Source of the DNA: an uncultured Actinomycetes bacterium
GTDB lineage: Bacteria > Actinomycetota > UBA4738 > HRBIN12
NCBI GenBank assembly: GCA_963734685.1
Contig: CAVTIC010000001.1
Location: 270,417-334,416, forward strand
Direction: 5' to 3'
DNA length: 64,000 nt
How positions within the stretch are numbered: the first letter of the stretch is position 1; every line of letters begins with the position of its first letter. Below the pieces are notes generated by a model. The model was not told the DNA's origin, did not search any database, and saw only the letters and a list, made by a program, of their open reading frames with translations. The translations under genes were made by a program, and so were the position numbers. Positions 1-64,000 of the stretch are shown here, piece by piece.

Positions 1-1008
1 TCCACGGAGTTGGAGGGCACGATCGAAGCGATCGGGAACCGCACCGTCCACGCCTACCACGTCGAGGGTTCGGGCGGAGGCCACATCCCCGATGCGCTCG
101 GCCTCACGACCGTGCCCAACGTGATCTGCTCGTCGACCACGCCGACCGTGCCGTACGGATCCTCGACGGCGCTCGAGCAGCTCGACATGAAACTGATCGT
201 GCACGAGGGGAACGCGGACCTCCCCGACGACGTCGCCGCAGCGCGCGAGCTGGTGCACCCGGCCACGATGTCCGCCGAGGGCCCCCTGCACGAGCTCGGC
301 GCGATCCAGATCGTGAACTCGGACTCCCAAGGCATGGGCCGGATCGGAGAATCGCTCCGCCGCACGTTCCAGCTCGCCCACGCGATGAAGGCCTGGCGAG
401 CGACGGAAGCCGGCGCCGGTTGGGACGATCCGCCGCCCGCGACGCGGCTCCGTCCCGCCGCACCCCGGACCGACGAGGATCCCGACGACAACGAGCGGGT
501 GCTGCGCTACCTGGCCAAGGTGACGGTCGAGCCGGCGCGCGCGCACGGCATCCTCGACGAGGTCGGCACCCTCGCTCCGGGGCGGCTCGCCGACGTGGTG
601 TTGTGGGTTCCGACCCAGTTCGGCGTGAAGCCGATCATGGTGCTCAAGGCAGGGATCGTCGCCTGGAGCGCGGCCGGCGAGGGCAACGCCAGCGTCCACG
701 GCGCAGAGCCCACACGCTTCGGCCCCGACTGGGGGGGTCTGGGCCATGCCGCATCCCGCCTGGCCGTCACATTCGTCTCGCAGACCGCGGTCGATGCGGG
801 CATCGCTCGGACGCTCGGCACTCGGCGTCGGGTCGTGCCGGTCCGAGGCACGAGGGGACTGACGAGGGCCGACCTCGTCGCGAACACCGCGACGCCCGCC
901 GGGTTACAGGTGTCCGCCGAAGACGGCGCTGTCACGATCGACGGCCGGGCGCTGACGAGCGACCCTGTCCACGCCGTGCCGCTCTCACGGCGATACCTGC
1001 TCGCCTGA
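1..1008 (+). CDS. ureC: urease alpha subunit, C-terminal portion (5' end lies outside the window)
   Basis: The frame is open from nt 1. The translation has urease-alpha C-terminal blocks (…NSDSQGMGRIGE…, …VKPIMVLKAGIVAWSAAG…NASV…, VTFVSQ…) that line up with the urease active-site flap and C-terminus. Confidence 0.85.
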   Translation, partial: STELEGTIEAIGNRTVHAYHVEGSGGGHIPDALGLTTVPNVICSSTTPTVPYGSSTALEQLDMKLIVHEGNADLPDDVAAARELVHPATMSAEGPLHELGAIQIVNSDSQGMGRIGESLRRTFQLAHAMKAWRATEAGAGWDDPPPATRLRPAAPRTDEDPDDNERVLRYLAKVTVEPARAHGILDEVGTLAPGRLADVVLWVPTQFGVKPIMVLKAGIVAWSAAGEGNASVHGAEPTRFGPDWGGLGHAASRLAVTFVSQTAVDAGIARTLGTRRRVVPVRGTRGLTRADLVANTATPAGLQVSAEDGAVTIDGRALTSDPVHAVPLSRRYLLA

Positions 1009-1061
1009 CCCGATGTCCGAACGACCCGCCGGCGCCGCGATCGACCACGGCGCTCCGCTCG

Positions 1062-2108
1062 TCACCCAGGCTTGAGGTCGCGTGAGGGTCGCTCCCATAG
1101 GTTGACGCCGCCCTCCTCTGCGAAGCGGTCGATCCGCGCGAGCTCCTCCGTGGAGAATCCCAGCTGGTCCAACGCCGCGACATCGTCGCGGATCTGCTCG
1201 GGACGGCTCGCCCCGATCACCGCACTGGTCACCCTCGGGTCGCGCAGCACCCACGCAACCGCCATCTGGGCCAGGCTCTGACCGCGTTCGCGCGCGATCT
1301 CGTGCAGGCCCCGCACCCGCGCCAGGTTTTCGGGACTGAGATGCTCCTCGGTCAGCGTCTGGCCCCCCGGCCGATGCATGCGCGAATCCTCGGGGATCGC
1401 CTCGAGGTACTTGTCGGTGAGCAGGCCCTGTGCAAGCGGGGTGAAGACGATGCACCCCACGCCCTCCTCGCCGAGCACGCCGAGGAGCTCTTCCTCGATC
1501 CACCGGTTCAGCATGTTGTAGGAGGGCTGATGGATCAGGAGCGGGACTCGGTGCTCGCGGAGCAGGGCGATCGTCTCGCGGGTCTTTCTCGCCGAGTACG
1601 ACGAGATGCCCACGTACAGTGCCTTGCCGCGCTCGACGGCGGTGACGAGCGCCCCCGCTGTCTCGTCGAGCGGCGTGTCGGCGTCGAATCGGTGGGAGTA
1701 GAAGATGTCGACGTAGTCGAGGCCCAGCCGAGCCAGGCTCTGGTCGAGGCTCGCGAGGAGGTACTTCCGTGAACCGCCCCCCTGCCCCTACGGTCCCGGC
1801 CACATGTCCCATCCGGCCTTCGTCGAGACGACCAGTTCGTCACGGTGGGTTGCCAGATCCTCCCGCAGGATGCGACCGAAGTTGTCCTCCGCGCTGCCGT
1901 ACGGAGGGCCGTAGTTGTTGGCCAGATCGAAGTGCGTGATGCCGAGATCGAAGGCAGTGCGCACCATCGCCCGCTGCTGGTCGATCGGCGTCGCATCGCC
2001 GAAGTTGTGCCAGAGGCCGAACGACAGGGCCGGCAGGCGGAGGCCGCTGCGACCGCACGTACGGTAGGTCATCTTGTCGTACCGAGACGCGTTGGCGACA
2101 TAACCCAT
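1062..2108 (-). pseudogene. aldo/keto reductase (L-glyceraldehyde-3-phosphate reductase YghZ/Gpr-like), disrupted by an in-frame TAG plus a frameshift in a G7 homopolymer
   Basis: The N-terminal half (1788..2108: …CGRSGLRLPALSFGLWHNFGD…DLANNYGPPYGSAE…STKAGWDMWPGP*) and the C-terminal half (frame of 1062..1613: KYLLASLDQSLARLGLDYVDIFYSHRFD…GISSYS…) are both AKR-family but lie in different frames. The junction at ~1768-1792 reads ccg-TAG-gggcaggggggg. Confidence 0.7.
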
Positions 2109-2121
2109 GGCCGACCCGAGT

Positions 2122-2586
2122 CTATCCGGCGCCCTCAGCCGGAGTGAGCCGCTGCATGACCTCGGAGAGGGTCCGCAGGCCGGCCGCGCCGAGCGGACGC
2201 CCGACCTGCCGTCGGAGCGTCAGCGTCATGATGGCCGCGGCGTGTCTCGCCGAGGCCTCGCCGGACGAGGTGAGGACGATGTAGGTGATGCGCCGATCGG
2301 CCGCATCGGGCCGTCGTTCGACCAACCCTCCGCCCTCGAGGCGGTCGACGACCTTCGTGAACCCACCGCTCGAGAACGACACCTCCCGCGCCAACTCGGT
2401 GGTCGGCATGGCGTGCGTCGGGGCCCGCAGGAGCCGCATGAGCACCTCGGCGGTGGTCATCTCGAGCCCGACGCCGCGCTCGATCGCGTCAGCCACCAGT
2501 CCGTCAACCGCGGTCGTTGCCGCGCGAACCTCGTACCAGGTGTCGAGCAGCAGGTCCCGCGAGATCGGCTCCGAGGATCCACCCAT
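2122..2586 (-). CDS. MarR-family transcriptional regulator
   Basis: Winged-helix MarR signature (…TTAEVLMRLL…MPTTELAREVSFSSGGFTKVVDRLEGGGLVERRPDAADRRITYIVLTSSGE…). The internal ATG at 2586 has a GGAGA RBS. The longer track ORF extension looks non-coding. The gene is divergent from the dioxygenase. Confidence 0.75.
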   Translation of the reverse strand: MGGSSEPISRDLLLDTWYEVRAATTAVDGLVADAIERGVGLEMTTAEVLMRLLRAPTHAMPTTELAREVSFSSGGFTKVVDRLEGGGLVERRPDAADRRITYIVLTSSGEASARHAAAIMTLTLRRQVGRPLGAAGLRTLSEVMQRLTPAEGAG

Positions 2587-2695
2587 CGTTCCCGTCTCCT
2601 GCGGCGAGATTCCTCTTGTAAGCGAGATTCTTGCAGGGAAGATATCAACGTCGCCGTGGGTTGACCGACATGCCGGAACCCGAAGGAGTGCCACC

Positions 2696-3526
2696 ATGAC
2701 CACCGACATGAGCGCCGAGACGACCGCCACCTCCCACTGGAGCCCCGACCACGGCCCGATGCCCTCGTTGTACATGGGTCACGGCGCGCCGCCGCTTCTG
2801 GACGACACGCTCTGGACGTCGCAGCTGGCCGCGTGGGCGAAGGATCTGCCGCGCCCACGCTCTGTCCTGATCGTGTCGGCTCACTGGGAGTCGGCACCGC
2901 TCACGCTCGGAGCGACGGAGACGGGCGTGCCGCTCACCTACGACTTCTACGGTTTCCCGGAGCGCTACTACCGCATGACGTATCGCTCACCGGGAGCGCC
3001 GGATCTCGCCGCCAGGGTGAGGGCGCTGATGCCCGACACCGCGACCGTCGCCCAGCGCCACGACTACGGGCTCGACCACGGCGCCTACGTGCCCCTCATG
3101 GTGATGTACCCGGAGGCCGACGTCCCGGTGCTGCAGATGTCGATGCCCACGCTCGATCCTCAGCGACTGCTCGACCTCGGCCGCCGGCTCCGGCCCCTCC
3201 GGGACGAGGGCGTGCTGATCGTCGGCTCGGGGTTCCTGACCCACGGGTTGCCGTTCCTCACCGACTTCCGAGTCGACGCCACGCCGCCCGGCTGGTCCGT
3301 CGAGTTCGACGAGTGGGCGAAGGAGGCGCTCGGGCACGGCGACGTCGACGAACTGTTGGCCTTCCGCGATCGCGCGCCGGGCATGCCGTACGCTCACCCG
3401 ACCGTGGAGCATTTCGCCCCGTTGTTCGTCACATTGGGGGCGGCGAGCGAGCCCGAGGCCTCGCCGGAGACCGAGATCGAGGGGTACTTCCTCGGCCTGG
3501 CGAAGCGTTCGTTCCAGGTGGCCTGA
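2696..3526 (+). CDS. class III extradiol ring-cleavage dioxygenase subunit B (LigB/YgiD, 4,5-DOPA-dioxygenase-like)
   Basis: ~276 aa with the LigB-family pattern (…SAHWES…DHGAYVPL…VLIVGSGFLTHG…). Start chosen at the ATG at 2696 after a GGAG. The upstream part of the track ORF overlaps marR in antisense. Confidence 0.75.
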   Translation: MTTDMSAETTATSHWSPDHGPMPSLYMGHGAPPLLDDTLWTSQLAAWAKDLPRPRSVLIVSAHWESAPLTLGATETGVPLTYDFYGFPERYYRMTYRSPGAPDLAARVRALMPDTATVAQRHDYGLDHGAYVPLMVMYPEADVPVLQMSMPTLDPQRLLDLGRRLRPLRDEGVLIVGSGFLTHGLPFLTDFRVDATPPGWSVEFDEWAKEALGHGDVDELLAFRDRAPGMPYAHPTVEHFAPLFVTLGAASEPEASPETEIEGYFLGLAKRSFQVA

Positions 3527-3530
3527 CCCG

Positions 3531-4541
3531 CTAGGAAGCCGGACCGTCGGACGGATCGTCGGACGGATCGTCGGACGGATCTCTCGGCGGCTCGGATCCC
3601 GGGTCGCCGCCGAGCGGCTCGGTCGCCTCCGCGGACGGCGCGGTGTCCTCGACGGGGATCTGCTCGGCGGGCGGCACCGACGTGGGCACCGGCGCCGGCG
3701 GGATCGATGCCGTCGAGGCGCCGGCGGGAGGGGCGGGCGGGGGCGCGCCACCGGGAAGCCCCGCACCCGGTGGCATCGTCGGCGCGCCGGCCGACGAGCC
3801 GCGACGGCGACGCATCACGAGATACAGCACGAACAGCCCGGCGATCAGCACGAGGCCGATCGGGAGGAAGATCAGCGGGCTGTCGCCCGATCGCTCGCCC
3901 GAGGGATCGGCCGAAGCGCCGGTGCCCCCTGAGTCTCCGTCGGCGGCCGCCTCGGCGCCGTCTCCCGAGGCGGACGCCACCGCGGTCAGTTCCGTGCGCT
4001 CGCCGAACTTCGGCTCCCAGGTCACCGTGGTGCCGTCGACCTGTCCGTTGGTCTCGATGATCTCGCCCGGGAACGTGACCGCGATGCGCAACTCGGCGGT
4101 ATCGAAGGCCTCCGTGATCTGCCCCTCGAGAGGATTGCCCTGAAGTTCCCGGTCCGCGGTCGACAGGTCGAGCACACCGGTGACCTCGAACCGATCGCCT
4201 TCGCGGACGATCGACAGGGAATCGGGGTCGGAGCTCTGCTGCAGCTCCGCGAGGGGAACGCTGTCGAAGATGACTTTGGTGCCCACGAACGTGTCGTCCT
4301 CGTACGGCTCCTGCGTTGCGCCCTCGACATCGGAGGGCACTTGCGTCTGGCCGAGGAAGTCGTCGACGGTCTGACCCGAGAGTTCGAGCAGTTCCTTGTT
4401 CACGGCGAACACGAGCTCCCCGTCGACCGTGTCGTCGGATGAGACGGTGAGGGCCATGTCGAGCTTCAGGCAACCCGTGAGCAGGAGGGTGAGGACGGAC
4501 AGGATCGCGAGGCTGCGGCCCCAGGCTCGGGCGGTTCGCAT
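3531..4541 (-). CDS. lipoprotein with C-terminal TM helix and Pro/Ala/Asp-rich tail (LppM/DUF3153-like architecture)
   Basis: Signal peptide with lipobox LLTGC. GAAGGAG RBS 7 nt before the ATG at 4541. C-terminal hydrophobic helix, then a PAPPAG… tail ending in a DPSD x3 repeat. Confidence 0.6.
   Translation of the reverse strand: MRTARAWGRSLAILSVLTLLLTGCLKLDMALTVSSDDTVDGELVFAVNKELLELSGQTVDDFLGQTQVPSDVEGATQEPYEDDTFVGTKVIFDSVPLAELQQSSDPDSLSIVREGDRFEVTGVLDLSTADRELQGNPLEGQITEAFDTAELRIAVTFPGEIIETNGQVDGTTVTWEPKFGERTELTAVASASGDGAEAAADGDSGGTGASADPSGERSGDSPLIFLPIGLVLIAGLFVLYLVMRRRRGSSAGAPTMPPGAGLPGGAPPPAPPAGASTASIPPAPVPTSVPPAEQIPVEDTAPSAEATEPLGGDPGSEPPRDPSDDPSDDPSDGPAS
3546..3590. repeat. 12-bp tandem repeat x3 (encodes DPSD-DPSD-DPSD at the lipoprotein C-terminus)
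   Basis: …gtcggacggatc gtcggacggatc gtcggacggatc… read directly. Confidence 0.7.
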
Positions 4542-5051
4542 CGAACTGGCTCCTTCGCGTGTCTGGTCGGGGAGAGCCACCGACGATCCAAGGGACCGGC
4601 CGCCGTGGCGGGTCCGAGCCTACCCCGGGGCCATGGCCATCTCACGCATGCCGCCCGGCGCCGTGCCCGCGGGTAGACCCGCCGGCCGGTGCCGTGCGAC
4701 ACCCTGACGGTGGTCACGTCGACGTGCCGACGCTGCTCGACGGCGATCTCGATCTGGCCGAGGGCATCCGTTGCAGGGGCTGGCCGTCCGGGACGGATGG
4801 CGTTCCGCGCCTAGGCGGCGGCACCGCAGAGCCCTTCTCGCAGAGCCCTTCTCGCATCGGCCTCGGCCAGGTCCGGCCGCGACCGGGCGGCCTCGCGGCC
4901 TGGTTCGGGCGCTGAAAGGCCCCTCGGATGTGACTTTTTTCCCTTCTTCTCATCCCCTGCCCACCAGCGATCCTCGGCAGAACGTCGCACATCTGCGAAA
5001 CCGGAAGCGCGTGACGGCTCGGAACTCGGCCGCTAGGGTCGTGCGATCCGC

Positions 5052-5510
5052 ATGAGACGTGCGAAGACCTTCCTGATCGCCTTCCTCCTGGCTGCCGTGG
5101 TGATGGTGGCCGTACCCATGACCGCCGGTGCAGCCAAGGCCGCAAGCTCGAAAGAGTTGCGCCGCAAGCTCTTTTCCCTCACGAACAGCGCTCGTCGGAA
5201 CAACGGCATGCGACCCCTCGCGTTGAATTGGCGCCTGTCGAGCAACGCAGCGACACATTCCCGGCGCATGGCGGCCAGGGGCACCATCTTCCACTCCGCG
5301 AACCTCTACGAGCTCGTCCGTCCTTGGCATCCGTCAACGTGGGGCGAGAACGTCGGCATGGCGGGCACCGTCACACGCGTGCAAAGGCTGTTCATGCGCA
5401 GCGCGCCACACCGCGGGAACATCCTCCGCAGCGCCTACTCGCACGTCGGCATCGGCGTGGTCCGTGCCGGCGGTCGCATCTGGGCAACGGTGATCTTCTA
5501 CGGCGGCTGA
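5052..5510 (+). CDS. secreted CAP-domain (SCP/PR-1-like) protein
   Basis: N-terminal signal peptide. CAP-family motifs (HSRRMAARGTIFHS…, GENVGM…, HRGNIL…YSHVGIGV). Confidence 0.65.
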   Translation: MRRAKTFLIAFLLAAVVMVAVPMTAGAAKAASSKELRRKLFSLTNSARRNNGMRPLALNWRLSSNAATHSRRMAARGTIFHSANLYELVRPWHPSTWGENVGMAGTVTRVQRLFMRSAPHRGNILRSAYSHVGIGVVRAGGRIWATVIFYGG

Positions 5511-5554
5511 CCCGGCTCTTCGCGGGCCCGGGGCCGACGTTCGGCGTCCCGGCG

Positions 5555-8500
5555 CTAGCCGATCAACGCGCGGATCTGCCGCAGCGCCACAGTGAGCTGG
5601 GCGAGGTCGCCCATGCCGTCGACCGCCAGGCTCCGCATGAACCGCTGCAGCCGCGTGTAAGCGTCGTCACGGGATTCGAGGAATTTCTCGACCGCCTCAT
5701 CGATCGGCAGCCCCCCGCATTCGGCGAGCACCGCCTCCGCCAGGCTGCGACGCAGGGTGAAGAGATCGTCCTCCATCGACTGCAGGGCCCACCGCTGCCA
5801 CCGGCTGCCCCTCGGCATGTCCTCGACCTGGTGCTCGAGCCAGTCGAGCTCGAGCCGCTCGCCCAGCAGGAAGAACCCGCGGGCCACCTCGAGCACCGTG
5901 CGGCCGGTCGCGTGCGAGACCGCGATGATGTCGGGTCCGTGCACGAGTTCAGCCTGGAAGGCGTGCCGGCGGGCGATCTCGGCCGGGACGCCCTCGGCCT
6001 CGAGGCGCCGGACGGTGTGCTCATGCTCCTCCCGCCAGGCCTCGGGTCCGATCTGGTCGATCACGCCGGAGAGCTCGCGGAACGACTCGCGGGCGTCGTC
6101 GACGGCGTCCGCGAGCCGGCGCCCCGACGAGCGCACGAGGTACCACCGCGAGGTGGTCTCGACCAGCCAGTCGACCCCGCTCATGAGCTCGTTCTGGATG
6201 CCGGGATCGATCAGACCGTCGAGCGCCTCGACGTCGGACCAGCGCTCCACGGCGCCGGTCACGTCGCGCGCGATACGGAAGGCTCGCACCGCGTCGGCGG
6301 GGCTCGCCCCCGTCTCGGTGACCATGCGAGAGACGAACGTCACGCCCTGCGCATTCACCACGTCGTTCGAGATGATCGTCGCGATCAGCTCCCGGCGCAG
6401 CGGGTGCTCGTCGATCAGGTGCCCGAACCGCTCCACGATCTTGGCTGGGAAGTAGGCCCGCAGGTCCTGCGCGAGGTAAGGCGAGTCCGGGAGATCCGAC
6501 TCCACGAGGGCGGCGAAGATCGCCCGCTTCGCGTACGCGAGCAGCACGGCCAGCTCCGGTCGCACTAGCCCTTCACCGGCGGCGCGCCGTTCCACCATCT
6601 CGTCCCCTGACGGCAGGAACTCGACGTCGCGCTCGAGCTCGCCGTCGTCGCTCTCGAGCTGTTGCATCAGGTCCTCGTGAGCCTCGACCCGCTGCGTGCG
6701 CAGCTCCACCTCCTGGGAAAGGATCTGCGCCTGCTGGTAGTTGTCGTAGAGCACGTGAGCGACGATGTCGTCGGCGCACTCCTGCATCAGGACGTTGCGT
6801 TCGTCCATCGTGAGCTCGCCGCGCCTGATCGCGAGTCCGAGCAGGATCTTGATGTTCACCTCGTGGTCCGAGGTGTCCACACCGGCGGAGTTGTCGATGA
6901 AGTCGGTGTTGATACGACCCCCGGTGCGCGCGTACTCGATGCGCCCACGCTGGGTGAACCCGAGGTTGCCGCCCTCGCCCACGACCCGGGCGCGCACCTG
7001 ATCGCCGTTCACCCGCACGGGGTCGTTCGCGCGGTCCCCGACCTCGGTGTGTCCCTCGCGCGTGGCCTTCACGTAGGTGCCGATGCCGCCGTTCCACAGC
7101 AGGTCGACCGGTGCCTGCAGCGCATGACGGATCACCTCGGCGGGGGTCATCTCCTGGGGCACGTCGCCGCCGATGCCCAGCGAGTCGCGGGCCTCGGCGG
7201 ACAGGGTCACGCTCTTGGACGAGCGGTCGAGCACGGCGCCACCGGCCGACATCAGCGAACGGTCGTAGTCGTTCCACGTGGATCGCGGCGTGGTGAACAG
7301 TCGCTGCCGCTCCGCGAACGAGGCTGCCGGGTCGGGGTCGGGATCGATGAACACGTGCCGATGATCGAACGCGAAGACGAGCTTGATCTGCGCCGTGTAC
7401 AGCATGCCGTTGCCGAACACGTCGCCCGACATGTCCCCGATGCCGACGACTGTGAACGGCTGGGTCATCACGTCGACGCCGATCTCCCGGAAGTGCCGTT
7501 TCACCGATTCCCATGCCCCACGGGCCGTGATGCCGAGCGCCTTGTGGTCGTAGCCTTGGGATCCGCCGCTCGCGAACGCGTCACCGAGCCAGAATCCGTA
7601 CTCCTCGCTCACCGCGTTCGCCGTGTCGCTGAACGTCGCCGTGCCCTTGTCCGCGGCCACCACGAGGTAGGGATCCTCGGCGTCGTGGATGCGCACGTGC
7701 TGCGGGTGCACCGCGCTGCCGTCGACGAGGTTGTCGGTGATGTCGAGCATGCCTCGCATGAAGGTCACGTACTGCGATGACACCTCGGCACGGAGCTCGT
7801 CGGGATTGCTCGGCGTCCGCCGCAGGATGAACCCGCCCTTGGAGCCATCGGGCACGATCACGGCGTTCTTCACCTTCTGCGCCTTCATCAGGCCCAGCAC
7901 CTCGGTGCGGTAGTCCTCCTTCCGGTCCGACCAGCGGATGCCACCACGCGCGACCATGCCGCCTCGCAGATGGATCGCCTCCATGTGGGGCGAGTAGACG
8001 AAGATCTCGAAGAGCGGATTGGGCTTGGGCATCTCTGGCACCCGAGCCGATCGGAGCTTGAAGCTCAGTGAGGAGCGGCCGGGCACGTAGGCGTTCGTGC
8101 GAACCATCGCCTCGATCGTGCCGAGCAGGCTGCGCAGGATGTTGTCCTGGTCGAGGGAGGTCACCTCGCGAAGGTCGGCATGGATCGACTGTCGGATCTC
8201 GTCGATCTCGTCCTCACTCGCCCCACGTTCCGGATCGAACTTGGCCTCGAACATGCGCACGAGCCTCGCCGAGATGTGTGCGTGCTCGGCCATCGCATCG
8301 TTGCGGTACTCCTCGGTGTAGCGAGACGAGACGCGCATGCGGTACCTGCGCAACGCCCGAAGGATCTGCACCTGGCGCCAGTCGAGGTCGGTGAGCGTGA
8401 CGAGGCGGTTCAGCGAGTCGGACTCGGCCTCGCCGCGCCACACCGCTGCGATCGTCGCCGCGACGTTCTCGGACTCCCTGCCGAGATCGAGCACCGCGCC

Positions 8501-10387
8501 ACGTGAGTCGAGCACACCGAAATCGTGGATGTAGACCTTCCCCTCCCCATGGAGCTGCGTGGGGATCTCCTCGACCGCGCGCAGGCCCAGCGCCTCGAGG
8601 ATCGGCATGAACGCGGACAGGTCGACCTTGCCGCCGGTCTTGTAGAGCTTCACCCGGGTCAGCCGCTCGCCCTTGGCCTCGTTCCCGATGCCGACGAGGA
8701 ATCCCTCGGGCTCGGTCTCGACCCGCTCGAGCGCCAGCACGTCGTCGACGATCAGCGCCCACTCATCCGATGCCTTGTAGTAGCTCGGGAACCTCGGCGC
8801 GTACTTCTCGGCCAACACCGGGCCCCGTTCCGGCCCGACCTTGGCGATCAGCGCGTCTCGAAGGTCGTCGTCCCAGCTGCGCGCCAGCCGCTCGACCTCG
8901 CGTTCCAGCTGCTCGTAGGGCACGTCGGGGATCTGGGTGCCCGGATCGACGTGCACCGTGAAGAAGATCCGGGCCGACTCCGTCTCACCCAGCGACAGGT
9001 GGTAATCGACGGTCGATCCGCGGAACTGCGCGAGGAAGTACTGCTGGAGGCGCTTGCGCAGCGCTGCGTTGAACCGGTCGCGCGGCAGTGCGACCACGAC
9101 CGACACGCTGCGCCCGTACAGGTCGCGTCGCACGAGCACGCGGATGCCCCCATGCTTCTCGAGCTGGAGCAGCCCGACCACGAGCAAGCGGAGCTCCTCG
9201 GTGGAGGCCTGGAAGAGTTCGTCCTTGGGGAACGACTCGAACAGCTCCACGACCTCCTTGTAGTCGTGCGAGCCGGGGATCAGGTCCTCGGCGGCGAGGA
9301 TCTGCTCGAGCTTGTGGTGCAGGAGCGGCGTCTTGGCGGCCGGCTCCATGTACGCCTTCGACGTGAACAGGCCGATCAGGCGCGCCTCGCCCACGATCTC
9401 ACCCTCGTGGTCGACGATCCGGACTCCGATGTAGTCCATGCGCGCACGTCGATGCACCGTGGAGTAGGAATTCGTCTTCGAGAACACGAGCAGGTCGCCG
9501 TCCTCGATGCGCGAACGCACGGCGGGGTCGAGATCGGCCAGGCGGGTGGTGTCGGCGAACGCCGAACGCTGCACGTCGGAGAGGATGCCGAGGCCGCTGG
9601 CCGGCACCGTCCGGATCGCCCCCCGGGGCACGCCATCGGCCTCCACCAGCTCGTACTCCCGGTATCCGAGCAGCACGAAGTTGAGCTGCGCGAGCCACTC
9701 CAGGAAGTCGACCGCTTCGCCGACCTCGCCCGGCGGGTACCGCACGGCGGCGGTGCGCGCCAGCTCGATCATGTGCCGGACACGCTCCTGCATCGGCTCG
9801 AAATCCCGCACGACGAGCCGGACGTCGTGCAGGATCCGGCGGGTGCGTTCCTCGAGATCGGGGCGCTCATCGAGCGAGAGCGGCCGGTCGAGCTCGAAGT
9901 GCATCACCGACTCGCGGTGGCTCGCATCGCGGCCGGACATCACGCGTTCGATGCGCCCCTGCTCGTCGCGGACCGTGCCGATCACGGGGTGCAGCAGGCG
10001 GCGGACGGCGAGGCCCCTCGAGAGCAGCTCTTCCTGCACCGAGTCCACCAGGAACGGCGTGTCATCGCTGTTCGTCTCGACGACCGAGCCGACCGCCTCG
10101 TAGCCATCCGTCGCCGGATCCGGATCGAACACCCTCACGGCCGACGGGTGCAGACCCCGTCCGTCGGCGAAGTCGAACGCCGATCGCACGAGCCCGTAGA
10201 GCTGCTCGACGCCCGACGCCTCGAGATCGTCGTTCGAGAGCCGGCGGAGGAAGGCTTTGGCGAAGGCTGAGAGGGCGTCACGCCGATCGGGAGGCGTGCG
10301 CTCGTCGATCGACGCGAGCAAGGCCTGCAACACGGGATGGGGTTCACCCGGCGCGGGAACCGAAGCGGTCTCTGAGCGCGCGTCCAC
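5555..10387 (-). CDS. gdh: NAD-specific glutamate dehydrogenase, large (~180 kDa) type
   Basis: A single 1610-aa ORF. The central catalytic region (…GGIRWSDR…KNAVIVPDGSKGGF…GITARG…VVGIGDMSGDVFGNGML…) and overall size and architecture match the actinobacterial/Pseudomonas GdhB class. Confidence 0.9.
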   Translation of the reverse strand: MDARSETASVPAPGEPHPVLQALLASIDERTPPDRRDALSAFAKAFLRRLSNDDLEASGVEQLYGLVRSAFDFADGRGLHPSAVRVFDPDPATDGYEAVGSVVETNSDDTPFLVDSVQEELLSRGLAVRRLLHPVIGTVRDEQGRIERVMSGRDASHRESVMHFELDRPLSLDERPDLEERTRRILHDVRLVVRDFEPMQERVRHMIELARTAAVRYPPGEVGEAVDFLEWLAQLNFVLLGYREYELVEADGVPRGAIRTVPASGLGILSDVQRSAFADTTRLADLDPAVRSRIEDGDLLVFSKTNSYSTVHRRARMDYIGVRIVDHEGEIVGEARLIGLFTSKAYMEPAAKTPLLHHKLEQILAAEDLIPGSHDYKEVVELFESFPKDELFQASTEELRLLVVGLLQLEKHGGIRVLVRRDLYGRSVSVVVALPRDRFNAALRKRLQQYFLAQFRGSTVDYHLSLGETESARIFFTVHVDPGTQIPDVPYEQLEREVERLARSWDDDLRDALIAKVGPERGPVLAEKYAPRFPSYYKASDEWALIVDDVLALERVETEPEGFLVGIGNEAKGERLTRVKLYKTGGKVDLSAFMPILEALGLRAVEEIPTQLHGEGKVYIHDFGVLDSRGAVLDLGRESENVAATIAAVWRGEAESDSLNRLVTLTDLDWRQVQILRALRRYRMRVSSRYTEEYRNDAMAEHAHISARLVRMFEAKFDPERGASEDEIDEIRQSIHADLREVTSLDQDNILRSLLGTIEAMVRTNAYVPGRSSLSFKLRSARVPEMPKPNPLFEIFVYSPHMEAIHLRGGMVARGGIRWSDRKEDYRTEVLGLMKAQKVKNAVIVPDGSKGGFILRRTPSNPDELRAEVSSQYVTFMRGMLDITDNLVDGSAVHPQHVRIHDAEDPYLVVAADKGTATFSDTANAVSEEYGFWLGDAFASGGSQGYDHKALGITARGAWESVKRHFREIGVDVMTQPFTVVGIGDMSGDVFGNGMLYTAQIKLVFAFDHRHVFIDPDPDPAASFAERQRLFTTPRSTWNDYDRSLMSAGGAVLDRSSKSVTLSAEARDSLGIGGDVPQEMTPAEVIRHALQAPVDLLWNGGIGTYVKATREGHTEVGDRANDPVRVNGDQVRARVVGEGGNLGFTQRGRIEYARTGGRINTDFIDNSAGVDTSDHEVNIKILLGLAIRRGELTMDERNVLMQECADDIVAHVLYDNYQQAQILSQEVELRTQRVEAHEDLMQQLESDDGELERDVEFLPSGDEMVERRAAGEGLVRPELAVLLAYAKRAIFAALVESDLPDSPYLAQDLRAYFPAKIVERFGHLIDEHPLRRELIATIISNDVVNAQGVTFVSRMVTETGASPADAVRAFRIARDVTGAVERWSDVEALDGLIDPGIQNELMSGVDWLVETTSRWYLVRSSGRRLADAVDDARESFRELSGVIDQIGPEAWREEHEHTVRRLEAEGVPAEIARRHAFQAELVHGPDIIAVSHATGRTVLEVARGFFLLGERLELDWLEHQVEDMPRGSRWQRWALQSMEDDLFTLRRSLAEAVLAECGGLPIDEAVEKFLESRDDAYTRLQRFMRSLAVDGMGDLAQLTVALRQIRALIG

Positions 10388-10476
10388 GGGGCCTCATTCT
10401 CGCAGGTCGCCCCAGTCCTGGCGAAGGCTGGAAGGGCCGAACCGCGGCCCGTCGATGTGCCGCCTGGGCCAGCGGG

Positions 10477-11394
10477 TCAGACGTCGGACGCCACGAGCCG
10501 CGCGGCGTGCTCGTCGTAGGTGGCTCGGACGATCGGGAGCAACCCGGTCACGTAGGCACCGCCGACGCACCCCCGACACCAGGCCGACGCGTTGATCGCC
10601 CGCGCCGTCGCCTCCGCGGGGGCGCACGCGCGCAGACTCGCAACGATCGCGCCGTAGCCGTAGGACTCCGCGCCCAGCAGGAGCGTGTCGCGCGAGGCAT
10701 CGAGCCCCTGCTCGAGCGAGACGAAGTGCTTCACGCCGACCTCGTTCATGTCCGTCGCTCCGGGCATGTCGCGGGTGGTCGCGAGTGGGTTGTACCTTGC
10801 CGAGGTCGACTCGGCCGTCTGCCAGGTGACGACGATCAGCAGGTTCTCGTCGCAGGCGGGCGCTTCGAGCCGGCCGAGGAATGCCCCCGCCCAGGCGACG
10901 TACGTGAGAGGTCCTCCGTGCAGCGCATCGCTCGGGTCACCCACCCCATCCCCTGCCGCCGGAGGACGCAGGGCTCGCTCGCGTGCGCGCAGCAGCTCCT
11001 CGAGGTAGGCGCTCCAGGTGTCGAGCTCCGACTGTACCCGGCGTGCCCACGGATCCTTCAACGTCGCCCGCAGGTCACGGGAGGCGCGCATCAGCAGGAA
11101 CGATGGCACCGCCCATCGAGGATTCGGGCGACGGAGCACGTCGTCCACCGGTGATCGCCCTACCCAGGCCACGCGCGCCTCCAGCCGCTCGACCTCGGTG
11201 GCAGCCCGGTCGATCCGCCCGTACCACCGCTCGATGCGCTCGTACCAGCGCTCCACGCGGGCGTGCGCCTTCTCGATGCGGGCGTCGATCGTGCGGAGGT
11301 CGAGATCGGTCGTCGAGGCGGCGGCCGGAGCAGGCGCGGCGGCCGGAACCAGGACGACAGAGAGCAGCAGCATCGTGAGCAGTCGACGGCGCAT
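10477..11394 (-). CDS. secreted hypothetical protein with N-terminal coiled-coil (RWYERIERWYGRI repeats) and a Cys-containing C-terminal domain
   Basis: Signal peptide (MRRRLLTMLLLSVVLVPAAAPAPAAAS). Protein-like composition. No family recognised. Confidence 0.5.
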   Translation of the reverse strand: MRRRLLTMLLLSVVLVPAAAPAPAAASTTDLDLRTIDARIEKAHARVERWYERIERWYGRIDRAATEVERLEARVAWVGRSPVDDVLRRPNPRWAVPSFLLMRASRDLRATLKDPWARRVQSELDTWSAYLEELLRARERALRPPAAGDGVGDPSDALHGGPLTYVAWAGAFLGRLEAPACDENLLIVVTWQTAESTSARYNPLATTRDMPGATDMNEVGVKHFVSLEQGLDASRDTLLLGAESYGYGAIVASLRACAPAEATARAINASAWCRGCVGGAYVTGLLPIVRATYDEHAARLVASDV

Positions 11395-11458
11395 GGACGA
11401 CCGAGGTATCGACCGACGCCCCGTACGTCTTGACCGGAGCGGTTGGTGGCGCGGAGGA

Positions 11459-13351
11459 TCAGGCTCGAGCCGCCTCGACCACCTCGGCGGCGAGGTCGTA
11501 CCGACCGAATTGCGGCACCACGTAGACCCCGGCGACCCCTTCCTCGCGTAGCCCAGCGATCAGATCAGCGGCGATCGCGCGACCCTCGGACCATGCGTTG
11601 TCGCCCGACCCGCGCATCCGCTCACGGATCGCATCGGGGATCGCGATGCCCGGCACCTCGTTGTGCAGGAACTCCGCGTGGCTCGCGCTGACAAGCGGTA
11701 GGACGCCGGCGAGCAGGGGCACGTCGAGGGGCTCAGCTGCCTCCCGCTCGTACGCCACGCGCATCCTCCGCACGGTATCCAGTTCGTAGACGGGCTGGGA
11801 CAGGAGGAACGCGGCGCCGGAACGGACCTTCTTCCTCAGCAGGCGTACCTCGCGCTCGAGATCGATCGCCCCCGGGGCGACCGCCGCACCTGCGAAGAAC
11901 GATGTCGGCTCACCGATCGTCGACCCTCGCCGGTCACGCCCTTCGTTGAAGCCGCTCGTGATGAGCTCGAGCAGGCCGGTCGCCGTGACGTCGACGTCGT
12001 TGATCGTCTGCGGGTACTCACCGATCGACACCGGATCGCCGACGCAGACGAATAGGTTGCGGATGCCGAGCGCGTGCGCCCCGAGCAGGTCGCCCTGCAG
12101 GCGCAGCAGGTTCCGCCCCCGCGTCGGGAAGTGCAGCACCGCTTCGATCCCCGCCTCATCCTGTACGAGGCGGCAGGCGGCCCAGGCGCTCATTCGCATC
12201 TTCGCCATCGGGGAGTCGGCCACGTCGACGACGTCGGCGCCGGCATCGCGCAGCGTGCTCGCCGCCGCGATCAGGGTGGCGACGCTCGTTGATCTCGGCG
12301 GCTCCATCTCGACGGCCACCACGAACCGTCCCGCGGCCAACGACCGCTGCAGCCCGGTCGCAGCGATCGCCGTGGACGCCGGAGACACCTCGGGGACCGG
12401 GACCCACGGCTCGACGCGGACCCGCGGCCCCCGCTCCCGCATCGCCTCGGCGATCGCCGCCGTGTGGGCGGGACCGGTGCCGCAACATCCCCCGACGATC
12501 GCGGCTCCCTCGTCGACCGCGGCGAGCGCGAGCTCGGCCACGTAACGAGGGGTCGCCTGGTAGACGAACCGCCCGCCGACGCGGGCGGGCCCGCCCGCGT
12601 TGGGTCGCGACGCGATGACCGCCCCGTCCGACACGGGCACGATCGCTCGCACGAGCCTGAGCGCTTGCGCCGGACCTTCCCCGCAATTCACCCCGAGTAC
12701 GTCCGCCCCCAGATCGACCAGTCGCGTCGCCACCTCCTCCGGCGTCGACCCGAGCGGGGTGCGATCGTCACGGGTGAACGTCGCGCTCGCGAGAAGGACG
12801 AGGCCGGGCGCCGCGTCCCGCGCGGCCGCGAGGGCCTGCTCCATCTCGCGCAGGTCGGTCTGGGTCTCGATGACGAGTAGATCGACCCCCGCCTGGGCCA
12901 GGGCACCGGCTTGCTCCCGGTAGGCCTCGAACGCGTCACCGGGCTGGACCCGCCCGTAGGGCGCTAACCTGACGCCGAGCGGGCCCATCGAACCACCCAC
13001 CAGCTCGGCGCCCGACCGTCTCGCGAGGTGGACGCCGGCCGAGTTCAACAGCGCGACTCGGTCGCCCAGACCATGCTCCCCCAGACGGTAACGGTTCCCG
13101 CCGAACGTGTTGGTGATCACGAGGCGAGCGCCCGCTGCCACGAATGCCCGGTGGGTGGCTTCGACCCGCTCGGGGTCGTCCGCGTTCCATGCCTCGACGC
13201 AGCCCACGGGCGGCGGCCCTGTGGCGAGCAGCGAGGTTCCGGTGCCGCCGTCAGCGAGCAGCGGGCCGTCCTCCAGCAGCGATCGGAGCGCCTCGATCCG
13301 CATGCCTCGATCGTCGCAGACGGACGTGACGATCGGGCGGAAGCGGGCCAT
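11459..13351 (-). CDS. bifunctional homocysteine S-methyltransferase / 5,10-methylenetetrahydrofolate reductase (YitJ-like fusion)
   Basis: N-terminal Hcy-methyltransferase domain (…ADGGTGTSLL…GGCCGTGPAHTAAI…) fused to MetF/MTHFR (…EMEPP…, FLLSQPVYE…). Start taken at the ATG at 13351 (GAGGAA RBS). The ATG at 13303 (MRIEALRSLL…) aligns better with YitJ N-termini and is the alternative. Confidence 0.8.
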   Translation of the reverse strand: MARFRPIVTSVCDDRGMRIEALRSLLEDGPLLADGGTGTSLLATGPPPVGCVEAWNADDPERVEATHRAFVAAGARLVITNTFGGNRYRLGEHGLGDRVALLNSAGVHLARRSGAELVGGSMGPLGVRLAPYGRVQPGDAFEAYREQAGALAQAGVDLLVIETQTDLREMEQALAAARDAAPGLVLLASATFTRDDRTPLGSTPEEVATRLVDLGADVLGVNCGEGPAQALRLVRAIVPVSDGAVIASRPNAGGPARVGGRFVYQATPRYVAELALAAVDEGAAIVGGCCGTGPAHTAAIAEAMRERGPRVRVEPWVPVPEVSPASTAIAATGLQRSLAAGRFVVAVEMEPPRSTSVATLIAAASTLRDAGADVVDVADSPMAKMRMSAWAACRLVQDEAGIEAVLHFPTRGRNLLRLQGDLLGAHALGIRNLFVCVGDPVSIGEYPQTINDVDVTATGLLELITSGFNEGRDRRGSTIGEPTSFFAGAAVAPGAIDLEREVRLLRKKVRSGAAFLLSQPVYELDTVRRMRVAYEREAAEPLDVPLLAGVLPLVSASHAEFLHNEVPGIAIPDAIRERMRGSGDNAWSEGRAIAADLIAGLREEGVAGVYVVPQFGRYDLAAEVVEAARA

Positions 13352-13481
13352 GGGTTCCTCGACGGTGCGACACCGGCCTGGGTACCATCCGCGGGTGCTC
13401 ATCCGTTCGGACGCAGCCACGACGACCACGGCGACCGTGCTCGCTGCATGCTGGTCGTCGACGGGCGACGGCAACTGAGCG

Positions 13482-14330
13482 ATGGTGTCTCCCCGCCTCC
13501 ACTCGCTGACGGAAGGGCTCCGTCGTCGCCGGGGTGTCGTGATCGGCGTGGCCGCCGTCGTCGTGGTGGCCGCCGGTCTGGCCGTCGTGACGCTGACGCG
13601 TTCGCCCGGACCTCCCACCACGCCGGGCCCGGTCTCCGTCGAGGCATCGACGTGCGACGAGCCATGCGAAACGCTTGCGCCGCGCGTGGTCGTCGAGTGG
13701 CCGCCACCCGTCTCGGGTGCCGACCCCACCGACTATCGGGTCGTGCGAGACGGATCGCTCATCGCCGAGGTCGACGCGGCGCCGCGCATCTACGTGGACG
13801 AGACGGTCATGATGGGCGAGGTGTACGGGTACCAGGTCGTTGCCGTGAGCGGGGAGGGCGACTCGCCTTCGACGGCGTCGGTGGAAGCTACGGTCCCGAT
13901 GCCGCCCCCAGAGGCGGCTCACCTCGACGGCGTCTACCGCGTGAAGCTGACGGTCCGCTCCGCCCGATCGATCGGGTCTGCGTTCGGCATCGCCAACCCG
14001 CTGCCCGGAAAGCGCGGCAGGGACCGGTGGTCGTTCGAGACGACCTGCAGCACCGACACCGGTGCATGCCCGTCGACCTGGTCGGGGCTCGAGGGTGAGA
14101 TCGTCCCGCGAGGATCCCGATGGAAGGGAACCGTGCAGGGCCTCCCTGCCCGGTGCACCGGTCAGGAACGAGCTCCGGCCCCGATCGACGTCGTCCTGGA
14201 AGCGGTGGATGTGGACCTCGAAGGATCGGCCTGGACGGTCACGGGGTTCCGCGGCACGGCGAGCGTCTCGTTCCGGTGCAAGGGGTTCCCGCCGGCCTCG
14301 GCCAAGGTCGAAGTGTCGGGCAGCCACTGA
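13482..14330 (+). CDS. membrane-anchored hypothetical protein with Fn3-like extracellular domain
   Basis: N-terminal TM helix (VVIGVAAVVVVAAGLAVV), then Pro-rich linker and beta-rich domains. No catalytic motif. Confidence 0.45.
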   Translation: MVSPRLHSLTEGLRRRRGVVIGVAAVVVVAAGLAVVTLTRSPGPPTTPGPVSVEASTCDEPCETLAPRVVVEWPPPVSGADPTDYRVVRDGSLIAEVDAAPRIYVDETVMMGEVYGYQVVAVSGEGDSPSTASVEATVPMPPPEAAHLDGVYRVKLTVRSARSIGSAFGIANPLPGKRGRDRWSFETTCSTDTGACPSTWSGLEGEIVPRGSRWKGTVQGLPARCTGQERAPAPIDVVLEAVDVDLEGSAWTVTGFRGTASVSFRCKGFPPASAKVEVSGSH

Positions 14331-14353
14331 TCCCGATCGCTCGACCCGAACCG

Positions 14354-14761
14354 TCATGATGCGACGACCTCGTGGGAGTGGGTCAAAGCGACGACCGGAC
14401 GGAGGGTGGAGGCGACCGAACAGTACTTCGACTCGGCGAGATCGATCGCGCGGCCGGCCTTGCGGTCGTCCACGATCCCGGTGAGGACGAAATGCATGTG
14501 GATCGATCGGAAGGTCCACGGAGGGTCGATATCCTGCTCGCTCGTGATGCGCACCTCGAGCCCTCGTAGATCCTGGCGCTGCTTCCTCAGGATGACGATC
14601 ACGTCGTAGACGGTGCAGGCGGCGAGCGAGATCGGGAGCAGGTCCGAGGGCTTGGCGCCTTGACCCTCGGGATCGTTGCCGGTCATGATCGGGGCCCCGT
14701 ACGTCGCCCGGCTCTCGAACGACAGCCCCTCCCCGGACCAGCGCAGCGTCACCTCGCTCAC
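14354..14761 (-). CDS. OsmC/Ohr-family peroxiredoxin-like protein
   Basis: C-terminal 135 aa of the long track ORF (…LLPISLAACTVYDV…HMHFVLTG…) is OsmC-like. A GTG at 14761 is preceded by GGAAGGAG. The upstream part of the track ORF is antisense to the repeat gene and looks non-coding. Confidence 0.7.
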   Translation of the reverse strand: MSEVTLRWSGEGLSFESRATYGAPIMTGNDPEGQGAKPSDLLPISLAACTVYDVIVILRKQRQDLRGLEVRITSEQDIDPPWTFRSIHMHFVLTGIVDDRKAGRAIDLAESKYCSVASTLRPVVALTHSHEVVAS

Positions 14762-14969
14762 CCGGATGCTCCTTCCATCGACCCTGCTCGCATGCAGTCT
14801 ATGGATGGCCCGCGGAGAGCACTTGCGCCGCCGAGAAGATGGAAGTCGGCGATCGGCCCGTGCGTCTCCGTCGGAAGAACTAGTCCTCGTGAACCACTCG
14901 TTTTTGGGACGCATACTTGCACGGTCCTCGTGAGACCATGCGGTAGGCTCCCGCGCAGATGGGGGTCCA

Positions 14970-16574
14970 ATGGGGGACAGCGAACGCATGAGCGCGCGAG
15001 GTGTCCGCATCGTCGTCGGAGAGGGCCCCTCTACCAGGAAGGGCCTGCTCCGCTTCGTGCTGGACGGCGAGGGGTACGACGTGGTGGCCGAGGCCGCCAC
15101 CACGGCTGAACTCGCGCGCGTCATGGCCACGCACCGACCCGACGTCGTCGTGCTCGACGACGGCATCGGTGCGGTCGCCGTCGGCATGGTCAACGAGATG
15201 TCGCCCGCGACCAAGGTGGTCCTCGTGTGGCCCGGGGCGGTCATGCCGGTGGGCGGCGCCGCTCGGGTCGAGCCCTCGCGTGTGCTCCAGGATCTCGGGC
15301 CCACGGTGGAACGTCTCACCGGCCAGCCGAGCGTCTCGAGCGCGGGGGGCGGCGCAGCCCTCCTCGATCGAGCCGCCAACGATCCGGACATGCTGCGAGC
15401 CATGCTGCTCGGCGGCATGGCCGCGGTCGATGAGCCCATCATCGAGGATCGCGAGCCGGCACCGGTCGTGATCTTGCCGGTGACCCCCACGATCGACCGC
15501 GAGGGCGCGGTCCTGCAGGTTCCCGAGGCAGAGCCGGAAGACGGCGAGGGCGTGAGCGCTCCCGGAGCAGCGGTCGCCGGAGGCGTCGCGGCTGCGGCGA
15601 TCCTCGGTGGCACGACTTCGGCCGCGGCCGCTGAGGGCGCCGGGGCCGCTGTCGAGGCCGGCGCCGGCGCGGGCGGGGTCGCTGCGCGAGGTGCGAGCGT
15701 GGGCGCCCAGAGCGCGCTCAATCGCAGGCTGGGGAACATGGCCCTGGCCGGGGCCGCCGTCGCGAGCGCGCTCGTGCTGGCCCTCGCCGTCGGCAGCAAC
15801 CGGATCCCGATCGACGGCATCAGAGGAGGATCCGCCCCGACCTTCGGACCCGAGACACCCGGCCAGACCGATTCCACGGACGGCACCGGCGAAGGACCAC
15901 CCGGGACCGGCGAAGACAACGGCAACCCCGGCAACGACCAGACCAACGGTGGGTCGACCGAGATCTTCACGAGGACGGGAGGCAGCGACCTCCCGACACC
16001 CACGACCGCTCCTCCCGCACCGACCGGCCCCCCCGATGTCGGCGTTGAACCGGGCGACATCGGGTCCGGGACCGGTGGAGGCGGCGGTGGCGACGACGGT
16101 GGCGGAGGAGGGGACGACGGCGGCGGCGGCAGTGGTGGCGGCGACCCGGACGAAGGTGGCGGCGACGACGACCACGGCGGCGGCGATGCCGGCGGAGGTG
16201 GCAGCGAAGACGACGGTGGCGGTGGCGGTGGCGGTGGCGGTGGCGGTGGCGGTGGCGGTGGCGGTGGCGGTGGCGTGAGTGACGATGACGGCGATGACCA
16301 CGATGACGGCGATGACCACGATGACGGTGATGGCGATGACCACGGCGACGGCGGCGACCACGATGACGGTGATGGCGATGACCACGCCGGAGGGAGTGGC
16401 GACGGTGACGCCGGCGACCGCGACGAGCCGGGCGACGGCGCTGGCAGCGAGGACCCGGCTCACGTCGAGGGCGACGGCGCTGGCAGCGAGGACCCGGCTC
16501 ACGTCGAGGGCGACGGCGCTGGCAGCGAGGACCCGGCTCACGTCGAGGGCGACGGCGCAGATGGCGGGCACTGA
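14970..16574 (+). CDS. atypical receiver (REC)-domain protein with single TM helix and long disordered Gly/Asp/His-rich repetitive C-terminal tail
   Basis: N-terminus resembles CheY-like REC (RIVVGEGPSTRKGLLRFVLDGEGYDVVAEA…HRPDVVVLDDGIG…TKVVLV). The DD acidic pair is replaced by GEG. One TM helix (ALAGAAVASALVLALAVG). Then a G/T/P-rich linker, poly-Gly, (DDGDDHDDG)n and 3x GDGAGSEDPAHVE. Confidence 0.6.
   Translation: MGDSERMSARGVRIVVGEGPSTRKGLLRFVLDGEGYDVVAEAATTAELARVMATHRPDVVVLDDGIGAVAVGMVNEMSPATKVVLVWPGAVMPVGGAARVEPSRVLQDLGPTVERLTGQPSVSSAGGGAALLDRAANDPDMLRAMLLGGMAAVDEPIIEDREPAPVVILPVTPTIDREGAVLQVPEAEPEDGEGVSAPGAAVAGGVAAAAILGGTTSAAAAEGAGAAVEAGAGAGGVAARGASVGAQSALNRRLGNMALAGAAVASALVLALAVGSNRIPIDGIRGGSAPTFGPETPGQTDSTDGTGEGPPGTGEDNGNPGNDQTNGGSTEIFTRTGGSDLPTPTTAPPAPTGPPDVGVEPGDIGSGTGGGGGGDDGGGGGDDGGGGSGGGDPDEGGGDDDHGGGDAGGGGSEDDGGGGGGGGGGGGGGGGGGGGVSDDDGDDHDDGDDHDDGDGDDHGDGGDHDDGDGDDHAGGSGDGDAGDRDEPGDGAGSEDPAHVEGDGAGSEDPAHVEGDGAGSEDPAHVEGDGADGGH
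16215..16275. repeat. (GGTGGC)~10 hexanucleotide microsatellite (poly-Gly coding)
   Basis: ggtggcggtggc… run read directly, inside the REC-repeat gene. Confidence 0.8.
16434..16550. repeat. three perfect tandem copies of a 39-bp unit (gacggcgctggcagcgaggacccggctcacgtcgagggc)
   Basis: The units are identical at nucleotide level. They encode GDGAGSEDPAHVE x3 at the C-terminus of the REC-repeat protein. Confidence 0.85.
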
Positions 16575-16600
16575 ACGCTTCCCCACGTAGCATCACCTCG

Positions 16601-17449
16601 ATGACGATCCAGAACGCGTTCGGATCGCTGCGCTCGATCTACGTACGTCCCCCCCGCGCCGACGATGGCGCCGCATGGCGGGAGTTCGGCTGGCACCAGC
16701 CCCCCGATCCGGTTCGGGCCGAGGCAGAGCACGCCGCCTTCCGGTTCGAGCTCGAGCGGTCGGGCGCCGACGTCGTGATCGGCGCATCGCCGGTTCCCGG
16801 CGACCCCGATGCCATCTACCCGTACGACCCCGTCCTGCTGACCGATCACGGCGCGGTCCTACTGCGACCCGGGAAGCCGGCACGTCGACGTGAACCGGAG
16901 GCGGTCGGCGTCGACCTTCAGGGCGCAGGCGTGACGGTTCTCGGAGCGCTGGAAGCGCCGGCGACCGCAGAAGGAGGTGACATGTTCTGGCTCGACGAAC
17001 GCACCTTGCTCGTCGGCCGTGGGTACCGGACGAACGACGACGGCATCGCTCAGCTCGGGACCCTGCTCGGTCCCGGGGTCGAGCTCGTCGTGTTCGACCT
17101 GCCCCACTTCCTCGGTCCAGCGGCCTGCCTGCACCTCTTGTCCTTCATCTCTCCGCTCGACCGCGATCTCGCGGTCGCGTTCGTGCCGATGATGCCGGTG
17201 CGCCTGGTCGAGCTCCTGAACGAGCGGGACGTCTCGTTGGTGGAGGTCCCCGAGGAGGAGTTCGAGTCGCAGGGGCCGAACGTGCTCGCGCTGGGACCGC
17301 GCGTCGCGCTGGCGCTCGATGGCAACCCTGAGACGCGCAGGCGCATGGAGCGCGCCGGCGTCGATGTGCGCACGTTCGTCGGCGATGAGATCTCGCGGAA
17401 GGGCGACGGCGGGCCGACCTGCCTCTCGCGGCCGCTCGACCGCGCCTGA
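16601..17449 (+). CDS. amidinotransferase-superfamily enzyme (dimethylarginine dimethylaminohydrolase/arginine deiminase-like)
   Basis: C-terminal GGPTCLSRPL (catalytic Cys in the GG-x-x-C context of DDAH/ADI/AGAT) and a compatible overall size of 282 aa. Confidence 0.6.
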   Translation: MTIQNAFGSLRSIYVRPPRADDGAAWREFGWHQPPDPVRAEAEHAAFRFELERSGADVVIGASPVPGDPDAIYPYDPVLLTDHGAVLLRPGKPARRREPEAVGVDLQGAGVTVLGALEAPATAEGGDMFWLDERTLLVGRGYRTNDDGIAQLGTLLGPGVELVVFDLPHFLGPAACLHLLSFISPLDRDLAVAFVPMMPVRLVELLNERDVSLVEVPEEEFESQGPNVLALGPRVALALDGNPETRRRMERAGVDVRTFVGDEISRKGDGGPTCLSRPLDRA

Positions 17450-17486
17450 CGGCGCGACCCATCGGTCACCGGTATGCTCCCGCGCG

Positions 17487-17969
17487 ATGTACGAGTATTG
17501 GTTGCTGCTGCACATCCTCGCGGCGATCACGTTCGTGGGCTGTCATGGCGTGTCGATGTTCGCGCTCTACCGCATCCGCGCCGTGGGACTCGATCGCGCA
17601 CGCATCGCCGATACGATCGCCTTCTCCGGCACCACCACCCGGGCGATGTACGTCTCCCTCATCGTCCTCGTCGTCGCCGGCTTCGTCCTCGGCGTGCAGG
17701 GGAAGTGGCTGGGTCACTGGTGGCTGTGGCTCGCCGTCGCCGTGTTGGTGGTCACGACCGTACTGATGACGCTGATCGCCAAGCCGTACTTCCAACGGAT
17801 CACGGCGGCGTGCGCCATGCGTCCGTCGGGAGTTCCCAGGGTGAGCGACGAGGAGCTGCAGGAACTGATCGCCGGCCCCAAGAGCAAGGCGCACCTGATC
17901 ACGACGATCGGCGTGGCCGGCCTGATCGTGATCGTCTACCTCATGGTGACGAAGCCCGGCTATCCGTAG
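17487..17969 (+). CDS. small 4-TM membrane protein (paralog of 19335..19808)
   Basis: MYEYWLLLHILAAITFVGCHGVSMFALYR… with four hydrophobic helices. Clear homology to the ORF at 19335. Confidence 0.5.
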   Translation: MYEYWLLLHILAAITFVGCHGVSMFALYRIRAVGLDRARIADTIAFSGTTTRAMYVSLIVLVVAGFVLGVQGKWLGHWWLWLAVAVLVVTTVLMTLIAKPYFQRITAACAMRPSGVPRVSDEELQELIAGPKSKAHLITTIGVAGLIVIVYLMVTKPGYP

Positions 17970-18974
17970 TCACGCGGGCGGGAGAGGGCGCGCGGCGGGC
18001 CCGTTCACGACCTCGCCGCCAGGACCGAACCGAGATCCGTGGCACGGGCATTCGAAGAGATGGTCGGCCGCGCTCCACGCAACGGTGCACCCCATGTGCG
18101 TGCATCGGGCCGACATCAGGTGCAGCTCTCCGGCCTCGTCCATGAAAGCCGCCAGGCGTTCCCCCGCCTGCACGAGGATGCCGCCTTCCCCCGGGCCGAG
18201 CTCCGAGGCGACCTGCGCGATGGTACGCGCCACCAGCACGTCGCGGTCGGCGAGGTCGACGACCTTCTCCGGCACGGGGTTCAGGAAGAAGCGTTTCGTG
18301 CCCGTCATGCCCTTGTTTCCGATCACGATCAGGTCGGCGTCGATGTCGCGCGCGACCGCCATGATCTCGTCCGCAGGATCCCCTTGTCGCAGGACGACGT
18401 CGGAGTCGGCTTCGGCGCCGTAGACGGCGACCGTGTCGTCGGTCACCAGCTTCCCGGTCGCGGGATGCCCCACGAACACCAGCGTCACCGACGCGCCGAC
18501 CGAAGCGGCGAGGTCGAACCCCTTGCGGGCGGCCCGGTCGGCGGTGGGGGAACCGTCGGTCGCGATCAGCACGCGGCGGTAGAGGCGCTCCTCGTCGCCG
18601 CGGTGAGCGTCCATCACGATCAGCAGGTCTCTGGGCGCTCGGTGCGAGAGGCGATCGGCGGTGGGCCCGAGCTCGGTGGCGCTGCGTCCGCCGCTCACGA
18701 CCACGAGGCCGACGTCTCGTGCCTCGGCGAGATCGATGAGCACGTCCGCGGGCGAGCGTCCGCCATGCAGCTCGCCCTTGACTCTCCTGACGCCGGCCTC
18801 GTGCACGGCGGTGACCGTAGCGTCGAGCACCTGCTGGGCGCCCTCGGGACGCTCCCAGATGTGGGCGACGATCAGCTCGGCCTTCCCGGCCTTCGCCAAC
18901 TCGATGGCGACGCCGCCCGTGGCCGCCGCACGGGCGGTGCCATCGGTGCCGAACAGGATGCGCTTGTACGCCAT
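17970..18974 (-). CDS. tandem universal stress protein (UspA x2) fused to a C-terminal Rieske [2Fe-2S] domain
   Basis: Two USP repeats (…ILFGTDGT…VVSGGRS…, …VLIATDGSPT…IVIGNKGMTG…) followed by canonical Rieske boxes CTHMGC …15 aa… CPCHGS. Confidence 0.75.
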   Translation of the reverse strand: MAYKRILFGTDGTARAAATGGVAIELAKAGKAELIVAHIWERPEGAQQVLDATVTAVHEAGVRRVKGELHGGRSPADVLIDLAEARDVGLVVVSGGRSATELGPTADRLSHRAPRDLLIVMDAHRGDEERLYRRVLIATDGSPTADRAARKGFDLAASVGASVTLVFVGHPATGKLVTDDTVAVYGAEADSDVVLRQGDPADEIMAVARDIDADLIVIGNKGMTGTKRFFLNPVPEKVVDLADRDVLVARTIAQVASELGPGEGGILVQAGERLAAFMDEAGELHLMSARCTHMGCTVAWSAADHLFECPCHGSRFGPGGEVVNGPAARPLPPA

Positions 18975-19334
18975 GGGGTCGACCTCCTCGGGGACCGCAC
19001 GCTACCGCGCACCGGGCCGCAGCGACATCTCCTCAGCCCGCGGTCCCCGACCCAGGGGGTCCCTCGGCCGATGCGATCGACGCGCAGCAGCCTTACGTTC
19101 GAGGTGGAGGAGGTGTGCACGATGACACATGTCTCCCCGACGACCTGGTTGGCGTCGTACCGCACGAAGGTCCGGGCGGCGGAGACCCCCGGCCCTCCGA
19201 TCAGATCGCGGGGCCGCTTGCCGCACAGGGTGCACCTGCGCCGGGGGATGCGGCTCCGAGGACGCATCCGCATGCCGCGCGCGTTCCGCCACGAGAAGGA
19301 GCCCCGCCGGACGTGAGCCCGTATCCTCCCGGTC

Positions 19335-19808
19335 ATGTACCGGCTCTGGGTCTTGATCCACCTGGTCGGGGTCGCCGGGTTCCTGGCGGCACACGGGGTC
19401 TCGGTGTTCGCGATGTTCGCGACGAGGACCTTCGAGGACGACCGTGAACGCATCCTGGAATGGTGCGAGGCCTCGAGGCGCACTACGGCGCCGATGTACA
19501 TCTCGTTCGGGTTGCTGCTGTTCGGTGGCGTCGCGGCCGGTATCGACAGGGCGCTGTTCGCCCAGTGGTGGCTGCTGGGGTCGTTGCTGCTGCTGCTCCT
19601 CCTCACCGCGTTGATGTCGGTGGTCGCCAGCCCGTACATGAAGCGGCTGCGCGAGGGGTGCACACGCTGGGCCGACGGCTCCTACACGATGTCCGACCAG
19701 GAGCTGCGCGCGACGCTCGCCGGTCCCGCGACGATGATCACGGCGACGACGGGCGGGCTCGGCCTGGTCGTGATCCTGTACCTCATGGTGTTCAAGCCCG
19801 GGGCATGA
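19335..19808 (+). CDS. small 4-TM membrane protein (paralog of 17487..17969)
   Basis: MYRLWVLIHLVGVAGFLAAHGVSVFAMF… with the same length and topology as its paralog. Its stop overlaps the serC start. Confidence 0.5.
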   Translation: MYRLWVLIHLVGVAGFLAAHGVSVFAMFATRTFEDDRERILEWCEASRRTTAPMYISFGLLLFGGVAAGIDRALFAQWWLLGSLLLLLLLTALMSVVASPYMKRLREGCTRWADGSYTMSDQELRATLAGPATMITATTGGLGLVVILYLMVFKPGA

Positions 19809-20908
19809 TGGATCGCGTCTTCAACTTCTCGGCCGGGCCGGCCACGCTGCCCCCTTCCGTGCTCGAGCAGGCACAACGAGACCTGGTGTCGTTGCCGGGG
19901 ATCGGCGCCTCCCCCCTCGAGCTCTCCCACCGCGGTCCGTGGTTCCGTGAGGTCATCGGCGAGGCGGTGGAGAACCTCCGGACGCTGCTCGCCGTGCCCG
20001 ATCCCCACCACATCGTGTTCTGTCCGGGCGGCGCGACCCAGCAGTTCTCGATGGTGCCGATGAACCTGTTGCGAGGCAGCGACCGGGTCGCCGAGTACGT
20101 GGTCACCGGCTCGTGGGGAGCGAAGGCCGTGTTCGAGGCAGAGAAGGAGGGGCGGGTGCGGGTCGCGTGGTCGGATGCGGCGCACGACTTCACCCGAGTG
20201 CCGACCGCCGACGAGATCACATCGGCACTGTCCCCCGCCTCCGCCTACGTGCACCTCACCACCAACGAGACGATCGAAGGCGTGGAGTGGCCGCAACCTC
20301 CGACGCCTCCCAGCGGCGTGACCCTCGTCGCCGACGCATCGTCGGACTTCCTGTCACGTCCGATCGACGTCGGGCGATTCGGGGTGCTGTACGCCGGCGC
20401 CCAGAAGAACGCCGGGCCCGCCGGGGTGACGATCGCGATCGTGCGTGAGGATCTGCTCGCGCGTGTGCCCGACGGACTCCCCACGATGCTCGACTACCGC
20501 ACCTTCGTCGAGCACGGATCGATGTACAACACCCCACCGGTCTTCGCCGTCTACGTGGTGATGCTCGTCACGCGTTGGATGCGCGACGAGGTCGGCGGTC
20601 TCGCCGAGCAGGAGCGCCGCAACCGCGAGAAGGCTCGACTGCTTTACGACGCGATCGACGGCAGCGACGGCTACTACCACGGCCATGCAGACCCGGCCTC
20701 ACGTTCGATGATGAACGTCACCTTCCGGCTGCCGGACAAGGACCTCGATGCCAGGTTCATCACCGAGGCCGCAGCGCGCGGCATGGTCGAGCTGAAGGGG
20801 CACCGCAGCGTCGGCGGGATCCGGGCGAGCATCTACAACGCGATGCCGGTCGAGGGCGCCCGGGCCCTCGCGGACTTCATGGCCGGGTTCCCCAGGAGCG
20901 CGGCCTAA
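19805..20908 (+). CDS. serC: phosphoserine aminotransferase
   Basis: MMDRVFNFSAGPATLPPSVLEQAQ…, PLP-lysine region …YAGAQKNAGPAGVT…, and a C-terminal …GHRSVGGIRASIYNAMP… typical of SerC. Confidence 0.85.
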   Translation: MMDRVFNFSAGPATLPPSVLEQAQRDLVSLPGIGASPLELSHRGPWFREVIGEAVENLRTLLAVPDPHHIVFCPGGATQQFSMVPMNLLRGSDRVAEYVVTGSWGAKAVFEAEKEGRVRVAWSDAAHDFTRVPTADEITSALSPASAYVHLTTNETIEGVEWPQPPTPPSGVTLVADASSDFLSRPIDVGRFGVLYAGAQKNAGPAGVTIAIVREDLLARVPDGLPTMLDYRTFVEHGSMYNTPPVFAVYVVMLVTRWMRDEVGGLAEQERRNREKARLLYDAIDGSDGYYHGHADPASRSMMNVTFRLPDKDLDARFITEAAARGMVELKGHRSVGGIRASIYNAMPVEGARALADFMAGFPRSAA

Positions 20909-21264
20909 CCACCGATCGCGATGTCGAACTCGTTGCCCTCGGGGTCAGCGAGGGTCCGCCACATGAAGCCCTCCAGCGACCGTTCCTGCCCGTCGGGCCA
21001 CGAGCCGCCCAGCGCGAGCACGCGCTCGGTCTCCGCCTCGAGATCGACAACGGAGAGATCGAGGTGCAGGCGGTTCTTGCCCGACTTCCCCTCGGCCACC
21101 CGCTGGAAGCAGATCACGGGCAGCGTCTCGCTTCCTTCCAGGAAGACGAACCGGCCCTCGTCCATCACCGCGTCGACCTCGGTGCCGAGCAGTTGCGCCC
21201 AGAACGACGCGAGACGATCGGGGTCGAGGCAATCGACCGTGAGGAACAGGAAGCCCGCCGCCAT
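20905..21264 (-). CDS. VOC/glyoxalase-bleomycin-resistance family protein
   Basis: 119 aa (MAAGFLFLTVDCLDPDRLASFWAQLLG…LHLDLSV…GNEFDIA). Its start overlaps the stop of the upstream aminotransferase (ATGA). Confidence 0.6.
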   Translation of the reverse strand: MAAGFLFLTVDCLDPDRLASFWAQLLGTEVDAVMDEGRFVFLEGSETLPVICFQRVAEGKSGKNRLHLDLSVVDLEAETERVLALGGSWPDGQERSLEGFMWRTLADPEGNEFDIAIGG

Positions 21265-22643
21265 CACCCGGCTCCGATCAGCTCGTCGGCCATCCCGGCG
21301 TAGATCTCGGTGTGGCGATCGACGTCGTCGGCGGTCGTCGCCGGCGACATCAGCGCCATGTTGTGGAAGGGGGTGATGAGGATGCCCCGATTCAACAGGT
21401 AGAGGTGGATGTACGGATCGACCTCCTCGTCCTGGCCGGCGGCCGCCTCGGCCCCGTTGCGCGCCTCGTCGGGCCGGAACAGGTACTCCACACGGCAGCC
21501 GAGCCGGACCACGTGCCATGGGAGCTCGCGGGACTCGATCACGCCACGAACCCCCTGTTCGAACCGCTCGCCGAGCGCGATCATGCGGTCGAACGCGTCG
21601 TCGGTCATGACCTGTCCCAACGTCGCGCGCATCGCGGCGAGGGAGAGTGCGTTCCCCGCCAGGGTGCCCCCCACGCCGCCGACGTCGGCGTTCTTCCAAT
21701 CGGTGTGTTCGTACACCATGCGGCTGACCGCCTCGCTCATGCCGTACGCGCCGCAGGCGATGCCCGCACCGAGGGTCTTGCCGATCGTGACGAGGTCCGG
21801 CTGCAGATTCCAAGCCTTCGTGCACCCGCCCGGACCGGCGCTGATCGTGTGGGTCTCGTCGATGACCAGCAGGCTGCCGTACTTCGTGCAGAGCTCGCGT
21901 ACGGCCTCATGGTATCCAGGGTCGGGCAGCACGATGCCGATGTTCGTGAGGGCCGGCTCGAACAGACACGCGGCGACGTCGCCGTGGGCGAGCGCGGTCT
22001 CGAGCCCCTCGAGGTCGTTGATCTCGACGACGCGCGTCGTCTCATCGAGAGGAACCGGTTTGCCGATGTTGCCCTCGCGTTCGACCGTGTTGCCATCGGC
22101 ATCGAGGGTGGCGAACGTCTCGTCGACCGACCCGTGGTAGCACCAGTTGTGCACGACGATCTTCGGGCGCTTCGTGATCTCACGGGCCCACCTGATGACG
22201 AACCGGTTCGCGTCGGTCGCCGTGACCGTGAACTGCCAGTACGGCACGCCGAACCGGCGGGCCATCTCGGCGCCGACCCACGTGGCGTCCTCCGTCGGCA
22301 GCATCAGCGTGATGCCCCTGGCCGCCTGCTCGGCGATCGCGTCCACCGAGATCTTCGGCGCGTGGCCGGCCATGCCGCCGGTGTCCCCGAGACACAGGTC
22401 GACGAACTCGTTGCCGTCGACATCCCAGAAACGCGCGCCTTCGGCTCGATCGACGTAGACCGGATGGTCGCCCGGCCAGCGGGTCATCCAGTTCATCGGC
22501 ACGCCGAACAGCAGCGATCGTTTCGCCTCGTCTGCGAGCTGCCCGCTGCGAGCGTGACGGCGGCGGAACGTCGCGCGTTCGCGCTCCATCAGCGCAGCCA
22601 GCCGTGAACGGTCGATCGTCTCCACGCGTGTCCTCCCGATCAT
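21264..22643 (-). CDS. class-III (omega) pyridoxal-phosphate aminotransferase
   Basis: 459 aa with AT-III motifs (…LVIDETHT…, GKTLGAGIACGAYG…). Divergent from the C45 gene. Confidence 0.8.
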   Translation of the reverse strand: MIGRTRVETIDRSRLAALMERERATFRRRHARSGQLADEAKRSLLFGVPMNWMTRWPGDHPVYVDRAEGARFWDVDGNEFVDLCLGDTGGMAGHAPKISVDAIAEQAARGITLMLPTEDATWVGAEMARRFGVPYWQFTVTATDANRFVIRWAREITKRPKIVVHNWCYHGSVDETFATLDADGNTVEREGNIGKPVPLDETTRVVEINDLEGLETALAHGDVAACLFEPALTNIGIVLPDPGYHEAVRELCTKYGSLLVIDETHTISAGPGGCTKAWNLQPDLVTIGKTLGAGIACGAYGMSEAVSRMVYEHTDWKNADVGGVGGTLAGNALSLAAMRATLGQVMTDDAFDRMIALGERFEQGVRGVIESRELPWHVVRLGCRVEYLFRPDEARNGAEAAAGQDEEVDPYIHLYLLNRGILITPFHNMALMSPATTADDVDRHTEIYAGMADELIGAG

Positions 22644-22726
22644 GTTGCCCGGCGACGGGCTCGTGCGCGGAGTCTAGCTCCGCGTACGAGGCCCGCGGCC
22701 GCCGTGGCATCGGTACGCTCACCCAC

Positions 22727-23848
22727 ATGAGCTGGCCCGTGGTACGCGCGTCTGGAGGTCCGCGCACGCGCGGACGAGCCTACGGCGACGGCGCCCGAGA
22801 TCGGGTGCACGGCTCGATCGACCTGTATGCAGCCGTCTTCGCGCACTACACCGGCCTGTCGTGGTCCCGCGTGCGCGACCGCGCGGGAGCGTTCGTCGAG
22901 TGGATCGAGGCGACCGACGTGCAACTGCTGCCCGAGATCGAGGGCATCGCCGAAGGGGCGGGCGTCGATGCCGAGGACGTGCTCGCGCTCAACGTGCGCA
23001 CCGAGGTCATGTTCGGTCTCGACGCCCGCGCCGCGCGCGCAGCAGCCAGAGAGTGCACCGCGATCGCTGCCGCGCCGCCGCGCAGCTCCGGTGGCCGGGT
23101 GTTCGTGGCTCAGAACTGGGACTGGAAACCCGCGGCCCGCGACACTTGCGTGTTGCTCGCGATGCGCCCGCACGAGCGACCTGGGTTCGTCACCCTCGTG
23201 GAAGCCGGGCTGCTCGCGAAGTGCGGCATGAACGAGGCGGGCCTGGGGCTCGCGACGAACGCCCTCACGTCGAGCCGTGACCGCGGCCTGCCCGGTGTGC
23301 CGTTCCACGCGATCCTGCGGCGCATGCTCACGAGCACCTCGCTCGACGAGGCCGTCGACGTGGCGACCGGTTCCCATCGGGCATCGTCCGCGAACTACAT
23401 CATCGGCTCACGCGACGGCCGGGTCGTCGACATCGAGGTGGCGCCCGGCGGTCCCGACGCGGCGTGGCGCGTGGAGGGCCCGCTGGTGTGCCACGCGAAC
23501 CACTTCATGCGGCCCGACCGACCGTTCAAGGACCTCGCGCCGCTCGAGGGTCGGGACTCGTTCGACCGTCACGCCTCGGCCGAACGGTCCGCGGAGGCCG
23601 TCGAGGCCGTCGACCCGTCGGTGATCGAAGCGGCGCTGCGCGCCCACGCGGTGCCGGAACGGGACGAAGGGTCGGTCTGCGCGCACGGCGATCCTTCCCT
23701 GCCGCCGGAAGCGGACTACGTGACCGTCGCCTCGGTGATCATCGACCTCACGGCCGGAGAGCTACGGCTCACCGCCGGGAACCCCTGCGAGGCCCCGTTC
23801 ATGTCGCACCGCCTCGTGGACCTGCTTCCCGTTGCCGCCGAGTCGTAA
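22727..23848 (+). CDS. peptidase C45 / acyl-CoA:6-aminopenicillanic-acid acyltransferase-family protein (Ntn-type acyltransferase/hydrolase)
   Basis: …ARECTAIAA… candidate nucleophile Cys and …FVAQNWDW… …GMNEAGLGLATNAL… blocks typical of the AAT/C45 family. Confidence 0.65.
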   Translation: MSWPVVRASGGPRTRGRAYGDGARDRVHGSIDLYAAVFAHYTGLSWSRVRDRAGAFVEWIEATDVQLLPEIEGIAEGAGVDAEDVLALNVRTEVMFGLDARAARAAARECTAIAAAPPRSSGGRVFVAQNWDWKPAARDTCVLLAMRPHERPGFVTLVEAGLLAKCGMNEAGLGLATNALTSSRDRGLPGVPFHAILRRMLTSTSLDEAVDVATGSHRASSANYIIGSRDGRVVDIEVAPGGPDAAWRVEGPLVCHANHFMRPDRPFKDLAPLEGRDSFDRHASAERSAEAVEAVDPSVIEAALRAHAVPERDEGSVCAHGDPSLPPEADYVTVASVIIDLTAGELRLTAGNPCEAPFMSHRLVDLLPVAAES

Positions 23849-23882
23849 AGGTGCGCCTGCGTGCAGCCGATGGGGTAGCACG

Positions 23883-25256
23883 ATGGAGTCCGAGCACGAC
23901 CTCCCCCGCCGGCGAGCCAACGACGGCCTCAGCCGCCGGCTCGCCGACCTGCCCACCGAGCCTTCTCCCAACGGCAAACCGCGCCGCAGGGACTATGACG
24001 GCTGGCTCGATCGGTGGGCAGCCACGGTCTCGGACCTGACCCGCCTGAAGAACACGCATCCGATGGTGGATGCGGTGATCGAGGAGCAGATCGGCAGGAA
24101 GATCCGGATCGGCGATCGCTGGCTCACCGACTGGGCGTCGTGCAACTACCTCGGCTTCGACCTGGACCAGGAGATCATCGACGCGGTGCCCGAGTACCTG
24201 GCGCGCTGGGGCACCCATCCCTCATGGTCCCGGCTGTTGGGCAACCCCCGTCTCTATCCGGAGATCGAAGAGCAGCTCACCGAGTTGGTGGACGGCGAGG
24301 ATGCGCTCGTATTGCCGACGATCACGCACATCCACATGTCCGTGATCCCGGTGCTCGTCGGCGACGGCACGATCTTCCTCGACGGGAGAGCGCACAAGAC
24401 CGTCTATGACGGCGCCATGGTCGCCGCGGGTCACGGCGCCACCGTCGTTCGGTTCCGGCACAACGACAGCGAGCACCTCGAGGAGCTGATCCGGGCCAGC
24501 GACCCGGGCATCCCGCGCATCATCGCGATGGACGGCGTGAACTCCATGACCGGCAACGCCCCCGACATGGCGGAGTTCAGCCGTGTCGCCGGCGAGCACG
24601 GCGCCCTGCTGTACGTGGACGACGCACACGGGTTCGGCGTGATCGGCGAGCGGTCGCCCGACGAGTTGTGCGACTACGGGACGAAGGGGAACGGCATCAT
24701 GCGTCACTTGGACGTGCCCTACGACGACACCGTGATGGTCGCGGGATTCTCGAAGTCGTACTCGTCGCTGCTGGCGTTCCTGGTGCTGCCGACGCGGTTG
24801 AAGGACGCGCTGAAGGTCCTCGCCCCACCCTACCTCTACTCGGGACCGTCGCCGGTCGCCTCGCTCGCGACGACCCTGAAGGGTCTCGAGGTCAACCGCA
24901 GTCGCGGCGACGTGTACCGCGCGGACCTGTGGCGCATGACGCACCGCCTGCTGGATGCGCTGCACGACATGGGCATCAGGACCCCGAACACCACCGGCTT
25001 CCCGATCGTCGAGGTTCCGCTCGCCAACCACGAGGAGATCGACGAGGTGGGCCAGTACCTCTTCGAGCACGGGCAGTACGCGACGATGGCTGCCTATCCG
25101 CTCGTGCCCAAGCACGAGGTCGGGTTCCGCATCCAGGTGACCGCGGCCAACACCGACGAGGAGATCGAAGGGCTGATCGCGGTGCTCGGCTCGCTACACG
25201 ACCACTTCCTGCTGGAACAGGGCTCCGATGCGCTGGCGCCCACCGGGCTCGCCTGA
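23883..25256 (+). CDS. class-II alpha-oxoamine synthase (serine palmitoyltransferase / KBL / BioF family), with ~60-aa N-terminal extension
   Basis: …TVVRFRHND… (compare SPT EIVRFRHNS), …LLYVDDAHGFGVIGE…, PLP-lysine AGFSKSYSS. The ATG at 23883 is the first start after the preceding gene's stop. Confidence 0.8.
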   Translation: MESEHDLPRRRANDGLSRRLADLPTEPSPNGKPRRRDYDGWLDRWAATVSDLTRLKNTHPMVDAVIEEQIGRKIRIGDRWLTDWASCNYLGFDLDQEIIDAVPEYLARWGTHPSWSRLLGNPRLYPEIEEQLTELVDGEDALVLPTITHIHMSVIPVLVGDGTIFLDGRAHKTVYDGAMVAAGHGATVVRFRHNDSEHLEELIRASDPGIPRIIAMDGVNSMTGNAPDMAEFSRVAGEHGALLYVDDAHGFGVIGERSPDELCDYGTKGNGIMRHLDVPYDDTVMVAGFSKSYSSLLAFLVLPTRLKDALKVLAPPYLYSGPSPVASLATTLKGLEVNRSRGDVYRADLWRMTHRLLDALHDMGIRTPNTTGFPIVEVPLANHEEIDEVGQYLFEHGQYATMAAYPLVPKHEVGFRIQVTAANTDEEIEGLIAVLGSLHDHFLLEQGSDALAPTGLA

Positions 25257-25269
25257 GGGCCACCCGCGC

Positions 25270-26028
25270 ATGTCCGGCGGAGCGAACGGCGGAGGCAGGC
25301 TCGAGGGGCGGACCGCCATGGTCACCGGCGGCACGTCGGGGATCGGCCTCGCGGTGGTATCGAGGTTCATCGGCGAAGGAGCCGAGACCACAGCGGTGGC
25401 CCGTCGCTATCGCCCCGAGGTCGACGACGTGGGGGCGCGATTCGTGGCCGCCGACGCCGCCGACCCGGACCTGATGCGAGCGGCGTTCGAGGCCACGGCC
25501 GATCGGGACGGGCCGCTGGACGTGCTGGTGCTCAACGCGGGCATCGCCGGCCTCGACGCCGAGACGCTCGAGGCGACCGACGTGACCGACGTGGCCGAGC
25601 TCCTGCGCGTGAACACGATGGGCGTGCTCCACGGGCTCGCCCTGGCGCCCCCGTACCTCCGCGACGGGGCAAGCATCATCATCACGGCGTCGGCGGCCAC
25701 GTCGTGGGCCTTCCCCGGGTACATGGGCTACAGCGCGTCGAAGGCCCCGCTCTATGAGTTGAGCCGGCACGCTGCCATGAAGCTCGGTCCCCGGGGGATC
25801 AGGGTCAACACGGTGAGCCCGGGGACGGTGCTCACGCCGATGCAGCCGGCAGACGATCCCGAGGCCCGCATCGCGCACGTCGCCACCTGCCTCGGCCGTC
25901 CGGCGCTCCCCGACGAAGTGGCCGGCGTGTACGTCTTCCTCGCGTCCGACGACAGTCGGTACGTGACCGGTACCGACATCAGGGCCGACGGAGGATGGCT
26001 CGATGGCCTCACCGAGGCGCACGCGTGA
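25270..26028 (+). CDS. classical short-chain dehydrogenase/reductase (SDR)
   Basis: TGGTSGIGLAV Rossmann motif, NAG, and a YSASK catalytic tetrad. It starts 14 nt after the oxoamine synthase stop. Confidence 0.8.
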   Translation: MSGGANGGGRLEGRTAMVTGGTSGIGLAVVSRFIGEGAETTAVARRYRPEVDDVGARFVAADAADPDLMRAAFEATADRDGPLDVLVLNAGIAGLDAETLEATDVTDVAELLRVNTMGVLHGLALAPPYLRDGASIIITASAATSWAFPGYMGYSASKAPLYELSRHAAMKLGPRGIRVNTVSPGTVLTPMQPADDPEARIAHVATCLGRPALPDEVAGVYVFLASDDSRYVTGTDIRADGGWLDGLTEAHA

Positions 26029-26327
26029 CGCGCTGCTCGCGGGTCTGTCCGAACCCAGGTCCGCCGCTGTTTCCGAGGCCCACAACGTCGCAGGTCAGAC
26101 GCGCTGACTACCCAGAACCGGGTATCAGCCATCGGGGGCCGGGACCGATAACGCAGAGGTGAAGAGCCGAGCGTGGATCGTGTATCCGGCGGTAGCGGTC
26201 GCGGCGACCGCCTTCTACTACCTGCTCGGCCACAACAGCTTCTTGTTCAACGTGATCGGGTTGTCGTCCCCGGTGCTGATCCTCGTCGCGGTGCACATGC
26301 ACCAACCCGAGAAGCGCGTCACCGTGG

Positions 26328-29300
26328 TTGTTGATCGCCGCCGGCCAGTTCCTGTTCATCGCCGGCGACATCGTCTCCTACAACTACGTGCACTTCTCGG
26401 ATGCGTTCCCGCAGGTGTTCCCGCTCGACTTCACGTTCAATCCGATGGGCGACGTGCCGTTCCCGGGACCGGCGGACCTGTTGTACCTCAGCGTCTATCC
26501 ATGCCTGATCGCCGGCGTGATGCTCCTGATCCGCGCGAGGAACCCGGGCCGCGACCGCGCGAGCCTGCTCGACTCGGCCATGGTGGCGATCGGCGTCGGC
26601 ACGGTCTCGTGGGTGCTGTTGATCGCGCCGTACCTCGACATCGCCGACCTGGACTTGAAGATCAAGCTCACGGCGATGGCCTACCCGACGATGGACCTCC
26701 TGCTCGCGGTGGTCGCGATCCGGCTGGCCGTGGGGGCGGGGCGTCGCCCGGTCGCGTTCTACCTGTTGATGGCGTCCATCGTGGCGTTGTTCGCCACCGA
26801 CGCGATCTACGCCTGGTTCGGTCTGTACACCGAGAGCGGGTACCAGCCGGGGAGCGGCTGGCTCGAAGCCGGCTGGATGTCGTTCTACGTGCTGCTGTGC
26901 ACCGCCGCCCTGCACCCGTCGATGCGTGCCCTGACCGAGCGGGCTCCCGAGCGCGAGGAGCGGCTCACCGTCGGCCGCCTCCTGCTGCTCACGGTGGCCG
27001 CCGTGTCGCCCCCGGTGTTGCGCCTCGTGCAGTGGGCCCGCGGCGAGGACGTCGACGTCGGCGTGCTGAGCGCCGCGTCGATCGTGCTGTTCCTGCTGGT
27101 CGTCGTCCGCATGGCGGGGTTGATCCGTCAGCAGGAGCGTTCCGCCGAGCGCGAGCGTGCCCTGCGGAAGGCGGGCGCGGCCCTCGTGACCGCCACGAGC
27201 CGCGAGGGCATCCATGAAGCTACGATCGACGCCGCGAGGGCCCTCGCCGGCGACGACGCGGCGATCCGCATGTGCGACGAGCCGGACGGGAAGGACCAAC
27301 TCGTGGTCGTCGCGGCGGCCGGCGGCACCGAGGACGTGCACGACGTCCGGTTCGCCTTCTCCACCTTGCAGGAATGGAAGCGCCAGCGCCTCCTGGAGAA
27401 CGACGCCTACCTGGTCAGGTCGTACGAGAGCACCCTGCGCGAGCCACTCAGCCTGCCCGCCGGCGACGAGGGCTCGGTCTTCGTCGCCCCCCTCTTCATC
27501 CGTGACGAGCTGCACGGACTGATGGTGGTGGCCACCCCGGAGGAGATGCCGCGCTCCGTCGCGGACTCCCTGCGGGCGCTCTCGTCGCAGGTGGCCCTCG
27601 CCCTCGAGTCCGCCGCGCTCACCGAGGACCTGGTGATCAAGCAGAGCGAGGCGCGGTTCGCCTCGCTCGTGAGCAACTCGTCCGACGTCGTCTGCGTGCT
27701 CGACCCCGACACGACCGTGACCTACGCGAGCCCGTCCACCCTCAGGGTGCTCGGCTTCGACCCGAGCCACGTCGAGGGCACGCGGTTCTCCGACCTGATC
27801 CACCCCGACGACATGACCCGGGTGCTGCAGTTCTTGTCCCCGGTCGGCGACGCCGAGGGGCACACCGGACTGGTGGAGTTCCGCATCCGGCGTCGCGACG
27901 GCGAGTATGTACATACCGAGACGCTTCGCACGACGCTGCTGCACGATCCGAACGTGCGGGGCATCGTGCTGAACACCCGTGACGTCACCGAACGCAAGCA
28001 GTTCGAGGAGCAGCTCTCGCACCAGGCCTTCCACGACACGGTCACGACGCTCGCGAACCGGGCGCTCTTCCACGACCGCGTCACGCACGCCTTGGAGCGC
28101 CAGGTGCGGGAGCACGAGCCGATCTCCGTGCTGTTCATGGACCTCGACGACTTCAAGACGATCAACGACTCCCTCGGGCACGCGGCGGGCGACCAGCTCC
28201 TGTACGAGGTCGGCGAGCGTCTGAAGGGCTGCTTGCGCGCAGCCGACACCGCCGCCCGCCTCGGCGGCGACGAGTTCGCGATCCTGCTCGAGGACAGCGA
28301 GGAAGGCGTGCAGGCGGCCGACGTGGCGGAGCGCATCATGCAGATGCTGGAGGAGCCGTTCACGCTCGAGGGCAAGGAGGTCTTCGTACGCGCGTCGGTG
28401 GGCATCGCCACCGCGGACGGCGAGCGGGCCGGCGACGTCGAGGAGCTGCTCCGCAACGCCGACGTCGCGATGTACATGGCCAAGGAACGCGGCAAGGGTC
28501 GGTACCAGGTGTTCGAGCCGGCGATGCACGACACGGCGCTCAAGCGTCTCGAACTCAAGGCCGACCTGCAGCGCGCGATCGAGCACGAGGAGTACCAGCT
28601 GCACTACCAGCCCGTGATCGAGCTCGAGACCGGACGCATCTCGGGCGTCGAGGCGCTCGTGCGATGGATCCACCCGGTTCGCGGCCTGGTGCCGCCGCTC
28701 GACTTCATCCCGCTCGCCGAGGAGACCGGGCTCATCGTGCCGATCGGACTCTGGGTCATGCGGGAAGCCTGCCGCTTCGCCGTCGAGCTGCAGGAGCGGT
28801 TCCCGAGCGATCCGTCGTTGCACATGGCGGTCAACCTCTCGGCCCGTCAGATCGCCCGGCCTGAGCTCGTCGACGAGGTGCGCGGGACCCTGGCCGAGAC
28901 GGGCCTCGAACCGCACTCCCTGATCCTCGAGATCACGGAGAGCGTGATGATGCAGGACATGGAGCTCTCGATCGAACGGCTCAGCGCTCTGAAGCGGATC
29001 GGCGTGCAGCTCGCGGTCGACGACTTCGGCACCGGGTACTCCTCGCTGAACTACATCCGGCGGTTCCCGGTCGACATCCTCAAGGTGGACAAGTCGTTCG
29101 TGGACGGGGTGAGCGAGGGCGGCGAGGCGTCGGCGCTGACCGCCGCGGTGATCGAGCTCGCGAGCATCCTCAACCTGAAGCCGGTGGCCGAAGGCATCGA
29201 GCGGGCCGACCAGCTCCAGCGCTTGCTCGAGCTCAGGTGCGACCTGGGGCAAGGCTTCTTCTTCGCGAAGCCGCTGCCGGGCGAGGAGTTGACCGCCCTG

Positions 29301-29363
29301 CTCGACGAACGCGCTGCGATGCAGTCCGAAGCCGACGCCCTCGCCCGCGGCCGTCAGCTCTGA
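26328..29363 (+). CDS. membrane sensor – GAF – PAS – GGDEF – EAL c-di-GMP signalling protein (N-terminal membrane domain apparently frameshifted; continues from 26159 in another frame)
   Basis: GGDEF (…RLGGDEFAILL…), EAL (…EALVRW…, …DDFGTGYSSL…, …KVDKSFV…), and multi-TM N-terminus. The ORF at 26159..26330 in a different frame encodes two more TM helices contiguous with it. Confidence 0.8.
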   Translation: MLIAAGQFLFIAGDIVSYNYVHFSDAFPQVFPLDFTFNPMGDVPFPGPADLLYLSVYPCLIAGVMLLIRARNPGRDRASLLDSAMVAIGVGTVSWVLLIAPYLDIADLDLKIKLTAMAYPTMDLLLAVVAIRLAVGAGRRPVAFYLLMASIVALFATDAIYAWFGLYTESGYQPGSGWLEAGWMSFYVLLCTAALHPSMRALTERAPEREERLTVGRLLLLTVAAVSPPVLRLVQWARGEDVDVGVLSAASIVLFLLVVVRMAGLIRQQERSAERERALRKAGAALVTATSREGIHEATIDAARALAGDDAAIRMCDEPDGKDQLVVVAAAGGTEDVHDVRFAFSTLQEWKRQRLLENDAYLVRSYESTLREPLSLPAGDEGSVFVAPLFIRDELHGLMVVATPEEMPRSVADSLRALSSQVALALESAALTEDLVIKQSEARFASLVSNSSDVVCVLDPDTTVTYASPSTLRVLGFDPSHVEGTRFSDLIHPDDMTRVLQFLSPVGDAEGHTGLVEFRIRRRDGEYVHTETLRTTLLHDPNVRGIVLNTRDVTERKQFEEQLSHQAFHDTVTTLANRALFHDRVTHALERQVREHEPISVLFMDLDDFKTINDSLGHAAGDQLLYEVGERLKGCLRAADTAARLGGDEFAILLEDSEEGVQAADVAERIMQMLEEPFTLEGKEVFVRASVGIATADGERAGDVEELLRNADVAMYMAKERGKGRYQVFEPAMHDTALKRLELKADLQRAIEHEEYQLHYQPVIELETGRISGVEALVRWIHPVRGLVPPLDFIPLAEETGLIVPIGLWVMREACRFAVELQERFPSDPSLHMAVNLSARQIARPELVDEVRGTLAETGLEPHSLILEITESVMMQDMELSIERLSALKRIGVQLAVDDFGTGYSSLNYIRRFPVDILKVDKSFVDGVSEGGEASALTAAVIELASILNLKPVAEGIERADQLQRLLELRCDLGQGFFFAKPLPGEELTALLDERAAMQSEADALARGRQL

Positions 29364-29448
29364 CGCCCCGTCGGTCGCCGGATCACCGCGCGGAAACCTC
29401 GCGGATCCCGTGGCGACGGGCCCGCGAGCCCGTACCCTGGTGCGGTCC

Positions 29449-30639
29449 ATGCGCCGGCTCCTGGTCACGATCGGTCTGAGCGTTGCGTTCGCGCTGCTTG
29501 CGCAGGCACCCTCGCTCGCCGCACCCCCTCGGTGGGTGCAGCGCGTCGACCGTCTGGTCGGCGCCCGGCCGGTATCGGTCGTGATCGGCTACGCGGGCGA
29601 CACGCTCTATCACCACCACGACCGGGTGCGCCGTCCCCCCGCGTCGAACGAGAAGCTGCTGCTCTCGATGGCGCTGCTGAAACGCGTGGGCGCCGACGCC
29701 ACCCTGCCGACCCGCGTGCTCGCCACCGAGAGGATCGGAGCCGACGGCGTGCTCGAGGGCGATCTGTGGATCGTCGGTCACGGCGATCCGGAGATCGACG
29801 GCACGGACATGGCTGCGCTCGCGCGAGCGCTGGCTGCAGGCGGGGTGGAGCGCGTGCGCGGACGGGTGTTCGGCGCCACGGGCCCGTTCGCACGGGACTG
29901 GTTCGCGCCGGGGTGGCGCGACTACTTCCCCGACTACTACATCGCTTTGCCGACGGCACTCACGTTCCGTTTCAACGAACGGGCGGGTGGGCGACACGTC
30001 ACCGACCCCGAACGCCTCGCCGCGAGAGCACTCACGAAGAAGCTGGAAGCTCGCGGTGTGCGCGTGTCCGGGAAGGCCGGCCTCGGCCCCGCTCCGAAGG
30101 GACTCGTGGGAGTGGCGACGGTGCAGAGCGATCCGCTCGCGGAGATCATGCGGCGGATGAACACGGTGTCGAGCAACTTCCGGGCCGAGGTGCTCGGCAA
30201 GATGCTCGGCGCGACCCGGATCCGCCCGCCGGGCACGATCGCGAAGGGAGCGCGAGCGATCGAGACGTTCGCCGCGAGCCGCGGCGTGCGGGTCACGGCG
30301 CATGACTCGTCAGGCCTCTCGTACGACAACAGGGTGACCGCCCAGGGCATCGTGGAACTCCTCACCGACGCCGAGCGGGCCCCGTGGGGCGAGATCCTGC
30401 GCGGCACCTTGCCGGCGGGCGGCGAGGGCACCCTCGACGGCCGCCTCGAGACCGTGACCCTGCGAGCGAAGACCGGCACCCTGATCGACGTGTCCGCACT
30501 CTCCGGTTGGGTGTGGCTCGAGCGCGAGGATGCGTGGGCGGCCTTCTCGATCCTGTCGAGCGGCATGGACGAGGATCGGGCGAAGATGATCGAGAACAAG
30601 ATCGTGCGCGTGGTCAGCGCCAACGCCGGCCCGCGCTGA
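29449..30639 (+). CDS. dacB: D-alanyl-D-alanine carboxypeptidase/endopeptidase (PBP4, peptidase S13)
   Basis: Signal peptide, SxxK (ASNEKLL), SxN-like and KTG (KTGT) motifs of class-C PBPs. Confidence 0.75.
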   Translation: MRRLLVTIGLSVAFALLAQAPSLAAPPRWVQRVDRLVGARPVSVVIGYAGDTLYHHHDRVRRPPASNEKLLLSMALLKRVGADATLPTRVLATERIGADGVLEGDLWIVGHGDPEIDGTDMAALARALAAGGVERVRGRVFGATGPFARDWFAPGWRDYFPDYYIALPTALTFRFNERAGGRHVTDPERLAARALTKKLEARGVRVSGKAGLGPAPKGLVGVATVQSDPLAEIMRRMNTVSSNFRAEVLGKMLGATRIRPPGTIAKGARAIETFAASRGVRVTAHDSSGLSYDNRVTAQGIVELLTDAERAPWGEILRGTLPAGGEGTLDGRLETVTLRAKTGTLIDVSALSGWVWLEREDAWAAFSILSSGMDEDRAKMIENKIVRVVSANAGPR

Positions 30640-30680
30640 TCGTCACAGGTCGATCGCGGAGCGAACGATCTGCAGGTCTG

Positions 30681-32270
30681 TCACTCCTCGGGCGCCCGCG
30701 GATGGAGCAGCCCGAACGTGTAGCCGTCGACGAGCGCTTCCCACGACGCCTCGATGATGTTCTCACTCACCCCCACCGTGGTCCACTCGCGCTCGCCGTT
30801 CGACAGGTCGATCAGCACCCTCACGACGGCGCCGGTGCCGTGGGTGCCGCTGAGCACACGCACCCGGAAGTCCTCGAGCTCCATCTGGTCGAGTGCTGGG
30901 TAGTCGTTCGCGAGCGCCTTGCGCAACGCGGTGTCGAGCGCGCCCACGGGACCCTGGCCTTCGGCCGACTCGATGTGACGCGAGCCCTGCGTGCGAACCT
31001 TCACCGTGGCCTCGGCGAGCGGCGGCTCGTCGTCGCCGACCCGTTCCTCGACGTGCACGCGGTAGCTCTCGATCTCGAAGAACGGCTGGGACCAGCCTCC
31101 GGCGCGACGCATCAGCATCTCGAGCGAGGCCTCGGCCACATCGAACGCGTAGCCGAGCGACTCGCGTTGCTTGATCTGCTCGACCACCGCCGGGATCGAC
31201 GCATCGTCCAGATCGAGGCCGAGCTCCTCGGCCTTCATGCGGATCGTGGCGCTGCCGCCGTAGTCCGATGCCACCACGCCTCGGCGGTTCCCGACCGTCT
31301 CGGGAGGCACGTGCTCGTAGGCGCGAGAGACCCGCGCGACGCCGCTCGTGTGCAATCCAGCCTTGTGCGTGAACGCGTACCGCCCCGTGTACGGCTGGCG
31401 CGAGTCGGGCGCCAGGTTCGCGATCTCCGCCACGTAGTGGGCGAGCTCGGTGAGGTGCTCGACGGCCCCTTCGGGCAACGCGTCGGTCGCCCCCATCTTC
31501 AGCACGAGGTCCGCCGTGAGCGGGATCAGGTCGGCGTTGCCGGTGCGCTCGCCGTAACCGTTGATCGTCCCCTGCACCTGGAGCACACCGGCGTCGACCG
31601 CCACGAGCGAGTTCGCGACCGCGCATCCGGCATCGTTGTGCACGTGGATGCCGAGCGGCACGCTCGCCTGCGCCTTCACCTCGCCGACGACCCGCCCGAT
31701 GTCGAAGGGCAGCATGCCGCCGTTCGTGTCGCAGAGCACGAGGCGCTCGGCGCCGGCTTCCTCGGCCGCAGCGAGCACGGCCATCGCGAACGCCCGGTCG
31801 GACCGGTAGCCGTCGAAGAAGTGCTCGGCGTCGAAGAACACCCGGCGCCCCTGGGTGCGCAGGAACTCGACCGAGTCGCGCACCATCGCGACCCCTTCCT
31901 CCAGGTCGGTGCGCAGGGCCGCCGTGATGTGCAGGTCCCAGGACTTCCCGACGAGGCACACGACCTCGGTACCGGCATCGAGCAGGTCACGCAGCACCTG
32001 GGACCCGTCGGCGCGCTCCCCCGCACGCCGGGTCATGCCGAACGCCGTGAGCGTGCTGGTCTTCAGTGTCTCCTCCGTCGCGAGCCGGAAGAACTCGGTG
32101 TCGCGAGGGTTCGCGCCCGGCCAGCCACCTTCCACGTACGGGAAGCCGATCTGGTCGAGCTTGTGCAGGATGCGGAGCCGGTCCTCGACCGTGTACGAGA
32201 GGTCGGCCTGCTGCGCGCCGTCACGCAGGGTCGTGTCGTACAGCTCGACGACGGGGGCAGGCTCGTTCAT
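30681..32270 (-). CDS. cimA: (R)-citramalate synthase (LeuA-family, CimA type)
   Basis: …YDTTLRDGAQ…VEGGWPGANPRD… signature of the CimA clade, the HxH metal site (IHVHND), and a LeuA-dimer C-terminal domain. GGAGGG RBS. ATGA overlap with the leuB stop. Confidence 0.8.
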   Translation of the reverse strand: MNEPAPVVELYDTTLRDGAQQADLSYTVEDRLRILHKLDQIGFPYVEGGWPGANPRDTEFFRLATEETLKTSTLTAFGMTRRAGERADGSQVLRDLLDAGTEVVCLVGKSWDLHITAALRTDLEEGVAMVRDSVEFLRTQGRRVFFDAEHFFDGYRSDRAFAMAVLAAAEEAGAERLVLCDTNGGMLPFDIGRVVGEVKAQASVPLGIHVHNDAGCAVANSLVAVDAGVLQVQGTINGYGERTGNADLIPLTADLVLKMGATDALPEGAVEHLTELAHYVAEIANLAPDSRQPYTGRYAFTHKAGLHTSGVARVSRAYEHVPPETVGNRRGVVASDYGGSATIRMKAEELGLDLDDASIPAVVEQIKQRESLGYAFDVAEASLEMLMRRAGGWSQPFFEIESYRVHVEERVGDDEPPLAEATVKVRTQGSRHIESAEGQGPVGALDTALRKALANDYPALDQMELEDFRVRVLSGTHGTGAVVRVLIDLSNGEREWTTVGVSENIIEASWEALVDGYTFGLLHPRAPEE

Positions 32271-33325
32271 GCCGTCGCTCCCTCCACGACGAGGTCGCCG
32301 ACCTCGCTCGTGGTGAAGCCCATCTCCCCGGCTCGCATCGACTTCATCTGCTGCGTCGCGGCGCGGATGCCCCGATCCACCCGGTCGGCGGACCCTGCCT
32401 CGCCGAGCTGTCGCAGCAGCATCTCGAGCGCGCCGATCGCCGCGAGCGGGTTGATCGAGCCCTTGCCGGTCTCGCTCGGCGCCGTGCCCCCGATCGGCTC
32501 GAACATCGAGACGCCATCGGGATTGATGTTCCCGCCGGCGGCGATGCCCATACCGCCCTGGATCATGGCGCCGAGGTCGGTGATGATGTCGCCGAACATG
32601 TTGTCGGTGACGATCACGTCGAACCGGCCGGGCGAATCCAGGAAGTAGATGCACGCAGCGTCGACGTGAACGTAGTCGGTCTCGACCTCGGGGAACCCCG
32701 CCGACACCTCGTCGACCACCCGCTGGTACAGATCCCCGGCGAACGTGAGCACGTTCGTCTTGTGCACGAGCGTGAGCGTCTTCCGTCGATGAGGCTGCAT
32801 CGCGAGCTCGAACGCGTACCGGACGATGCGCTCTACGCCGTGGCGCGTGTTGATCGATTCCTGCACGGCCACCTCGTGCGCCGTCCCCTTCCGATGGAAC
32901 CCGCCGGCGCCCGAGTAGAGCCCCTCGCTGTTCTCGCGCACGACGATCATGTCCACGTCGTCCTCGGTGTGACTCGGCACGAGCGTCTGCACACCGGGGT
33001 AGCGCACCACCGGCCGCAGGTTCACGTACTGGTCGAGCCCGAACCGGGCCTTCAGGAGCAGATCGCGCTCCAGGATGCCCGGCTTCACCCTCGGATCGCC
33101 GACCGCTCCGAGGTAGATCGCGTCGAGCTGCCCCAGCCGCTCGAGCTCCTCGTCGGGGAGCGTGTCGCCGGTGCGCAGGTACCGGTCGGCGCCGAGGTCG
33201 AACTCCACGAGCTCGAACGCGGCATCGCCGCGTACCGCGTCGAGCACCTTCAGACCTTCACCGATCACCTCGGGGCCGGTGCCGTCGCCGCGGATGACGC
33301 CGATCGAGTAGGGACCGCCGGTCAC
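32267..33325 (-). CDS. leuB: 3-isopropylmalate dehydrogenase
   Basis: …YSIGVIRGDGTGPEV…, …LGAVGDP…, …NMFGDIITDLGAM… A GTG at 33325 is preceded by GGAGGCG. The upstream part of the track ORF is Arg-rich junk. Confidence 0.85.
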   Translation of the reverse strand: MTGGPYSIGVIRGDGTGPEVIGEGLKVLDAVRGDAAFELVEFDLGADRYLRTGDTLPDEELERLGQLDAIYLGAVGDPRVKPGILERDLLLKARFGLDQYVNLRPVVRYPGVQTLVPSHTEDDVDMIVVRENSEGLYSGAGGFHRKGTAHEVAVQESINTRHGVERIVRYAFELAMQPHRRKTLTLVHKTNVLTFAGDLYQRVVDEVSAGFPEVETDYVHVDAACIYFLDSPGRFDVIVTDNMFGDIITDLGAMIQGGMGIAAGGNINPDGVSMFEPIGGTAPSETGKGSINPLAAIGALEMLLRQLGEAGSADRVDRGIRAATQQMKSMRAGEMGFTTSEVGDLVVEGATA

Positions 33326-33426
33326 GCCGCTCGCGCCTCCTCGGCCCGCTCGACCCCGAACCGCGACCGGACATACACCCGCGGCCGATGACCGCCGAGG
33401 ATCGGCCGGTCGGAGGGGAGGACGCG

Positions 33427-33696
33427 ATGGCGCGGCTGATGGTTCGACACTCGGTCTCCGATTACTCCGCGTGGCGCAAGGTCTACGACGACTTCGACGA
33501 CACCCGCGGCCAGATGGGGGTGACCGCCCAGGCCGTGTTCCGGTCGGTGGACGATCCCACCGATCTGACCGTGACCCACGACTTCGCGACGACGGAGCAG
33601 GCCAAGGCGTTCGCTTCCTCCGCCGAACTGCGCGCCGCGATGCAGCAGGCCGGGGTCGTGGGCGAGCCGGAGATCTGGTTCGTCGACGAAGCCTGA
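33427..33696 (+). CDS. small hypothetical protein (89 aa)
   Basis: The ATG at 33427 has a GGGAGG RBS. Protein-like composition. It is inserted between leuB and leuA on the opposite strand. Confidence 0.4.
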   Translation: MARLMVRHSVSDYSAWRKVYDDFDDTRGQMGVTAQAVFRSVDDPTDLTVTHDFATTEQAKAFASSAELRAAMQQAGVVGEPEIWFVDEA

Positions 33697-33707
33697 ACCG
33701 AGCGGGT

Positions 33708-35297
33708 TCACGGGGTCTCCTCGTTCGACGCGCTCTGTGACGACATGTGCAAGGCCCGGTTGACCGCGGCGAGATAGGCGCGCGCGCTCGCCTCGACGAC
33801 GTCGGTGGCGACGCCACGGCCGGTCACCCGGCGCCCGTCGACGTCGATCTGCACGACGACGTCACCGAGCGCGTCGGTGCCGCCGGTCACGCTCGAGACG
33901 TGGAAGTTCACGAGTCGACCCTCGACGCCGGCGGCCCGTTGGATCGCACCCATCGCGGCGTCGATCAGGCCGTCGCCCATCGCGGATTCCTCGATCACCT
34001 CCTCGCCACGGCGCAGACGCACGGTGGCCCGGGGTTGCAGATGCGTGCCGCCGCCCATCTGCAGTGACTCCATCACGAGCACGTCCTCGTCGGTCGCGCC
34101 GAGCTCCTCGGCGACGATCGCCGCGAGGTCCTGATCGGTGATCTGCACCTTGCGATCGGCGAGATCCTTGAACCGGCCGAATGCTCGGTTCAGGTGATCG
34201 TCGTCGAGCGAGATGCCGATCTTGTCGAGGGCGTCGACGAACGCGTGCCGGCCGGAGTGCTTGCCCAGCACGAGCGCGTTGCCCTCGAGCCCGATCTCGA
34301 CCGGATCCATGATCTCGTAGGTCGCGCGGTTGCTCAGTACGCCGTGCTGATGGATGCCGCTCTCGTGCGCGAACGCGCTCGAGCCCACGACCGCCTTGTT
34401 CGGCTGCACGTTGTACCCGGTCGTCATCGCGACGAGACGAGAGGTGCGGACGATCTCCTTGATGTTCAGGTCGTGCGAGCGTCCGAGTGCCTGACCGCGC
34501 GTGCGGATGATCATCGCGATCTCCTCCAACGAGCAGTTGCCGGCGCGCTCTCCGATGCCGTTGACCGCGACCTCGACCTGCCCGGCGCCGTTCTCGATGC
34601 CTGCGAGCGAGTTCGCGACCGCAAGCCCGAGGTCGTTGTGGCAGTGGGTCGAGATCACGATCTCGTCGGGCGTCTGGTCACGCACGATACGGATCAGCTC
34701 GCCGAATTCCGTCGGGGTCGCGTAGCCGACCGTGTCGGGGACGTTGATCGTGGTCGCGCCGCACTCGACCGCGAGCCGGTAACACTCCAGCAGGAACTCG
34801 AGCGGCGTGCGCGTGGCGTCCTGCGCCGAAAACTCCACGTCATCGGTGTAGCTCTTCGCGAGCGAGACGTTCTCGCGGATCGCGTCGAGCACCTGCTGGA
34901 GGCTCATCTTCAGCATCGATTCGCGCTGCACGTCGCTCGTGGAGATGAACGTGTGGATGCGCCAGCGGTCGGCGCCCTTGAGCGCCTCGGCCGCGCGCTC
35001 GATGTCGCCGGTCGCGGTGCGCGCGAGCGCTGCGATCACCGGTCCCTTCACCGTCGAGGCGATCTCGCTGACCGCGTCGAACTCGCCGGGAGACGAGATC
35101 GGGAAGCCCGCCTCGAGGATGTCGACGTTCAGACGGGCGAGCTGCTCGGCGATCTCGACCTTCTCGGCCTTCGTCAACGCGATGCCGGGGGCTTGCTCCC
35201 CGTCGCGAAGGGTCGTGTCGAAGATGCGGACCCGGTTCCCGGTGGGACCGGCGACCGCGCCAGGTACGTCGGATACGTTGCCGTTGCTATCGCTCAT
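33708..35297 (-). CDS. leuA: 2-isopropylmalate synthase (short bacterial type)
   Basis: …[14 protein letters not shown]…, [14 protein letters not shown], …[13 protein letters not shown]…, and a LeuA-dimer C-terminus. GGAAGGTG RBS. The ATG overlaps the ilvC stop (ATGA). Confidence 0.85.
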
Positions 35298-36308
35298 GCG
35301 GGTGGCACCTTCCGTTCGCTCTCCAGCCAGGGCATCATCTGGCGCAGCTGCCGTCCCACCTGTTCGAGCTGGGACGTCTGCGCCTGCTGGCGAAGTCGGA
35401 AGAACTCCTCGAAGCCACCGTCGGCCTCGGCGATCCACCTCTTCGCGAACGTGCCGTCCTGGATCTCGGCGAGCACCTGGCGCATCCGGTCGCGCGTGTG
35501 ATCGTCGATCACCCGTGGGCCGCTGCTGGTAGTCGCCCCACTCGGCCGTGTCGCTCACCGAGTACCGCATCCACGAGAGCCCACCCTCGTAGATCAGGTC
35601 GATGATCAGCTTCAGCTCGTGCAGGCACTCGAAGTACGCGATCTCGGGCTGGTAGCCCGCTTCGACCAGCGTCTCGAAGCCGTTGCGGATGAGCTCGCTG
35701 ATGCCGCCGCAGAGCACCGTCTGCTCGCCGAACAGATCGGTCTCGGTCTCTTCCTTGAACGTGGTCTCGATGATGCCGGGCTTCGCGCACCCGATCGCCG
35801 CACCGTAGGCGAGCGCGCGGGCCTTCGCCTTGCCGGTCGCATCCTGGTGCACAGCCACGAGGCCGGGGGTGCCGTTCCCCTCCACGTACGTGCGGCGCAC
35901 GAGGTGGCCGGGACCCTTGGGTGCGATCATCGTCACGTCGACACCGGCGGGCGGGATCACCGTGCCGAAGTGGATCGAGAACCCGTGGGCGAACATCAAC
36001 ATGTCGCCGTCCTTCAGGTTCGGCGCGATGTCACTCGCGTACGCGGCACCGTGGGCGGTGTCGGGGAGCAGGCACATCACGACGTCGGCCTCGGCGACGG
36101 CCCCGTCGGTGTCGAGCACGCGGAGCCCGGCGTCCTCGGCCTGCTTGCGGCTGGGCGAGCCCGGGCGGAGCCCGACCCGCACGTCGAGGCCCGAGTCCTG
36201 CATGTTCTGGGCGTGCGCGTGCCCCTGCGACCCGAACCCGAGCACCGCGAGCTTCTGATCGGCGAGCACGCCGGGGTCGGTGTCCTTCTCGTAGTAGATC
36301 GTCGCCAT
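35294..36308 (-). CDS. ilvC: ketol-acid reductoisomerase, interrupted by a 1-nt frameshift near 35515
   Basis: N-terminal 260 aa (MATIYYEKD…[13 protein letters not shown]…) is in one frame. The C-terminus (…[26 protein letters not shown]…MMPWL) is in the frame of ORF 35294..35512. The junction is …taccagCagcggccc… (one extra nt). Confidence 0.8.
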
Positions 36309-36365
36309 CGCTCTTCTCTCCCCAGACGTGCTCGTGGCCGTCGCCGGCCGATAGTCTGACCTGGA

Positions 36366-36896
36366 CTAGCCGGCCTTCGCCGACTTCAACACGCGTTCCC
36401 TGATGCCGCGCTCGCCCCGCGCGAGCGCGATGCGCCCGGTTCGCGAGAGCTCCACGATGCCGAACTCGCTCAGCAGCTCGCGGAGCGCCTCGAGCTTCTC
36501 GGGGCCGCCGCTCGCCTCCACGGTGAGCGTCGACGCGGTGACGTCGACGATGCTCACGCGGAAGACGTCGGCCAGCTCCATGATGCGGGCGCGGGCATCG
36601 CCCTCTGCCCGCACCTTCACGAGCATCAGCTCGCGCTCGACGGCCGTGCCCGGATCGTGCTCGAGGATCTTGATCACGTTGATCAGCTTGTTGAGCTGCT
36701 TCGTGACCTGCTCGAGCGGGCTCTCGTCGACGTTGACGACGATCGTCATGCGCGAGATGCCCGGCGCCTCGGTCGCACCGACCGCGAGCGAGTCGATGTT
36801 GTAGCCACGGGCCGCGAAGAGGCCCGCCACCCGGGTGAGCACACCCGGGCGGTCCTCCACGAGCACCGAGATCGTGTGCAGCGTCGCGCCGTTCAT
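36366..36896 (-). CDS. ilvN: acetolactate synthase small (regulatory) subunit
   Basis: ACT domain ([43 protein letters not shown]…). The ATG overlaps the ilvB stop. Confidence 0.85.
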   Translation of the reverse strand: MNGATLHTISVLVEDRPGVLTRVAGLFAARGYNIDSLAVGATEAPGISRMTIVVNVDESPLEQVTKQLNKLINVIKILEHDPGTAVERELMLVKVRAEGDARARIMELADVFRVSIVDVTASTLTVEASGGPEKLEALRELLSEFGIVELSRTGRIALARGERGIRERVLKSAKAG

Positions 36897-38649
36897 GCGA
36901 TCGGAGCCTCCCCCGGGTCGGTCGTCGGCTGGATGCTCTCGGGCCCGACGATGATGTCGTCGTTCGAGGCGCCCGACGGCACCATCGGGAACACCATCTC
37001 GGCCGGGTCGATCCGGAAGTCGATCACGACCGAACGATCGGTGACCGAGTACGCCTTCTCGATCGCCGTGTCGACCTCGTCGGGCGACTCCACCCTGAGG
37101 CCGACGGCCCCGTACGCCTCGGCGAGCTTGACGTAGTCGGGCACGTTCGGGTCGAGCCAGACGCCAGAGTAACGCTCGTCGAAGAACAGCTCCTGCCACT
37201 GCCGCACCATGCCGAGGTACCCGTTGTTCAGGATCGCGGTCACGAACGGGATCTTCTCGGTGGCGCTCGTCGCGAGTTCCTGGGCCGTCATCTGGAAGCA
37301 ACCATCGCCGTCGATCGCGACCACGCGCTTGTCGGGCTGGCCGGCTTTGGCACCCATCGCCGCCGGCACCGCGAAACCCATCGTGCCGAGGCCGCCGGAG
37401 TTGATCCACCGGCGCGGGTGCTCGAACCGCCAGAACTGCGAGGCGTACATCTGATGCTGGCCGACGCCGGAGACGCAGATCGTGTCGTCGTCGGCGAGTG
37501 CGCGCAGGCGCTCGACGCAGTGCTGCGGCTTCAACTTCCCGTCGCTCATGTCGTACCGATACGGATACGTCTGCTGCCACTCGCGGAGTTGTCCGAGCCA
37601 TGCGGCCCGATCGGGAGCGCCACCGGCCTCGTCCTGACGCTTGTGCAGCTCGGCGGCGAGCTTGCCGATCACGTCCCGGCAGTCACCCACGATCGGCACG
37701 TCGGCGACGCGGTTCTTACCGATCTCGGCCGGATCGATGTCGACGTGGATCACCCCGGCGTGTGGCGCGAACGCGACGAGCTTGCCGGTGACACGGTCGT
37801 CGAAGCGCGAGCCCAGCGCGACGAGCAGGTCGGCCTTCTGCATCGCGGTGACGGCCGAGTAGTTGCCGTGCATGCCCGGCATGCCGAGGCACAGCTCGTG
37901 CGAGTCCGGGAACGCCCCACGTGCCATCAGCGTCGTGACGACCGGCAGCTGACCGGTCGTGGCGAGGTCGAACAGCTCTTCGTGCGCGTCGGCCTTGATC
38001 ACGCCGCCGCCCACGTAGAGCACCGGCCGTTTGGCGCGCATGATCATCCTCACGGCCTCGACGACCTGTCGCTGGTTGCCCTTCGTGTTCGGCTTGTAGC
38101 CGGGCAACGAGACGTTCTCCGGCCAGCGGTACGTGGTCTCGGCGAGCAGCACGTCCTTGGGCAGGTCGATCAACACGGGGCCGGGGCGGCCGGTCGACGC
38201 GATATGGAACGCCTCGCGCACGGTCGGACGATGTCGGCCGGATCCTTCACGAGGAAGTTGTGCTTGGTGACCGGCATCGTGATCCCCGTGATGTCGGCTT
38301 CCTGGAAGGCGTCGTTGCCGACCACCGGCGTCGGCACCTGGCCGGTGATCGCGACGATCGGCACGGAGTCCATCTTCGCGTCGGCGAGCGGGGTGACGAG
38401 GTTCGTCGCCCCGGGACCGCTCGTGGCCATGCACACGCCGACGCGACCCGTCGCCCACGCGTAGCCCTCGGCGGCGTGCCCTGCGCCCTGTTCGTGCCGG
38501 CACAGGATGTGACGGATGGGCGACCGGTCGACCAGCGGGTCGTAGATCGGCATGCTCGCGCCGCCCGGGATGCCGAAGACGACCTCGACGCCTTCCTGCT
38601 CGAGCGCCGTCAGCAGCGCGTCGGCGCCGGACATCTTGGAGCCGGTCAT
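36893..38649 (-). CDS. ilvB: acetolactate synthase large subunit, interrupted by a 1-nt frameshift near 38215
   Basis: N-terminus ([30 protein letters not shown]…) is in the frame of ORF 38170..39003. The rest (…[25 protein letters not shown]… to the end, ThDP motif GGLGTMGF) is in the frame of 36893..38713. Confidence 0.8.
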
Positions 38650-38975
38650 CGTGCGGCCGCCTGCTCTCTGTCCTCTCGTGCCTCCACCGGACCGGTCTCG
38701 ACGCGGCGGACATGGGCCTGCAGGCGGTGCGCCAGGTTGCGGCAGGCGCGCTCGAACTCCCAGGGCGTCCAGTCGCGTCGGCGCGTCTGGAGCACGTCTT
38801 GCTCTTGCTCCTCGCCGAAGTCGAAGCCCGAGCCCAGGTAGACGACGTCGGACGACAGGTATCGATCGACGACCGCGCGCGTCGAAGGCTCGGCGGACTC
38901 GACGCTCACCTGGCCCGGACCCTCCCAGAGCACGCTGGCGACGACGGTGCCGTCTCGCTCGAACTCGTACCGCAT
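38646..38975 (-). CDS. hypothetical 109-aa protein encoded between the ilv attenuator and ilvB; stop overlaps the ilvB ATG
   Basis: AAGGAGA RBS 5 nt before the ATG at 38975. Non-Arg-rich composition ([24 protein letters not shown]…). TGA/ATG overlap with ilvB. No family recognised. Confidence 0.45.
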
Positions 38976-39039
38976 GGGGTTCTCCTTGTCTCCGGGCGTT
39001 CACCCGGTGTTGGTGTTGCGGTGGCTGGCGGCTGGGTAC

Positions 39040-39063
39040 AAAAAACCCCCGCGTGTGCGGGGG
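39040..39063 (-). terminator. intrinsic terminator of the ilv leader (attenuator)
   Basis: On the minus strand: CCCCCGC-acac-GCGGGGG followed by TTTTTTG. It lies 40 nt downstream of the leader-peptide stop. Confidence 0.65.
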
Positions 39064-39103
39064 CGTCCGGCGCGGTCAGCAGGCCTCCTGGGCCTGGCCG
39101 CGC

Positions 39104-39163
39104 CTAAGGGATAAGTACGAGGTCGTTACGTCGGGTGGGCGTGTCCTCGCTGAACATGGTCAT
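39104..39163 (-). CDS. ilvB leader peptide (19 aa, MTMFSEDTPTRRNDLVLIP)
   Basis: A short ORF ending in Leu-Val-Leu-Ile codons immediately before the stop. It is positioned between a promoter and a terminator upstream of ilvBNC. Confidence 0.5.
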   Translation of the reverse strand: MTMFSEDTPTRRNDLVLIP

Positions 39164-39166
39164 GAC

Positions 39167-39194
39167 AGTGTAGAGATGCCTCCTGTGCTGTCAA
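39167..39194 (-). promoter_or_regulatory. candidate sigma-A-type promoter for a leaderless ilv leader transcript
   Basis: Minus strand: TTGACA – 16 nt – TACACT – gtc – ATG. The start codon lies where the transcription start is expected (leaderless). The local region is AT-richer. Confidence 0.45.
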
Positions 39195-39544
39195 CTTTCG
39201 GTCGAGAATGAGAGAAGTGAGACAGGGCGAGAGGATGCGCACTCGGCCCGACTCGGGCATAGCTTGGACTCCTGTAGGGATCCGGAGCCCGCGGAGCGTT
39301 GTTCCCAGAGATGAATCAACCCCTCCGCGTCGTGGGGGGCACGGCCGAAGGGGCCGAGCTCTCCTCCGAGGAATTCTTCCACCGCGAGAGGGCGGGCTCT
39401 GCGGTGTCCTCTGGCCTGGTGACCCACGACCGGTCAGAGGCGGAGGATCTCACCCGCTCGGCTCCGTCGCGGTCGTACGTCGGGTACGCCGACGGCCGCC
39501 GGAACCATCCGGCGGCCGTCGCGCGATGCTCGGTGAACCCGGGA

Positions 39545-39976
39545 TCAGCCGGTCGACTCGAAGTACTCGTCGGACTTCTCGTGGTACAGGGCCCACAGCA
39601 CGAACGCACCGATACCGAGCGTCACCATGCCGGACTCGATGAACGGTCCGTCATGGTGCCACAGCGTGTAGGAGAACGCGATGGTCATGCGGAACCCCTC
39701 CACGATCGCCACGAAGAGCCGGTACCCGCGGCTGCCTCGCATGATCCCCGATGCCACGAGGAACAAGACGACGGCGACGATCGCTTCGATCACGCCGAGG
39801 GCGAGCACCCCGTCGTCGGAGAGCTCGACGCCGCCCTGCGCGGAAATCGCGTCAATCAACCGGGTCTTGAATGCGAACGCCATGACCGCGGAGACCGCGG
39901 CGAGCGCGGCCTGGATGTACAGGATGACGCCGATGAACGTCACCACTCCGGGCCGCTTGATGCGCATCGTGCTCAT
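39545..39976 (-). CDS. small 4-TM membrane protein
   Basis: GAGGGGGG RBS. Hydrophobic helices. No family recognised. Confidence 0.5.
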   Translation of the reverse strand: MSTMRIKRPGVVTFIGVILYIQAALAAVSAVMAFAFKTRLIDAISAQGGVELSDDGVLALGVIEAIVAVVLFLVASGIMRGSRGYRLFVAIVEGFRMTIAFSYTLWHHDGPFIESGMVTLGIGAFVLWALYHEKSDEYFESTG

Positions 39977-40143
39977 ACGGTCCCCCCTCGTGGATCATCA
40001 AGGGCGACGATCCGCCGACGAACGCTATCCCCTCCCCTGCAGGGCACGCAAGTCGCCGCACGAGCCGGCGGGGCCGGCTCTCGCCCGCCTGGGTCGATGC
40101 CTCAGACGAGCGAGCGCAAGTCGAGGAACGCGAACGAGGCCGG

Positions 40144-40169
40144 CGCGTTCGCGCCGGCCTCGTTGCGTG
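40144..40169 (-). terminator. hairpin terminator downstream of the cold-shock gene
   Basis: gaggccggcgcg-tt-cgcgccggcctc, a perfect 11–12-bp GC stem 18 nt after the csp stop. Confidence 0.45.
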
Positions 40170-40186
40170 TGAGACGCGAGAAAGTC

Positions 40187-40390
40187 TCAGACTGCTCTGA
40201 CGTTCGCCGCCTGCGGGCCCTTCTGGCCCTGGGTGACGTCGTACTCGACCTTCTGGTTCTCGTCGAGGTTGCGGTACCCCTCGCCAGAGATCGCGCTGAA
40301 GTGCACGAACACATCGGCGCTGCCGTCGTCAGGCGTGATGAAGCCGAAGCCCTTCTCGGAGCTGAACCACTTCACGGTTCCTGTTGCCAC
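40187..40390 (-). CDS. cold-shock protein (CspA family)
   Basis: [34 protein letters not shown]… RNP1/RNP2 motifs. GTG start with AGGAGGG RBS. 67 aa. Confidence 0.85.
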
Positions 40391-40552
40391 GTGCGATCCC
40401 CTCCTTCCTTCCGCCGTGTCGGGCATCGTGCATATGCTGGCCCGTCGGCGCCGGCCGTGACAGCCGGGTGAGGGAACTGCTCGAAGCTTGAAACCGCGAT
40501 CGGTGCCCTCGGTCCACAACGCTATCAGGAACGGCCGACCGACGGCCAGACG

Positions 40553-41500
40553 TTGACCGAGCTCGAGTCCGCCGCGTACCGTCGATCGGTGGAGCCTCGC
40601 GGCGACCCCCGGCTCGAGGCGGCGATCCGCGCCGTCGGTGCGTGGCGAGGCCGCGACATCGGCGTCACGCCAGTGTCGATCGGCGAGGAAGACCGTCACT
40701 TCCTGATCGAGGCAGACGACGAGCTCTTCGTGCTCAGGCTCGCGAACGCCTCGGCACCCGTCGCCCGGGCCGCCGTGTCGACCGAGATCGAGGTGGCGCG
40801 GGCCGCCGCGGCGGCCGGTGTCGCCCCGGGATTGCTCGAACACCTCCCGCAGTTCGGGTGTCTGATCACGCGGTTCGCGACGGGACGGCGGCTCAGTTCC
40901 GGTGACGTGGGCGACGACCAGCTCACCTCGATCGTGGGCTCGGTCCGGGCGCTCCACGCCTGCCCCGCGCCCACCGCGAGGCGTTCGGTCTTCCGCGATG
41001 CCGAAGACCTGCGGCACGCGGCGATCTCGAGCGGGATGTCCATGCCCGACATCGAACCGGCTGCGACCCGAGCGATGCGACGGATCGAGGCGGCGACCGC
41101 GCTCGAGGTCGCGCCGACGGTCACGTGCCACGGCGATCTCACTCGCGCCAGTCTGTGCTTCGACCGCGACCATGTGTGGATCGTGGATTTCAGGTGGGCG
41201 GGCGCAGGAGACGCCTTCGAAGACCTCGGGAGCCTCGCCGCCCACCTCGACCTCTCGGACGAGCACGCCGATCGCCTGCTGCGCCTGTACTTCGGATCGT
41301 CCGACGATGCGCGTCGAGCACAGCTCGACGTGATGCGGCTCGCAGCCGAGTACATGGCGGCCATGCGAGCCCTCTCGCGCACAGCTTCGGGCCCACCGGG
41401 GAGAGCGCAGGAGGCAGACCATCGACTCGCCCGCATGCTCGACGACACAGCAACCGATCGTTTCGACCGATCGGTGCGGGTGGTCGCCGCTCGTCGCTGA
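40553..41500 (+). CDS. aminoglycoside/choline-kinase-type phosphotransferase (APH family) protein
   Basis: Brenner motif [12 protein letters not shown] and IVDFRWAG. Size 315 aa. Confidence 0.65.
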
Positions 41501-41588
41501 GATCGCCCGAGGAACGGCCTCTGGCCCGTATATCCCGCGCGAACGAAGGGGTCTAGGGTGGCCCTCGAGGGAAAGAAGGGAGGGCGCG

Positions 41589-42047
41589 ATGCGCAAGCTC
41601 GCGATCGTCGCCGCCACGGGCATGCTCGTGGTCGCGGCTGCAGCCTGGACCCTGCCGGCAGGTGCCGGCGGCGGACCCACCGTCATCACAGTGGTGGAGC
41701 GAGCGACCACCGACGAGGTGATCGACGTCGGCGCGACGGGTGATTCGGCGGGCGATCTGCTCACGTTCGCGAACCAGCTGTTCGACGAGACCAACACGTC
41801 GAAGGTCGGTCGCGACCAGGGCAGCTGCATCCGGATCAGCCCCGACCGTGGCATCTGGCAGTGCAGCTGGACGTCGTGGCTCGGCGGCGGATCGGTGACC
41901 GTCGAGGGACCGTTCTACGACACGCGGGAGAGCACGCTCGCGATCACGGGTGGCACGGGCACCTACCACGACGCCACAGGCACGATGCGACTGGGATTCC
42001 GGACCGATCCGGCCGAATTCGACTTCACCTACCGGATCGACGCGTAG
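41589..42047 (+). CDS. secreted small beta-barrel protein (allene-oxide-cyclase/dirigent-like fold)
   Basis: Signal peptide and GAAGGGAGG RBS. Motifs [10 protein letters not shown]…ITGGTGTY. Family assignment is tentative. Confidence 0.5.
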
Positions 42048-42064
42048 TTGCCTCGGGAACCGTC

Positions 42065-42101
42065 GGCCGCGCGCCTCCCGGCTCGCAGGAGGCGCGCGGC
42101 T
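42065..42101. terminator. bidirectional hairpin between convergent genes
   Basis: ggccgcgcgcctcc – 9-nt loop – ggaggcgcgcggc (13/14-bp stem), located between the stops at 42047 (+) and 42118 (−). Confidence 0.45.
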
Positions 42102-42117
42102 CCGCGAGAGCTCACCC

Positions 42118-42666
42118 TCACGCGTCGGCCTCCAGCGAGAACCAGGCCACCCGCCGGAGCTTGCCACCCCGCCACTGCAGCGCTTGCCCCAGGTACAGCC
42201 CGAGTTCGATCTGCACCAGCTCGTCGAGCACGCGGCGGACCGGGAACGGCGGGTTCTCGGCGACCGCACGGTAGTCGAGCTGTAGGACCGACGTGCCGGG
42301 ATGGGTGACGCTCGGGCTGACTCGGGTGACGAACCGGAAAGCCGAGGTGCCCTCCTCCACGTCGGTGAGCCCTCGGTACCTGGGGAAGACCGCCCGGATC
42401 ACGCGCCTGCCGCCCGGCGTGAACAGGTTGATGCCCTCGGCGGCGTGGGGCGAGAACGTCTTCCCCCTCCACGGCATCCATAGGCGGGCCATCGCCTCGG
42501 AAGCGACGTCGAGCCCGTAGCCCCATGTGGTCGCGAGCAACCGCCCGCGCCGGTGCCCGACCAGACCCTCCGCTGCTTTGCCACCGGCGAAGCAGGACTC
42601 CAGCTCGGTCAGGCCGAGCGGCCGGTCCAGGCGGAGCATCGCCAGGGCGTGCCAGTAGTCATCCAT
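42118..42666 (-). CDS. hypothetical protein (possibly GXWXG/DUF4334-type), co-transcribed with the ThrC-like gene
   Basis: Internal ATG at 42666 (MDDYWHALAML…). It overlaps the stop of the upstream gene by 8 nt. The upstream part of the track ORF is Arg-rich. Confidence 0.45.
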   Translation of the reverse strand: MDDYWHALAMLRLDRPLGLTELESCFAGGKAAEGLVGHRRGRLLATTWGYGLDVASEAMARLWMPWRGKTFSPHAAEGINLFTPGGRRVIRAVFPRYRGLTDVEEGTSAFRFVTRVSPSVTHPGTSVLQLDYRAVAENPPFPVRRVLDELVQIELGLYLGQALQWRGGKLRRVAWFSLEADA

Positions 42667-43915
42667 CGATCGGCCCGATCGCTGCCAAGAACTCGTCGAG
42701 ATCCGGGGCGACATTGTACGAGGGCTCGAGGTAGCCCTCCAGTGCCTCGACCGTCTTGTATCCATTGCCCGTCACGTAGGCCACGACCTCCTCCCCCCGC
42801 TTCACGATGCCTCGGTCGACCATGCGCTTGAGGTTCGCGATCGTCACGCCGCCGGCGGTCTCGGTGAAGACTCCCTCGGCCGAGGCGAGCAGCGTGATGC
42901 CCTCGCGGATCTCCTGTTCCGTGCACCACTCGATGTGGCCCCCGGTCTCCCGGGCGACCTTCAACGCGAAGTAGCCGTCTGCAGGCGCGCCGATCGCGAG
43001 CGACCGCGCGATCGTGTCGGGCTTCACCGGCGTGACCTCGTCGGCTCCGTCGAGGAACGCCTGCGCGACAGGACGGCACCCCTCGGGCTGCGCGCCGCTC
43101 ACCCGATAGGGCCTCTCCTCGACCGCACCGACCGCGATGAGCTCCCCGAACGCCCTGTGGATCTTCGTGAGCAGCGCTCCCGAGGCGATCGGTACGACCA
43201 CGTGGTCGGGCAGGCGCCATCCGAGCTGTTCGGCGGTCTCGAAGCCGAGCGACTTCGAGCCTTCCGCGTAGTACGGACGCATGTTCACGTTCACGAACGC
43301 CCACGGCAGGGCGTCGGCGACCTCGCTGCAGAGACGGTTCACCTCGTCGTAGTTGCCCTTCACCGCCACGACCTTCGCGCCGTAGGACTCGGTCGCGAGG
43401 ATCTTCGCCCGCTCGAGGTCCTCCGGCACGAACACGTAGCAGTCGATGCCGGCCTTCGCGGCGTGCGCTGCGGTCGCGTTGGCGAGGTTCCCGGTGGAAG
43501 CGCACGAGATCGCCTCGTAGCCGAAGGCTCGCGCCATCGTCGCCGCGACGCTCACGACGCGGTCCTTGAAGGAGTTCGATGGGTTCACCGAGTCGTCCTT
43601 CACCCAGATCACGCCGTCGTGGCCGATCGCGGTCGCGAGGTTGTCGGCGCGGCGCAGCGGGGTGAAGCCCGCCCCGAGGTCGACCCGTTCGATGCCGGGA
43701 CCGCCGGGCAACAGCGACTCGTAACGCCAGAGGGTCTGCGGGCCCGCTTCCGCCTGCTTACGGAAGTCGACCCCGTCGACCGATTGCAGGTCGTAGGCGG
43801 GCTCGAGCGGGCCGAAGCACTCCTCGCAGATCGTGAGCGGCTCGACCGGGTACTGCTGTCCGCAGATGCGGCACTGGAGGGCGGCGGGCGAGGTGATCGT
43901 GGGGCGGGAGGTCAT
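42659..43915 (-). CDS. threonine synthase-family PLP enzyme with N-terminal Cys4 zinc-ribbon
   Basis: CRICGQQ…CEEC ribbon. PLP-lysine motif …NPSNSFKDR… The rest matches the Trp-synthase-beta-superfamily fold II (ThrC-like). Confidence 0.7.
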   Translation of the reverse strand: MTSRPTITSPAALQCRICGQQYPVEPLTICEECFGPLEPAYDLQSVDGVDFRKQAEAGPQTLWRYESLLPGGPGIERVDLGAGFTPLRRADNLATAIGHDGVIWVKDDSVNPSNSFKDRVVSVAATMARAFGYEAISCASTGNLANATAAHAAKAGIDCYVFVPEDLERAKILATESYGAKVVAVKGNYDEVNRLCSEVADALPWAFVNVNMRPYYAEGSKSLGFETAEQLGWRLPDHVVVPIASGALLTKIHRAFGELIAVGAVEERPYRVSGAQPEGCRPVAQAFLDGADEVTPVKPDTIARSLAIGAPADGYFALKVARETGGHIEWCTEQEIREGITLLASAEGVFTETAGGVTIANLKRMVDRGIVKRGEEVVAYVTGNGYKTVEALEGYLEPSYNVAPDLDEFLAAIGPIDG

Positions 43916-44064
43916 GGCTCAGCTCACCTGCGTCGTCGAGCCCAACGGTGGAAAGGTGAGCGGAGCCATGAGGTCGGCAGTCTACACACGCCTCCTGAGC
44001 GCACGGACACGGCAGGCCCGGCAGACCGGCCGGCGTTCCCGGTCGACGTCATCCCGCTCGCCGC

Positions 44065-44640
44065 TTGTCCACGGTCGCGCTGTCGGGCGAGACTGTGCCG
44101 ATGCTCGCGATCGCTCCGGCGGGACGGATCGCTGCTCTCGTCACGGCTTCCTGCTGCGCGGCGCTGGGCGTCGGAATTGCCGCACTGATGGCCGACGCAA
44201 CCGCGTGCGATCGCCTGTCGTGCCAACAGGAAGCAGCCGCCGCGTGGCTCTCGATCATGCTCGCGCTGGGCATCGTCGCGCTCGGGGTCGCGATCGCCCT
44301 GAGTGCCGGCAGACGTCCGATCGAGGAGGACGGCGCCACCGGCTGGTTCTGGGGACTGGGAACCCTCTTCCTCGCGTCGGCGATCGGGGCGGCGATACTC
44401 GTGCCCGCCGCCACGTGCCCGCACGGAGGCAGCCCCGACCCGACGCTCGGGATGTGCCTCCTCGGCCACGATCGGTTACCGATGACGAGCTGGGTATGGC
44501 TCGAGCGGCTCATCGTCGTCGTGGGCATCGCAGGGGCGCTGCTCCTCGGTGCGTACCGCCGGCACGTCTGGGTGAACGCCGCGATCTGCGTGACGGCCCT
44601 CACGGGCACGATGACGTGGATGCTGGGTGGGAACGCGTAG
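44065..44640 (+). CDS. hypothetical Cys-rich 4-TM membrane protein
   Basis: TTG start per track. Hydrophobic helices. No family recognised. Confidence 0.4.
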   Translation: MSTVALSGETVPMLAIAPAGRIAALVTASCCAALGVGIAALMADATACDRLSCQQEAAAAWLSIMLALGIVALGVAIALSAGRRPIEEDGATGWFWGLGTLFLASAIGAAILVPAATCPHGGSPDPTLGMCLLGHDRLPMTSWVWLERLIVVVGIAGALLLGAYRRHVWVNAAICVTALTGTMTWMLGGNA

Positions 44641-44679
44641 GCCTGGTCCCGCTCGATCAGCGACGCGCTCGACGTGCGC

Positions 44680-46368
44680 TCACCACGTCACCGCGCCGTG
44701 ATCAGCCGAGCCCACGGTTCGCGCGTACTTCGCGAGCGCGCCCTGCGTGTAGCGGTACTCGGGCTGCGTCCACTCGGCGCGACGTCGCTCGAGCTCCGCG
44801 TCGTCGACCAGCAGCTCGATCGTGCGGGCGTCGGCATCGATACGGATGCCGTCTCCCTCGTGCACGAGCGCGATCGGCCCGCCGACGAACGCTTCGGGCG
44901 CGATGTGACCGACGCTGAACCCCTTCGTCGCACCGCTGAAACGGCCGTCGGTGATCAGTGCGACCTCCTTGCCGAGGCCGGCACCCGCGACCGCCGCGGT
45001 CACCGCGAGCATCTCCGGCATGCCGGGTGAGCCCTTCGGCCCCTCGTAGCGGATCACGATCACGTCGCCGGGCACGATCCCGCCTCCGGTCAGCTCGTCG
45101 AACGCAGCCTGCTCGGAGTCGAACACCTTCGCGGCGCCCTCGAACACCAGACCCTCGGCGCCGGCGGCCTTCACGACCGCGCCGTCGGGGGCGAGGTTCC
45201 CGCGGAGGATCGCGAGGCCCCCCCACGGGTGGATCGGATCGCTCGGCGCATGCACGACCTCGCCGTCGGGCGCCGCGACGTCCATCGCCGCGAGGTTCTC
45301 GGCGATCGTGTTCCCGGTGACGGTCATGCAGTCGCCGTGCAGCAGGCCGGCGTCGAGCAGCTCTTTCATCACGACCTGCACGCCGCCGACACGGTCGAGG
45401 TCACTCATCACGAATCGTCCAGCAGGGCGTACGTCGACGAGGTGGGGCACGGTCCGCGAGATGCGGTCGAAGTCGTCGAGCTGCAGGTCGACGTGGGCCT
45501 CGCGCGCGATCGCGAGCAGGTGCAGCACGGCGTTCGTCGAGCCCGCGAGCGCCATCACGACGGCGATCGCGTTCTCGAAGGCGTCCTTGGTCATGACGTC
45601 GCGCGGAAGAGGCCCGCCCTCGGCAACCAGCCGCGCGGCCTGGATGCCTGATTCGCGCGCGGCCACCTCGCGCCGGTAGTCGACCGCGGGTGGCGACGCG
45701 GCACCCGGCAGCGACATGCCGATCGCCTCGCCCACGGCCGCCATCGTGTTCGCGGTGTACATACCGGCGCACGATCCGGTGCCCGGGCAGGCCGCGCGCT
45801 CGATGCCGCGGAGCTCCGCATCGTCGATCGAGCCCTTGGCATGGGCTCCCACAGCCTCGAACACGTCCTGGATCGTGACGGCGCGGCCCCGATAAGTGCC
45901 GGGGAGGATCGTGCCGCCGTAGAGGTACACGCTCGGGAGGTTCAGACGGGCCATCGCCATCAGCATGCCCGGCTCGCTCTTGTCACATCCGGCGATGCCG
46001 ACGAGGGCGTCCAGGCGCTCGGCGTGCATCACGAGCTCGACCGAGTCGGCGATCAGGTCGCGGCTCATCAGCGAGGCCTTCATGCCCTCATGGCCCATCG
46101 CGATGCCGTCGCTCACGGCGATCGTCGTGAACTCGACCGGCACGGCGTCGCCCTGACGGACCCCTTCCTTCGAGAGGGCGGCGAGCTTGTCGAGGTGATA
46201 GTTGCAGGGCGTGACCTCGTTCCAGCTCGAAGCCACCGCGACCTGGGCCTTGGCGAAGTCCGCTTCGCTGAACCCGACGGCGCGCAGCATCGCGCGAGCG
46301 GGGGCACGTTGCGGGCCTTCCGTGACCTCCCAGCTCCGTGGCCACCTGCGTGGGCGCTCACCGACCAT
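44680..46368 (-). CDS. ilvD: dihydroxy-acid dehydratase
   Basis: 562 aa. …[11 protein letters not shown]…, CDKSEPG, …[10 protein letters not shown]… Fe-S ligand motifs. CAGGAGG RBS. The upstream extension of the track ORF is antisense junk. Confidence 0.9.
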
Positions 46369-46473
46369 TGGGACTGCCTCCTGGGGAAGGATGATGAAGA
46401 CCTCACCGTAGCAACCAGCGGCGGCGCCGACGACGGGACGGCATCGGTCGGCCCGGCCGATAGCATCCTCATC

Positions 46474-47895
46474 GTGGACCCGGTGCCCGATCTCGGCCGC
46501 AGTTGGTGGCTCCGTGAGGCCATGGCCCGACCGGAGTTCGCCGGCGACCCGGCCCCGGCGCTGCGCGGCGACACCACCGCCGACGTGGTGATCCTCGGAG
46601 GCGGCTACACCGGCATGTGGACGGCGTGGTTCCTGACCGAGCGAGCACCGGGTATCGACGTGGTGCTGCTCGAGCAAGACATCTGTGGAGGCGGACCGAG
46701 CGGACGCAACGGTGGCTTCTGCCACGGATGGTGGGGCCACGTCGGGGACCTCGTGGGCACGTTCGGCGACGACGGCGCCTTGTCGTTGCTCGAGGCGGTC
46801 GCGCCCTCCCCGGCCGAGATCGGGGCGTGGTGCGAGGACAACGACGTCGACGGGTGGTTCCGGATCGGCGGCGACCTCGCCGTCGCGACGAACCCACACC
46901 ACGACGGTCGCTGGGACTCGACCGCGCGCGCGGCCGAACGACTGGGCGTGGGCGAGCACTATCGGGTGCTCAGCGCGGAGGAGGTGCGAACGAGGTGCGC
47001 CTCGCCTACCTTCCGCGGCGGCCTGCTGGTCTCCGACGGAGCAACCGTGCAGCCCGCGCGCCTCGCCAGAGGCCTGCGGCGGGTCCTGATGCAACGTGGC
47101 CTCCGCATCTTCGAACGCACGCCGGTCTCGAGGTTCGGATCGGGCAGTCCGACGATCGCCGAGACGCCGAGCGGCACCGTGCGGGCCGGCCACGCGGTGA
47201 TCGCGCTCGGTGCGTGGGCGACGACGTGGAAGCGATTCCGCCCGCTGCTCACGATCCGCGGGTCGTTCATGGTGATCACGGAGCCGGCCCCCGATCGCCT
47301 CGCCGCCCTCGGCTGGACCGGGGGCGAGGCGGTTCGGGACCTGCGCTCGTCGATCCATTACCTGCGTACGACCCCCGACGGCAGGATCGCGTTCGGGCTC
47401 GGCGGGCTGCAGCGTGGGCTCGCGAGACGCGTGGTGCCCTCGATGGCATTCGACGGGTCGTTCGTTCGCAAGACCGCCGAAGATCTCGTGCAGATGTTCC
47501 CGACATTCGCCGACGTGCCACTGGAGGCGGGATGGGGAGGGCCGATCAACGTCTCCGGACTGACGATGCCATTCTTCGGCACGAGCGGCGGGCATGAGAA
47601 CGTCCATCACGGTCTCGGGTACACCGGCAACGGGGTCGGCCCGTCGCACCTCGGGGGCAAGATCCTGGCGGGCCTCGCCCTCGGCGCCGACGACGCCCTC
47701 ACCCGGTTGCCGGTGGTCACGCACGAGCCCAAGCGGTTCCCACCAGAGCCGGTCCGGTCCCCGGGGATGCTCGTCTCGAACGCCGCGATCTGGCGCACGG
47801 ACGACCTCGAGGACGCGGACCGGGACGCCGACCCGGTGACGCGCTTCGTCGCCACCATGCCCAGACGCCTTGGCTATACCCTTGGACCCCGATGA
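46474..47895 (+). CDS. FAD-dependent oxidoreductase (DAO family; PuuB/glycine-oxidase-like), paralog 1 (start uncertain)
   Basis: [17 protein letters not shown] dinucleotide motif. 60–70% identical in blocks to the downstream paralog. Conserved SWWLREA lies upstream of the first ATG, so a GTG at 46474 was chosen. The stop overlaps the next ATG (ATGA). Confidence 0.6.
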
Positions 47896-49334
47896 GCACC
47901 GCCACCGACTCCTCCCTCCCATCGCTGCCGCCAGACGACGGCCGGAGCTGGTGGCTCCGCGAAGCCCTGGCCCATCCGGAATTCATCGGAGACGAGACGC
48001 GACGCCTCGAGGATGACATCAGCGCCGACGTCGTGATCCTCGGCGGCGGCTACACGGGGCTGTGGGCCGCCTACCACCTCAAGCGGCTCGACCCCGGCGT
48101 CGACGTGGTCGTGCTCGAGCAGGACATCTGTGGCGGTGGTCCGAGCGGTCGCAACGGCGGCTTCGTGAACGGCTACTGGAGCGATCTGCCTCACCTCACG
48201 CACGTCTTCGGCGACGCGACGGCGCTCCGGCTCTGCCGCGCGGCCGAGGCGAGCGTCGAGGCGATCGGTGCCTTCTGCAGCGAGCACGGCGTCGACGCGT
48301 GGTACCGGGCCGACGGCGACCTCATGGTGGCCGCGTCGGAGGCGCAGATCGGGGCGTGGGGCGACCTCGTCATCACCGCGGAGCGACTTGGCCTCGCCGA
48401 TGACTTCGACGTGCTCTCAGCCGAAAGGGTGCGTGCGCTCGTCGACTGCCCGGTGTTCCGAGGCGGCGTCGCCGGGCGCTACGGCGCCACGGTGCAGCCT
48501 GCGCGCTTGGCCAGAGGCCTGCGCCGGGTCGTGATGGACATGGGCGTTCGCGTGCACGAACGGACCCCGGTCACCCGTTTCGGCGTCGGCTCTCCGTCCG
48601 TGGCCGAAACCCCGGCGGGCACCGTGCGCGCCGGCGCCGCCGTGATCGCTCTGAACGCCTGGGTCGCTCGATGGAGACGATTCCGCCGAGTCATCACCGT
48701 GCGCGGCAGTTACATCGTGCTGACCGCCCCGGCCCCGGAGCGCATCGAGGAGATCGGCTGGACGAACGGCGCGGGGCTCTCCGACTACCGCTCCGCACTG
48801 CACTACGTGCGGACGACGCCCGACGGCCGCATCGCGTTCGGGATCGGCGGCATGCAGCCGAACCTCGCACGCTCGATCGGTCCGAGGTTCGCCTACGATG
48901 AAGCCGCGATCCGGGTCGCCACCGCCGACCTGCACCGCATGTTCCCGAACTTCGCCGACGTGCCGATCGAGGCCGGCTGGGGAGGTCCGATCGACGTGTC
49001 GGGCACACACCTGCCGTTCTTCGGAACCCTCGACGGCGGCACGGTGCACTATGGGTTCGGCTACACGGGGAACGGGGTCGGTCCGGCGCACCTCGGCGGA
49101 CGCATCCTGGCCTCCCGGAGCCTCGGCCGCTACGACGAGGTGCTCGAACTGCCGATCGTGGACACCGATCCGCTCAGGTTCCCGCCCGAGCCGATCCGCT
49201 CGCCCGGAGCGTTGATCGCGAACCACGCGATCCGGCACAAGGACGATCTGGAGGATCTCGGCGAGCAGCCCAATCCGATCGTCGACTTCGTCGCGAAGCT
49301 CCCGCGGCGCCTCGGCTACAACTTAGGCCCGTAG
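47892..49334 (+). CDS. FAD-dependent oxidoreductase (DAO family), paralog 2
   Basis: [17 protein letters not shown]; collinear with paralog 1 throughout. Confidence 0.75.
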
Positions 49335-49410
49335 CGGCGGCCACGAGTTAGGCCCGTAGCGGCGGCCACGAGTTAGGCCCGTAGCGGCGGCCACGAGTTG
49401 GGCCCGTAGG
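49323..49410. repeat. 25-bp tandem repeat x3.5 (ttaggcccgtagcggcggccacgag) overlapping the stop codon of the upstream gene
   Basis: Three perfect units plus a degenerate fourth, read directly. It lies at the 3' end of paralog 2 and upstream of the FNT gene. Confidence 0.8.
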
Positions 49411-49484
49411 GTCCCGCCCCGTCCCGCGGCTCCAGGGACCTCCGCCCGTTCGCGGATGGGCTCCGGGAGAGGCAGGATACGGGC

Positions 49485-50342
49485 ATGAGCTCGAAACCCG
49501 CGGCACCTGCACACCCGATGTCCGGCATGGACGCCTTCGCTCCGGCCGAGATCGCCGCGCTCGTCGAGACGCGCGGGGTGTCCAAGGCGAACGCCCCCTT
49601 CGTATCCACCTTCGTCCTCGGCGTGCTCGCGGGCGCCTTCATCGCGCTCGGAGCTGTGCTGTCGACTATCATCGGCACGGGCTCCGAGCTCGGCTTCGGC
49701 ATCACGCGGTGGCTGGCGGGCATCGGGTTCTCGCTCGGGCTGATCCTGGTGATCGTCGCCGGCGCCGAACTGTTCACGGGCAACAACCTGATCGTGATGA
49801 GCGTGGTGAGCGGCAAGGTGCCGGTCGCCCGCCTCCTGCGCAACTGGGCGATCGTCTACGTCGGCAACTTCGTCGGCGCCGTGTCGGTCGCCGTGTTCGT
49901 ATGGCTCGGCGATTGGGGGGGCCAGGACGACGGCGCGGTCGGCGCCACGGCCCTCGGTGTCGCGGCCGCGAAGGCCAGCCTCCCCTTCTGGATCGTGTTC
50001 TGGCGAGCCGTGCTCGCGAACGCGCTGGTCTGTCTCGCCGTGTGGCTCGCGACGGGCGGTCGCACGATCGTCGACAAGGTCTTCGCGATCGTCTTCCCGA
50101 TCAGCGCCTTCGTGGCCTCCGGCTTCGAGCACTCGGTCGCGAACATGTACTTCATCCCGGTGGGACTGCTGCTGGAGCGTGACGTGCCCGATGCGACGAC
50201 CGACCCGGCGCTCGCCGGGCTCGACCTCGCGGGGTTCGGCACGAACCTCGCGGCGGCGACGATCGGCAACGTCATCGGCGGCGCCGTCCTCGTCGGACTC
50301 GTCTACTGGTTCGTGTACCTGCGGCCGAAGCGGGAGACTTAG
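49485..50342 (+). CDS. formate/nitrite transporter (FNT) family channel
   Basis: Six TM helices with FNT signatures (…AGAELFTGNNL…, …FVASGFEHSVANMYF…). Confidence 0.8.
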   Translation: MSSKPAAPAHPMSGMDAFAPAEIAALVETRGVSKANAPFVSTFVLGVLAGAFIALGAVLSTIIGTGSELGFGITRWLAGIGFSLGLILVIVAGAELFTGNNLIVMSVVSGKVPVARLLRNWAIVYVGNFVGAVSVAVFVWLGDWGGQDDGAVGATALGVAAAKASLPFWIVFWRAVLANALVCLAVWLATGGRTIVDKVFAIVFPISAFVASGFEHSVANMYFIPVGLLLERDVPDATTDPALAGLDLAGFGTNLAAATIGNVIGGAVLVGLVYWFVYLRPKRET

Positions 50343-51260
50343 GTGGCGGCGATCATCGAGGCTGCGACCCTCACCAAGCGATACGGATCCTCCCGAGGCG
50401 TCGAGGAGCTCACGTTCGAGGTGACCGAGGGCGAGGTGTTCGGGTTCCTGGGACCGAACGGGGCCGGCAAGACGACGACGATCCGCACGATGCTCGACTT
50501 CATCCGCCCCACGACCGGCTCGATCCGGATCTTCGGCTTGGACCCGCGCGTGGAAGGGATCCGTGTGCACGCGCGAGTCGGCTACCTGCCCGGCGAGCTC
50601 GCCCTGTACGAGCGCATGACGGGCGAGGACTACCTGCGCACGTTCGCGTCGCTGCGAGGTGGGGTGGATCTGGCGCACGTGCACCGATCGGCCGAGCGCC
50701 TGCAGCTCGACCTCACCAGGAAGATCAAGGCTCTGTCGCACGGCAACAAGCAGAAGGTCGGACTCGTGCAGGCGTTCATGCACCGCCCCGACCTGCTGAT
50801 CCTCGACGAGCCGACGCAGGGACTCGACCCGCTGGTGCAGCAGACCTTCTACGCCATGCTCGAGGAGGAGCGTGTCCGGGGAGCGACCGTGTTCCTGTCG
50901 TCGCACGTGATGCCCGAGGTCGAGCGTGTCTGCGACCGGGTGGCGATCGTTCGGGAAGGCCGGCTCGTGGCGGTGGAGGACGTTGGGGCGCTGAAGGCGC
51001 ACGCGCTCCGCCGGATCGAGCTGCACTTCGATGCACCGGTCCCGGCCGGCGCCTTCGCCGACCTGCCGAGCGTTCGATCGGTCGAGACGCACGGCGACGA
51101 GGTCTCCCTCGCGATCGAGGGTCCGCTCGACGCCGTCATCAAGCAGGCGTCCCGGTTCACCGTGGTGAACATCGAGACCCGGGAGCCGAGCCTCGAGGAC
51201 CTGTTCCTCACCTACTTCCGGGCTGACGGCGCCGACCCCGACCGGGGTGAGACGCCGTGA
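50343..51260 (+). CDS. ABC transporter ATP-binding protein
   Basis: Walker A GPNGAGKTT, signature LSHGNKQK, Walker B LLILDEPT. GTG start abuts the FNT stop. Confidence 0.8.
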   Translation: MAAIIEAATLTKRYGSSRGVEELTFEVTEGEVFGFLGPNGAGKTTTIRTMLDFIRPTTGSIRIFGLDPRVEGIRVHARVGYLPGELALYERMTGEDYLRTFASLRGGVDLAHVHRSAERLQLDLTRKIKALSHGNKQKVGLVQAFMHRPDLLILDEPTQGLDPLVQQTFYAMLEEERVRGATVFLSSHVMPEVERVCDRVAIVREGRLVAVEDVGALKAHALRRIELHFDAPVPAGAFADLPSVRSVETHGDEVSLAIEGPLDAVIKQASRFTVVNIETREPSLEDLFLTYFRADGADPDRGETP

Positions 51261-52051
51261 CCGGATTGCTCGCGAAGGCCGCGAGGGACCAGCGCCGAGG
51301 CCTGATCGGCTGGGGCATCGGGGTGGCGGCGGTCGTGCTGATGTACGCAGCCTTCTACCCGAGCATCAAAGAGAGCGCCGCCGAGTTGCAGGCCTACCTC
51401 GACAACCTCCCCGAGGCGATCCGCAACATCGTCGCGACGCAGGACTACACGTCGCCGTCCGGCTACCTCCAGAGCGAGTTCTTCAATTCGATGGGACCCC
51501 TCGTGGTGCTGATCTTCGCGATCGGCGCGGGCTCACGGGCGATCGCGGGCGAGGAAGAGGCGGGCACCCTCGACCTGCTGCTCTCCACGCCCGTGCGGCG
51601 CCGCCAGGTGCTCGCGACCAAGGCGGCCGCGATCCTCGTGGCCGCGACGGCGCTGGGAGCGGTCGCCGCCGTCGCGATCGGCGTGTTCGGACCGCTCTTC
51701 GACCTGTCGGTCGCGATCGGCGACGTGCTCGCCGCATGCGTGATGCTTGCGCTGCTCGGCATCGCGTTCGGCGCGATCGCTTTCGCGGTCGGCGCCGCGA
51801 CCGGGCACCGCGCGATCGCGAACGCCGTCGCGGGTGGCCTCGCCGTGGTCTCCTTCATCGTGCACGCGATCGGGCCCACGGTGGACTGGGTGCAGCCCCT
51901 GCGGCCGCTCTCACCCTTCCGTTGGTACCAGGAGCCGAGCGTGCTCACCGGAGGCGTGCACGTGGCGAACCTGGCCGTGCTGGCCGGCATCGCGCTCGTC
52001 TGCTACGCGATCGCGTTCGTGACGTTCGACCGGCGCGATCTCGCGACCTAG
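51257..52051 (+). CDS. ABC-2-type transporter permease
   Basis: Six TM helices. GTGA overlap with the ATPase gene. Confidence 0.65.
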   Translation: MTGLLAKAARDQRRGLIGWGIGVAAVVLMYAAFYPSIKESAAELQAYLDNLPEAIRNIVATQDYTSPSGYLQSEFFNSMGPLVVLIFAIGAGSRAIAGEEEAGTLDLLLSTPVRRRQVLATKAAAILVAATALGAVAAVAIGVFGPLFDLSVAIGDVLAACVMLALLGIAFGAIAFAVGAATGHRAIANAVAGGLAVVSFIVHAIGPTVDWVQPLRPLSPFRWYQEPSVLTGGVHVANLAVLAGIALVCYAIAFVTFDRRDLAT

Positions 52052-52065
52052 GAGCCCTCCCTCGC

Positions 52066-53460
52066 TCACTCAGCATCGCCGAACGGCGTGAACCCGGGCG
52101 CCGTCAGCGGCCAGGGATGGGCGGCCTCCCAGGCGGCCCCGACCGCGAGGACCATGTCGTCCGCGAATCGCGGACCGGTGACCTGCATACCGAACGGCAC
52201 CCCGTTCGGCGAGACCCCCGCCGGCACCGAGAGCGCCGGGTGTCCAGTGATGTTCGCGGCCTGGGTGTTATAGGCGTCGGCAGGTGAGGAGGCGGCATCC
52301 TCGCCTGGGGAACGACCGTCGGCGTAGAAGCCCTCCACGCACATCGTCGGCGACACCAGCACCGTTGCAGGCTCGAGCAGCTCGTCGAGCGCGCGCGTAT
52401 ACGCGAAGCGACGGCGGCGCGCCGCGAGGTAGTCGTCGATCGAGAGGGAGGCGGCGATCTCGAGCGCGCCGCGCAGGTAGGGCGTGAGGTCGTCGTCTCG
52501 CTCGGCGACGAGGTCGCGGCCGATCCACGCGAGCTCCTCGACGGCCGCGGTCGTGAACCAGTCGTCGTCGATCGACCCGGGGAACGGCGGATCGACGCGC
52601 TCGACGGGGAGCCCGATGGCGGCTTCGAGCGCGACGAGCGCCTGGTCGAACAGCGCAGCGATCGGTCCGGGCAGCGGGCCGTAGTCGACCATGCGCGGTG
52701 TTGCGAGCATCCGAGAAGGCCAGGCGTCGAGCCGTGCGGACCACGAGGGCAGCGCGGTCGGATCGCCGCTCACCGGTCCCCGCAGCACGTCGAGGAGCAG
52801 GCGCGCATCCGCCACGCTGGTCGCCAACGGTCCCTTGGTCGACAGGTCGATCCACGAGGGTGTCGGATCGCGCCCGATCATGCCGTTCGTCGGCTTCAGG
52901 CCGACGAGCCCGCAGAACGCCGCCGGGATGCGGATCGAGCCGCCGCCGTCGGTGCCGGTGGCGAGCGGCGCCATGCCTGCCGCGAGCGCCGCGCCGCTGC
53001 CCCCGCTCGATCCGCCGGGCGACCAGTCGAGCGCCCACGGATCGTGGGTCTCGCCGAACAGTCGGTTCGACGTGAAGCCCTCGAACGCGAATTCCGGGAG
53101 GTTCGTCTTGCCGACGACGATCGCCCCGGCGGCACGGAGTCGCGAGACCGCCTCGCAGTCGACCGCCGCGGGCTGTGCGTCCGCCCGCAGCAACGAGCCG
53201 AAGGTCGTCGGCAACCCGGCCGCGTCTTCGTTGTCCTTGACGAGCAGTGGCAAACCGGCGAGCGGTCCCAGGTCCTCGCCCGCCTCGACCCGGGCATCGA
53301 TCGCTGCCGCGTCGGCGAATGCCCCGTCGCCCCGGGTTCGCACGACCGCATTGATCGGTCCGTCGAGTCGCTCGATGCGTCCGAGCGACTCGGCGACCAG
53401 CGACTCGGCGGCGACCCGACCCTCCCGGACGGCGGCGGCCAGGTCGGCGAGTCCGCTCAC
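52066..53460 (-). CDS. amidase (amidase-signature family)
   Basis: GGSSGGSGAALA signature and the Ser-cisSer-Lys region (…KDNEDAAGLPTTFGS…). GTG start overlaps the stop of the upstream gene (GTGA). Confidence 0.8.
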   Translation of the reverse strand: MSGLADLAAAVREGRVAAESLVAESLGRIERLDGPINAVVRTRGDGAFADAAAIDARVEAGEDLGPLAGLPLLVKDNEDAAGLPTTFGSLLRADAQPAAVDCEAVSRLRAAGAIVVGKTNLPEFAFEGFTSNRLFGETHDPWALDWSPGGSSGGSGAALAAGMAPLATGTDGGGSIRIPAAFCGLVGLKPTNGMIGRDPTPSWIDLSTKGPLATSVADARLLLDVLRGPVSGDPTALPSWSARLDAWPSRMLATPRMVDYGPLPGPIAALFDQALVALEAAIGLPVERVDPPFPGSIDDDWFTTAAVEELAWIGRDLVAERDDDLTPYLRGALEIAASLSIDDYLAARRRRFAYTRALDELLEPATVLVSPTMCVEGFYADGRSPGEDAASSPADAYNTQAANITGHPALSVPAGVSPNGVPFGMQVTGPRFADDMVLAVGAAWEAAHPWPLTAPGFTPFGDAE

Positions 53461-55133
53461 CGACGACCCATCCGGCCGCGGGCCGTCTCGATCGCCGCTG
53501 CGACACGCTCCCCGGCGTCGTTCAGCCGGTCCTCGAGGTTCAGGTGCACCTTGCGCGCATCCCTCAGGACGACGGTCGACGCGTTGCGTCCGGTCACGCC
53601 CATCACACCGCCACCCGGATGGGTGCCGGCGCCGCACAGGTACAGGCCCGCGATCGGCGTTCGGTGGTCCCCGTAGAACGGGATCGGGCGGAACGAGAAC
53701 ATCTGGTCGGGCGTCAGCTCCCCCTGCATGATGTTGCCGCCCACGAGCCCCGTGCGCGCCTCGATGTCGGGCGGGACCAGCACCTCCATCTGCTCGACCA
53801 GGTCACCGAACCCGGGCGCCACGGTCTCGAACTCGGCGATCACGCGGTTCCCGTAGGCCTCGCGCTCGGTCTCCCATGACCCCTCGCGGAGCGCATACGG
53901 CCCCCATTGGCTGAACCCGATCACGATGTGCTTCCCGTCGGGGGCGAGCCCCGCCGGCTCGTGTGCGGTGGGGAAGACGATCTCCGTGTAGGGGTGTTCG
54001 CTCGCACGCCCGTACTTCGCGTCGTCGAAGGCGCGCTCCAGATACTCCATCGACGGCGAGGTCGCGACGAGCCCCTTGTGCACGTCGCCCTGCTGATCCC
54101 AGCTGGGGAACGTCGGCAGCCCCGACATCGCCAGGTGCACCTTCACCGAGCCGCTGCGCGAACGGTACCGTTCGATGTCGCGCACCACATCGTCGGGGAG
54201 CTGATGACGACCGACGAGATCGAGGTAGGTCGTCCTCGGGTGCGCGTTCGACACGACCTGCTTCGCGCGTACGAGCGACCCGTCGTCGAGCTCCACGCCC
54301 ACCGCCCGGCTCGAGGAGTTGATGGACACCCGCGCCACATGCTGGCCCGTGCGCACCTCGGCCCCGGCGGACTCGGCCGCTCGCCGCATCGCCTGACTGA
54401 CCCCGCCCATGCCGCCCTTCACCCAGCCCCACGCGCCGAAGTGGCCGTCGATCTCGCCGATCCAGTGGTGCATCAGCGTGTACGCGGAACCGGGTGTCAT
54501 CGGGCCGCCCCAGGCCCCGACGACAGCCTGCGTCGCCAGCGCGCCCTTCACGCGATCGTCCTCGAACCACTCGTCGAGGAAGTCTGCCGCGCTCATCGTG
54601 AACAACCGCACGAGCTCGTGGATGTCGCGCCCCGTCCATCCGCGGAATCGCGCGCCCGTGCGCGCCCAGTTGAGCACCTCACCGAGCCGCAGGTTCGGCG
54701 GCACCACGAACAGGAGCGCCTTCATGAGCTCCGCGATGTGCTCGAAGTACGTATCGAACGCGACCCACGCCCGGGCGTCGTGCTTCGAGAGCCTCCCGAT
54801 GTTCTCCGCGTCGCGCCGCAGGTCGCCCCAGAGGGTCAGCGAGGTGCCGTCGGGGAACGGCACGAAGTAGTCGGGAGTGATGATGGAGACCTCGTAGCCG
54901 AATCGCTTCAGCTCCAGCTCCTCGACGATGCGGTCGGGCATCAGCGAGACCACGTACGAGTTGGTCGAGATGCGGTAGCCGGGGAACGACTCCTCGGTCA
55001 CGGCAGCACCGCCGACGACGTCCCGCCGCTCGAGGACGAGCACGTCGAGCCCTGCCTTCGCGAGGTAGATCGCGCACGCGAGGCCGTTGTGGCCGCCGCC
55101 GACGATGACGACGTCGCGCTCGTTGCCCGTCAT
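53457..55133 (-). CDS. FAD/NAD(P)-binding oxidoreductase of the phytoene-desaturase (CrtI-like) family
   Basis: DVVIVGGGHNGLACAIYLAKAG N-terminal motif and a C-terminal …GLYLCGAGTHPGGGV…. Confidence 0.75.
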   Translation of the reverse strand: MTGNERDVVIVGGGHNGLACAIYLAKAGLDVLVLERRDVVGGAAVTEESFPGYRISTNSYVVSLMPDRIVEELELKRFGYEVSIITPDYFVPFPDGTSLTLWGDLRRDAENIGRLSKHDARAWVAFDTYFEHIAELMKALLFVVPPNLRLGEVLNWARTGARFRGWTGRDIHELVRLFTMSAADFLDEWFEDDRVKGALATQAVVGAWGGPMTPGSAYTLMHHWIGEIDGHFGAWGWVKGGMGGVSQAMRRAAESAGAEVRTGQHVARVSINSSSRAVGVELDDGSLVRAKQVVSNAHPRTTYLDLVGRHQLPDDVVRDIERYRSRSGSVKVHLAMSGLPTFPSWDQQGDVHKGLVATSPSMEYLERAFDDAKYGRASEHPYTEIVFPTAHEPAGLAPDGKHIVIGFSQWGPYALREGSWETEREAYGNRVIAEFETVAPGFGDLVEQMEVLVPPDIEARTGLVGGNIMQGELTPDQMFSFRPIPFYGDHRTPIAGLYLCGAGTHPGGGVMGVTGRNASTVVLRDARKVHLNLEDRLNDAGERVAAAIETARGRMGRR

Positions 55134-55217
55134 GCGGCGAAGGGTATCGGTGGCGCCCTCGCCCAGACAACGACCTCACGGGTGGAAGACCCGTCCTGAC
55201 CGCTAGGCTGCCGCGTC

Positions 55218-56504
55218 ATGGATGCCGACGTGGTCGTGATCGGGGGCGGCTTCGCGGGACTCGTTGCCGCGCGGGACCTGCGGAACGCGGGCCGATCGGT
55301 GGTCGTGCTGGAGGCCAGGACACGACTCGGCGGCCGCACGTGGTACCGCGAGATCCCCGGCACCGGCGTCATGGCCGAGTACGGAGGCACGTGGTTCTTC
55401 CGCGACTCGCAGACCGCGCTCGCGGAGGAGATCGAGCGGTACCGGGTCGCGGTGACCCCGTCGATGCCGACCACACGGTTCACCTGGCTCGCCGACGGCG
55501 TGCTCCGCACGGGCGAGGACGCGGTCCGCGCTGCTGCTGAAGCCGCGGCGGCGGACGGCGCGCTCGACGACGCCGTCGCCCGGATCGCCGACGCGATCGA
55601 GACGAACCGAGGGATCGACGTCGTCGACCTCGACGTGCCCGTCACGGCATGGCTCGATGCCGTCGGGGCCTCGCCGGAGACCGAGGCGTTCATCAACGCC
55701 TACACCGCGGTCATGGGAGGTGGCGAACCGCACCGGATCTCGATGCTCGGCATGCTGCTCGATGCGGCCGAGGGTGGCTACCGCTTCGACGACGTCCTCG
55801 GCGGGTCCGGCGAATGCCTCACCGACGGCACCGCGAGTCTGGTGGACGCCATCGCCGCCGACGCGGGGGCGGACATCCGCGTGTCGAGCCCTGTGGTGCG
55901 TGTGCGTCAGGAGGCCGACGGCGTTTCGATCGACATCGCGGGAGGCGGGCGTGTGCGCGCCCTGGCCGCGGTCGTCGCCCTGCCGCTGCATGTGTGGGTC
56001 GACGTCGCATTCGATCCTCCGCTGCCCGAGGCGAAGCGTCGAGCGGCGGTGTCGGGACACGGTGGGGCGACCACGAAGATCCTCGCGATCACCGAGGGCG
56101 TGCCCGAGGGCTTCCTCGCGATCGGCTGGCCCGCGGACATGCAGGGCGTCGTCGGGGGCCCCGAGGTGCCCGGTGGGCGCCTCGTCACCGGCTTCTCCGG
56201 CACGCGGACGATCCGCATCGACGATCGAGCGGCAGCGGAACGAGCGATCCGCGCCTATCTGCCCGATGCGCGGGTCGTCGCCTCCGGCGGCACCGACTGG
56301 GTCACCGACGCCTACTCGAAGAGCACGTGGTTCGCACCGCTCCCCGGGTGGTACGCCGAGGACACACGGGCCAGGTCGTGCCTCGAAGGGCGACTCGCGT
56401 TCGCAGGTTCCGACATCGCATCGGTGGGCGCCGGCTGGATCGAGGGCGCCGTGCGGAGCGGAAGGGACGCGGCCGCGGACGTCGTGAGGCTGCTCGCAGG
56501 CTGA
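55218..56504 (+). CDS. flavin-containing amine oxidase
   Basis: DVVVIGGGFAGLVAARDL…VLEARTRLGGR… amine-oxidase N-terminus. Confidence 0.75.
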   Translation: MDADVVVIGGGFAGLVAARDLRNAGRSVVVLEARTRLGGRTWYREIPGTGVMAEYGGTWFFRDSQTALAEEIERYRVAVTPSMPTTRFTWLADGVLRTGEDAVRAAAEAAAADGALDDAVARIADAIETNRGIDVVDLDVPVTAWLDAVGASPETEAFINAYTAVMGGGEPHRISMLGMLLDAAEGGYRFDDVLGGSGECLTDGTASLVDAIAADAGADIRVSSPVVRVRQEADGVSIDIAGGGRVRALAAVVALPLHVWVDVAFDPPLPEAKRRAAVSGHGGATTKILAITEGVPEGFLAIGWPADMQGVVGGPEVPGGRLVTGFSGTRTIRIDDRAAAERAIRAYLPDARVVASGGTDWVTDAYSKSTWFAPLPGWYAEDTRARSCLEGRLAFAGSDIASVGAGWIEGAVRSGRDAAADVVRLLAG

Positions 56505-56549
56505 GGACGCACCGCGCCGCCCGGCTCGGGTAGATCGTTGACCGCGCAA

Positions 56550-57773
56550 CTATCGAGTGACGGCGAACGGCACGACCTGTGCGCCGTCCTTCCATACCTG
56601 TTCGATCCGTGACTCGAGGGTGTCGAACACGAGGGGGTCGCCGTCGACCACCACGAGGTCGGCCCGCTTGCCCGGCTCGATCGTGCCGAGTTCCGAGTCG
56701 AGACCCATCAGCTCGGCCGCGCTGGATGTCGCCGCTACCAACGCCTGCGTGGGCGTGAACCCGTGCGCTGCCATGTGCGCCAGCTCGTTCAGGTTCGTGC
56801 CGTGCGGCGAGACCGGGCAGTCGGTGCCCATCGCGACCCTCACACCGGCCTCGGCCGCCAGCTGCATCGCGTCGAACTCCGGGCGCCCCAGCCCCCGCAT
56901 CTTCTCGCGGACCGCAGGCTGCACCTTGGGATCGTTCGCGATCGCCTCGGTCGTGTCGCCGGCAGTGAGCGTCGGCACGAGCCAGGTCCCGCGTTCGGCC
57001 ATCATCGCCGCGGCCTCCTCGTCGAGGTAGGTGCCGTGATCGATCGAGCGCACGCCGGCGCGAACCGCCCGCTTGATGCCCTCGGGCCCGTGGGCGTGCG
57101 ACATCACCCATGTGCCGAGGTCGGCCGCCGTGCGCACGATCGCGTCGACCTCTTCCTGCGAGTAGTTCGGCGCCATCGGATCGTCGGCAGGTGAGAGGAA
57201 CCCGCCCGACGAGGCGATCTTGACCACGTCGGCGCCGGCACGGATCACCTCGCGCACCTTCGCACTGACGCCGTCCACACCGTCGCAGACACCCGACGGC
57301 ATGCCCGGGTACTCGACGCCGAAGATGCCGTGGATGCCGCTCGGAAGCCACGGATCGTTGTGCCCGCCGGTCATCGAAAGCATCGTCACCGAGACCTGCA
57401 TCCGCGGGCCGACGAGGGCTCCTTCCTCGATCGCGGCCTTCAGACCGGCGTCGGCACCGGCGGCGTCACGCACGGTGGTGATGCCGAGCGCGAGCGTGCG
57501 ACGAAGGTTCTCGGCCATGCGGAAGAACGCGAGCGAGAACGGCTCCTGCATGCGCGCGTACTCGTCGAAGTCCTCGTAGCGGAACGCGAGGTGCACGTGG
57601 CAATCGAACAGGCCCGGCAGCAGCGCCCGACCGGTACAGTCGACGCCGTCGTCGCCGTCGAGGCCGGGCCCGACATCGACGATGCGACCGTCGTCGATCA
57701 CGACGTCGGCCGCGGCCGGCGCAACCCCCGTGCCGTCGAAGACCACCCCGCCGTGGAACACCATCCTGCCCAC
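56550..57773 (-). CDS. metal-dependent amidohydrolase (imidazolonepropionase/Xaa-Pro-dipeptidase-like)
   Basis: HxH (FDCHVHL), …VKI…, …HAHG…, and …GTD… metal-ligand blocks of the amidohydrolase superfamily. Confidence 0.75.
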   Translation of the reverse strand: MGRMVFHGGVVFDGTGVAPAAADVVIDDGRIVDVGPGLDGDDGVDCTGRALLPGLFDCHVHLAFRYEDFDEYARMQEPFSLAFFRMAENLRRTLALGITTVRDAAGADAGLKAAIEEGALVGPRMQVSVTMLSMTGGHNDPWLPSGIHGIFGVEYPGMPSGVCDGVDGVSAKVREVIRAGADVVKIASSGGFLSPADDPMAPNYSQEEVDAIVRTAADLGTWVMSHAHGPEGIKRAVRAGVRSIDHGTYLDEEAAAMMAERGTWLVPTLTAGDTTEAIANDPKVQPAVREKMRGLGRPEFDAMQLAAEAGVRVAMGTDCPVSPHGTNLNELAHMAAHGFTPTQALVAATSSAAELMGLDSELGTIEPGKRADLVVVDGDPLVFDTLESRIEQVWKDGAQVVPFAVTR

Positions 57774-57845
57774 CGGTTCACGCCTCCTTCGAACGCCGAC
57801 CTAGACTCGGGCCGAAACCCTATCTGCCCCGAGGAGTGATCGACG

Positions 57846-59018
57846 TTGGACCTTCGACTCGCGCCCGATGACCGGGCCCTTCAGGAGAAGGCGCGCGGGT
57901 TCACCGACCAGGTGCTGGTGCCGCTCGAGGACGAGTGTGAGATCAACGACGGTCTCACGCCGGAGAGCGCGGCCACGGCGAAGCAAGCGGTGCTCGAACG
58001 GGGTTTCAACGGCATCAACCACTCGTCTCACGATGGCGGCCAGGGCTACGACACCTTCCAGCAGATGCTGATCGAGGAACAGTGGGGCCGGGCGACCGGA
58101 GCCCTCTGGGACATCCCCTGGCGCCCGTCGATCCCTCTCGCGCACGGCACCGAGGAACAGAAGGAACGGTTCCTGCGTCCGGCGATCAGGGGTGAACGCC
58201 GGGACGCCTATGCGATCACCGAGGAAGGCGCGGGCTCCGACGTGACCGCCGTGGCGACGACCGCGCGGCGCGACGGCGCCGGGTGGGTGCTCGACGGCGA
58301 GAAGTGGCACGTGACGAGCGGCGACGTCGCGGACTTCTTCCTCGTGCACGCCCACGTCGACGGTGATCCGGCGAAGGCGACCGTGTTCCTGGTCGACAAG
58401 GACACTCCCGGGGTACGCCTCGTGCGCACGCCGAAGTACACGCACACGTTCGTCTTCGAGCACCCGATCTTCGCGTTCGAGGGCGTGCGGCTCGGTGAGG
58501 ACCGCGTCCTCGGCGAGGTCGGGGAGGGGTTCGAGCTCACGAAGGACTGGTTCGTCGAGGAACGGATCATGATCGGGGCCCGGACGATGGGCGCGAGCGC
58601 CCGTGCGCTCGAGCTCTCGCTGGCGTTCGCCCTGGAACGCCGGCAGTTCGGCAGGCCGATCGTCGAGTTCCAGGCGATCGAGTTCATGCTCGCCGACATG
58701 GCGGCAGAGATCGCCGCGGCGAAGTCTCTGCTCTACCGCGTGTGTTGGAACGCCGCTCGCGGCGATGCATCGAGGAAGGAAACGCACGCGATGGCGAGCG
58801 CCGTGAAGCTCGTCTGCAGCGAGACGGCGGGGAGGGTGATCGACAAGGCCGTGCAGATCTTCGGCGGCCGAGGGTACATGCGCGAGCAGCCGGTGGAGCG
58901 CATGTACCGGGAGCTCCGCGTCGATCGCATCTGGGAGGGCACGAGCGAGATCCAGCGGGTCGTCATCGGCAACGAGCTACGCAAACGTGGAACCCGCACC
59001 TACACCGGGTGGCCGTAG
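57846..59018 (+). CDS. acyl-CoA dehydrogenase family protein
   Basis: …YAITEEGAGSDV…, …QIFGGRGY…; TTG start with GAGGAG RBS. Confidence 0.8.
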   Translation: MDLRLAPDDRALQEKARGFTDQVLVPLEDECEINDGLTPESAATAKQAVLERGFNGINHSSHDGGQGYDTFQQMLIEEQWGRATGALWDIPWRPSIPLAHGTEEQKERFLRPAIRGERRDAYAITEEGAGSDVTAVATTARRDGAGWVLDGEKWHVTSGDVADFFLVHAHVDGDPAKATVFLVDKDTPGVRLVRTPKYTHTFVFEHPIFAFEGVRLGEDRVLGEVGEGFELTKDWFVEERIMIGARTMGASARALELSLAFALERRQFGRPIVEFQAIEFMLADMAAEIAAAKSLLYRVCWNAARGDASRKETHAMASAVKLVCSETAGRVIDKAVQIFGGRGYMREQPVERMYRELRVDRIWEGTSEIQRVVIGNELRKRGTRTYTGWP

Positions 59019-59114
59019 CGGTCGTCGGGGTGTCGTCGCCGGGCCGCATCCGGCCCGGCGAGCGCCTGACCTTCGTCGGCAGTCGACGACGCCGCCCACC
59101 CGCACTATGGCGAC

Positions 59115-60794
59115 ATGAGCGCTTTCCCGGTGTTCACATCGCTCCGCGGGTATCGGCGGGGGTGGTTGCGCGCCGACCTCACGGCGGGCGTGCTGATCGT
59201 CGCGATCGCGATCCCGCTCAGCATGGGCATGGCCGAGGTGGCCGGCATGCCGCCGATCGCCGGGCTGTACTCCTGCGTGCTGCCGCTCGTCGCGTACGCG
59301 GCCTTCGGCTCCTCGCGCCAGCTCGTGATCGCGCTCGACGCGTCGACGGCCGCCATCGTCGCCGCCACCGTCGCGCCGCTGGCCGGTGGAGACCCGATCG
59401 TCTACGCGGCCCTGGCCGGCGGACTCACACTGCTCACCGGCGCGATCCTGCTGGCGTGCGGGGTGCTACGGCTCGGCGTGGTCGCGGATTTCCTCTCGGA
59501 ACCCGTCCTGCTCGGTTACCAGGCGGGCCTCGCGATCGTCGTGATCGCGAGTCAGCTGCCGCGCATGCTCGGCGTGCCGATCGACGCCGGGACGACGGCC
59601 GGGCGCTACGCCGAGGCCATCTCCTCGATCGACGAGGCCAACGCGTGGTCGATCGCGATCGCGCTCGGCACGTTGGTCGCCGTGCTCGCGCTCCGTCACT
59701 GGCGCCCGACCGTGCCCGGCGCGCTGGTGGCTGTCGCCGCGACGGCGATCCTCGTGGACCTCGGGAACCTCCAGGCCCGCGGGGTGATGGTCGTCGGTGA
59801 CCTCCCCTCCGGGTTCCCGCCGATCGGCGTGCCCGACCTGTCGCTCGCCGACCTCGGCGAGTTGCTCGGGGGGGCCGCAGCGATCGCTCTCGTTGCCGCG
59901 GCCGACACGCTCGTGAGCAGCCGTGCGTTCGCGGCGCGCAACGGGTACGAGGTGAACGCGAACCGCGACCTCGTGGGCCTCGGCTCGGCGAACATCAGCG
60001 CCGGCCTCTCCGGAGGCATCACGGTCAGCGCGAGCGCGGCGCGCACCGCCGTCGCGGAGTCCGCAGGGTCGCGCTCGCAGCTCGCCGGGCTCACGGCGGC
60101 CGCACTGATGGCGGTCGTGCTCGTGGCGTTCACGGACCTCCTGCGCGACGTGCCGCTCCCCGCGCTCGCAGCCGTGGTGACCGCGGCGGTGCTCCGCCTC
60201 TTCGAGCCGCGCGCGATGCGGACGTTGTTGCGCGTGCGACGTGCCGAGTTCGCGATCGCGATCGCGGCCATGGCCGGCGTCGCGCTGATCGGGGTATTGG
60301 AAGGGGTCGTGATCGCCATGGCGTTGTCGCTGGTCGACTTCGTGGGGCGCACGAGCCGGCCCCACGACGCGGTGCTCGGGATCGTCCCGGAGCGCGCAGG
60401 CTTCCACGACGTGTCACGGGTGCGCGACTCGCGCATCCCGTCCGGCGCGCTCGTCTACCGGTTCGACGCCCCGCTGTTCTACGCGAACGCAGAGCGGTTC
60501 CGCTCCCGGGTTCGGGGGCTCACCCGCCGCCGACGGGACCTCCGCATCGTGGTGATCGAGGCGTCGACGATCCCGGATGTCGACGTCACGGCGGCGCGCA
60601 TGCTCGGCGAGCTCCAGCAGGAACTCGCCGGGCGCGGAGTACGGCTCGTGATCGCCGAGGCCGTCGGCCAGGTGCGAGACCTGCTCGTGAGCGACGAGCT
60701 GAAGGAGGATTTCGACGCAACGGACATGTTCGACTCGGTCGAGGAAGCTCTCGCGTCGCGGGACGCGGCACCCAGCTCGCCGCCGCTGCGATGA
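59115..60794 (+). CDS. SulP-family anion permease with C-terminal STAS domain
   Basis: Multi-TM N-terminal domain with SulP motifs and a C-terminal STAS (…LVYRFDAPLFYANAE…). Confidence 0.8.
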   Translation: MSAFPVFTSLRGYRRGWLRADLTAGVLIVAIAIPLSMGMAEVAGMPPIAGLYSCVLPLVAYAAFGSSRQLVIALDASTAAIVAATVAPLAGGDPIVYAALAGGLTLLTGAILLACGVLRLGVVADFLSEPVLLGYQAGLAIVVIASQLPRMLGVPIDAGTTAGRYAEAISSIDEANAWSIAIALGTLVAVLALRHWRPTVPGALVAVAATAILVDLGNLQARGVMVVGDLPSGFPPIGVPDLSLADLGELLGGAAAIALVAAADTLVSSRAFAARNGYEVNANRDLVGLGSANISAGLSGGITVSASAARTAVAESAGSRSQLAGLTAAALMAVVLVAFTDLLRDVPLPALAAVVTAAVLRLFEPRAMRTLLRVRRAEFAIAIAAMAGVALIGVLEGVVIAMALSLVDFVGRTSRPHDAVLGIVPERAGFHDVSRVRDSRIPSGALVYRFDAPLFYANAERFRSRVRGLTRRRRDLRIVVIEASTIPDVDVTAARMLGELQQELAGRGVRLVIAEAVGQVRDLLVSDELKEDFDATDMFDSVEEALASRDAAPSSPPLR

Positions 60795-60809
60795 CGAGCG
60801 GGCCGGCCG

Positions 60810-61199
60810 TCAGGAACCGACGAACAGCTGTCGACTGAGCGGCGCCTGCATCACGTCGAGCCAGGCGAGCACCGGGTAAGTGAGCGCGAAGGTGCCGCAC
60901 AGCACCGCGACCACCGACGACGGGTTGGCGGTGCCCCCGATCCAGGAGAGGACAGCGGCAACCAGCGCGACCGCGCCCAGGAGCGCGGCGAGCATGATCA
61001 GGTTCTCGCGCATCGGCCCACCGTGCGTGATCTCGTACCCGTACTCGCCGACCAGCGGCGAGAACGGACGCTGTTGATAGAGCCACAACAGGGCGGTGAT
61101 GGCAGCCCCCGCGACTCCGCTGAGGACGGCGATGATGCCCAGACCGTTACTCGGCTTCTCGATGGCTCCGATCGCGATGTTCATGTCGGTATCGAACAT
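60810..61199 (-). CDS. small hypothetical membrane protein
   Basis: Internal ATG (MFDTDMNIAIG…). Three hydrophobic helices. Confidence 0.4.
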   Translation of the reverse strand: MFDTDMNIAIGAIEKPSNGLGIIAVLSGVAGAAITALLWLYQQRPFSPLVGEYGYEITHGGPMRENLIMLAALLGAVALVAAVLSWIGGTANPSSVVAVLCGTFALTYPVLAWLDVMQAPLSRQLFVGS

Positions 61200-61245
61200 C
61201 CCCCGAGGCGCGCGCGCAACGGCTGGAAGCCCTAAGGCCGACGAC

Positions 61246-61932
61246 TCACGTGCCGTCGAGGCAGCCGCGCACCTCGTCGGGGAGACCCGGGATCTCGAGC
61301 CCTGCGCCACCGTTCACGAAGTCGTACGGGATCCCCCGCCACTGGCCCGGAAGCCCCGGGTAGACGACGGGGTGGGTGTCGGCCGAGTCCCACTGGAACC
61401 CTGTCCAATCGGGTGAGCGGAACCCCCGGGAGTCGTAGGGCGCCACCGCGGCGAGGCCTCGGCCGAACCGGCGCGCCTCGACGATGAACCGGCCCTGATA
61501 GCTCCAATCCGACTTCACGTAGAGCTTGATGTACCACCGCTCGATCTCGAGGATGTACCCCTTGTCGGACGGAGGTGACTCGGGGCCGGTGAAGTGACGC
61601 ATGTCGACGACGACGAACTCGCCGTCGACCGGCGCCGTGCGCCGCACGATGCCCAGCGGATCGGTGAACAGCGGCGTGCCACGGGCGGGGGTCTGCCAAC
61701 CCTCCACGCAGGTCTCCGAGGGAGCGCCCCGCGTGGCCGGCACCTTCCCGGGGATCGAAGGGCGAGTGGGCGATGGTGCGGCGCTTCCCGACGGCGTGAA
61801 CGCCTCGGTCGGGCTCGGCGAGCCGGCAGAGGAGGTGCCGCCGACGCCGTTCCCACCCGCACCGTCGCCGTCGCCCTGGCAGCCCGACGCGAGCATCGCG
61901 AACGCCACGATCGCGACGATGAACCTACGCAT
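61246..61932 (-). CDS. lipoprotein, unknown function
   Basis: Internal ATG at 61932 (MRRFIVAIVAFAMLASGC lipobox). Gly/Ser/Pro-rich linker, then a globular domain. Confidence 0.5.
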   Translation of the reverse strand: MRRFIVAIVAFAMLASGCQGDGDGAGGNGVGGTSSAGSPSPTEAFTPSGSAAPSPTRPSIPGKVPATRGAPSETCVEGWQTPARGTPLFTDPLGIVRRTAPVDGEFVVVDMRHFTGPESPPSDKGYILEIERWYIKLYVKSDWSYQGRFIVEARRFGRGLAAVAPYDSRGFRSPDWTGFQWDSADTHPVVYPGLPGQWRGIPYDFVNGGAGLEIPGLPDEVRGCLDGT

Positions 61933-62063
61933 CGCTCGACGTCGACGGGCGGCGGTTTCTCCCTGTTCCTGCACGGCAGGAAGTATCGGGGCGCGGTGTG
62001 ACGAAGCTGTGTCCACGGTGGGCCAAGGATAGCGATGGCCCGGCGGCTTGATAGAAAGGAGGC

Positions 62064-63470
62064 GTGCCCGAACACATGCATCCCCGCGACGAGGAGCGAG
62101 ACGCGTCGCACCCGATCCCCTACACACGCCGACGGTTCCTGCAGGGCTCGGCCATGGCTGTCGCCGGCGGCGTGCTCTTCTCGTGCACGGGCGGCTCGGT
62201 GGTGCCGACGCTCGGCGACCCCACGCCCGAGATCGACACCGCGACGCCGATCAAACGCGTCGTCTACGTGATGCTCGAGAACCGGAGCTTCAACAACCTG
62301 TTCGGCAAGTTCCCGGGCGTCGAGGGCACCACGATCGGCGTCGAGTACGGCCGGGAACGGCCGTTGGTCCGATGCCCCGAGTGGCTGCCGAGCGACATCC
62401 CGCACGACCGCGCCGCCCACCTGAACTGCCTCAACGGCGACAAGATGGACGGGTTCGGCAACGACGCGGCGGGCTTCAACTACGCGTACTCCGTGTTCGA
62501 CGAGGATCAGATCCCGAACTACTGGACCTGGGCGCGCGAGTACGCGCTCTCCGATCACTTCTTCGCGAGCGTCGGTGGTCCGTCCTACCCGAACCACTAC
62601 TACTTCATCGCGGGGCAGTCGGGCGGCGTGATCGACAACCCCGAGAACATCGAGACACGCGTGACCGGCGGCAAGCGGTTCAAGAGTTGGGGGTGCGACG
62701 CGCTCGGCGACGACGTCTTCGTCTTCGTGAAGGACGATAAGGGCAACCTCACGAAGCACGACACCTGCTTCAGCTACCGCACGGTCGGCCAACAGCTCTC
62801 CGACATCGGCGTCGACTGGGCCTACTACTCGGCCTCAGAAGGCCAGGTCGGCTACTTCTGGAACGCCTACAACGGCATCGGCGACGTGTTCCACACCGAC
62901 ATGTGGACAGAGCACATGCGGCCCGTCGACCGCATCGTGCCCGACATCGAGGCCGGGAAGCTCCCGGCCGTCACGTGGATCACGCCACGATTCGAGCTGA
63001 GCGACCACCCCCCCTACTCCACCGGGCACGCCCACAACTGGGTGAGCGAGCTCGTGAACTCCGTGATGCGCAGCCCGATGTGGGAGCACACCGCGATCTT
63101 CGTCACGTGGGACGAGTGGGGCGGCTTCTACGACCCGGTGCTGCCGCCCGCGGTCGACGACCTGGGCCTCGGCGTGCGGGTGCCGCTGCTCACGATCAGC
63201 CCGTACACGCAGCGCGGCGTCATCGACAGCGAGGTGGGGGAGTTCTCGACCCCACTGCGGTTCATCTCCGACAACTGGGGCCTGCCGTACCTGACCCCTC
63301 GCATCGAGCGCACGCACTCGTTCGAGCACGTCTTCGACTTCAAGCAGAAACCCCGCGCCCCGGTGTTCGGTCGCAAGACCGCGCCGGCCTTCGGCGGCGC
63401 CTTCGCGTTCCCCGACGGCTACGACGGCTGGAAGCCCGGCGTCGAGCCCGAGATGGATCACTTCCTGTAG
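62064..63470 (+). CDS. Tat-secreted phosphoesterase-family protein (phospholipase C / AcpA acid-phosphatase family)
   Basis: Twin-arginine signal (RRRFLQGSAMAVAGG). Phosphoesterase-family blocks (…VYVMLENRSFNNLFG…, …VTWDEWGGFYD…). GTG at 62064 follows GAAAGGAGG; the ATG at 62076 is the alternative. Confidence 0.75.
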   Translation: MPEHMHPRDEERDASHPIPYTRRRFLQGSAMAVAGGVLFSCTGGSVVPTLGDPTPEIDTATPIKRVVYVMLENRSFNNLFGKFPGVEGTTIGVEYGRERPLVRCPEWLPSDIPHDRAAHLNCLNGDKMDGFGNDAAGFNYAYSVFDEDQIPNYWTWAREYALSDHFFASVGGPSYPNHYYFIAGQSGGVIDNPENIETRVTGGKRFKSWGCDALGDDVFVFVKDDKGNLTKHDTCFSYRTVGQQLSDIGVDWAYYSASEGQVGYFWNAYNGIGDVFHTDMWTEHMRPVDRIVPDIEAGKLPAVTWITPRFELSDHPPYSTGHAHNWVSELVNSVMRSPMWEHTAIFVTWDEWGGFYDPVLPPAVDDLGLGVRVPLLTISPYTQRGVIDSEVGEFSTPLRFISDNWGLPYLTPRIERTHSFEHVFDFKQKPRAPVFGRKTAPAFGGAFAFPDGYDGWKPGVEPEMDHFL

Positions 63471-63489
63471 ATCCGGAGGGAGGCACGAC

Positions 63490-64000
63490 ATGGAAGAGGC
63501 CGGTGCCGGAGGGTTCCCGCGGTTCGACCTCGAGGGTAAGACGGCGCTCGTCACGGGGGCGGCGCGAGGGCTCGGGAGAGCGATCAGCCTCGCACTCGCG
63601 AACGCCGGGGCCGACGTCGCGCTCGGTCTGCGCGACGCCGCGGCCGGCGCCGACCTCGCGACCGAGATCGAGGCGATGGGTCGGCGCGTGCTTCGCCTGC
63701 CGATGGACGTGCTCGACCTCGATCAGGTCCGCACGGCGGTCTCCGAGACCGACACGGCGTTCGGCCGGCTCGACGTGCTCGTGAACAACGCGGGGCTCGC
63801 CCCGACGAACCCCGCCGACCACGTGCGGGAGGAGGACTTCGACCTGACGTTCGCCGCGAACGTGAAGGGCACGTTCTTCGCGAGCCAGGCCGCGGCCGTC
63901 GTGATGCGACGTCAGCGTTTCGGCCGCATCGTGAACATGAGCTCCCAGGCGGGATTCGTGGCATTGCCGACAGAGTCGGTCTACTGCGCGTCGAAGGCCG
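63490..64000 (+). CDS. SDR-family oxidoreductase (3' end beyond window)
   Basis: GGAGGGAGG RBS. KTALVTGAARGLGRAI, NNAG, and the beginning of the Y-x-x-x-K region (…SVYCASKA). The frame is open to the window end. Confidence 0.7.
   Translation, partial: MEEAGAGGFPRFDLEGKTALVTGAARGLGRAISLALANAGADVALGLRDAAAGADLATEIEAMGRRVLRLPMDVLDLDQVRTAVSETDTAFGRLDVLVNNAGLAPTNPADHVREEDFDLTFAANVKGTFFASQAAAVVMRRQRFGRIVNMSSQAGFVALPTESVYCASKA

Follow-up and report, generated by a model that had tools for sequence, protein, structure and literature searches.

A 64,000-nt stretch of a metagenome-assembled actinobacterial contig, hereafter the window, contains an ilvBNC-leuA-leuB-cimA cluster in which ilvB and ilvC are each interrupted by one single-nucleotide indel. 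The question is whether loss of acetolactate synthase and ketol-acid reductoisomerase has deprived the organism of its own synthesis of branched-chain amino acids (BCAA), or whether the sequence misreports a working pathway.

Frameshift sites in ilvB and ilvC

The reading frame of ilvB is broken by a missing base. On the minus strand, the sequence reads ATC GTC [ ]CG ACC, where a base is absent between 38227 and 38226 (38222-38229 in the assembly: GTCCGACC). Only CG remains of codon 142 in the window, in place of GCG in the sister contig L001 and ATG in the sister contig L003, and all of the approximately 25 aligned relatives have one base more at this site. When the repaired IlvB is used as a tblastn query, its residues 1-141 align to 38649-38227. 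Restoring a single base yields a colinear 585-aa IlvB that scores 930 bits against an equivalog cut-off of 881 (NCBIfam NF005860 / TIGR00118), compared to 253 and 661 bits for the unrepaired fragments.

In ilvC, the minus strand reads GAC TAC CAG [C] AGC GGC, where the bracketed C at 35525 is surplus, forming the 7-mer CAGCAGC at 35522-35528 of the assembly. The extra base is absent from approximately 40 aligned relatives. A one-base repair yields a colinear 337-aa IlvC scoring 531.6 bits (NF004017, cut-off 336); the N-terminal fragment by itself scores 443 bits. Each gene has a single gap in its NCBIfam profile coverage (Table 1), so the rest of both proteins is present in full. The first-pass annotation had correctly called one missing nucleotide in ilvB and one extra in ilvC; its positions, near 38215 and near 35515, were each about 10 nt from the true sites at 38226/38227 and 35525, and the string that it quoted, taccagCagcgg, is exactly the ilvC frameshift site. 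Further, the shifted ilvC frame lacks a stop codon and continues into the leuA frame, creating an 866-aa fused IlvC-LeuA open reading frame (33708-36308) that is very likely an artefact.

Table 1. Coordinates of the frameshifted genes and their intact neighbours within the window.
Feature	Position	Strand	Extent or basis
ilvB, acetolactate synthase large subunit, N-terminal part in its own frame	38227..38649	-	aa 1-141; NF005860 positions 32-173 of 615
ilvB frameshift site, codon 142, one base missing	38226..38227	-	comparison with relatives
ilvB, C-terminal part	36893..38224	-	aa 143-585 and stop; NF005860 positions 174-608 of 615
ilvN, acetolactate synthase small subunit, intact, 176 aa	36366..36896	-	NF008864, 220 bits, cut-off 119
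ilvC, ketol-acid reductoisomerase, N-terminal part	35526..36308	-	aa 1-261; NF004017 positions 1-264 of 337
ilvC frameshift site, extra C between CAG (Q261) and AGC (S262)	35525	-	comparison with relatives
ilvC, C-terminal part	35294..35524	-	aa 262-337 and stop; NF004017 positions 266-332 of 337
leuA, 2-isopropylmalate synthase, intact	33708..35297	-	NCBIfam
PAS-GGDEF-EAL gene with a private frameshift, extra T at 26319	26159..29363	+	comparison with L164 and protein relatives

Intact relatives and intact neighbours

Neither lesion is common to any conspecific or congeneric contig. In particular, three conspecific metagenome contigs from three different samples (L001, L002 and L003; 97-98% identical) keep the frame at each of the two sites and encode the intact 585-aa IlvB and 337-aa IlvC. 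The same holds at 89% identity, where ten contigs have both genes intact, and the frame is unbroken at both sites in more than 100 other relatives. Across approximately 165 loci, a single full-length tblastn alignment was obtained for IlvC in 132 and for IlvB in 119, where the others were cut by contig ends. The comparison with sister genomes and metagenome-assembled genomes (MAGs), which the first-pass annotation had named as a check, returns an intact frame at both sites. The nearest GTDB representatives (L004 and L005) are only about 87% identical to the window, and no species-level reference genome is among them.

The substitutions show that the window's genes are under purifying selection. 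The pN/pS between the window and its sisters is 0.04-0.24, the same as between sister and sister, and the window-unique substitutions in ilvB comprise 16 synonymous and 2 non-synonymous changes. Neither relaxed selection nor extra lesions were found in ilvB or ilvC; there is one lesion per gene, consistent with the earlier claim that no other lesions had accumulated.

Elsewhere in the window, a third gene, encoding a PAS-GGDEF-EAL protein, has a similar defect, as had been noticed for a c-di-GMP gene at 26159-26330. An extra T shifts its frame, where L164 and all protein relatives continue in frame and read EKRAPW (K-R-A-P-W). A GC-frame Viterbi scan of the whole 64 kb finds just these three places where the frame changes on the same strand with no stop codon, the same three clean indels reported initially, which is a modest density of coding frameshifts (3 in 64 kb). 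Two further candidates were rejected: a CT duplication at 23768 belongs to the sister contig L164, and the weakly coding region at 13.4-16.6 kb is accounted for by a low-complexity Gly/Asp-rich gene together with short genes. According to NCBIfam, ilvN, leuA, cimA, leuB, ilvD and thrC are full length, in agreement with the description of the first five as intact, and a protein identical to the window's IlvN is present on three sister contigs. Moreover, ten other large genes, including a 4.8-kb NAD-GDH, align end-to-end with their Pfam profiles, indicating that errors are not frequent everywhere in the window. Scans for Rfam elements and tRNAs across the window gave no match.

Origin of the frameshifts

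The positions of the indels coincide with differences between strains. In three-way alignments of the window, the JGI strain (L002) and L001, covering about 9 kb, only three indels are unique to the window, and each lies no more than 1 nt from a position at which the JGI strain and L001 differ (null expectation of 5-7%). Besides the extra T in the GGDEF-EAL gene, a similar indel is present between genes, at 39022. For the ilvB and ilvC indels, the difference at that distance is an adjacent double substitution between the sisters, which has null expectations of 0.31% and 0.23% and a joint expectation of about 7e-6. The ilvC 7-mer is the L002 allele with an added C and also the L001 allele with an added A; it is the shortest common supersequence of both sister alleles (CAGAGC and CGCAGC), with no substitution relative to either. 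At 26319, the tie to strain variation is an adjacent synonymous SNP only. Along its whole length the window alternates finely between JGI-strain-like and L001-like sequence, so that a switch of haplotype exactly at the indels would not stand out. In known mutation spectra, replication slippage typically adds or deletes a copy of the adjacent base. None of the three indels shows a homopolymer or slippage signature, and no neighbouring identical base is duplicated or removed. The homopolymer or low-complexity type of error that had been proposed for them is therefore not borne out; the indels are found at strain-variable codons instead.

Since the relatives are intact and the breaks are located exactly where strains differ, the ilvB and ilvC frameshifts are very likely consensus artefacts at strain-variable sites of a metagenome assembly, and the GGDEF-EAL frameshift is most likely a consensus error of the same contig. 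The location of the indels at strain-variable codons points to a mis-resolved consensus of mixed strains. At codons with adjacent substitutions between strains of one species, the assembler or polisher would have merged or dropped bases without choosing a haplotype, an error presumably arising during consensus calling. In ilvC, the alleles CAGAGC and CGCAGC would have been merged into CAGCAGC; in ilvB, one base of the variable codon 142, which is GCG in L001 and ATG in L003, would have been dropped. This mechanism would account neatly for ilvC, only loosely for ilvB, and for 26319 only through its adjacent synonymous SNP. It assumes that the strains co-occurred in the source sample, and the sister alleles stem from other samples. 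The organism itself would then have a working ilvBNC-leuA-leuB-cimA cluster and synthesize its own branched-chain amino acids.

Related assemblies carry comparable errors. In this region, private indels are found on a conspecific contig named in the style of Flye; in L001 they number 22, each of 1 nt, over 3.7 kb. The MAG MFD09206.bin.2.30 (L005) has a private insertion in ilvB, at a different position from the window's lesion; it is a Nanopore-only MAG, whose sequencing and polishing have been described (PMC12313526), and Nanopore-only MFD MAGs are among the nearest GTDB representatives. Residual Nanopore indels are known to result in frameshifted gene calls (PMC9262707). The window's exact proteins, IlvN, CimA, ThrC and IlvD among them, are located on one 1,486,436-bp NCBI/ENA contig of an uncultured actinobacterium, as large as is usual for long-read assemblies, and the source assembly is probably a long-read one. 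Exact-protein look-ups with the 866-aa fusion, IlvD, a short-chain dehydrogenase (SDR) and CimA matched no record. Overall, the preference for assembly indels in the first-pass annotation is supported by the private lesions, the unrelaxed selection and the private indels found elsewhere in related long-read assemblies.

Alternatively, the frameshifts could be genuine, very recent mutations that removed both enzymes and left a BCAA auxotroph fed by its neighbours, a Black-Queen-type loss. Taken as given, the sequence is frameshifted at two consecutive steps of the pathway, and the frameshift in the ilvB of L005 could be read as recurrent loss. This reading is nevertheless unlikely: the lesions are private and without secondary damage, selection is maintained, ilvN, ilvD, leuA, leuB and cimA are all intact, and an unrelated GGDEF-EAL gene has a lesion of the same kind. 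Moreover, the indels are not of the slippage type, real independent mutations would not be expected to coincide with sister-strain polymorphisms, and both frameshifted ilvB genes, in the window and in L005, are on long-read-type contigs, whereas those on JGI contigs are intact. A real knock-out of two BCAA steps in a free-living soil actinobacterial strain, with the ilvB of L005 hit independently, is slightly less credible still. The host-associated or syntrophic auxotroph that had been offered as an alternative is likewise unsupported, because conspecific and congeneric relatives retain intact ilvB and ilvC.

Artefacts of another origin, unrelated to strain mixture, such as random low-coverage errors, basecalling errors at methylation motifs or short-read mis-polishing, are improbable to a greater degree. 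Of the 22 private indels in L001, only 36% have a strain SNP at a distance of 2 nt or less, implying that errors independent of SNPs are numerous in assemblies from this population, and several of the sites have CGCG-rich contexts. However, a search for a shared sequence or methylation motif across the indel sites found none, and the small joint chance that both focal sites would hit adjacent double substitutions argues against such an origin. Finally, the cell might still make full-length enzymes from genes that are really frameshifted, through programmed ribosomal frameshifting or transcriptional slippage; the one point in favour is that both flanking frames are perfectly open and conserved. 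This possibility is rejected, with hardly any probability left to it, because the sites lack a slippery motif and because no relative has the shift, although a programmed site would be conserved. In particular, neither site has an X XXY YYZ heptamer, a prfB-like stop, a Shine-Dalgarno context or an A/T run, no Rfam element was found in the window, and shifts in opposite directions (+1 and -1) would be required in neighbouring genes.

Implications and comparison with known systems

The main value of these results is one of caution. Taken at face value, the sequence would lead automated metabolic reconstruction to predict auxotrophy for valine, leucine and isoleucine, and the annotation would gain a spurious IlvC-LeuA fusion of 866 aa. 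Methodologically, the errors fall outside homopolymers, at codons with adjacent strain substitutions, and one consensus is an exact supersequence of two alleles; such a signature could flag artefacts in long-read MAGs without the reads, provided that conspecific sequences are available. If the lesions were real, the window and L005 together would suggest a recurrent, ongoing loss of the costly BCAA pathway in natural populations.

Programmed frameshifts (prfB +1, dnaX -1 and IS3-family transposases) resemble the locus in that two overlapping frames jointly encode one protein; they differ from the window, which lacks both a slippery motif and a stimulatory element, and whose shift is conserved in no relative. 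Pseudogenisation in host-dependent or syntrophic bacteria similarly leaves frameshifted biosynthetic genes beside intact neighbours, but real pseudogenes have several lesions, usually of the slippage type, with a raised dN/dS and a distribution shared across the lineage, none of which is seen in the window. Frameshifted gene calls in long-read MAGs have been described (PMC9262707, PMC12313526, bioRxiv 10.1101/2021.08.23.457338), and IDEEL scores and tools such as proovframe are aimed at this problem. The classic form of residual indel in Nanopore MAGs is a homopolymer error, whereas none of the three indels here is of that form, strain-variable codons being affected instead, and the long-read platform of the source is inferred. 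In other respects the two are alike: single-base indels that no other assembly shares split otherwise perfect genes, the source is a contig of megabase size, and the related long-read contigs L001 and L005 have private indels of their own.

Single-base frameshifts in ilvB and ilvC

The first-pass annotation reported single-base frameshifts in both ilvB and ilvC, and NCBIfam comparison confirms them. In ilvB, codon 142 is short by one base (minus strand ATC GTC CG ACC), and the two pieces occupy adjoining positions of profile NF005860 (32-173 and 174-608). In ilvC, residues 1-261 end at the CAG at 35528-35526, followed by an extra C at 35525 and by AGC (S262) from 35524, and the pieces occupy adjoining positions 1-264 and 266-332 of NF004017. 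Adjoining pieces indicate a single clean one-base lesion per gene. The coordinates first proposed missed the sites by about 10 nt, although the string quoted with them was the true ilvC site. After a one-base correction per gene, the repaired IlvB scores 930 bits (equivalog cut-off 881) and the repaired IlvC 531.6 bits (cut-off 336). The shifted ilvC frame has no stop before the leuA frame, resulting in an 866-aa IlvC-LeuA ORF that should be treated as spurious; the absence of the window's exact LeuA sequence from the protein collection agrees with such a fused gene call.

Features of the branched-chain amino-acid (BCAA) cluster and adjacent genes
Feature	Position	Strand	Remark
IlvB aa 1-141	38649-38227	minus	own frame
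IlvB aa 143-585	38224-36896	minus	second frame
109-aa ORF, ilvB, ilvN, ilvC, leuA, small gene, leuB, cimA, in order	30.7-38.7 kb	minus (small gene plus)	cluster
109-aa ORF	38646-38975	minus	stop overlaps ilvB start
leuA	33708-35297	minus	true 2-isopropylmalate synthase; LeuA family, one side of leuB
cimA	30681-32270	minus	citramalate synthase; LeuA-family paralogue, other side of leuB
Short-chain dehydrogenase	25270-26028		252 aa
Repeat-containing gene	14970-16574	plus	long Gly/Asp-rich tail

The window has a G+C content of about 69%, and thrC and ilvD lie farther along from the cluster. As originally described, the remaining pathway genes are undamaged. Pfam comparison shows ten further large genes to be complete, one of them encoding a 1610-aa NAD-glutamate dehydrogenase. 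The two LeuA-family paralogues around leuB (30681-35297) point to a threonine-independent citramalate route to isoleucine. The 109-aa ORF is conserved, with all close relatives having it at the equivalent location, and no Pfam match is recorded for it. Elsewhere, the repeat-containing gene has an N terminus that by eye may be response-regulator-like and tandem 'GDGAGSEDPAHVE' repeats, especially at 16300-16520, with several indels against L164, a JGI contig, in the repeat region.

Comparison with relatives

Three conspecific metagenome contigs encode an IlvN protein identical to the window's: L001 (ENA assembly ERZ25039536, contig_36241, 305 kb) and L002 and L003 (two JGI metagenomes). Comparison with these sisters, proposed at the outset, bears out the diagnosis: at 97-98% DNA identity to the window, each encodes a 585-aa IlvB and a 337-aa IlvC, from which the window differs by one added base at 35525 and one missing base at 38226/38227. 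All aligned relatives (about 40 at the ilvC site, about 25 at the ilvB site) read as the sisters do, and ilvB and ilvC are likewise intact in another ten JGI contigs, which are 89% identical. Across about 165 loci, tblastn with the repaired proteins gave single full-length alignments for 132 IlvC and 119 IlvB; besides contig-end truncations, only the window, L005 (ilvB; the related GTDB MAG MFD09206.bin.2.30) and L137 (ilvC) change frame. L137, a distant JGI contig whose IlvC is 56% identical, does so at about residue 53 (636-1630).

The repaired genes carry no sign of decay in pN/pS, lineage-unique substitutions or the remaining pathway genes. In particular, pN/pS against the sisters is 0.04-0.24, the same range as between sisters, and substitutions unique to the window lineage number 16 synonymous and 2 non-synonymous in ilvB and one in ilvC.

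Frameshifts at strain-variable codons

L002, L003 and L164 are near-identical to each other and were treated as one JGI strain in three-way alignments with the window and L001. Only three window-private indels occur in about 9 kb (35527, 38226 and intergenic 39022), each of them at most 1 nt from a difference between sisters, where 5-7% is expected. Each of the two focal indels is also no more than 1 nt away from an adjacent double substitution that separates the sisters (null 0.31% and 0.23%, joint ~7e-6). For the variable ilvB codon, the JGI strain has ATG, L001 has GCG and the window only CG. At the ilvC site, the JGI strain has TACCAGAGCGGC, L001 TACCGCAGCGGC and the window TACCAGCAGCGGC; the window allele equals either sister allele plus one base, without substitution, and is thus the shortest common supersequence of both.

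The similar defect noted in the c-di-GMP gene also stands: the PAS-GGDEF-EAL gene has an extra T at 26319, where all relatives read EKRAPW, adjoining a synonymous GCG/GCA difference. In a GC-frame Viterbi scan of the 64 kb, no stop-free frame switch was found other than those in ilvB, ilvC and this gene. Spontaneous one-base indels in nature are mostly slippage events in runs; none of the three frameshift indels duplicates or removes an identical neighbouring base.

Other length differences were also observed. The deletion at 39022 takes one base out of a run of Gs upstream of the 109-aa ORF, 1 nt from a sister-strain difference. At 23768 (L164:7588), a slippage-type CT duplication (CTCT) in L164, the sole indel assignable to a sister contig, fuses an AAT-family gene and the next aminotransferase into an 817-aa ORF; the window's two-gene version has a base composition resembling coding sequence and is therefore the correct one. 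At 26026, an extra T against L164 gives the short-chain dehydrogenase its TGA stop; the L164 version is 10 aa longer. At 40553-40556, the window and L001 differ by one base in a TT/TTT run at the start of an aminoglycoside-phosphotransferase-like gene (333 aa in the L001 call, 315 aa when the window's TTG start is used); this may be a further indel or only a matter of start-codon choice.

Overall, the ilvB and ilvC frameshifts are very probably artefacts. The preferred assembly-error reading is supported, but not its homopolymer origin: most likely, the consensus was mis-resolved at strain-variable codons. A genuine recent loss of BCAA synthesis is improbable; nothing would steer a frameshift mutation to codons polymorphic in other strains, whereas a consensus caller handling mixed haplotypes has cause to err there. 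An artefact of some other origin is less probable still, and programmed recoding is very improbable. The organism should be regarded as prototrophic for branched-chain amino acids.

Private indels in related assemblies

The window's exact IlvN, CimA, ThrC, IlvD and 109-aa proteins occur together on one 1,486,436 bp contig (NCBI, ENA), a length that suggests long-read data, the source being an uncultured soil-type actinobacterium. Among the nearest GTDB representatives are Microflora Danica MAGs, which were made purely from Nanopore data by Flye assembly and a single round of Medaka (PMC12313526). L005, one of these MAGs, carries a private insertion in ilvB (GTCGGCC[G]AGCCC), an extra G at about residue 435 (L005:~9557, GTCGGCC[G]AGCCCGAC) that is missing from all other relatives. 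L001 has a contig name in the Flye style, and 3.7 kb of it (L001:16700-20500; window 26400-30113) contain 22 private one-base indels, nearly all insertions. These fragment its GGDEF-EAL and peptidase S13 genes, the window and JGI contigs being clean there, and 36% are no more than 2 nt away from a window-versus-JGI-strain SNP (expected 10%); the consensus seems to be locally poor in this region. At coverage below about 40-fold, indels left in Nanopore assemblies are known to cause frameshifted gene calls (PMC9262707).

Follow-up and report, generated by a model that had tools for sequence, protein, structure and literature searches.

What controls the branched-chain amino acid biosynthetic genes that lie on the minus strand of the window (the whole stretch of DNA that was analyzed, 64 kb in length), and is the short leader in front of them, at 39040-39194, a complete transcription attenuator, as a sequence-only reading had proposed? 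We conclude, with a probability of about 0.8, that this leader is a branched-chain amino acid (BCAA)-sensing, ribosome-mediated transcription attenuator of the actinobacterial ilvB type, serving an orf109-ilvBNC-leuA-leuB operon. The core of the earlier proposal, namely a ribosome-stalling BCAA attenuator before ilv and leu genes, is well supported by loci found through IlvB homology and by an analogue in Mycobacterium tuberculosis. The window leader is a conserved, ordinary case of the known actinobacterial ilvB attenuators, and its annotation as such is routine. Control of ilvB by a leader peptide has been described before in Actinobacteria, with recent validation in M. tuberculosis. New are a corrected anatomy of the leader (its start codon, a hairpin designated P1, and an extra conserved gene), a large and uniform RNA/upstream ORF (uORF) family that is absent from Rfam, is carried by at least 120 metagenome contigs and belongs to uncultured Actinomycetota abundant in soil, and the comparative result that a ribosome-sensitive hairpin and a terminator share no nucleotides in three distant lineages.

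Loci were gathered by IlvB homology alone, and their leaders were inspected afterwards. By this homology, the nearest genomes are uncultured Actinomycetota MAGs and the more distant ones are Acidimicrobiia. Metagenome contigs were scanned for the pattern CCTCGTACTTAT-N4-TAGGCGCG, which at least 120 contigs matched. Among the matches listed, together with the genome loci, there were 116 distinct leaders, and all but one chance match displayed the full layout described below. The comparative set consists of 113 distinct leaders, drawn from the genome loci and from soil metagenome contigs among the matches listed.

Anatomy of the leader and its operon

All features of the leader and of the ilv/leu genes are on the minus strand. 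Sequence reading and a consensus scan identified a -35 hexamer, TTGACA (39189..39194), and a -10 hexamer, TACACT (39167..39172), separated by a 16-nt spacer. These are the promoter elements named in the sequence-only reading, and they form the only promoter-like site that the scan reported in 6 kb (shuffles gave a mean of 0.2). TTGACA occupies the equivalent position in 80 of the 113 related leaders, among which TACACT or CACACT is the commonest -10 hexamer, and the -10 lies 9 nt from the conserved ATG in most of them. From this promoter geometry, we infer that transcription starts approximately 0-4 nt 5' of the conserved ATG. The leader transcript is probably leaderless or nearly so, and a Shine-Dalgarno-like motif 5' of the leader ORF was found in just 2 of the 113 related leaders. 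[quoted passage not shown]

The leader ORF ends in a TAG stop codon at 39106-39104 and contains two in-frame ATG codons near its 5' end. Reading from the first of these (39163) yields MTMFSEDTPTRRNDLVLIP, a 19-codon ORF that had been proposed to begin at the +1 of a leaderless transcript. This ATG is located just 3 nt past the -10 hexamer and is thus too close to it for the +1; moreover, its position is occupied by GTG, TTG, TGG or CCG in relatives, and its use would merely add Met-Thr to the peptide. The second ATG (39157, context GACC ATG) is the conserved start and lies 9 nt past the -10. The leader peptide is most likely MFSEDTPTRRNDLVLIP, 17 aa, read from this second ATG, in which case the leader ORF spans 39104..39157 including its TAG and has 17 codons rather than 19. 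Of the earlier claim, near-leaderless initiation probably stands, and the first ATG as start codon does not, as it is not kept in relatives.

The consecutive Leu-Val-Leu-Ile codons (CTC GTA CTT ATC) that had been noted in the peptide are present at 39121-39110 (feature 39110..39121), as established by sequence reading, and are followed by one variable codon (CCT in the window) and the stop. The bases of these regulatory codons are invariant in 13 of the 13 clade loci found via IlvB alone, and within the 64-kb window the 12-mer CCTCGTACTTAT has a single occurrence, versus 0.05 expected. Within the window's biosynthetic genes (69.5% G+C), GTA accounts for 1.8% of Val codons and CTT for 1.5% of Leu codons, a rarity that fits the nucleotide-level conservation of the regulatory codons. 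The peptide is 16-18 codons long in 99 of the 113 related leaders. Across the set its N-terminal part varies freely, with the frame, the length and the LVLI-X-stop ending preserved, which is the signature of a translated sensor ORF and not of a functional small protein.

Beyond the regulatory codons, folding predicts a 36-nt hairpin, P1 (GGCGCGGCCAGGCC-CAGGA-GGCCTGCTGACCGCGCC; 39069..39104), which starts on the final G of the TAG stop codon. A 4-nt spacer, GGAC (39065..39068, by sequence reading), separates P1 from an intrinsic terminator, T (GCCCCCGC-ACAC-GCGGGGGT followed by T6; 39040..39064), which was recognized by sequence reading, consensus scan and folding. The hairpin of T occupies 39064-39045, with an 8-bp GC-rich stem, and its T6 tract runs from 39045 to 39040. 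The sequence-only reading had described 40 nt followed by this GC-rich hairpin and T6. It was correct as to the terminator, and what it took for a plain gap is filled by the 36-nt P1. Its description of the attenuator as complete, with every element readable, therefore overlooked the ribosome-sensitive hairpin.

The genes ilvB, ilvN, ilvC and leuA do lie downstream of the attenuator as had been stated, although the first gene 3' of it is not ilvB. That gene is orf109 (38646..38975), which encodes 109 aa and is called as a gene in other assemblies. It has a Shine-Dalgarno sequence, AAGGAG, at 38987-38982, and its stop codon overlaps the ilvB ATG (ATGA; ilvB starts at 38649). All 532 of its homologues are annotated as hypothetical, and no Pfam match was found for orf109 or for these homologues. 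An AlphaFold model of moderate confidence (pLDDT 66) has a beta-beta-beta-alpha ... alpha-beta core and a disordered acidic loop, and no fold match to the model was found. Orf109 is missing from two loci of the window's clade (L011 and L058), from the Acidimicrobiia loci and from the mycobacterial loci, all of which retain the attenuator; the attenuator is thus independent of orf109.

Pfam matches identified the remaining genes as ilvB, the large subunit of acetolactate synthase (36893..38649), ilvN, the small subunit (36366..36893), and, after ilvN and extending to 30681, ilvC, leuA, leuB and a cimA/leuA-like gene, the last being a second HMGL/LeuA_dimer gene after leuB. The Pfam domains of ilvB are split over frames, the TPP domain of the N-terminus being read in one frame and the middle and C-terminal domains in a second. 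One G is missing from the window ilvB near 38226 when it is compared with L081, a contig of 98.8% identity that encodes an intact ilvB of 585 aa; this 1-nt deletion reflects either an error of assembly or a gene that has recently become a pseudogene. In the present assembly ilvC is also frameshifted, its KARI_C domain being cut at 82/144 positions (Pfam), and its ORF is fused to the following gene. The gene preceding the leader encodes a membrane protein, and the leader promoter falls between that gene and the hairpins. No tRNA genes were found within the 64-kb window.

Conservation of the two-hairpin plan

A BCAA-rich short ORF is present at the matching position in the homologous loci found through IlvB. 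Every one of the clade loci (L001, L003-L012, L058 and L060) shows the arrangement seen in the window, that is, an invariant CCTCGTACTTAT, a variable codon, TAG, a hairpin that begins at the G of TAG and, after this first hairpin, a short spacer, a GC-rich hairpin and a U-tract. The 113 leaders of the comparative set share this layout in full: promoter, short ORF ending in LVLI-X-stop, P1 on the stop codon, spacer, terminator and U-tract.

In a MAFFT alignment of the 113 leaders the variable inner stems were misaligned, and RNAalifold therefore found no more than the lower stem of P1 and a portion of T; the leaders were folded one by one instead. By this approach, exactly two hairpins lie between the stop codon and the U-tract in 113 of 113 leaders. 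P1 measures 33-40 nt in all but one of them (mean -27.5 kcal/mol) and T 17-21 nt in most (mean -14.8 kcal/mol), and 104 of the 113 have a spacer of 4-5 nt, compared with 0-6 nt in other clades. Inner P1 sequences come in 79 distinct versions within the set and T stems in 28. Pairing energies favour the native arms over arms permuted between sequences, both for P1 (-21.1 versus -19.7 kcal/mol) and for T (-16.0 versus -13.35 kcal/mol), and thus both hairpins covary. In the lower stem of P1, GGCGCG/CGCGCC, the sequence itself is constant and there is no covariation, and P1 retains a bulge on its 3' side. The family has no counterpart in Rfam: there were no matches in the window at gathering thresholds, permissive thresholds returned only chance-level sRNA matches in 38900-39300 (best E = 0.12), and none of the Rfam amino-acid leaders, ilvB-associated motifs or riboswitch families matched the leader.

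The plan extends to more distant lineages. In Acidimicrobiia, a short ORF ending in 4-6 Ile/Leu/Val codons precedes nearly every ilvB. The two-hairpin plan was found in 44 of the 46 parseable loci; of these 44, 40 have a P1 whose first base is base 2 or 3 of the stop codon. A single codon stands between the BCAA run and the stop in 37 of the 46. The sequence of P1 differs between clades, with its placement on the stop codon preserved. Mycobacteria were sampled at two loci, L205 (Mycolicibacterium arabiense) and L206. The uORF of the former is MQSFGILVVIGSRVGA and that of the latter is shorter; both use the codons CUC GUA. In these loci the ORF extends into the 5' arm of P1, P1 adjoins the terminator with a 0-nt gap, and the minimum-free-energy fold contains the two hairpins side by side. 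What they have in common with the window leader is confined to the CUC GUA core and the architecture, the hairpin sequences being different; the window plan reads as the mycobacterial plan with a shorter ORF tail. Taken together, the folds indicate that P1 and T share no nucleotides in any of three lineages: the window clade, Acidimicrobiia and mycobacteria.

Ribosome position, termination and rival explanations

In order to follow the leader through successive ribosome positions, the ribosome was represented by masking positions -15 to +12 relative to the A-site codon. P1 formed with a probability of 0.96 when the A site was occupied by Leu1 or by Val; the value fell to 0.78 at Leu2, to 0.46 at Ile and to 0.11 at the stop codon. 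The probability of T was 0.96-0.99 in every modelled state. In the model, P1 responds to ribosome position and T does not.

We propose the following sequence of events. The sigma-70-type promoter would give rise to a leaderless, or nearly leaderless, RNA whose 17-codon ORF would be translated immediately. Poor charging of the Leu, Val or Ile tRNAs would stall the ribosome on CUC GUA CUU AUC with its front edge short of P1, and P1 would fold. When the tRNAs are charged, the ribosome would reach the UAG in the base of P1 and melt the lower P1 stem. At the terminator, 4 nt beyond P1, termination would be expected with P1 open and read-through with P1 folded, P1 being the presumed antiterminator. 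That stalling occurs and controls expression is suggested by analogy with M. tuberculosis ilvB1, and the folded P1 would block termination without sharing bases with T.

Since T folds wherever the ribosome sits and only P1 responds, relief of termination is probably steric or kinetic, through a 'tug-of-war' or through pausing. The most likely route is that P1 would occupy the RNA exit channel of RNA polymerase just upstream of T ('tug-of-war'). P1 may also double as a pause hairpin, holding the polymerase at the T loop until the ribosome arrives. The 3' end of P1 lies 11-13 nt from the T loop in 140 of 157 sequences, and 11-13 nt is the hairpin-to-3'-end distance of hairpin-stabilised pauses. 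A G-10/Y-1/G+1 pattern 10-11 nt past P1 occurs in 78 of the 113 leaders versus 24% in shuffles, which is weak, suggestive evidence of pausing because the leaders are related.

A classical three-stem attenuator of the trp/his/leu type would explain the same layout of a cognate-codon leader ORF followed by a terminator, and the authors of the M. tuberculosis study call their own two hairpins mutually exclusive (PMC13236596). In such a device a segment overlapping or following the LVLI codons would capture the 5' arm of the terminator upon ribosome stalling, and a mutually exclusive pairing of this kind had indeed been anticipated. None was found: whatever the ribosome state, the probability of the terminator stayed at 0.96 or above. 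Truncated transcripts showed at most weak pairing of the T 5' arm, its partner being the region behind the stalled ribosome. The 3' arm of P1 and the 5' arm of T are both C-rich. Permutation revealed no covariation between the early coding (N-terminal) region and the T 5' arm, between the P1 5' arm and the T 5' arm, between the P1 3' arm and the T 3' arm, or between the LVLI region and the T 3' arm, and extension of P1 through its flanks was no better than permuted controls. A few relatives do pair the early coding region with the T 5' arm in their minimum-free-energy folds, but this pairing would have to bridge the stalled ribosome and is equalled by permuted combinations. A classical antiterminator was thus sought by ribosome-masked truncated folds, by a search for T 5'-arm partners and by six-combination duplex permutations, and nothing rose above the permuted controls. 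We regard a three-stem switch as unlikely.

Could P1 instead bind a trans-acting factor that would set termination at T, whether a small ligand or a protein, perhaps the product of orf109, with the short ORF playing a secondary role? The invariant rather than covarying lower P1 stem, the 3'-side bulge that P1 keeps and the conserved orf109 adjoining the leader would all be compatible with this. However, L011, L058, the Acidimicrobiia and the mycobacterial loci have P1 and T without orf109, the sequence of P1 varies by clade with its stop-codon placement kept, and no Rfam riboswitch family matched. Such a factor would also offer no explanation for a run of BCAA codons that stands at a fixed distance from P1, and this alternative is accordingly very unlikely.

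Control could also be exerted on translation, in the manner of the mycobacterial polycysteine attenuators, where free regulatory codons would pair with a downstream Shine-Dalgarno sequence and the hairpin and U-tract would be incidental. The mechanism exists for leaderless mycobacterial short ORFs (bioRxiv 10.1101/834739), and in the window a UCCCUU in the ORF tail is nearly complementary to the AAGGAG of orf109. This complementarity, however, relies on the variable X codon and is not conserved, and the next start codon lies anywhere from ~20 to >200 nt beyond T. The canonical GC-rich hairpin and U-tract are kept in all clades, and a terminated leader transcript has been seen in M. tuberculosis (PMC13236596). 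Translational control of this kind is therefore highly improbable.

That there is no regulation at all, the short ORF standing by chance beside tandem hairpins or the hairpins being the terminator of the upstream membrane-protein gene, is effectively refuted by the comparative sequence data, as a promoter lies between that gene and the hairpins, and frame, codons and covariation are kept in >150 loci from three actinobacterial lineages, always before ilvB.

Comparison with known attenuators

The enterobacterial attenuators (trp, his, leu, ilvBN and ilvGMEDA) operate by overlapping 1:2, 2:3 and 3:4 pairings and by Shine-Dalgarno-dependent initiation. The window leader resembles them in its cognate, often rare, leader codons, in its presumed coupling of translation to transcription and in its intrinsic terminator; it differs in that its hairpins share no segment and that its ORF is probably leaderless. 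Relative to leader-peptide attenuators as a class, it has the ORF with end-product codons and the intrinsic terminator, and a mutually exclusive antiterminator was not found in it.

The 'tug-of-war' riboswitches offer a different point of reference. In these, structures placed 0-4 nt 5' of a terminator suppress termination experimentally, which the authors explain by competition for the RNA exit channel of RNA polymerase (Bushhouse, Fu, Lucks; bioRxiv 10.64898/2026.06.17.733018). In the same study (bioRxiv 10.64898/2026.06.17.733018), a plain upstream hairpin clearly affected the weakest terminator only, spacers of more than ~4 nt favoured termination, and a design rule emerged by which stronger terminators go with shorter spacers. 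Tug-of-war has so far been described only for synthetic constructs and some ZTP riboswitches. The geometry of the window leader fits, in that a stable RNA structure stands within a few nucleotides 5' of the terminator without overlapping it, and the 4-5 nt spacer of the window clade is at the long end of the working range. The sense of control differs: the ligand stabilises the upstream structure in a tug-of-war riboswitch, whereas the terminating ribosome would destabilise P1 in the window. The study dealt with riboswitches and not with leader-peptide attenuators, and tug-of-war is a candidate mechanism for the window leader.

Spacer length and T stability correlate in the leaders (raw rho 0.45), mean T stability going from -19.6 kcal/mol at spacer 0 to -12.4 kcal/mol at spacer 6. 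As support for the tug-of-war design rule, this correlation was rejected, since it vanishes when stem length is controlled. Linker bases are traded for stem base pairs at a near-constant distance from P1 to the loop, and the top six base pairs of T are uncorrelated in stability; being confounded by stem length, the correlation is not independent support.

A tentative generalization is that actinomycetotal ilvB attenuators could be natural ribosome-gated tug-of-war antiterminators without competing base pairs, which we consider possible and rather less than probable. A very stable hairpin 0-6 nt 5' of the terminator would hinder folding of the terminator in the exit channel, and the terminating ribosome would act as the 'ligand' that removes P1. 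If the overlap-free result holds, it bears on how ilvB attenuators work and would provide natural examples of overlap-free antitermination.

Among Actinobacteria, ilvB leader peptides with terminators were predicted by Seliverstov et al. 2005 (PMC1262725), who called the mode of regulation unclear. They cite a codon mutation in the ilvB leader of Streptomyces coelicolor that was reportedly without effect (PMC1262725), and this result counts against the attenuator reading.

The sequence-only reading had likened the leader to the ilv attenuators of Corynebacterium and Streptomyces, of which the Corynebacterium type was compared. Corynebacterium ilvB-II leaders, including C. glutamicum ilvBNC (Narunsky et al. 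2023, PMC10272879), do have a 15-17-codon uORF enriched in Ile, Leu and Val and two hairpins, P1 and P2, of which P2 is the terminator, and their expression is lower in rich medium (PMC10272879). In these respects they are like the window leader. Their uORF is located inside P1 and covers most of it, and the antiterminator is formed by the P1 loop and the 3' shoulder of P2 (PMC10272879), whereas the window ORF stops where P1 begins. In the window leader, the P1 3' arm pairs with the T 3' arm no better than permuted arms do. Neither a uORF spanning P1 nor a P1-loop/P2-shoulder antiterminator was thus found in the window, and the leader falls outside ilvB-II. The kind of device had been recognized correctly, and its nearest relative is the mycobacterial ilvB1 leader rather than that of Corynebacterium.

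In M. tuberculosis, ilvB1 is preceded by an experimentally validated BCAA-responsive attenuator (Nat Microbiol 2026, PMC13236596), which has been linked to drug vulnerability. Changing its LVVI codons to AAAA abolishes induction, a terminated leader RNA of ~120 nt is produced, and ribosomes occupy the uORF (PMC13236596). In the model put forward for it, a hairpin after the uORF forms upon stalling and is masked when the ribosome is at the stop codon (PMC13236596).

The M. tuberculosis ilvB1NC leader and the window leader are alike in having a BCAA-rich short ORF at or near the 5' end, four regulatory codons that include the rare GUA, a hairpin that would be spared by a stalled ribosome and masked by one at the stop codon, and a terminator directly behind this hairpin, upstream of ilvB-ilvN-ilvC. 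The U-tract ends ~120 nt from the start in the window and at +126 in M. tuberculosis, and the two mycobacterial loci that we sampled are like the window in that P1 and T have no shared bases. The differences concern the ORF tail, the spacer and the first gene. In mycobacteria the ORF runs 5-6 codons into the P1 5' arm (ILVVI-GSRVGA-stop) and the spacer is 0-1 nt, whereas in the window one codon follows LVLI, P1 is built on the stop codon, and 4-5 nt separate P1 from T. The window also has orf109 between the attenuator and ilvB, unlike M. tuberculosis. No sequence homology was detectable between the two leaders beyond the CUC GUA core. With no demonstrable sequence homology behind the resemblance, the window leader has the architecture that defines the M. 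tuberculosis ilvB1 type.

Reading frames and gene content of the ilv/leu cluster

Two biosynthetic genes on the minus strand are interrupted in the window. L081, a contig with 98.8% identity, carries an uninterrupted ilvB, compared with which the window's copy lacks one nucleotide at ~38226 (minus strand). The KARI_C domain of ilvC breaks off halfway, and ilvC and leuA are joined in a single ORF (33708-36308, minus strand). Both frameshifts are probably long-read assembly errors, although ilvB and ilvC could alternatively be pseudogenes.

Downstream of leuB lies a second HMGL-like/LeuA_dimer gene of the citramalate or 2-isopropylmalate synthase type (30681-32270, minus strand), and the cluster therefore holds two LeuA-family synthases. 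Between leuA and leuB, a 102-aa ORF is found on the opposite strand (33388-33696, plus strand). Its match to the antibiotic biosynthesis monooxygenase (ABM) family is weak (E = 0.003) and falls below the Pfam cut-off.

Sequence surrounding the attenuator

Apart from single substitutions, the attenuator is the same in the window and in L081. Relative to L081, the window carries eight inserted nucleotides (TTCTCTCA) at ~39216 (minus strand), immediately 5' of the -35 hexamer, and the two contigs are separated by three small indels in the interval between the terminator and orf109, a conserved 109-aa ORF preceding ilvB. A small hairpin, CCGGG-TGAACG-CCCGG (38992-39007, minus strand), is located immediately 5' of the orf109 Shine-Dalgarno sequence. 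Comparable CCGGG...CCCGG hairpins occur at the equivalent site upstream of orf109 in two loci of the window's clade (L001 and L004).

Immediately 3' of the terminator U-tract is a C-rich patch (GUACCC / CUACCCC; 39034-39039, minus strand) that is conserved at the equivalent position in relatives. In Acidimicrobiia the patch following the terminator takes a different form, e.g. CGUCCGG. In read-through RNA, this patch could form base pairs with the terminator's G-rich 3' arm; alternatively, it could act through a downstream-DNA effect on termination.

Regulatory codons in related lineages

The regulatory codons (Leu-Val-Leu-Ile; 39110-39121, minus strand) contain a CUC GUA core that is conserved at the nucleotide level across mycobacteria, Acidimicrobiia and the window's clade (loci compared with the window: L013-L080, L205 and L206), which we attribute to the use of rare codons. 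The same CCUCG(UAC) sequence is often present within the 5' arm of the terminator, as in mycobacteria.
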